A stretch of DNA of 4,719 nucleotides from a virus. Lineage: Duplodnaviria > Heunggongvirae > Uroviricota > Caudoviricetes. Shown here piece by piece: positions 1-4,719 of the stretch. Made by a program: the position numbers and the translations under genes. Numbering within the stretch: position 1 is the stretch's first letter; every line of letters starts with the position of its first letter. The DNA lies in IMG/VR virus record IMGVR_UViG_2660238209_000006; one strand, 5' to 3'. The notes below the pieces were generated by a model, which was not told the DNA's origin, did no database searches, and saw only the letters and a list, made by a program, of their open reading frames with translations.

Positions 1-128
<128 letters not shown>

Positions 129-274
129 CGGCGATTACCCCCCTCGCTGGTTTTTCTTTCTTAAACAGTTCCAAATCACCGCCACTCCTCCACCGTCCGG
201 TACGGTGGAACCGACGCCTGTGGTGCAAGTCTGCGAATACGTTCAAGAACCCCGGCTGCCGCAATGTTTTTCAT
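129..274 (-). pseudogene. Frame-disrupted 5' end of the gene downstream of the replication initiator (possible DnaC/P-like helicase loader), truncated by the poly(T)
   Basis: Minus-strand ATG at 272-274 lies 6 nt after the stop of the upstream replication gene (TGA at 281-283) with a G-rich RBS-like stretch before it. It translates as MKNIAAAGVLERIRRLAPQASVPPYRTVEEWR, then stops at 176-178. A different frame continues open as DLELFKKEKPARGVIA into the poly(T). The DnaC-like call is from memory of the DnaC N-terminus (MKN start, EELLAWQKEQ-like stretch) and is weak. Confidence 0.3.
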
Positions 275-280
275 GCCACA

Positions 281-1357
281 TCACCCCCTGAATCCCGGCG
301 GAATTTCGGTATCCGGTTCAGAAATATGATTCACACAACGCTGGTTGTTCGTGCCGCTTACCGGGAGCAACCAGGGGTTTTCAAAATTCCGGTCCGGCCC
401 AAAAAACGTCGTCGCTCGCTGAACAAATTCCGTTCCCGTTTTCCCGGTAGCCGCCAGGTATCTTGCGTAACGCCTCACACCATCCAGTATGGCCTCTGGT
501 GGCACCCCCTCGCGTAATCTGGCCTTCCAGGCACTGAAAGCGGATTTCTTCGGGTTTGCCCCAGCACGCAACGGGTACTCCCGCCAGACCTGTTCGAACA
601 CATCCGGATAATCCACTCGTCCCACAGACTGACCGGTGTTTTCCGGGACTACCCGATCGGCTTCCCGCTGAATGGCGGAATCGGCTTCAGGCTGCTGAAG
701 TTGGTGTGATTGCTCCTGCCTTGCGGTCATCACCTGCTGCACAGCGCCCGAATCGGCTTTCAGCGCATACGCTGAATCGGCTTCCGGTGTCGTGCCTGCT
801 GGCTGACCAGGATTGACGGTCTGAACATCCCCTGCCTGGTTCGTGGCGTTTTTTACGCCATGGACCATAGTGTTTTGATCTTCTTGATCTGTATCTTTAT
901 CTGTATCTTTATCTGTCGTGACTCGTCGTGACATGTGCGTGACATTTCGTGACTCGCCGTGACAATCGCCATTTTGTTCCCGCTTTCTTTCCCTCTCTCG
1001 CTGCGCCCTCTTGCGCTCTGCCGGAGATTTTGCGGTTTGCGAAATATTGCCGTTGTCCTCTTTCAGCACCTGGCGTTTTTCCCATCCAGTGATTAAATCA
1101 CCATCAAGTACCCGCCCCTGCATCGTCTGCAAAATTGAATCAATTACCTCTTCTGTCACGTCGAGCGCACTTGCCAAATCTTCTGTCGTGACATCAATGT
1201 GACCTCGCGTGACATTTCGTGACGCGCTCACCAGGAGGTGGATATACACTGCCATCACTGTTGCAATTGGCTGCCCTGACACCCTGGCAATTGTTCGCCA
1301 CTTAGGGTCATTTGGCATGTCATGCCATAATCTGAGCCAGGCGTTAGCCATACTCAC
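281..1357 (-). CDS. Phage replication initiation protein (YdaU / O-like replisome organiser), 358 aa
   Basis: Supplied ORF with RBS GAGG 5 nt upstream of the ATG at 1355-1357. It sits directly after the CII-like gene in the rightward early operon. Phased iteron-like repeats lie inside the coding sequence, as in lambda O. The next gene is coupled 6 nt downstream. The N-terminal PKWRTIARVSGQP...YIHLLVSAS motif resembles Rac YdaU-type proteins from memory. Confidence 0.8.
   Translation of the reverse strand: MSMANAWLRLWHDMPNDPKWRTIARVSGQPIATVMAVYIHLLVSASRNVTRGHIDVTTEDLASALDVTEEVIDSILQTMQGRVLDGDLITGWEKRQVLKEDNGNISQTAKSPAERKRAQRERERKREQNGDCHGESRNVTHMSRRVTTDKDTDKDTDQEDQNTMVHGVKNATNQAGDVQTVNPGQPAGTTPEADSAYALKADSGAVQQVMTARQEQSHQLQQPEADSAIQREADRVVPENTGQSVGRVDYPDVFEQVWREYPLRAGANPKKSAFSAWKARLREGVPPEAILDGVRRYARYLAATGKTGTEFVQRATTFFGPDRNFENPWLLPVSGTNNQRCVNHISEPDTEIPPGFRG
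889..963. repeat. Putative replication origin core: tandem 12-mer (CTGTATCTTTAT x2, 889-912) followed by five helically phased CGTGAC iterons
   Basis: Directly seen: CGTGAC begins at 917, 927, 938, 948 and 958, spaced 10-11 bp, immediately after an AT-rich tandem repeat. The array lies inside the initiator gene in the segment encoding ...SRNVTHMSRRVTTDKDTDKDTD. Confidence 0.5.
1155..1223. repeat. Second iteron-like cluster inside the initiator gene, including an exact 17-bp direct repeat of the ori core
   Basis: GCGTGACATTTCGTGAC occurs exactly at 937-953 and at 1207-1223, 270 bp apart and in frame; both copies encode SRNVT. CGTGAC or its partial form also begins at 1187, about 1198, 1208 and 1218, with an inverted copy GTCACG at 1155-1160. 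Confidence 0.4.
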
Positions 1358-1422
1358 CTCTTCTGATACCGAATCTTTTTACTCACGAGTTGCCGGAAGC
1401 GATTCGATACGGCTATTGTCAG

Positions 1423-1848
1423 TCAATGTACTGCCACAGCATTTCCTGCCGGGCCACCACGGTTCATCTGATTGAAACCGGCGATTGCCACTGCGACAAA
1501 ATCATCAGCGTCTCTCACCAGTCGCTCCCGCGTCTCCACCAGCTCCCGAAAATAAGCTGAACTGTGGCTGCGCATTCTGGCCACCAGCAAAGGTGGCATT
1601 GCCTTTTCGATCGCTGGTAACAACGCCTGAATTTTTTCAACTGCATCAGGGGTGTCTTTCTCTACCCAGCGGAAAATTTTCTGGGTATTGCGAGCCAGGG
1701 CTTCCGGATGGCTGTCGTCATACAGTTCAGGAAACGTCATACCCAACTCAAAATAAGCCTGGGTTATTCCAGCTGCTGGAACTTTTTCGCCATCAGGACG
1801 CGCCCAGGCATTCATCGCCATGCGGATGTGTTCATGCTTGATTTTCAT
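1423..1848 (-). CDS. YdaT-like / CII-like early regulatory protein, 141 aa
   Basis: Supplied ORF with RBS AGGAG 8 nt upstream of the ATG. Its start overlaps the 3' end of the Cro-like gene by 17 nt, indicating an operon. Position between cro-like and replication genes matches lambdoid cII / Rac ydaT. The MKIKHEHI start resembles the YdaT family from memory. Confidence 0.65.
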   Translation of the reverse strand: MKIKHEHIRMAMNAWARPDGEKVPAAGITQAYFELGMTFPELYDDSHPEALARNTQKIFRWVEKDTPDAVEKIQALLPAIEKAMPPLLVARMRSHSSAYFRELVETRERLVRDADDFVAVAIAGFNQMNRGGPAGNAVAVH

Positions 1849-2113
1849 GAATCAAGCTCCTAGTAAGTGGTTGTGTTAACGTTTTGGTATCTTCCAGCTC
1901 GGGCCAAATATTCATCCAATCAAAAGGCCTTAGTTGCTGACGTGTAACTTCACCATTACTGGCTCGCTCAATAAGGACACATAACGATGCCCCTAACATT
2001 TGACCTTTACTCAATGCCTTTCTTAGATAACCGATGCTAGTACCACACTCACATGCAAACATACGCTGTTCATCTGACGAAAGAGAATTGAGAAATATTC
2101 TTAATTCTTCCAT
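1832..2113 (-). CDS. Cro / YdaS-like helix-turn-helix regulator, 93 aa
   Basis: Supplied ORF with RBS AGGAG 5 nt upstream of the ATG at 2111-2113. It is divergent from the repressor gene across an operator-bearing intergenic region. The segment CGTSIGYLRKAL is HTH-like. Confidence 0.75.
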   Translation of the reverse strand: MEELRIFLNSLSSDEQRMFACECGTSIGYLRKALSKGQMLGASLCVLIERASNGEVTRQQLRPFDWMNIWPELEDTKTLTQPLTRSLIHENQA

Positions 2114-2137
2114 AGCTACTCCTTAGTAAACACAGCA

Positions 2138-2165
2138 AGAATACCCACAGGTAAACAAAAGTCAA
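2138..2165 (-). promoter_or_regulatory. Candidate pR-type promoter for the cro-like operon
   Basis: On the minus strand: -35 TTGACT (plus 2160-2165), 16-nt spacer, -10 TATTCT (plus 2138-2143), giving a 5' UTR of roughly 20 nt before the ATG at 2113. The -10 overlaps OR1 and the -35 abuts OR2. Confidence 0.5.
2142..2153. promoter_or_regulatory. Operator OR1 candidate (TACCCACAGGTA)
   Basis: A 12-bp site with TACCC and GGTA half-sites, a near-match to the perfect palindrome TACCCATGGGTA found twice downstream of the repressor gene. It overlaps the candidate pR -10. Confidence 0.55.
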
Positions 2166-2177
2166 TACCCTTGGGTT
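2166..2177. promoter_or_regulatory. Operator OR2 candidate (TACCCTTGGGTT)
   Basis: Matches the TACCC-N2-GGGT pattern, 24 bp centre-to-centre from OR1. A 9-bp inverted repeat GGTAAACAA (2150-2158) / TTGTTTACC (2176-2184) also spans this region. Confidence 0.55.
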
Positions 2178-2220
2178 GTTTACCTTGCGGTAATCGCATC
2201 TATTATTTACCTATGGACAA
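2176..2220 (+). promoter_or_regulatory. Candidate pRM-type promoter giving a leaderless repressor mRNA, with a weak OR3-like site
   Basis: -10 TATTAT at 2201-2206 ends 6 nt before the repressor ATG at 2213, with only a weak -35 (TTTACC / TTGTTT around 2176-2184) and no Shine-Dalgarno. This is analogous to leaderless lambda cI from pRM. TACCTATGGACA (2208-2219) is a 3-mismatch operator-like site overlapping the start codon. Confidence 0.4.
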
Positions 2221-2632
2221 ATATGAATTTAGACGACAACAACTCATCAAAATTCGTGATGAGAAATGCGATGGTAAAGCGGTTAACGTGGCCAGAAAGA
2301 TCGGTCGCGAGCCTTCTTATGTATCAAGAATGTTGTACCCAGAGGGGAAAAAAGGAAAAAAACGGATCGCTGATGATATGGTGGAGATTATAGAAGAGTC
2401 CTTTGGGTTACCCCGGGGATGGATGGATGGTATCGTTTCATCATCAACGAACACAGCCTCCAATTATGAAACAAGGGTTCTAACGCCACGACAACGTATT
2501 TTTTTAGATCTCTTAGACGAACTGCCAGAAAGTGAAGCGGATAACTTATTAAAAACTCTTGAAGAGAAAAAACAGTATTACAATATGATCTACGAAGAAA
2601 TCCGTAAAAAGAAAGCACAAAACGCATCATAA
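2213..2632 (+). CDS. Prophage repressor (RacR / CI-like functional analogue), HTH N-terminus, 139 aa
   Basis: Open frame from 2171, but the first ATG is at 2213 directly behind a -10 element. The translation MDKYEFRRQQ...GKAVNVARKIGREPSYVSRML has an HTH-like segment. No obvious S24 peptidase Ser/Lys motifs were seen in the C-terminal half. It is divergent from the cro-like gene and flanked on both sides by the same palindromic operator motif. Confidence 0.75.
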   Translation: MDKYEFRRQQLIKIRDEKCDGKAVNVARKIGREPSYVSRMLYPEGKKGKKRIADDMVEIIEESFGLPRGWMDGIVSSSTNTASNYETRVLTPRQRIFLDLLDELPESEADNLLKTLEEKKQYYNMIYEEIRKKKAQNAS

Positions 2633-2674
2633 CTCACCAAACAACCAGTCACCAGTTAAGACACATCAAAAAAT

Positions 2675-2686
2675 TACCCATGGGTA
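2675..2686. promoter_or_regulatory. Operator OL1: perfect 12-bp palindrome TACCCATGGGTA
   Basis: Directly seen; the site is its own reverse complement. It lies 43 bp after the repressor stop. Confidence 0.7.
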
Positions 2687-2699
2687 TTTACTTTTTAAA

Positions 2700-2711
2700 T
2701 ACCCATGGGTA
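2700..2711. promoter_or_regulatory. Operator OL2: second perfect copy of TACCCATGGGTA
   Basis: Identical 12-mer, 25 bp centre-to-centre from OL1. The intervening AT-rich TTTACTTTTTAAA and the following TATCCT (2710-2715) could supply -35/-10 elements for a rightward pL-type promoter. Confidence 0.7.
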
Positions 2712-2897
2712 TCCTTCCTTTCATACCAACCCACCCCGTCCCACAGAACGCAGGGCAATACTTCGAGTTACCAGGCAGTGGTCAGGGGGTAAGTAGCCAG
2801 CCCGAGGCGTAAGAACATGACGGCAGGGTTCAACTTTAATAACTATGCAGCAGGTTTTTGTTCCGCTACCCCGGCGTTAAGGGGAAATGAGGTCAGC

Positions 2898-3050
2898 ATG
2901 GATACTATCGATCTTGGCAACAGCGAATCTCTGGTATGCGGCGTGTTTCCCAACCAGGACGGTACGTTTACCGCGATGACGTATACCAAAAGTAAAACGT
3001 TTAAAACCGAAGCTGGCGCGCATCGCTGGTTAGCAAGAAACTCCGACTGA
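2898..3050 (+). CDS. Small YdaF-like (DUF1391-like) protein, 50 aa; possible longer form starting at 2817
   Basis: ATG at 2898 is preceded by GAGG with a 5-nt spacer and translates as MDTIDLGNSESLVCGVFPNQDGTFTAMTYTKSKTFKTEAGAHRWLARNSD. The stop TGA (3048-3050) overlaps the next gene's ATG (3050-3052). Resemblance to Rac YdaF is from memory. The in-frame ATG at 2817 has a weaker RBS. Confidence 0.55.
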   Translation: MDTIDLGNSESLVCGVFPNQDGTFTAMTYTKSKTFKTEAGAHRWLARNSD

Positions 3051-3061
3051 TGAGGTTGACG

Positions 3062-3700
3062 ATGGAATTTAAAGATTTACCTCCTTCAATCCAGGAGATT
3101 GCAGCACACACACTTCGTCATCGTCTGAACGAACTTGAATTGGAATCGGTAACGAAAAAAGACACTGATAATATGGCTCGTAATGTGCGCGATGCGTTTA
3201 CCGGATTGTATTTCTGTGCGTCTATAAATAAACACGACTCAGAGAGTGTGGCAAATAAAATTGCAGAAACGACAGCGCAAAACATCAATACGAAACCAAC
3301 GGAAGAAGAAATTGATCAGTTTGCTCATGATGCTGGTTTAAAAAACAAGAAAGAAAAATCGCCATATGCGGGGAACATGTTTGTTTATGACAATCTCATC
3401 AGAATTCGTGGCGAAATTCCGGCGGAATACCTGGCAAGAGTCCATCAGGCATTGCTTAAAAATTTGGAAACAGAATTATTTGATGGCAACACTAACGGTT
3501 TCTTCATGGTATCAGGCCTTGATAAAGACTGGGATGCAGAAAAACGCTGGAATGTTGCTACATGGTTATTCAGTAACAGAGCCGCTGCACTGGAAGCTTC
3601 GGCATGTATTTGCGGCCTGTTCTTAACAGACCACAAATATAATCTGGATGTGTACAGTTATATTTACGCTGAACACGGTCCACTCTGGATTGACTGGTAA
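3062..3700 (+). CDS. Uncharacterised protein, about 212 aa (216 aa if started at 3050); no family recognised
   Basis: Long supplied ORF. ATG at 3062 has GAGG 6 nt upstream; the alternative ATG at 3050 overlaps the upstream stop (TGATG). No transmembrane stretch, P-loop or nuclease motif was recognised by eye. It is the second gene downstream of the OL-type operators. Confidence 0.7.
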   Translation: MEFKDLPPSIQEIAAHTLRHRLNELELESVTKKDTDNMARNVRDAFTGLYFCASINKHDSESVANKIAETTAQNINTKPTEEEIDQFAHDAGLKNKKEKSPYAGNMFVYDNLIRIRGEIPAEYLARVHQALLKNLETELFDGNTNGFFMVSGLDKDWDAEKRWNVATWLFSNRAAALEASACICGLFLTDHKYNLDVYSYIYAEHGPLWIDW

Positions 3701-3910
3701 TTATAAGGAAACACCAGCAGGGCCGCGGCGACCAACAGAACGATTAAAATCAATAATGCCATTATAAAGGACATTATTTAATTTATCGTCGAATGCTGAT
3801 TCTGTGAGCCTCAACTCTGAATGAGTTTTTAATAACCCTGATTGCCTGAGTTGATTTACCAGGCATTCAATCTGTTTTTCAATAAGCGGATTTCTTTTTT
3901 TGTTTGGCAT
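3701..3910 (-). CDS. Small basic hypothetical protein, 69 aa (73 aa from the upstream ATG at 3920-3922)
   Basis: Minus-strand ORF with a strong RBS GGAGGA 5 nt before the ATG at 3908-3910. Translation starts MPNKKRNPLIEKQIECLVNQLRQSG.... It sits in a visibly AT-rich island, and its stop codon (3701-3703) directly abuts the stop of the convergent 212-aa gene (3698-3700), forming TAATTA. Confidence 0.5.
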   Translation of the reverse strand: MPNKKRNPLIEKQIECLVNQLRQSGLLKTHSELRLTESAFDDKLNNVLYNGIIDFNRSVGRRGPAGVSL

Positions 3911-3922
3911 TTTATCCTCCAT

Positions 3923-4432
3923 TGAGGTTCTGGGTTAAAAATGGAGACCAACACGCTGTCACGTGTGGTCGTGCGCCGGACACGGATAAGAATCCGGTAC
4001 TGACAGTTTACTGAAAGGATATTTCCCTGAAAAGTCAGGGCATAACGCGAAAGCGTACGGCGAAGCTCTTTCCCTTAGAAGGCTTGTCGTTAGATTTCTT
4101 CGAACGTGCGCTTCCGGTTGTGGCACTCCGCGAAATGGCGCGGCGGTAAGTATGGCGGGGTTATTCCTTCCCCGTTGAGGACACCGGGTTGTCAGGTTGA
4201 CCATACGCTTAAGTGACAACCCCGCTGCAACGCCCTCTGTTATCAATTTTCTGGTGACGTTTGGCGGTATCAGTTTTACTCCGTGGCTGCTCTGCCGCCC
4301 TTTTTAAAGTGAATTTTGTGATGCGGTGAATGCGGCTAAGCGCACGCGGAACAGTTAAAACAAGCGGTCTTTTACGGGCGTAACGGGAATGCTCTGTATC
4401 CGGCGTTAATTGTTAACTGGTTAACGTCACCT
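3923..4432. other. GC-rich, hairpin-dense region with no convincing CDS; candidate structured RNA or decayed gene remnant
   Basis: No ORF with a plausible start or RBS; the 95-aa minus ORF is Arg/Pro-rich junk-like. Local hairpins: CCCTGA-AAAG-TCAGGG (4025-4040), ACGC-GAAA-GCGT (4045-4056), CCGCG-AAATGG-CGCGG (4128-4143), CGGGG-loop-CCCCG (4156-4174), and a 9-bp stem GGGTTGTCA / TGACAACCC (4186-4194 / 4214-4222). Confidence 0.25.
4186..4222. repeat. Perfect 9-bp inverted repeat with a 19-nt loop (GGGTTGTCA ... TGACAACCC)
   Basis: Directly seen. A perfect 9-bp inverted repeat at this spacing is unlikely by chance in about 500 bp. Function is unknown (RNA hairpin or protein-binding site). Confidence 0.5.
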
Positions 4433-4719
4433 TGAACCGCCCCGGGTTTCCTGGAGAGTGTTTTATCTGTGAACTCAGGCTGCCAGATCATCGTTTCCGA
4501 TGGAAGCATAATAAGCTTTTTCTGCTTCTGCCGGAGGAGTATGGCCCAGCCTTCCCAGCAATCGTCGATTGTTATACCAGTCCACCCACGTTAGTGTGGC
4601 CAGTTCCACTTCTGCACGGTTTTTCCAGCTCTTACGGTGTATTACCTCCGCTTTGTAAAGACCATTGATGCTCTCAGCCATCGCGTTGTCATACGAGTCG
4701 CCTGTACTCCCTGTTGATG
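4433..4719 (-). mobile_element. IS3-family insertion sequence (IS629 / IS1203-like), right terminus and 3' part, continuing beyond the window
   Basis: Terminal sequence TGAACCGCCCCGGGTTTCCTGGAGAG starting at 4433 matches IS629-type terminal inverted repeats from memory (TG terminus). An IS3-family OrfB C-terminus is encoded immediately inside it. Confidence 0.8.
4475..4719 (-). CDS. IS3-family transposase OrfB, C-terminal fragment (N-terminus lies outside the window)
   Basis: The minus-strand frame is open to the window edge: ...STGDSYDNAMAESINGLYKAEVIHRKSWKNRAEVELATLTWVDWYNNRRLLGRLGHTPPAEAEKAYYASIGNDDLAA, stop at 4475-4477. The DNAxAES...LK.E and WYNNRR(L)H motifs are typical of the IS3-family integrase C-terminus. 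The supplied 68-aa ORF is only the part after an internal Met. Confidence 0.85.
   Translation of the reverse strand, partial: STGSTGDSYDNAMAESINGLYKAEVIHRKSWKNRAEVELATLTWVDWYNNRRLLGRLGHTPPAEAEKAYYASIGNDDLAA

Follow-up and report, generated by a model that had tools for sequence, protein, structure and literature searches.

Short palindromes recur on both sides of a repressor gene in this prophage, and they raise the question of whether they are the operators of a lambda-style switch and, if so, which genes that switch would control. The window, by which we mean the whole 4,719-nt stretch that was analyzed, contains four exact matches to the core TACC-N4-GGTA (scanned as TACCNNNNGGTA), where 0.02 would be expected, and all four lie within the two intergenic regions on either side of the gene for a 139-aa repressor (2213-2632, plus strand). 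A fifth, half-degenerate copy of the core, OR2, sits between two exact copies. When TACCCNNGGGTA was scanned with up to two mismatches, eight matches were obtained against 1.16 expected, a count that none of 200 shuffles reached; five of these are the intergenic operator sites, and the other three lie within genes (at 1663, 2409, and 2867). A scan of 25 kb around the locus in O111:H- 11128 found no operator sites beyond the five. On this evidence, the repeat is genuine, and it very likely provides the operators for a lambda-style switch carried by an E. coli prophage. Its recognition sequence, TTACC-N4-GGTAA, is apparently new; no operator description was found in the literature on the motif and on phage mEp043.

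Probable operators and candidate promoters around the repressor gene

The repressor gene and a cro-like gene are divergent, with a 99-bp gap between them that holds three of the sites. OR1 (TACCCACAGGTA, 2142-2153) is an exact core match. OR2 (TACCCTTGGGTT, 2166-2177), which starts 24 bp after the start of OR1, keeps its left half and is degenerate in its right half; this pair, with its spacing, is present as the first-pass annotation had described it. OR3 (TACCTTGCGGTA, 2181-2192) is again an exact core match.

These sites are interlocked with two candidate promoters. The pR candidate (2138-2165, minus strand; -35 TTGACT at 2165-2160, 16-nt spacer, -10 TATTCT at 2143-2138) matches the consensus at 9 of 12 positions in a promoter scan and is the predicted promoter of the cro-like and YdaT-like genes. 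OR1 fills its spacer, the outer TA of the operator being the start of the -10, and OR2 abuts its -35. The scan also gave a pRM-like promoter on the plus strand (2179-2206; -35 TTTACC at 2179-2184, 16-nt spacer, -10 TATTAT at 2201-2206). The end of OR2 lies 1 nt ahead of this -35 and its center is at -41.5 relative to the repressor ATG, and OR3 overlaps both the -35 and the spacer. Because the -10 ends only 6 nt before the ATG (2213), we infer, in agreement with the earlier proposal and with the 6-7 nt seen in 20 related loci (see below), that the repressor mRNA is leaderless. An SD-like sequence precedes the repressor ATG in 8 of the 47 related loci and is not found in the window.

Downstream of the repressor gene, two perfect copies of TACCCATGGGTA start 25 bp apart, at 2675 and 2700, as had been reported. 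They constitute the promoter-distal OL2 (2675-2686) and the promoter-proximal OL1 (2700-2711) and form the arms of a perfect 16-nt inverted repeat (2675-2711). OL2 lies directly upstream of the -35 of a pL candidate (2687-2715, plus strand; -35 TTTACT at 2687-2692, 17-nt spacer, -10 TATCCT at 2710-2715), and OL1 fills the spacer, its last TA starting the -10. This candidate falls below the threshold of the promoter scanner because only 8 of 12 consensus positions match. It reads away from the repressor gene, into a dicBF-type operon.

Conservation across related loci and alternative explanations

We compared 47 non-redundant loci from gamma- and betaproteobacteria that encode the same repressor N-terminal domain, spanning Enterobacterales, Aeromonas, Neisseria, Burkholderiales, Xanthomonadales, and phage mEp043. 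Exact cores numbered 136 in 318 kb of related loci, where 4.9 were expected. Counted from the repressor ATG, O1 lies at -71 to -75 in 43 of the 47 loci, O2 at -47/-48 in 36, and O3 at -32/-33 in 37; all three occur together in 33. The O1-O2 spacing is 24-25 bp, and the O2-O3 spacing is 15 bp in 33 of 33 cases. The right half of O2 is always weak (GGtt, GGga, or GGtc) and is followed by aTT and O3. A downstream OL pair, with its sites 25-26 bp apart, is present in 33/47 loci at a variable distance from the repressor stop codon.

The conserved motif that emerged from the 47 loci is TTACCyryrGGTAA. The repeat itself had been correctly recognized by the first-pass annotation, but its formula for the palindrome, TACCC-N2-GGGTA, does not hold, because either C or T can occupy the fifth position, with G or A at the partner position. 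A weak third site that had been placed over the repressor start codon (TACCTATGGACA, 2208-2219) matches at six of eight core positions and is absent in other genera; it persists in near-identical E. coli variants, where the whole stretch is invariant. We rejected this sequence as OR3 and replaced it with the site at 2181-2192, which had been missed and which we take to be the real third OR site because it has the full core and keeps its position in those 37 loci.

The promoters follow a recurrent build, in which a distal operator is followed by the -35, 7 nt, and a proximal operator whose last TA starts the -10. For pR, a TTGAnn directly after O2 and a TAnnnT beginning at the edge of O1 are kept in 35 loci, which together with the promoter scan agrees with the earlier pR candidate. 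A pL cassette in the same orientation is found in 33 loci and is always directed away from the repressor gene. The TAnnnT of pRM, at a 16-nt spacer and ending 6-7 nt before the ATG, is present in 20 of the 37 loci with O3, all of them from Enterobacterales or Aeromonas. Among E. coli variants, substitutions in the sites are restricted to the central N4, with TACC and GGTA left intact: the changes in OR1 are confined to these four positions, OL1 reads TACCTATGGGTA or TACCTGTGGGTA with only central bases altered, and the pL hexamers are invariant. These comparative data strongly support the palindromes as operators and pR, pRM, and pL as interlocked promoters, and they point to a leaderless repressor transcript.

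Other explanations for the sites were weighed against this one. The motif is short, and its relaxed matches inside genes look like noise, as would be the case if the palindromes were chance matches or functionless leftovers of duplication. We consider this exceedingly unlikely, since none of the shuffles reached the observed count and since position, spacing, and orientation are kept across bacterial classes where the flanking sequence is not; the comparative data already contradict it. For the OL pair, the perfect inverted repeat could also be read as mainly an intrinsic terminator (16-bp stem, 5-nt loop) that ends the repressor transcript on the plus strand or stops leftward antisense transcription on the minus strand, rather than as an operator-promoter. 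On the plus strand, the RNA hairpin has a predicted free energy of -24.5 kcal/mol (z -6.3); the minus-strand hairpin, at -26.5 kcal/mol, is followed by the U-run of AUUUUUUG, and a pattern scan called the repeat terminator-like on both strands; in lambda, the terminator of the cI-rex transcript is also near OL. However, any palindrome in two copies pairs with itself automatically, the same 12-mer recurs at OR, and the plus strand lacks a U-run (its tail is UCCUUCCUUU). Moreover, E. coli variants and 33 other loci have OL sites that are unlike each other in their central bases, which leaves the stem imperfect, and the hairpin of one relative is no better than shuffled sequence (z -1.3), whereas a -35/-10 pair is conserved between and after the sites in fixed register and orientation. 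A primary terminator function is therefore very improbable in our judgment, and the hairpin may have a secondary terminator role in this lineage. An Rfam search of 2600-3000 at a relaxed threshold returned only spurious microRNA-hairpin matches to the OL repeat.

A remaining issue is which protein reads the sites. In a reverse test, viral contigs were scanned for the DNA cassette alone; at least 120 contigs carried it, with a homologue of the repressor N-terminal domain in 79 and a Cro homologue in 86. As a way to separate repressor from Cro, co-occurrence failed, with more distant versions of the repressor domain encoded in most of the cassette contigs that have no clear match to it. Because the repressor domain, the Cro-like protein, and the sites are co-inherited, co-occurrence cannot tell which protein reads the sites; almost every related locus has a Cro-like homologue transcribed divergently from the repressor gene. 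That the YdaS-type Cro-like protein is the sole reader, with the 139-aa protein binding elsewhere or binding no DNA, would fit a Cro-like gene that is as constant a companion of the sites as the repressor domain, as well as an N-terminal domain that matches no curated HTH family. We nevertheless regard it as quite improbable. In Klebsiella loci, O1, O3, and the OL pair are retained beside the repressor gene with no Cro-like gene adjoining it, and the recognition-helix region of the repressor, REPSYVSRMLY, is nearly invariant in the family, in step with the invariant TACC/GGTA. In addition, the placement of OR2 at -41.5 and of OR3 over the pRM -35 is sensible only for an autoregulating repressor, and in lambda and CP-933P the same region is bound by both proteins (PMC8630535).

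A chimeric repressor and the proposed switch

The 139-aa repressor (phrog_5736, transcriptional regulator, E 4.7e-70) comprises an HTH N-terminal domain (residues 1 to ~75), a disordered linker (76-87), and a DicA-like helical C-terminal domain (~88-139). It has no Pfam match even at E 10, and Peptidase_S24 likewise gave no match at that threshold, whereas relatives sharing the N-terminal domain score 64-80 bits for it. The N-terminal domain is 64-85% identical to S24-type CI repressors (65% to mEp043 cI) and belongs to a family of 632 cluster representatives at E<=1e-3 that has no Pfam model. The similarity to DicA involves the C-terminal domain only (NCBIfam NF007257, E 2.5e-5; BLASTP E 1e-7, 33% identity over 46 residues); the NF007257 match is limited to residues 84-136 and scores 24.1 bits against a cut-off of 101, and the repressor is not a full-length member of the DicA family. 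An AlphaFold2 model (mean pLDDT 82, pTM only 0.49) has a helical HTH-type N-terminal domain, with the SPC32H Rep repressor and XRE-type HTH proteins as the best structural matches; a search of the PDB by sequence gave nothing significant, the best match being to Z-DNA-binding domains at E 0.075. Judged by these sequence matches, the repressor is a chimera of an S24-type-CI-like N-terminal domain and a DicA-like C-terminal domain.

With a DicA-like C-terminal domain and no S24 domain, RecA-driven self-cleavage is not expected, and the switch is lambda-like in wiring and probably different in induction. The lambdoid layout put forward by the first-pass annotation is thus upheld for gene order, operators, and promoters, but lambda-type induction probably does not apply to a repressor lacking the S24 domain. 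No LexA box (CTGT-N8-ACAG) was found in 25 kb around the locus, so that this stretch gives no sign of a LexA-controlled antirepressor. In O111 11128, the gene at the position corresponding to Rem shows no similarity to Qin Rem (E 18).

The cro-like gene (1832-2113, minus strand) encodes a 93-aa protein with a YdaS-type HTH (phrog_35, E 2.4e-23), which scores 25.9 bits against Pfam YdaS_toxin, below the cut-off of 30. It runs in one direction together with a gene for a YdaT-type CII-like regulator (1423-1848, minus strand; 141 aa; phrog_163, CII-like activator, E 3.4e-45; Pfam YdaT_toxin, PF06254, 39.6 bits against a cut-off of 21), the repressor gene runs in the opposite direction, and an O-like replication gene lies further out. 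The YdaT protein of CP-933P (E. coli O157:H7) activated PRE in reporter assays and was proposed to be lambda-CII-like (PMC8630535). The lambda CII box TTGC-N6-TTGC has one match, at 1037, inside the replication gene.

On the other side, the first gene after pL is a DUF1391 (YdfA/YdaF-like) gene (2898-3050, plus strand; Pfam DUF1391, E 6.5e-28), whose start agrees with the RefSeq annotation of O111:H- 11128 and whose upstream leader and start align with those of Qin ydfA. The second gene of the operon (3050-3700, plus strand; 216 aa; phrog_2151, unknown function, E 2.7e-147) has no Pfam or NCBIfam match. Downstream, on the same strand as pL, lies the DicF small RNA (4249-4300, plus strand; Rfam RF00039, 75 bits against a gathering score of 48, E 7.5e-16), and dicB is next in O111 11128 and intact relatives. 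By gene content, OL/pL faces a dicBF-type operon that is the prophage's own early-left operon, and the switch would also control this cell-division-inhibitor operon. The earlier suggestion that the repressor controls "cargo genes" is consistent with the pL/OL layout, but "cargo" is a misnomer for an operon that belongs to the prophage itself. The dicBp transcript of Qin is processed to yield DicF (PMC10448788), and dicBp itself is repressed by DicA (PMC10448788, PMC3441716).

The five palindromes very probably serve as operators in an immunity switch of the lambdoid type. For this switch, we infer repressor binding, the sequence in which the sites fill, activation from OR2, the transcription starts, and the induction route as follows. 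Dimers of the 139-aa repressor would read TTACCyryrGGTAA via the N-terminal helix-turn-helix domain. Occupancy of OR1 and the weak OR2, 24 bp apart, would block pR, and the dimer on OR2, at -41.5 from the ATG, would sit just where lambda CI does on its own OR2 when activating pRM. At high repressor levels, OR3, over the -35 and spacer of pRM, would turn this promoter off. The pRM transcript would begin at or beside the repressor AUG and would thus be leaderless. Bound OL2 and OL1, 25 bp apart, would bracket the pL -35 and occupy the spacer, pL being built exactly like pR, and pL would read the DUF1391 gene, the 216-aa gene, the DicF sRNA, and then dicB in intact relatives. The divergent YdaS-type protein would most likely be a Cro acting on the same sites. 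Because the C-terminal domain is DicA-like and not an S24 protease, induction would be expected via an antirepressor or repressor instability, not via RecA-stimulated self-cleavage.

Against the operator model, OR2 is without a proper right half-site. Two dimers on OR2 and OR3 may not fit side by side, because the sites are only 15 bp apart, center to center, and cooperativity at 24-25 bp is drawn by analogy only, because the C-terminal domain differs from that of lambda CI. A literature search found no binding, footprint, or transcription-start data for the 139-aa repressor or its homologues.

Comparison with known switches

The locus resembles lambda in its divergent repressor and cro genes, in its three OR operators with the first two 24 bp apart, in an OR2 dimer that would sit ~42 bp upstream of the repressor mRNA start, and in OR3 lying over pRM. 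Further likenesses are a leaderless repressor mRNA (predicted here) and, downstream on the strand of the repressor gene, another group of operators with pL. In contrast to lambda, the operator sequence is unrelated, with sites of a 12-14 bp core rather than 17 bp, the OR2-OR3 spacing is 15 bp rather than 23 bp, and OL consists of two sites; an S24 domain is missing from the repressor, and the Cro-like protein belongs to the YdaS type. Phage 933W likewise has three sites in OR and only two in OL, but its repressor is reported to bind OR1 and OR2 non-cooperatively; a tblastn search of the phage collection did not return this repressor.

The gene order is that of Qin in E. coli K-12, where divergent cro-like and repressor genes are followed by a promoter, the DUF1391 gene, DicF, and dicB (PMC3441716, PMC10448788). 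Qin DicA shares the homologous C-terminal domain and is also a short, non-cleavable repressor, whereas its N-terminal domain is unrelated, with an XRE-type HTH, and its operator Oc is TTGTTAGTCATAACTAACAA. Reading the Qin-equivalent positions in the window by eye, we found TACC-N4-GGTA instead of Oc. CP-933P/Sp12 of E. coli O157:H7 has the same YdaS-type Cro and YdaT-type CII partners, a PaaR2 repressor that is by its description leaderless, as predicted here, and non-cleavable, and a replication gene on one side with dicB on the other (PMC8630535). Footprints of PaaR2 and YdaS in that prophage fall within one intergenic region, and PR, PRM, and PL are all under PaaR2 and YdaS regulation, with both proteins repressing PL (PMC8630535). 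It differs in its operators, which are 18-bp repeats with the consensus GTTTAGTAA, and in a toxin-antitoxin pair after the repressor gene, which is absent from the window.

The operator core, spacings, and promoter cassettes are the same in mEp043 and in Salmonella, Pantoea, Klebsiella, and Edwardsiella prophages with S24-type CI repressors. In the mEp043 locus (L052 coordinates), the OR sites start at 2429, 2454, and 2469 and the OL sites at 3596 and 3621, and the equivalent of the pL candidate is annotated as putative PL. These relatives differ in having a Peptidase_S24 C-terminal domain, because of which they are presumably SOS-inducible, and in their pL operons, that of mEp043 beginning with an N-like antiterminator gene. 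No published operator analysis was found for the S24-type CI relatives.

We give about even credence to the view that a single conserved immunity module, found from Enterobacterales to Neisseria, Burkholderiales, and Xanthomonadales, has acquired C-terminal domains of at least three unrelated kinds. Held with equal reserve, its parts would be an HTH domain that no curated family model covers, a Cro of the YdaS type, and operators and promoters in a fixed cassette; the domains joined to it would, on the same even footing, be an S24 autoprotease, a helical domain like that of DicA, and other short tails. If this is true, the mode of prophage induction has been swapped repeatedly with the switch wiring untouched, and the E. 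coli version would be of the antirepressor or instability type. The family would then be a natural domain-swap series for the share of the C-terminal domain in cooperativity, looping, and induction threshold.

For the dicBF-type operon, repression of the promoter by DicA is already documented in Qin (PMC10448788), and the general picture of lambdoid switches is unchanged by the operator findings here. Of 5426 complete E. coli genomes, 822 have this immunity type, O111 and O157:H7 strains among them, and in the genomes that carry it the repressor is annotated merely as "hypothetical protein." The operator sequence allows prophages to be assigned to one immunity group and the cross-immunity of cohabiting prophages to be predicted. 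Because the repressor has no self-cleavage domain, these prophages are probably not directly responsive to DNA damage, which bears on the timing of prophage gene expression in pathogenic strains.

Putative operators and promoters flanking the repressor gene

Positions 127–4432 of the window matched an E. coli O111:H- 11128 prophage at 99.4% identity (100% over the central 1.3 kb), and the genes are arranged as in the immunity and early-left regions of other Rac/Qin-type lambdoid prophages. The minus strand carries an O-like replication initiator (281–1357), a YdaT-type, CII-like regulator (1423–1848) and a YdaS-type, Cro-like protein (1832–2113). The 139-aa repressor gene (2213–2632), a DUF1391 gene (2898–3050), a 216-aa gene (3050–3700) and the DicF small RNA (4249–4300) lie on the plus strand, with a minus-strand 73-aa gene between the 216-aa gene and DicF and the end portion of an IS3-family element from 4433. 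A 17-nt overlap (1832–1848) between the cro-like and YdaT-like frames suggests translational coupling. Inside the initiator gene, (T)CGTGAC repeats spaced ∼10–11 bp apart (five copies at 916–963, three or four at 1186–1224) adjoin an AT-rich repeat, ATCTGTATCTTT, at 880–915; the arrangement resembles that of a lambda-type origin, with its iterons placed within the initiator gene. Positions 1–126 are an uninterrupted T run, which looks like a mask or artefact rather than biology because in O111:H- 11128 the corresponding stretch is ordinary coding sequence, specifying a DnaC-like ATP-binding protein, and the two align only from base 127 on.

The first-pass annotation had proposed TACCC-N2-GGGTA as the repressor operator in OR and OL, and all four sequences that it quoted were found in the window. 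A relaxed motif gave 8 matches (1.16 expected), and the exact core TACCNNNNGGTA gave 4 (0.02 expected), starting at 2142, 2181, 2675 and 2700, that is, in both intergenic regions flanking the repressor gene; OR2, at 2166 (TACCCTTGGGTT), departs from the core at one position. The proposal was correct except for its third OR site: the one placed over the start codon (2208–2219) agrees at only 6 of 8 core positions and is missing in other genera, and the exact-core site at 2181–2192 had not been listed.

The candidate pR and pL share one conserved cassette, in which the distal operator is followed directly by a TTGAnn −35, then 7 nt and the proximal operator; a TAnnnT −10 opens on the last TA of the latter. 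For pR, on the minus strand, these elements are TTGACT (2165–2160) and TATTCT (2143–2138); for pL, on the plus strand, TTTACT (2687–2692) and TATCCT (2710–2715). In every case pL faces away from the repressor gene, and its equivalent in phage mEp043 is annotated as a putative PL. In a pRM-like promoter, the left half of O3 serves as the −35 (TTTACC), with TATTAT 16 nt on. Of the 37 O3-bearing loci in the comparison described below, 20, all from Enterobacterales or Aeromonas, have TAnnnT at this spacing, ending 6–7 nt before the ATG. That distance and the rarity of SD-like sequences before the ATG support the earlier suggestion that the repressor mRNA would be leaderless. Transcription starting at 2213 would centre OR2 at −41.5 and OR1 at −65.5, which correspond to the lambda OR2 and OR1 positions relative to pRM. 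The lambda cI mRNA is leaderless. So is that of CP-933P paaR2 (PMC8630535).

Conservation of the putative operators and alternative readings

We compared 47 loci: 44 genomic loci encoding the repressor N-terminal domain, a Salmonella locus, mEp043 and the window. Relative to the repressor ATG, O1 lay at −71 to −75, O2 at −47/−48 and O3 at −32/−33 in almost all loci; O1 was present in 43, O2 in 36, O3 in 37 and all three in 33. O1 and O2 lay 25 bp apart in 29 loci; in 5 others, among them the window, the distance was 24 bp. The O2–O3 spacing was 15 bp in 33/33 cases. A downstream pair, 25–26 bp apart, was found in 33/47 loci, 42 to ∼2800 bp beyond the repressor stop codon, often with genes such as a ParE toxin module inserted in between. 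Exact cores numbered 136 in 318 kb, compared with 4.9 expected, and the consensus was TTACCyryrGGTAA, with the right half of O2 degenerate in every case. Among close E. coli variants (88–97% identity), site substitutions were confined to the central four bases.

In Salmonella loci L002–L004, the repressor gene is separated from OL by genes for a ParE toxin and a partner (3733–4298), which take the slot of rexAB in lambda. CP-933P has paaA2-parE2 there (PMC8630535). The most distant homologues (38–42% identity), from two Advenella loci (L046 and L050), lack the usual sites and have one palindrome each, ∼40–60 bp upstream of the ATG, with the same half-sites far more widely spaced (ATACCGCCTCTTGATGCGGTAT and TACCGTCCATTGTTACGGTG), a possible sign that the geometry of the dimer has changed.

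Viral contigs were also scanned for the DNA cassette alone (TACC-N4-GGTA, TTGA, N9–10, TACC-N4-GGTA), which was found in at least 120. Among the 120 matches listed, 79 encode a homologue of the N-terminal domain and 86 a Cro homologue (E ≤ 1e-5), and several of the remaining listed contigs encode more distant versions of the domain. Such co-occurrence does not separate the repressor from the Cro-like protein as the reader of the sites, but Klebsiella loci without a Cro-like neighbour retain O1, O3 and the OL pair. By likeness to lambda and CP-933P, both proteins probably bind. These Klebsiella loci (L009, L012–L016) encode S24-type repressors with O1, mostly O3 and an OL site or pair; the DNA upstream, with no Cro-like gene on the other side, is non-phage in look, and the repressors may be orphans or remnants.

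The OL pair could also be read as a terminator, since the two sites fold into a strong hairpin, of −24.5 kcal/mol on the plus and −26.5 kcal/mol on the minus strand, which scored as terminator-like. However, any palindrome that is present twice will pair with its second copy, relatives have an imperfect stem, the plus-strand hairpin has no U-run, and the conserved −35/−10 register argues for a promoter; termination may be a side role. Sites and promoter cassettes together confirm, at the level of sequence, the ordinary lambdoid switch layout first proposed.

The repressor protein

The 139-aa product had no Pfam match, even at E 10, and matched PHROG 5736, “transcriptional regulator.” A database search revealed that it is a chimera. 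Residues 1 to ∼75 were 64–85% identical to the N-terminal domains of 221–242-aa Peptidase_S24 repressors from Salmonella, Pantoea, Klebsiella, Yersinia and Edwardsiella, and 65% identical to mEp043 cI, and residues 84–136 resembled the C-terminal region of DicA (NCBIfam, E 2.5e-5; BLASTP against K-12 DicA, 33% identity, E 1e-7). An AlphaFold2 model (mean pLDDT 82) contained four N-terminal helices, a disordered linker (76–87) and two C-terminal helices, and its best structural matches were the non-cleavable repressor Rep of Salmonella phage SPC32H and XRE-type HTH proteins. The N-terminal domain family comprised 632 cluster representatives (E ≤ 1e-3) of ∼70 to 400 aa, a range indicating that the domain has many C-terminal partners. 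The repressor joins a DicA-type tail to a widespread DNA-binding domain that lacks a curated family model.

The runs GGGGAAAAAAGGAAAAAAAC lie within the gene at 2345–2362. Many database entries (P0007–P0019 and P0023) begin in the +1 frame at 2223 and return to the repressor frame at 2345–2362; such entries would come either from other E. coli strains with a frameshifted repressor gene or from misread homopolymers.

Genes downstream of pL and spread of the module

Downstream of pL lie the YdfA-like DUF1391 gene, the 216-aa gene and DicF, followed in O111 11128 by dicB, as in the dicBF operon of Qin. In Qin, DicA represses dicBp and the antirepressor Rem lifts this repression independently of RecA (PMC10448788, PMC3441716); the Qin operators differ in sequence from those of the window but occupy the same positions. 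Given this shared arrangement, the earlier claim that cargo genes are under repressor control is probably right in substance, although the genes are the prophage's own early-left genes rather than cargo, and the principle of such control over dicBF-type genes is already known.

Because the IS3-family element begins at 4433, 49 bp before the dicB start point of O111 11128, dicB in the source strain of the window is predicted to be separated from DicF and pL, or lost. The element (4433–4719) matches the IS1203 copies of O111 11128 at 100% identity. The leader of ∼180 nt from pL to the DUF1391 start (2716–2897) is conserved in E. coli variants and largely missing from Qin. It is conserved too in phage Tritos, whose repressor carries another N-terminal domain and where TACC-N4-GGTA sites are lacking. 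Within the leader, at 2817, an alternative frame of 77 aa begins.

Binding of the repressor to its sites, the transcription starts and the induction route are predictions from sequence. The operator specificity seems to be undescribed in the literature, and the immunity module is common in E. coli, occurring in 822 of 5426 complete genomes.

Follow-up and report, generated by a model that had tools for sequence, protein, structure and literature searches.

Immunity region and early-left operon

The stretch of 4,719 nucleotides analyzed here (the window) comes from a lambdoid prophage of Shiga-toxin Escherichia coli, of which it represents the immunity region, and O111 chromosomes match it with 100% identity. 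The initial annotation of this DNA had pointed to two perfect operator palindromes, and these are real: the 12-bp sequence TACCCATGGGTA occurs at 2675-2686 and again at 2700-2711, 25 bp from start to start. Three further, degenerate copies (at 2142, 2166, and 2181) are situated in the gap that separates the repressor gene from the divergent cro-like gene, and a scan allowing up to 2 mismatches returned 8 matches where 1.16 were expected, a number reached in 0 of 200 shuffles. A cII-like gene is located on the other arm (1423-1848). A putative early-left promoter, equivalent to pL or dicBp, was placed at 2688-2716 on the plus strand (TTTACT, 17-nt spacer, TATCCT) by aligning the window with the promoters of Rac (TTGACA-17-TATAGT) and Qin; it was not picked up by a consensus promoter scan. 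Operator 1 directly adjoins the -35 element of this putative promoter and operator 2 falls within its spacer and -10 element; the K-12 equivalent, dicBp, is repressed 22-fold by DicA. The operon leader follows on the same strand (2722-2897), and its conserved start, at 2722, opens a module that extends to 2860 and is common to Rac-type loci and absent from Qin-type loci. The leader has no Rfam match, and the interval 2718-2900 folds no better than shuffled sequences (z +1.5).

The early-left operon whose head lies in this region is of the dicBF type. The repressor gene is followed by two operators (2675-2711) over a promoter, the leader, a ydfA-like first gene starting at 2898, a gene encoding a 212-aa protein and, further on, the gene of the small RNA DicF (4249-4300, plus strand; Rfam RF00039, 75 bits against a gathering score of 48, E 7.5e-16). 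DicF, which marks the operon type, lies approximately 550 bp beyond the two ORFs on the same strand. Intact relatives carry dicB and a DUF1482 gene downstream; the reference locus with 100% identity also has dicB, and in NZ_AP019761 this gene starts 49 bp past the point at which an IS element interrupts the operon in the window.

In K-12, where DicA is the repressor, transcription runs from dicBp through ydfABC to dicF. As in the K-12 Qin prophage (dicA / ydfA-ydfB-ydfC-dicF-dicB-ydfD), the operators and promoter lie just downstream of the repressor gene, ydfA comes first, and a long spacer leads to DicF and then, in the intact relatives, to dicB; the DNA of the spacer and dicF is 90% identical to that of Qin. 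Qin and the window differ in other respects. The 212-aa gene and a convergent 69-aa gene, termed as69, stand in place of ydfB and ydfC, without sequence similarity to them; the repressor is not DicA and is similar to it at the C-terminus only; the operators differ; the leader contains the Rac-type module of ~140 nt; and the end of an IS3-family element (IS1203-like; 4433-4719, minus strand), beginning ahead of the dicB position, separates dicF from dicB. Rac (racR-ydaG-ydaF/sieB) resembles the window in its DUF1391 gene, which is 82% identical, and in the leader module that comes after the repressor gene, and it too has a convergent gene, directly after its DUF1391 gene. In Rac, however, this gene is sieB, whose product (162 aa, a membrane protein) is unrelated to as69, ydaG precedes ydaF, and a homologue of the 212-aa protein is absent. 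K-12 YdfB, YdfC, YdaG, and SieB were each considered as relatives of the 212-aa protein or as69, and all are unrelated.

The two forward ORFs had been assigned to a slot equivalent to that of rex, which lies between the repressor gene and OL. They are found instead downstream of the operators, on the DicF operon, and are therefore the first genes of a pL/dicBp-type operon; for the same reason, ydfA and the 212-aa gene are predicted to be repressed in the lysogen, unlike rexAB. The earlier placement of the 212-aa gene directly under repressor-bound operators holds, and the gene heads the early operon.

Genes of the operon head and the convergent gene as69

The first gene (2898-3050, plus strand) encodes 50 aa and is a homologue of ydfA and ydaF. 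It matches DUF1391 (PF07151) with 98.3 bits against a cutoff of 27.3, over positions 1-48 of the 48 in the Pfam profile, and is 90% identical to K-12 YdfA and 82% identical to YdaF, in agreement with its original description as YdaF-like. It has a dN/dS of 0.15 and occurs in 4352 of 5426 complete E. coli genomes irrespective of the gene that follows; ydfA is thus the generic first gene of the operon and is not specific to one cassette. The IbfA paper uses the name ydfA for a different gene, located on a plasmid.

The second ORF proposed after ydfA also exists, at 3050/3062-3700. An ATG at 3050 does create the TGATG overlap that had been described, but translation from it gives a 216-aa product without a Shine-Dalgarno sequence. 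The conserved start is at 3062, 11 nt past the ydfA stop, as agreed by the RefSeq annotation, by all homologues, and by the PHROG profile, which starts at residue 5 of the 216-aa form; the 212-aa gene (phrog_2151, 'Ybl81') accordingly spans 3062-3700 on the plus strand. The good ribosome-binding sites noted before are present as GAGG 5-6 nt ahead of the 2898 and 3062 starts, with none at 3050, and translational coupling of the two genes stays plausible as close coupling, without the overlap.

The 212-aa protein is composed of an N-terminal helical module (N-module; residues 1-~58, 3062-~3235), a helical linker, and a C-terminal domain (C-domain; residues ~98-212, 3353-3697) with the order beta-beta-alpha-beta-beta-alpha-beta. 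The N-module is common to about ten proteins with other C-termini, and the C-domain has a dN/dS of 0.21. The E. coli protein is acidic (pI 4.9) and, as stated previously, lacks transmembrane segments, the top Kyte-Doolittle 19-residue mean being 1.16. A first AlphaFold model reached a pLDDT of 63.7, and a second, with Salmonella relatives added, reached 72 (~85 in the C-domain). The modelled C-domain fold is a generic ferredoxin/ACT-like sandwich, without a recognizable toxin or enzyme site, and its nearest folds are ligand-binding or oligomerization domains of the ACT and ArgR-C types. Searches of PDB and BFVD folds with the 212-aa protein returned nothing specific, and PDB sequence searches gave chance-level matches only, with the 212-aa single sequence as well as with profiles of the N-module, the C-domain, and as69. 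Neither the 212-aa protein nor as69 matches any family in Pfam or NCBIfam, and both fall in PHROG families of unknown function. Along with the repressor, they have no match among the 5027 defense models of PADLOC-DB 2.0, which include BstA, Abi, and PD systems. The helix-turn-helix (HTH) of a Cro/CI-type regulator was not found in the 212-aa protein by Pfam, and only a Salmonella relative, P0141, has an HTH_3 domain; BLASTP against K-12 SieB likewise yielded nothing. The 212-aa protein is thus uncharacterized, as the initial annotation had it, and our literature search on ybl81, DUF1391, and the variable loci of lambdoid early operons returned no description of the 212-aa/as69 pair. A word-indexed search and an exhaustive HMM search, covering 1.84 billion representatives, confined the full-length family to Escherichia and Salmonella; a match to a protein of 5212 aa, a eukaryote-like coiled-coil repeat protein, was dismissed as compositional. 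Both the full-length protein and as69 were found in none of 50,697 sequenced phages.

The convergent gene as69 (phrog_4274) occupies 3701-3910 on the minus strand, and an in-frame ATG lies further upstream at 3922. The right edge set at 3700 in the initial annotation therefore cuts the unit, as the minus-strand partner starts at the next base. The as69 protein (69 aa) is basic, with a pI of 9.7, ends in RRGPAGVSL, and has no recognizable HTH or ribbon-helix-helix motif. Its dN/dS is 0.23 in its own frame versus 0.42-2.0 in the other five frames; given this value and the 0.21 of the C-domain, both are real genes. Their stops abut (3700/3701), or else the genes share 11-53 nt, and overlap of the two mRNAs is therefore unavoidable.

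Upstream of as69, a structured leader (3911-4000, minus strand) contains a first hairpin (CCGGA..UCCGG), a second hairpin, and a helix of CUCCAU with AUGGAG by which the Shine-Dalgarno sequence of the antisense gene is covered. Two Salmonella loci (L004 and L005) have the same three-hairpin layout (z -2.7 to -3.1), with a hairpin 2 that differs in sequence. A promoter scan for as69 gave a single match, which overlaps its start codon and was discounted. The hairpin at 3946-3970 was considered as a minus-strand terminator, which it resembles in the window, but Salmonella does not preserve its U-run and the assignment was rejected.

A swappable cassette

The 212-aa gene belongs to a swappable cassette as its forward half; the C-domain and the whole of as69 form the variable segment (~3218-3898). 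Homology to Qin ends at 3043 and resumes at 3970. With loci that carry other cassettes, the similarity is limited to 3062-~3217 and 3899/3909-4157; the mosaic breakpoints bracket the C-terminal part together with the antisense gene. The as69 leader, at 3911-4000, constitutes the right conserved anchor and is common to cassettes with different antisense genes. Among the 5426 complete E. coli genomes, C-domain DNA was found in 600 genomes (751 places) and as69 DNA in 597 (744 places). The earlier view of ydfA and the 212-aa gene as one cargo is not supported by these counts: ydfA is present in 4352 genomes and the C-domain in 600, where it co-varies with as69 instead. As 510 of the 600 E. coli C-domain copies are at least 99% identical, the E. 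coli counts largely represent one recently spread module.

In all 72 IMG/VR loci with an as69 relative, the C-domain gene is convergent with it and abutting. When loci were picked by the N-module, the 212-aa type always had as69 where the contig allowed, the 112/119-aa type always had a different antisense ORF of 64 aa (23 loci), and the 129-aa and 179-aa types had partners of their own, such that each C-terminal type tested has its own antisense ORF. The antisense partners of these other types are not basic. Salmonella relatives carry a C-domain 33-37% identical to that of E. coli behind a different N-terminus, downstream of an int-C-Cox switch (P2-type), and they keep a convergent as69 homologue (42-52% identity; match to phrog_4274, E 1.5e-20). 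The charge complementarity is conserved in these pairs, with a pI of 4.7 for the forward protein and 9.4-9.9 for the as69 homologue.

Exceptions were also observed. Strain C5 (L014) has an intact forward gene despite deletion of as69, and as69 is frameshifted in an A7 run in 6 of 52 IMG/VR copies, indicating that as69 is not strictly required for carriage. N-module proteins without an antisense partner exist as well, e.g. in Stx phage PA2. The adjacency of the C-domain and as69 could persist merely from their abutting and travelling on one recombination segment.

Possible functions of the pair

Our preferred reading, to which we assign a probability of roughly 40%, is that the C-domain of the 212-aa protein and as69 form a cognate protein pair with opposite expression, one partner being gated by the repressor and the other driven by its own signals. 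The acidic C-domain would bind the basic 69-aa protein, and one partner would neutralize or gate the other; output or docking could then be the common task of the shared N-module, with specificity provided by the C-domain. The repressor would shut off the forward gene in the lysogen, while the antisense gene would be made from its own signals, its translation possibly gated by the helix that sequesters the Shine-Dalgarno sequence. Upon derepression, strong forward transcription would yield the 212-aa protein and, running antisense across the 69-aa gene, would also silence as69.

Like colicin operons and polymorphic toxin-immunity systems, the cassette couples a conserved N-terminal part to C-terminal parts that vary together with a small neighboring gene. 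The closest parallels are probably a colicin with a convergent immunity gene or SieB with Esc. Colicin operons further resemble the proposed pair in that a large gene stands under a repressor lifted by stress and a small gene on the opposite strand has its own signals. Unlike colicin systems, neither the 212-aa protein nor as69 has a recognizable toxin or immunity domain, as69 is soluble and basic rather than a membrane protein, the cassette is without an export or lysis function, and some copies lack the partner. SieB and Esc of lambda and P22 resemble the proposed pair in combining a lysogen-side factor with a cognate early-operon factor that would spare the lytic growth of the prophage itself, and in their location in the early-left region. 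They differ in that Esc is an in-frame internal product of sieB and not a separate convergent gene, in the lack of homology, and in that SieB has transmembrane segments and the two proteins studied here have none. A type II toxin-antitoxin module is not indicated, the genes being convergent and neither belonging to a Pfam or NCBIfam family.

Alternatively, the 212-aa protein alone could be an early accessory factor for host takeover or anti-defense, made only after derepression like Ral, Gam, Kil, and DicB, with the antisense ORF as an unrelated hitch-hiker on the same mosaic segment. We consider this rather unlikely, although an early pL-transcribed accessory factor, already offered as an option in the initial annotation, fits the position better than an exclusion role. 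The gene heads a repressor-controlled operon that also carries the host-directed DicF and DicB, its product is acidic, soluble, and devoid of an enzyme motif, like many phage inhibitors, N-module proteins without an antisense partner are found in the early-left accessory region of Stx phages, and the forward gene survives the loss of as69 in strain C5. A hitch-hiker is nevertheless difficult to reconcile with a pairing kept at 33-46% identity in a different phage backbone and with a separate antisense gene for each C-terminal type behind a common leader; moreover, no known anti-defense family was matched in Pfam, and the full-length protein and as69 are absent from the sequenced phages.

A regulatory role of the pair is clearly unlikely in our estimation. 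The C-domain would then be the oligomerization or sensor domain of a lysis-lysogeny modulator, and the basic partner a DNA-binding or anti-activator protein made in the lysogen. This is consistent with Salmonella P0141, in which HTH_3 (Pfam E 8e-6; PHROG 'CII-like regulator', 2.6e-8) precedes the same C-domain, with the place of the gene beside the genetic switch in both phage types (after Cox or after ydfA), with the ACT/ArgR-C type of the nearest folds, and with the small size and basic charge of as69. The E. coli 212-aa protein, however, has no DNA-binding domain, as69 has no recognizable DNA-binding motif of either kind searched, and a cII-like gene is already present on the other arm.

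It is improbable that the antisense unit acts mainly as RNA, such that convergent transcription and the overlap of the RNAs would limit how far leaky transcription from the early promoter reaches the toxic dicF and dicB genes, the ORFs being secondary. The mRNAs must indeed overlap, the structured leader of the right anchor is common to all cassette types, the K-12 transcript of the ydfA-dicF interval is processed by RNase III and RNase E, and overexpressed DicF and DicB are toxic. Nevertheless, the 69-aa ORF is under purifying selection solely in its own frame, its length and C-terminal motif are kept at 42-52% identity, the Salmonella loci are without DicF downstream, and K-12 Qin has no antisense gene here.

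Finally, the reading first proposed, in which YdfA and the 212-aa protein would be a lysogen-expressed superinfection-exclusion or abortive-infection system like rexAB, sieB, or BstA, is highly improbable: the genes are near the repressor gene, the neighboring position in Rac holds sieB, and K-12 dicBp shows low expression in stationary phase, yet they lie on a repressed operon downstream of the operators, where the 212-aa gene lacks a lysogen promoter of its own, YdfA occurs whether or not the 212-aa gene is there and has only a weak AbiEi match in PADLOC (E 0.015, 13 bits), the 212-aa protein has no significant PADLOC or Pfam match and no transmembrane segments, unlike RexB and SieB, and sieB, being the convergent gene of Rac, is the positional analogue of as69 and not of the 212-aa gene. 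A defense or exclusion role in general is unsupported by these results but not refuted.

Extended beyond this locus, the cognate-pair reading would mean that lambdoid and some P2-type-switch prophages have, at the start of the early operon, 'lock-and-key' cassettes of two proteins that are swappable and were previously unrecognized, each made of a repressor-gated protein (common N-module, exchangeable C-domain) and a cognate convergent small protein expressed from a shared leader that sequesters the Shine-Dalgarno sequence. With its partners produced in opposite states, lysogeny or induction, such a pair would serve as an induction-coupled effector with immunity made in the lysogen, or the reverse; this generalization is unlikely at present.

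The cassette occurs in ~11% of complete E. coli genomes, mostly in Shiga-toxin lineages (O157:H7, O111, O145) and often in several copies, and it sits in the operon of DicF and DicB, both known for effects on division, metabolism, phage sensitivity, and virulence regulation. Formerly written off as small unknowns, the genes between ydfA and dicF are exchangeable, co-varying pairs with a common leader, and a 'hypothetical protein' becomes a genetically testable hypothesis. Even if the partners are not cognate, the unit of analysis is corrected to the 212-aa gene with its antisense gene, in place of ydfA with the 212-aa gene. If they are cognate effector/antidote sets, polylysogenic pathogens would have in them a new source of modules for prophage-specific conflict or control. 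Should the lock-and-key reading be true, each prophage in a polylysogen such as EHEC would gain its own specificity for self-protection, for competition with co-resident or incoming phages, or for addiction.

The early operon and its control region

Between 127 and 4432 the window is 99.5% identical to a lambdoid prophage of E. coli O111:H- strain 110512, and many O111, O157 and O145 chromosomes are 100% identical to it around the two ORFs. The minus strand carries genes for a replication initiator (281-1357), a YdaT/cII-like protein (1423-1848) and a cro/YdaS-like protein (1832-2113). Three degenerate operator sites separate the last of these from the plus-strand gene of a 139-aa repressor with a DicA-like C-terminus (2213-2632), after which come two perfect operators, a leader, the two ORFs, a small minus-strand ORF, DicF and the end of an IS3-family element. 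The DicA likeness of the repressor is confined to its last ~45 residues (33% identity); the protein belongs to phrog_5736 ('transcriptional regulator') and gave no HTH match in Pfam. The short repeat CGTGAC, with ~10 copies clustered at 900-960 and 1165-1235 within the replication-initiator gene, probably represents origin iterons. At 1-126, where the reference locus has a gene for a DnaC-like ATP-binding protein, the window has a run of 126-128 T that looks like a masking or assembly artefact rather than biology.

The two perfect operator palindromes described in the initial annotation were recovered (sequence TACCCATGGGTA, at 2675-2686 and 2700-2711). Allowing up to 2 mismatches, 8 such sites were observed versus 1.16 expected, a number reached in 0 of 200 shuffles. 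DicF lies at 4249-4300 on the same strand as the two ORFs (Rfam, 75 bits), with dicB and a DUF1482 gene downstream of it in the identical reference locus; the region therefore corresponds to the dicBF operon of K-12 Qin (dicA, dicBp, ydfA-ydfB-ydfC-dicF-dicB-ydfD). The K-12 operon is a single transcription unit with its promoter just 3' of dicA and is repressed ~22-fold by DicA, and its ydfABC genes have no known function. From an alignment of control regions, we infer that the window's promoter consists of TTTACT (2688-2693), a 17-nt spacer and TATCCT (2711-2716), with operator 2 within the spacer and the conserved leader starting at 2722; a consensus promoter scan did not call this putative promoter at 2688-2716. 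The two ORFs stand at the head of an early operon under repressor control. They lie downstream of the operators, and not in the rex-equivalent slot to which they had been assigned; lambda rex shares the transcript of the repressor and is located between cI and OL.

Directly 3' of the inferred transcription start lies a leader module (2722-2860, ~140 nt) that shows 86-94% conservation in Rac-type loci with other repressors and operators; Qin-type loci lack it. Nothing in Rfam matches the module, and its predicted folding is no stronger than that of shuffled sequences (z +1.5). Further 3', the end of an IS3-family element (4433-4719), with 99.7% identity to an IS1203-like copy at another place in NZ_AP019761, separates dicF from dicB; it lies 49 bp ahead of the dicB start of intact relatives and would cut dicB off from the early promoter here.

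A generic ydfA and a mosaic 212-aa protein

The 50-aa ORF (2898-3050), annotated as YdaF-like, is a DUF1391 protein (98 bits versus a cutoff of 27.3) with 82% identity to YdaF and 90% to K-12 YdfA; an in-frame ATG upstream at 2817 would lengthen it to 77 aa. The conserved product of the second ORF is 212 aa long and starts at 3062, behind a GAGG at 3053-3056, as supported by the RefSeq annotation, the PHROG profile and all homologues. Starting instead from the ATG at 3050, which forms the TGATG overlap from which translational coupling had been proposed, would give 216 aa, and this ATG has no Shine-Dalgarno sequence. Coupling remains plausible from the close spacing (11 nt), though the genes do not overlap.

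Nor is a pairing of the two genes as one cargo supported: ydfA with its leader DNA is present in 4352 of 5426 complete E. coli genomes (9229 places), versus 600 genomes of the same set (751 places) for the C-terminal half of the 212-aa gene, so that ydfA, unlike the 212-aa gene, is a generic one. Homology to Qin stops at 3043 and restarts at 3970; 3044-3969 therefore replaces ydfB and ydfC, and nothing in it is similar to YdfB, YdfC, YdaG or SieB.

As initially described, the 212-aa protein is uncharacterised and has no TM segment. It matches nothing in Pfam, NCBIfam or PADLOC, shows no nameable catalytic or toxin motif, and falls in phrog_2151, a PHROGs family of unknown function. Homologues were found only in Escherichia and Salmonella, some labelled merely 'Ybl81', a name not used in any paper found by our literature search. 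Within the family, the first ~65 residues occur in at least three mosaic variants and residues 98-212 (the C-domain) are nearly invariant. In an exhaustive profile search covering 1.84 billion representatives, the protein resolved into two parts. Residues 1-~58 (the N-module, MEFKDLPxxIQEIAA...NVRDAFTGLY) begin ~10 other proteins, which are 110-200 aa long and unrelated at their C-termini. Residues ~100-195 are found again, behind another N-terminus, in a 220-aa and a 286-aa form from Salmonella, the latter with a true Cro/CI-type HTH inserted. The better AlphaFold model (pLDDT 72; ~85 in the C-domain) predicts four N-terminal helices followed by a beta-beta-alpha-beta-beta-alpha-beta sandwich.

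N-module genes also occur elsewhere. Stx-converting phages such as PA2 (L008, 5001-5444) encode a 147-aa N-module protein deep in the early-left accessory region, between recombination genes and ninC; its gene is neither preceded by a DUF1391 gene nor followed by an antisense partner. The slot around the operon head collects varied accessory modules, as in a related prophage (L012; 2007-2671 and 4688-4876) with a HigB/HigA-like toxin-antitoxin pair between the repressor gene and ydfA, and with isrK and C4 antisense RNA genes 3' of the N-module gene, followed by an Ash/pRha antirepressor-type gene.

A convergent partner within a swappable cassette

Directly past the stop at 3700, a 69-aa ORF on the minus strand (as69, 3701-3910; phrog_4274; RefSeq 'hypothetical') is the co-varying partner of the 212-aa gene, tied to the C-domain by six observations. 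Its DNA is present in 597 genomes and 744 places, versus 600 and 751 for the C-domain. In all 72 IMG/VR loci encoding an as69 relative, a C-domain gene is also present, directly abutting it in convergent orientation. The Salmonella relatives have another backbone (integrase, P2-type C repressor, Cox, then the C-domain gene), and there each C-domain gene is followed by a convergent 64-69-aa ORF, 42-52% identical to as69, with the shared motif E..Q...SGLL...S....E..F..KL, the tail RRGPAG and a match to phrog_4274 at E 1.5e-20. Between two E. coli variants, the dN/dS of as69 is 0.23 in its own frame versus 0.42-2.0 in the other five, and as69 is protein-coding; the corresponding values are 0.21 for the C-domain and 0.15 for ydfA. 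Within the pair, one protein is acidic and the other basic in both genera, with pI values of 4.9 and 9.7 for E. coli and of 4.7 and 9.4-9.9 for Salmonella. Finally, the genes either abut at their stop codons or share 11-53 nt, and therefore both transcripts must overlap.

Two kinds of as69 disruption were seen. A 1-nt change in the A7 run at 3893-3899 (codons 4-6) cuts as69 to 21 aa in 6 of 52 IMG/VR copies, which may reflect errors in older assemblies' sequencing or true on/off variation. In strain C5 (L014, from NZ_CP010122; 2895-3658), most of as69 is deleted (window 3747-3908 missing) and the forward gene kept; a different minus-strand ORF, of 211 aa and with cysteine-rich motifs, fills the space ahead of the dicF region.

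In a survey of 80 IMG/VR loci plus others, the 212-aa type was paired with intact as69 (46 loci) or as69 frameshifted in the A7 run (6 loci), the 112/119-aa type with a different 64-aa ORF (23 loci), the 129-aa type with a 99-aa ORF (2 loci) and the 179-aa type with an 80-aa cysteine-rich ORF (1 locus). Loci with an N-module gene and another C-terminus share with the window just the N-module coding sequence (3062-~3217) and a right-hand anchor (3899/3909-~4157), which holds ATGGAGGATAAAATG, the region from which translation of every antisense ORF starts. The antisense leader forms the same three predicted hairpins in the window (3911-4000, minus strand) and in two Salmonella loci (L004, 6812-6905; L005, 7037-7135), with folding z-scores of -2.7 to -3.1. 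Hairpin 1 is conserved, hairpin 2 occupies the same place with an entirely different sequence in E. coli and Salmonella, and a CUCCAU/AUGGAG helix covers the Shine-Dalgarno sequence, suggesting regulated translation of the antisense gene. No promoter could be assigned ahead of this gene.

Possible roles of the pair

The data establish how the cassette is built, that its parts co-vary, that both genes are under selection and in which operon they lie. Beyond this, we propose, with a probability of about 40%, that the C-domain and as69 are binding partners produced in opposite states, one neutralising or gating the other. In a lysogen, the repressor would hold the 212-aa gene off and the antisense gene would run on its own signals; upon derepression, forward transcription would yield the 212-aa protein and cross the as69 gene antisense, and one protein of the pair would then neutralise or gate the other, with the N-module as common output and the C-domain as specificity element. 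The closest analogies would be colicin genes, whose immunity genes can be encoded convergently, and the SieB-Esc pair. Against this reading, the counts partly reflect one young module because most E. coli copies are near-identical, abutting genes are hard for recombination to separate, strain C5 retains the forward gene after the as69 deletion, and Stx phages have N-module proteins without an antisense partner.

There is perhaps one chance in a few that the 212-aa protein is instead a stand-alone early anti-host or anti-defence factor with which its neighbour hitch-hikes. A regulatory pair near the switch, to which the HTH fusion and the predicted ACT/ArgR-like fold would point, appears unlikely. 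Selection on the as69 ORF and the absence of DicF from the Salmonella loci make a mainly RNA-level role, with convergent transcription insulating dicF and dicB, more doubtful still. The lysogen-expressed exclusion system of YdfA and the 212-aa protein suggested initially is the least probable, given the position downstream of the operators, the lack of a significant PADLOC match and of TM segments, and the independence of ydfA from the 212-aa gene.

Of everything in this region, only YdfA (DUF1391) and DicF belong to characterised families. The operon type was already known; as far as the searched literature shows, the polymorphic forward/antisense cassette within it is undescribed. We rate it as a prophage accessory cassette with a putative effector and partner logic, a specific hypothesis for a locus that is carried by most EHEC lineages.

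Follow-up and report, generated by a model that had tools for sequence, protein, structure and literature searches.

The locus and its small reverse-strand gene

The DNA analysed here, a stretch of 4,719 nucleotides from IMG/VR virus record IMGVR_UViG_2660238209_000006 (hereafter the window), comes from a Qin/Rac-type lambdoid prophage of Escherichia coli, of which it covers the immunity and early-left region. Sequence comparison revealed that 1.8 kb of the window are identical to the chromosomes of O111 and other STEC strains, and its identity to O157:H7 strain EC4115, where dicB comes after DicF, was 99.8% across the 501-nt stretch compared. The locus is carried by about 597 of 5,426 complete E. 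coli genomes (~11%), mostly EHEC/STEC. Its features are the following:

281-1357, minus strand: DnaT/O-like gene
1423-1848, minus strand: YdaT-like gene
1832-2113, minus strand: Cro/YdaS-like gene
about 2214-2632, plus strand: repressor gene
2675-2711: pair of perfect palindromes of operator-like appearance
2898-3050, plus strand: DUF1391 (YdfA/YdaF-like) gene, the first gene of the early-left operon
3062-3700, plus strand: 212-aa gene
3062-3346, plus strand: MEFKDLP N-terminal domain of the 212-aa protein (residues 1-95)
3347-3700, plus strand: 117-aa C-terminal domain of the 212-aa protein (C-domain), the convergent cassette partner
3701-3910, minus strand: small gene, 69 codons plus stop, MPNKKRNPLIEKQIECLVNQLRQSGLLKTHSELRLTESAFDDKLNNVLYNGIIDFNRSVGRRGPAGVSL (phrog_4274, PGAP, dN/dS, AlphaFold2)
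3923-4248: GC-rich conserved spacer between the small ORF and DicF
4249-4300, plus strand: DicF sRNA with its own terminator at 4283-4298 (RF00039, 75 bits, E 7.5e-16)
from about 4433: end of an IS3-family element

The small gene starts with an ATG at 3910-3908 and ends with a stop codon at 3703-3701 on the minus strand. It encodes 69 aa, as had been proposed in a preliminary description of this DNA, with which PGAP and phrog_4274 agree. The span of 3701-3922 given there holds at the stop end; position 3922 belongs to an upstream in-frame ATG, from which the ORF listing begins a 73-aa form (3701..3922, minus strand). This upstream ATG overlaps the Shine-Dalgarno sequence and is probably unused as a start. 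We placed the start at ATG 3910 because the protein annotated by PGAP (WP_001133037.1) has 69 aa, phrog_4274 has a length of 69, and the homology between different cargo genes, described below, ends right after this ATG. The proposed profile search gave a full-length match to phrog_4274 (173 bits, E 1.4e-51), in which profile positions 1-69 of 69 align with residues 5-73 of the 73-aa form; otherwise it returned no functional family. The ribosome-binding site, described before as GGAGGA with a 5-nt spacer, is essentially so: the motif lies at 3915-3920 on the minus strand, 4 nt (TAAA) ahead of the ATG, the distance being 5 nt when counted from the GGAGG core. The stop-to-stop arrangement in TAATTA at 3698-3703 had been read correctly as well, TAA at 3698-3700 being the stop of the 212-aa gene and TTA at 3701-3703 the reverse complement of the small-ORF stop. 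As to the markedly AT-rich composition reported for the small ORF (37.1% GC), it is evident in comparison with the 3923-4248 spacer (52.5%) and the window (47.5%), but not with the 212-aa gene (41.2%), from which the small ORF differs by only 4 points; the AT-rich island is made of the two together, against flanks of 49-53% GC.

Taken alone, an open frame of about 70 codons has no significance, the window having many ORFs that long. The small ORF can be regarded as real because of the comparative evidence, namely dN/dS, the conservation of the reading frame and the shared leader. Among 22 distinct intact alleles, the variable sites fell at 25 third codon positions and at 13 first and 14 second positions. 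When the two main E. coli alleles were compared, dN/dS was 0.19-0.27 in the ORF's own frame and 0.93-2.5 in four other frames, with values of 0.34-0.6 in the codon-aligned antisense frame. Conservation of the reading frame in related prophages, which had been put forward as a check, was evident from the intact alleles and from the Salmonella homologues, in which the frame is also open. In 8 of 74 IMG/VR copies an A6 replaces the A7 run of codons 3-6 and breaks the frame; since six of these eight copies carry other homopolymer indels in the same assemblies, the frameshift alleles are probably for the most part sequencing errors. Judging by these comparisons, the minus strand at 3910-3701 is a genuine protein-coding, conserved accessory gene of the prophage. 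A type I-like toxin encoded by a 36-aa hydrophobic ORF in an alternative frame (3664-3774, minus strand) was ruled out, as the dN/dS of this ORF exceeds 1 and no Shine-Dalgarno sequence precedes it.

The encoded protein is identical to WP_001133037.1 on at least 1000 contigs, including many EHEC/STEC genomes, and both this record and phrog_4274 are labelled in the databases as hypothetical, 'unknown function' only. An exhaustive HMMER search over 1.84 billion representatives and a subsequent profile search showed the family to be narrow, with members only in E. coli, E. albertii and Salmonella, all of 61-80 aa, and with identity down to the 41-55% of the Salmonella relatives. No relative turned up in the genome contig collection, neither cassette protein had a tblastn match in 50,697 phage GenBank records, and a literature search on WP_001133037 or Ybl81 found nothing.

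A confident AlphaFold2 model based on 19 sequences (pLDDT 83) predicts helices at residues 8-24 and 37-61, joined by a 12-residue linker, and a disordered basic tail ending in GRRGPAGVSL. The protein has a pI of 9.7, a GRAVY of -0.53 and no hydrophobic segment. The Lys/Arg-rich N-terminus noted previously, MPNKKRNP, is that of the present allele, but others read MPNKPIHP, MPNRPIHP or MPTKPVHP, and in the 64-aa forms from Salmonella this segment is missing altogether. The suggestion of a small toxin or kil-like protein was not borne out, as we found neither a hydrophobic segment nor a match to KilR, SieB, DicB or any Pfam, NCBIfam or PADLOC family. The Pfam scan of the small protein (E<=0.1) returned no family and the NCBIfam scan no match; PADLOC-DB 2.0 (E<=1) gave no match for the small protein of the window, the 212-aa protein or a 220-aa Salmonella partner, while a 294-aa Salmonella partner had generic HTH matches only and a Salmonella homologue of the small protein (L079) a single marginal one (WH_III-A, E 0.027). 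The absence of Pfam and NCBIfam similarity ruled out SieB, KilR and DicB as identities of the small protein; in relatives, dicB and kilR are separate downstream genes, with the small gene on the opposite strand. Tests for homology to K-12 YdfC and to a 61-aa MSDK cargo family were negative. In the PDB, profile searches with both the small-protein and C-domain families found nothing, and Foldseek, run with the small-protein model on PDB and BFVD, returned nothing below E 1.

A reverse-oriented cargo slot and a mosaic convergent partner

The small gene is located between the DUF1391/MEFKDLP genes and the genes of the sRNA and the cell-division inhibitor. As the changing content of this position across prophages indicates, it is a reverse-oriented slot of recurrent cargo exchange within the repressor-controlled early-left (dicBF/kil-type) operon. 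The sequence TCAATGGAGGATAAAATG is conserved ahead of unrelated ORFs and the homology stops right after the start codon, and therefore we regard the small ORF as one cargo of a recurrent slot. Scanning IMG/VR for the leader by exact pattern retrieved at least nine unrelated ORF families (32-100 aa) among the 120 matches listed. Other reverse-strand cargo genes in the same slot, with the shared leader ahead of them, include a 94-aa GhoS-like ORF (L003), whose Pfam match (E 0.0012) scores 19.2 bits, short of the family cut-off of 21, a 64-aa ORF (L089, L090) and L09 of phage phiP27. The previous proposal of a horizontally acquired moron fits these findings, in that the gene is accessory, moron-like and housed in a slot for horizontal cargo. 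In the two deepest clades of the small-protein family, P0040 (L292) and P0046 (L293), the gene again fills the reverse slot of Rac-like prophages, with another leader ahead of it and without the C-domain; the convergent neighbour in L293 is an N-antiterminator gene.

The convergent 212-aa protein is, by its pattern of profile matches and relatives, a mosaic of a backbone domain (residues 1-95) and a distinct domain (residues 96-212). Its matches to phrog_1363, phrog_9419, phrog_6937 and phrog_33007 are confined to residues 5-79. The MEFKDLP domain represents a backbone early-left gene at the ydfB position, common to prophages with other cargo, and its ORF runs on into whichever cassette is present and so acquires class-specific tails. 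The C-domain is acidic (pI 5.3) and under purifying selection (dN/dS 0.15-0.22); it belongs to no known family, the Pfam, NCBIfam and PADLOC scans of the 212-aa protein and of the Salmonella partners being uninformative.

The C-domain was convergent with the small gene and abutting it in all 83 loci recovered via the small gene, and in the reverse test the small gene was present in 74 of the 78 informative loci recovered via the C-domain. In Salmonella prophage-like elements, identity is down to 44-49% for the small protein and 31-41% for the C-domain. There the C-domain occurs joined to unrelated N-termini, as a 220-aa fusion or as a 294-307-aa fusion with HTH_3, or on its own (L085, 5211-5627), and the two genes overlap by 11-53 nt. 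Three loci of one lineage (L160, L164 and L171) have an intact 215-aa partner and an internally deleted small gene. The pairing holds in the E. coli clade and in one Salmonella clade, that is, in two of four deep clades, and it is not obligatory in either direction, because two deeper clades are without the C-domain and one lineage is without the small gene. The recurrence of the pair in these loci indicates that in the present clade the small gene and the 117-aa C-domain make up a tail-to-tail cassette. The preliminary description had raised the possibility that the small ORF is a partner of the 212-aa gene and proposed a check of their co-occurrence: the linkage exists, but with the C-terminal domain in two of the four deep clades and not with the whole protein, and the co-occurrence is extensive but leaves L160, L164, L171, L292 and L293 unpaired. 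We infer that the small protein is functionally linked to the C-domain protein. The GRRGPAG tail of the small protein is conserved only in those clades that have the C-domain, which is suggestive of an interaction motif, in a comparison of two clades with two.

The leader and predicted overlapping transcription

The following minus-strand elements were identified upstream and downstream of the small ORF:

4005-4033, minus strand: candidate sigma-70 promoter, -35 TTTTCA (4033-4028), 17-nt spacer, -10 TAAACT (4010-4005)
3976-3997, minus strand: 5′ leader hairpin CCGGAU...GUCCGG, invariant in all leaders
3947-3969, minus strand: middle leader hairpin ACCACACG / CGUGUUGGU (alignment and RNAalifold)
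3917-3946, minus strand: hairpin predicted to sequester the Shine-Dalgarno sequence, CUCCAU (3946-3941) pairing with AUGGAG (3922-3917) (RNAalifold)
3915-3920, minus strand: Shine-Dalgarno sequence GGAGGA
3607-3639, minus strand: strong hairpin within the 3′-terminal part of the 212-aa gene, 62-94 nt past the small-gene stop

The leader thus combines promoter-like -35 and -10 elements, a 5′ hairpin, a hairpin that covers the Shine-Dalgarno sequence, and the Shine-Dalgarno sequence with the ATG. Its alignment comprised ten leaders, including the otherwise diverged Salmonella ones. The putative promoter agrees with the consensus at 8 of 12 positions, which is under the threshold of the scan; TAnAnn is invariant in the ten divergent leaders and is found 7-8 nt upstream of the invariant 5′ hairpin, while the Salmonella loci have TGnTATAxx, an extended -10 (TGn). 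The 5′ hairpin is probably located at the mRNA 5′ end or close to it. Another promoter-like site, reported by the scan at 3938-3909 on the minus strand, was ruled out as the small-gene promoter, as it overlaps the start codon. Three of four pairs in the middle stem are kept in the Salmonella relatives by changes on both sides. The arms of the Shine-Dalgarno hairpin are invariant in 10 of 10 leaders while its loop differs in sequence and length, and the CUCCAU/AUGGAG pairing covers the first four bases of the Shine-Dalgarno sequence. When the 92-nt leader was folded and compared with shuffled sequences, the minus strand had a z-score of -2.74 (none of 200 shuffles was as good), compared with -0.91 for the plus strand. 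Part of the leader conservation could instead serve the plus-strand DicF precursor. We propose that the small gene would have its own promoter and be expressed in the lysogen.

The preliminary description had claimed that the convergent genes leave no room for terminators and that their transcripts must overlap or collide. Indeed, no intrinsic-terminator-like site was found between the small ORF and the 212-aa gene on either strand, nor was a plus-strand terminator-like site found within 3700-4283. In K-12, DicF is cut out of a polycistronic transcript that begins upstream of ydfA (PMC10448788). As DicF lies beyond the small ORF, with no plus-strand terminator in between, and given the processing in K-12, we infer that the early-left transcript is antisense to the whole small ORF and must cross it to reach DicF; the claim of overlap or collision is in this sense well founded. 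By its geometry, the small gene is placed antisense to the DicF-producing transcript.

At its other end, the small gene is followed by the hairpin at 3639-3607, which is the strongest of the minus strand outside the operator palindrome and has no U tract. Due to G·U pairs its folding energy is -19.0 on the minus strand (z -7.5) compared with -13.6 on the plus strand. In nine of nine loci folded, the corresponding hairpin was more stable on the strand of the small gene, 31-65 nt past the stop, and the counterpart in Salmonella L082 has a U-rich tail. As a strand-specific hairpin follows the stop in every one of these nine loci, the mRNA of the small gene seems to end within the 3′ end of the convergent gene, and the hairpin at 3639-3607 is a candidate for the 3′ end or a stabiliser of this mRNA. 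We ruled out an attenuator role for a plus-strand hairpin within the ORF that has a T-rich tail (3831-3880), as it is disrupted by synonymous changes in Salmonella L085.

Interpretation and comparison with known systems

The explanation that we favour, and consider probable though well short of certain, is that the small gene is a genuine accessory cargo gene of the reverse slot, joined in a cassette and reciprocal with the early operon. Our best guess is that it encodes an accessory protein expressed in the lysogen, reciprocally to that operon. As long as the plus-strand early promoter is kept off by the prophage repressor, the small gene would be transcribed from its own promoter, and its mRNA would enter the 3′ end of the 212-aa gene by about 60-95 nt and end at or near the hairpin at 3639-3607. 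Upon derepression of the early promoter, a plus-strand transcript would cross the whole small ORF to make DicF, and would then collide and base-pair with the small-gene transcript. Reciprocal expression of the small protein and of the early-operon products (the 212-aa protein and DicF) would follow from the head-on transcription and the antisense pairing. The small protein would probably serve in the lysogen as a modulator or an exclusion-type factor, and where the cassette is present its target may be the acidic C-domain protein, reached through the conserved GRRGPAG tail. A bolder version, which we put forward as speculative and rather unlikely, sees in the leader a dedicated, hot-swappable expression platform of the dicBF/kil operon that takes up diverse small lysogeny-phase proteins and, by head-on transcription, couples each inversely to the early operon, and in the 69-aa and 117-aa pair a two-protein switch, with one partner produced in lysogeny and the other upon induction, that acts via GRRGPAG and controls exclusion, abortive infection or host takeover.

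Several other explanations were weighed against the one we favour. The small protein might act alone, for example as a modulator directed at the host or at phages, its association with the C-domain being mere linkage within an exchanged block and the convergence non-regulatory. We see this as possible, if on the unlikely side: P0040 and P0046 hold the slot without any C-domain, the MEFKDLP ORF just runs into whichever cassette is there, and the leader serves at least eight other cargo ORFs, most of them with no obvious partner domain. However, the tail-to-tail pair has been kept, with spacings from 0-12 nt apart to a 53-nt overlap, while the small protein diverged to 44-49% and the C-domain to 31-41% identity, and it has been kept in different backbones and in three N-terminal contexts of the C-domain, which is more than usual linkage would give in mosaic phages; the restriction of the conserved GRRGPAG tail to clades with the C-domain points the same way. 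The co-inheritance of a varying domain with a cognate small neighbour, the opposite charges of the two proteins (pI 9.7 and 5.3) and the conservation of the disordered tail are also what one would expect of a toxin-antitoxin-like or toxin-immunity-like pair, in which induction would yield a toxic effector, the C-domain, to be neutralised by the constitutively produced small protein, and the GhoS-like cargo in the same slot of another prophage (with its Pfam match below cut-off) adds to this. Such a pair nevertheless appears improbable, as the C-domain persists as an orphan in L160, L164 and L171 and no toxin signature was found; with regard to type II systems, the arrangement is convergent, Pfam and PADLOC gave no matches, and the partner is kept without the small gene.

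A factor against incoming phages, acting in superinfection exclusion like SieB or in abortive infection, is suggested by the position and orientation of the gene, which match those of sieB in Rac. Accessory loci antisense to prophage lytic genes are typical (PMC7067206), and sieB of P22 is under antisense RNA control (PMC12197685). Yet the small protein has no similarity to SieB, no Pfam match at E<=0.1 and no PADLOC match, and with 69 residues, a GRAVY of -0.53 and no hydrophobic segment it differs from the product of the 162-residue Rac sieB CDS; as the slot holds very different cargo, position alone is no guide to function, and we judge this explanation quite improbable. Scarcely credible, in our view, is that the ORF is untranslated and the region conserved at the RNA level, as part of the plus-strand DicF precursor or as a minus-strand antisense RNA. 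The region does lie inside the DicF precursor transcript, an open frame of 70 codons is not rare by chance, and the A6 run breaks the frame in 8 of 74 IMG/VR copies; against this, the purifying selection is frame-specific, homologues of about 45% identity are still open despite many synonymous changes, a Shine-Dalgarno sequence and ATG are conserved ahead of the ORF, and most of the A6 copies (six of eight) have other homopolymer indels, indicative of sequencing error. Furthermore, K-12 has ydfC on the plus strand at this position, and thus the sequence is not needed for DicF.

The locus sits in the operon that makes DicF and DicB, which are cell-division regulators. Production of DicF and of the small protein would be physically opposed, and this could affect DicF/DicB expression in pathogenic strains. 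The shared leader may provide a sequence handle for finding many uncharacterised small proteins of the lysogeny phase, and together with its exchangeable ORFs it would offer tractable constructs for studying how head-on transcription couples genes in prophages. Databases already list the gene family as hypothetical, and reverse accessory genes in prophage early regions, such as sieB, are already known; as far as we found, an exchangeable-cargo leader in the dicBF/kil operon and a convergent cassette of small gene and C-domain have not been described in the literature.

Prophage type I toxin-antitoxin loci are an example of convergent cis-antisense pairs that overlap at their 3′ ends. The small gene and the 212-aa gene resemble such pairs in their tail-to-tail arrangement, predicted 3′ overlap of transcripts and strand-specific hairpin in the coding end of the partner; unlike type I loci, both are protein-coding and neither encodes a small hydrophobic toxin.

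The sieB gene of Rac, like the small gene, is encoded opposite to the early-left operon and upstream of an sRNA (kilS) and a cell-division inhibitor (kilR), and it is convergent, with a 4-nt overlap, with the DUF1391 gene ydaF. There is no sequence relationship between the two genes, the annotated sieB CDS having 162 residues, and the Rac leader differs from that of the small gene in its proximal part, only the distal block (about 4050-4130) being shared. SieB is a membrane protein, whereas the small protein is predicted to be a soluble, basic helical hairpin of 69 aa.

Location of morons and accessory loci antisense to prophage lytic genes is a general concept (PMC7067206). The small gene is moron-like in its GC content below that of the flanks, its opposite orientation, its own translation signals and its sharp exchange at the gene boundary. 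It differs from typical morons in being embedded in the early rather than the late operon, with a promoter and terminator that are predicted only, in having a dedicated leader shared with other cargo, and in forming, in this clade, a convergent two-gene cassette.

With the dicBF operon of Qin (ydfA-ydfB-ydfC-dicF-dicB) the window shares the DicA/DicC-like switch, the DUF1391 gene, DicF and the conserved spacer between ydfC and dicF. In K-12 Qin, ydfC is found on the plus strand at the position of the small gene, with neither the Shine-Dalgarno hairpin leader nor reverse cargo, whereas in the window the operon transcript would run antisense through a gene.

Exchangeable small genes behind a common leader

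The conserved minus-strand leader that precedes the small gene of 69 aa is followed, among the leader-pattern matches listed from IMG/VR loci L172-L291, by at least nine unrelated families of small ORFs of 32-100 aa. Two of them encode Cys-rich, zinc-ribbon-like proteins, another a GhoS-like protein, and WP_001295058 represents a further one, of 64 aa. A Salmonella locus (L085, 4302-5627) carries a tandem pair of such cargo slots with one leader copy per slot: in slot one a stand-alone ORF of the C-domain of the 212-aa protein is convergent with the 69-aa gene, and in the next slot a protein with the N-terminal MEFKDLP domain is convergent with the 64-aa cargo. C4 antisense RNA (three copies in L085 and one in a further Salmonella locus, L079) and isrK (two copies in L085) lie among Phage_ASH genes, at a distance of 2-4 kb from the small gene.

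In three comparison loci (L160, L164 and L171, about 2850-3000) an internal deletion has removed ~55 codons of the small gene, joining the leader to its final ~45 nt. The convergent protein is unbroken (215 aa), and a 211-aa gene on the reverse strand comes next.

Reading frames within the small gene

Two features overlap the small gene on its own strand:

3894-3900, minus strand: A7 homopolymer, codons 3-6 of the small gene
3664-3774, minus strand: hydrophobic ORF of 36 aa (MSFIMALLILIVLLVAAALLVFPYNYQSIQSGPCSA), in a different frame, spanning the small gene's 3′ end

The A7 run is confined to the O157/O111-type allele. Eight of the 74 IMG/VR copies have A6 in its place and hence a frameshifted small gene; the source assemblies of most of these A6 copies contain other homopolymer indels. 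No allele interrupts the frame of the strongly hydrophobic 36-aa ORF. It is nevertheless unlikely to be a gene, because dN/dS in its own frame is >1 and it has no SD.

Repressor region and the ends of the window

2675-2711 and about 2140-2200: palindromes TACCCATGGGTA, either side of the repressor gene
2214-2632, plus strand: gene in the repressor position, phrog_5736 match
4433-4719: terminal part of an IS3-family element, transposase C-terminus at 4475-4681 (minus strand)

The palindromes look like operators of the oL/oR type, and the pair at 2675-2711, followed on the minus strand by T6, resembles an intrinsic terminator as well. The protein encoded between them had no Pfam HTH match, and its similarity to DicA is weak and restricted to the C-terminus (NF007257, E 3e-5, well under the cut-off).

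The IS3-family element, which we take to be IS629-like, ends between DicF and the position equivalent to dicB in EC4115 (E. coli O157:H7), and dicB may therefore be cut off from its own operon in the window. Positions 1-128 consist entirely of T (128 residues), which is probably an artefact of masking or assembly and not biology.

Comparison with EC4115 and K-12 Rac

EC4115 differs in carrying another repressor, of the LexA family, at the repressor position. In K-12 Rac (L091, 3906-4660), sieB, the sRNA kilS and kilR are the positional counterparts of the cargo, DicF and dicB, respectively. The conserved spacer is common to Rac and the window in its distal part only.

Follow-up and report, generated by a model that had tools for sequence, protein, structure and literature searches.

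The 510-nt region at positions 3923-4432 of the window (the whole stretch of DNA analyzed, 4,719 nucleotides long) is almost certainly the noncoding interval of a dicBF-type early-left operon, one that inhibits cell division, from a Qin/Rac-like lambdoid prophage of E. coli. [quoted passage not shown] Work on DicF dates back to 1989, and a form of 190 nt has been known from 1990 on. The DicF locus and its structured precursor are thus familiar, and aside from the upstream fold, a conserved RNA domain without an Rfam match, the locus is ordinary. As a DicF locus it has annotation value only, being one of several thousand near-identical copies. The module B fold is the part that goes beyond known DicF work: in the literature searched, some older work excepted, there was no published fold or role for the 5′ 137 nt of the 190-nt RNA.

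The DicF gene and its immediate surroundings

A preliminary description of this DNA had suggested that the region might be a structured noncoding RNA or a cis-acting site. The kind of element was right, as judged by an Rfam match and by covariation, but the identity with DicF had been missed. When the Rfam search that it had recommended was run, the covariance model for DicF (RF00039) matched positions 4249-4300 of the + strand with a score of 75 bits (gathering threshold 48, E 7.5e-16), and the match is full length (model positions 1-52). The gene, as placed by Rfam, by a terminator-like site, and by its near-identity to dicF of K-12, spans 53 nt at 4248-4300 (+). According to the structure line of the Rfam alignment, the RNA has the architecture of DicF, in which a Rho-independent terminator hairpin with its U-run comes after a single-stranded 5′ seed. 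The terminator stem is formed by 4263-4274 and 4286-4299 and is followed by a U-run at 4301-4305 (terminator scan and Rfam structure line, + strand); the scan reported the terminator-like site with its T-run at 4283-4298. The sequence is identical to K-12 dicF at 52 of 53 positions. The sole change is a G in place of an A at 4286, and pairing is kept because this G still pairs, now as G-U instead of A-U.

Nothing besides DicF was found across 3650-4500 at a permissive Rfam threshold of E ≤ 10. The earlier statement that no tRNA or tmRNA could be recognized also held up, since ARAGORN reported zero genes in the window and Rfam yielded no tRNA match in the same interval at E ≤ 10. Downstream of the gene, positions 4301-4432 (+) are the first 132 nt of a dicF-dicB spacer of about 180 nt (the dicB 5′ leader), which is recognized by its identity to the prophage of E. 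coli O111 11128 and is truncated by an insertion sequence (IS). No stable fold was detected in this segment (z +0.61 relative to shuffled sequence).

Homologous loci and operon context

Membership in a dicBF operon rests on identical, uninterrupted loci elsewhere, because dicB is not in the window. All 510 nt of the region are 100% identical to many E. coli chromosomes, including the interval upstream of dicB in O111 prophages, and the region is matched in 4721 of 5426 complete genomes, at a median of two places per genome. Its identity to the ydfC-dicB interval of the K-12 prophage Qin is about 91%. The closest comparison was made with the lambdoid prophage of O111:H- 11128, from which the window differs at nine positions across about 179-4432, and at 27 positions across 129-4432. 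The gene order in that prophage is repressor, DUF1391 gene, 212-aa gene, the match to 3923-4432, dicB, a DUF1482 (ydfD-type) gene, and exonuclease, and the uninterrupted dicB start lies 48 nt past the point that corresponds to window position 4432. In K-12 Qin the layout is ydfC, 340 noncoding nt, dicF, 174 nt, and dicB. An alignment of the window with K-12 and the phages Tritos and HannyBb is nearly invariant across about 4085-4390, and DicF is annotated at the homologous place in Tritos. A search for further loci by DicB returned 80, all of them 100% identical, and so added little diversity.

The upstream half of the dicBF-type arrangement is present in the window, with a DicA-like repressor and a ydfA-like gene, and the window lacks dicB owing to the IS. 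The repressor gene, of the DicA/CI type (2213-2632, +), matches phrog_5736 'transcriptional regulator' (E 4.7e-70) and is a CDS in O111 11128; its position corresponds to that of dicA in K-12 Qin, and its orientation is that of the operon. It is followed by a near-perfect palindrome with 16-bp arms at 2675-2711 (TACCCATGGGTATTTA...TAAATACCCATGGGTA), which is terminator-like on both strands and is probably either the operator/PL-type promoter region or the terminator of the repressor gene. The promoter dicBp of Qin lies at the corresponding position (PMC10448788). The first gene of the operon is the ydfA-like gene at 2898-3050 (+), which matches Pfam PF07151 (E 1.9e-28) and is named 'DUF1391 family protein' in RefSeq. 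Next is a putative CDS of 212 aa at 3062-3700 (+; phrog_2151, E 2.5e-147), a cargo gene that replaces ydfB/ydfC, and on the opposite strand a gene for 69 aa at 3701-3910 (-; phrog_4274, E 1.2e-51); both are CDSs in O111 11128. A GGAGG motif precedes the ATG of the 69-aa gene at 3910, and a promoter-like site lies at 3938-3909 (-). Judging from this layout, the promoter and 5′ UTR of the gene must fall in about 3911-3968, at the start of the region.

The left part of the window encodes, on the - strand, a replication-initiator-like gene (281-1357), a YdaT-family gene, and a YdaS/Cro-like gene. Short direct repeats are clustered within the initiator-like gene at 881-960 and 1185-1230; they include TATCTTTATCTG, and CGTGAC about five times and then again about four times. 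By analogy, these repeats resemble origin iterons embedded in a gene of the lambda O type. At the extreme left end, a run of 128 T is followed by about 50 bases without a counterpart in the O111 prophage, and this segment (1-178) has the look of a chimeric contig end or of an artefact of assembly or sequencing. The other end of the window lies inside the IS, which is a typical short-read contig break.

Insertion between dicF and dicB

The preliminary description had placed the end of an IS directly after the region, and this boundary proved exact. Homology to O111 stops at 4432, and the end of IS1203/IS629 (TGAACCGCCCCGGG) begins at 4433. The remainder of the window (4433-4719, -) is the end of this IS3-family element and includes the transposase C-terminus at 4475-4681 (-), which is recognized by the Pfam models rve_3 (8.1e-09) and rve_2 (2.9e-07). 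The IS end is found at ≥99% identity in 3408 records, where it is annotated as 'IS3-like element IS1203 family transposase'. As read from the aligned loci, the element sits between dicF and dicB, such that the operon is interrupted and no gene inside the region is hit. Because the insertion point is 48 nt upstream of the dicB start, dicF and its terminator are intact, and dicB is uncoupled or lost. The strain might therefore be able to make DicF from this prophage, and not DicB.

The same IS junction is present in E. coli O111:NM FWSEC0005. Beyond the IS1203 copy in that genome lies a partial MobA/MobL gene, and not dicB (locus L137, 7406-8608). A far flank of this kind makes a rearrangement or deletion more probable than a simple insertion, and the arrangement indicates that IS-mediated deletion or rearrangement of the prophage left arm would have occurred in the FWSEC0005 lineage.

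A conserved four-way junction upstream of DicF

Module B comprises a closing helix, P1 (4117-4124/4224-4231), and three further helices, H1 (4128-4132/4139-4143), H2 (4156-4160/4170-4174), and H3 (4186-4194/4214-4222), all formed by + strand RNA. The perfect 9-bp inverted repeat that had been singled out earlier is present as described, and its arms at 4186-4194 and 4214-4222 are those of H3. A pseudoknot pairs GUAUGG of the H1-H2 junction (4150-4155, +) with CCAUAC in the H3 loop (4201-4206). This structure was derived from 72 distinct copies. With 73 distinct sequences in a model-based alignment, pairing holds in 95.5% of cells, compared with 33-57% when the structure is slid by 1-3 columns. 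Eleven pairs are changed on both sides, versus 4.9 ± 1.6 in shuffles (1 of 500 shuffles reached the observed value), and the covariation score is 0.124 versus at most 0.085 in all controls, values that should be read in light of the close relationship among the sequences, which might hold perhaps ten independent events, and of the fitting of this model-based alignment to the structure. A plain MAFFT alignment gives the same picture.

The compensatory changes are distributed over several helices and lineages. In the Stx2c type, U-A replaces both C-G and U-G in the P1 helix. In H2, a G-C pair is replaced by U-A or A-U in at least four lineages. In H3, U-A becomes C-G in the P1/P7 group of phages and, a second time, in L296, a copy of lambdoid type from a metagenome, and the pseudoknot carries a U-A to C-G change in phage P1, along with U-G intermediates. 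The G-U intermediates in module B are compatible with + strand RNA only. Furthermore, the unpaired nucleotides in the junction and loops are nearly invariant. No Rfam family matches module B at E ≤ 10.

Folding and a search for covariation had both been advised at the outset. Covariation is present in 4117-4231. The region as a whole is predicted to fold with an energy barely below that of shuffled sequence (z -1.93 for the + strand and -2.18 for the - strand). Since stability alone is not beyond chance, real structure is demonstrated by the Rfam match and covariation, and not by the density of hairpins. Similarly, the description of the region as GC-rich holds relative to its neighbors (0.512 versus 0.421 for the adjacent cargo genes), but not beyond such a comparison.

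The proposal that a protein gene has decayed here and left a frameshifted remnant fares poorly and is now very improbable. The preliminary description was correct in finding no credible ORF: the + strand of 3923-4432 has none of ≥40 aa, and the only long ORF is a 95-aa frame with a TTG start on the - strand, which has no match in Pfam or PHROG. A gene remnant would be consistent with a 36-aa frame on the + strand (4106-4216) that matches phrog_8854 ('unknown function') over 25 residues, and with the 'hypothetical proteins' that are annotated here in some phage records. This match was the only one returned by scans of all frames against Pfam and PHROGs, and it was judged spurious, the frame being unconserved. 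Because the 4106-4216 frame is not conserved in homologs, phrog_8854 itself probably arose from spurious ORFs called across the RNA domain. Among 187 distinct copies, neither the start nor the end of the stop-free frame is conserved, the frame extending 3-53 codons upstream and 9-26 codons downstream, and copies are separated by indels of 1 nt and 4 nt. In addition, no frame has a Pfam match, and the matched stretch carries no RefSeq annotation in the 20 genomes listed. The substitutions, by contrast, keep RNA pairing: they are compensatory and include G-U intermediates that function only in RNA of the + strand.

Even less probable is that the region encodes a retron-like noncoding RNA, as the preliminary description had ventured, or a tRNA-like RNA that is processed by RNase P. 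The retron version finds no reverse transcriptase gene nearby, either in the window or in the annotation of a 12.5-kb stretch of O111 whose copy of the region is identical. The topology of module B is admittedly cloverleaf-like, with four helices and a tertiary pair from junction to loop, phage P1 carries tRNA genes downstream of its own module B copy, and there is a very weak Rfam match to the tRNA-like mascRNA (E 8.6). Nevertheless, ARAGORN is negative for tRNA and tmRNA, the helix and loop sizes of module B are far from those of tRNA, and it is RNase III, rather than RNase P, that the 190-nt RNA needs for its 5′ end (PMC10448788).

Transcription and processing

In K-12, DicF has no promoter of its own and is excised from the polycistronic transcript of a DicA-repressed promoter, wherein RNase III makes the 5′ end of the 190-nt species and RNase E that of the 53-nt sRNA (PMC10448788; K-12 processing is also covered by PMC5069750). 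The published account thus treats the hairpins as substrates for processing. The 3′ end of DicF is set by an intrinsic terminator, and in read-through transcripts a second RNase III cut yields a 72-nt form (PMC9438474). Wild-type K-12 cells produce a terminated transcript of 1,146 nt, and read-through species were detected only when RNase E was inactivated (PMC10448788). The 190-nt species is a discrete RNA in vivo, with a level that rises and is stable in stationary phase (PMC10448788).

By extension from K-12, transcription in this prophage would begin at a repressor-controlled PL-type promoter upstream of the ydfA-like gene, proceed through the cargo genes, and enter a structured, untranslated stretch of about 570 nt. 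A long imperfect helix would then be cut by RNase III at its base, near 4111-4114, to produce a species of about 190 nt. RNase E would cut the single-stranded linker at 4247/4248, and the intrinsic terminator at 4263-4305 would fix the 3′ end. The product would be the 53-nt Hfq-dependent sRNA DicF, which represses ftsZ and other mRNAs according to the K-12 literature. Read-through transcripts would normally reach dicB, which is no longer joined here.

The leader upstream of module B, called module A (3969-4116, +), was delineated from the minimum free energy (MFE) fold, and conservation with K-12 and phage Tritos begins at its left end, near 3969. It includes hairpins at 3975-3998 and 4025-4040 as well as the long imperfect helix formed by 4048-4065 and 4098-4116. 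Two of the hairpins that had been described earlier are found here: the CCCTGA/TCAGGG hairpin at 4025-4030/4035-4040, and the GAAA tetraloop hairpin, readable as CGC-GAAA-GCG at about 4046-4055. When measured by length back from the terminator, the 5′ end of the 190-nt species falls at about 4111-4114 (PMC10448788 Fig. S1), in the 3′ strand of the long helix, which is the probable RNase III substrate in the predicted fold. Covariation in this helix is weak, with only G-U-compatible changes plus some mismatches. The GAAA tetraloop hairpin at 4046-4055 competes with the long helix, and its stem is weakened in many homologs by G4047A or U4056C. The long helix is favored over this hairpin, a choice that covariation does not settle.

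The single-stranded linker, 4232-4247 (+), ends at the RNase E site, which is the 5′ end of DicF (DicF coordinates; PMC10448788 for RNase E). The MFE fold of the 190-nt RNA also paired 4137-4160 with the 3′ arm of the DicF terminator; this pairing was dropped because it is absent from single-sequence MFE folds of the Stx2c-type and P1 copies. A further potential long-range interaction is seen between 4105-4113 (CGUGCGCUU) and the perfectly complementary 4338-4346 (AAGCGCACG), 3′ of DicF. This pairing would enclose both module B and DicF and would compete with the upstream RNase III helix.

Two natural variants (L024 1630-1759, -; L069 5219-5348, -) carry apparent deletions between CGCGAAA repeats (4046-4052 and 4129-4135) that remove the 3′ strand of the RNase III helix along with the 5′ strand of the P1 helix. 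Either these copies are degenerate, or they show that the domain can do without its closing helix.

Distribution of module B and its downstream partners

Most E. coli genomes contain module B, as do several lineages of lambdoid phages and phage-plasmids of the P1/P7 type. The domain alone (4117-4233) is matched at 88-89% identity in Stx2c-converting phages and in cdtI, Ayreon, and 2H10, and at 82% identity in Salmonella phage F1055. For phages P1 and P7, the match covers the core (4128-4224), at 77-82%. A scan of contigs with a DicF core pattern recovered only 8 loci, and a metagenome scan gave many chance matches, the true ones being only copies of the enterobacterial type.

In lambdoid copies, module B is always trailed, 8-32 nt on, by a G+C-rich hairpin and U-run. 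The cassette that follows module B varies by lineage, with at least eight types, and only the canonical and L040 types are scored by Rfam as DicF. Module B is thus more conserved than DicF, because the body of the cassette differs between lineages and few cassettes are scored by Rfam. Different seed-plus-terminator cassettes occupy the DicF position at L015 (3117-3175), L017, L035, L069, L105, L046, and L124, and most of them escape the Rfam DicF model. By their position and form, such cassettes in other prophages may be uncharacterized DicF-like sRNAs with other targets.

The surroundings of the domain vary among phages. In the Ayreon/2H10/Stx2c type, module B lies about 290 nt downstream of an annotated PL promoter, with no N gene annotated between them. 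The homolog in phage P1 overlaps an annotated 'dicF-like region' just downstream of the C1-controlled ban promoter; it begins about 25 nt after the Pban start and is followed by a strong terminator, tRNA genes, and then ban, 2.6 kb downstream. In several phages, isrK and C4 antisense RNAs (immI-type antirepressor control) are encoded near module B, at distances of a few hundred bases to about 2.5 kb (L105 1171-1359, +; L069 4732-4920, -; L015 539-727, -; L016 29-105, -). Where they share the strand of module B, they lie downstream of the DicF-like cassette.

Given that the domain is present in the P1 ban leader and before many cassettes that are not DicF, the conserved unit suggested by these alignments is module B rather than DicF.

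Possible functions of the domain

The best estimate, offered tentatively and with less than even confidence, is that module B is the folded 5′ domain of the 190-nt species, where it would define processing sites and keep the downstream seed unpaired. More generally, and held with the same restraint, module B might be the common 5′ domain of modular phage sRNAs of the 190-nt DicF type, in which the 3′ seed-plus-terminator cassette would be exchangeable. Candidate jobs for such a domain include setting the RNase III and RNase E sites, maintaining an unpaired seed, protecting the RNA, and binding a protein. This proposal draws on the discrete 190-nt species, which is stable in stationary phase in vivo (PMC10448788), on the location of its 5′ end 3-6 nt before the P1 helix, and on the joining of module B to at least eight different 3′ cassettes. 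The promoter of phage P1 likewise sets the RNA 5′ end just before the domain. Two observations argue against it: the natural variants L024 and L069 exist without the 5′ strand of the P1 helix, and a merely protective structure needs no invariant loops.

In a different and unlikely explanation, which would sit alongside the DicF identification without conflict, module B would be a cis-acting RNA that enables read-through of the adjacent terminator to early genes (dicB, recombination genes, or ban). The near-invariant junction and loop nucleotides fit recognition by a conserved host machine. It would act by analogy like the put RNAs of HK022, or as a factor-dependent attenuator. The order of elements is constant in all contexts observed, with a repressor-controlled early promoter, module B, a terminator-like hairpin with U-run, and early genes. 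The absence of an annotated N gene in the roughly 290 nt between PL and module B of the Ayreon/2H10/Stx2c type would be in keeping with such a role, as would the P1 copy, about 25 nt past the Pban start, with a strong terminator following and ban 2.6 kb on. If correct, module B would bear on how lambdoid phages without N, and phage P1, pass an early terminator, and the domain would count as an antiterminator or attenuator RNA with no relation to put. However, each locus was found to have a single copy and the rightward operon none, the terminators could just as well be the 3′ ends of sRNAs, and wild-type K-12 yields the terminated 1,146-nt transcript, with read-through only when RNase E is inactivated (PMC10448788). 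There is also no likeness to put RNA in sequence or architecture. Identity with a put antiterminator was rejected, since the 115 nt of module B form a four-way junction with a pseudoknot, and put consists of two stem-loops (PMC9378689). A search for a put-like fold in the 185-nt leader at 2712-2900 found none (z +1.74).

It is possible, if somewhat doubtful, that 4117-4231 represents an undescribed class of phage RNA, a functional domain recognized by host machinery, rather than inert DicF precursor sequence, that would serve either in the cis control of read-through or as the scaffold of modular sRNAs with swappable seeds. As a working model, the 5′ domain of the 190-nt species is preferred.

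Comparison with known systems

[quoted passage not shown] It shares with the window about 280 conserved nt upstream and about 130 nt downstream of dicF, and the order of repressor, DUF1391 gene, cargo genes, and dicF. Unlike Qin, the window has the 212-aa gene and the opposite-strand 69-aa gene instead of ydfB/ydfC, and dicB and everything beyond are separated by IS1203/IS629. The terminal sequence and transposase C-terminus of this element are ≥99% identical to annotated copies, but the window holds only 287 bp of it, with the other end outside.

The 'dicF-like region' of the P1/P7 ban leader shares a module B homolog with compensatory changes in H2, H3, and the pseudoknot, and this homolog is similarly placed, with a repressor-controlled promoter just before it and an intrinsic terminator after it. 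It differs in that it has no Rfam DicF match and its closing helix is of another sequence. Moreover, the domain is at the 5′ end of the transcript and is not freed by RNase III, and tRNAs and ban lie downstream in place of dicB.

The comparison with putL and putR of HK022 is one of possible function only. RNAs of the put type act by binding the zinc-binding domain of the RNA polymerase beta′ subunit, which suppresses terminators further downstream. Both they and module B are structured RNAs that a lambdoid phage carries in an early operon, upstream of terminators and with no N gene annotated nearby; the HK022 annotation consulted for this comparison contains no put features. A put RNA is a two-stem V of about 73 nt (PMC9378689). 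It has a triplex, whereas module B has a pseudoknot, is present in single copy, and shares no sequence similarity with put.
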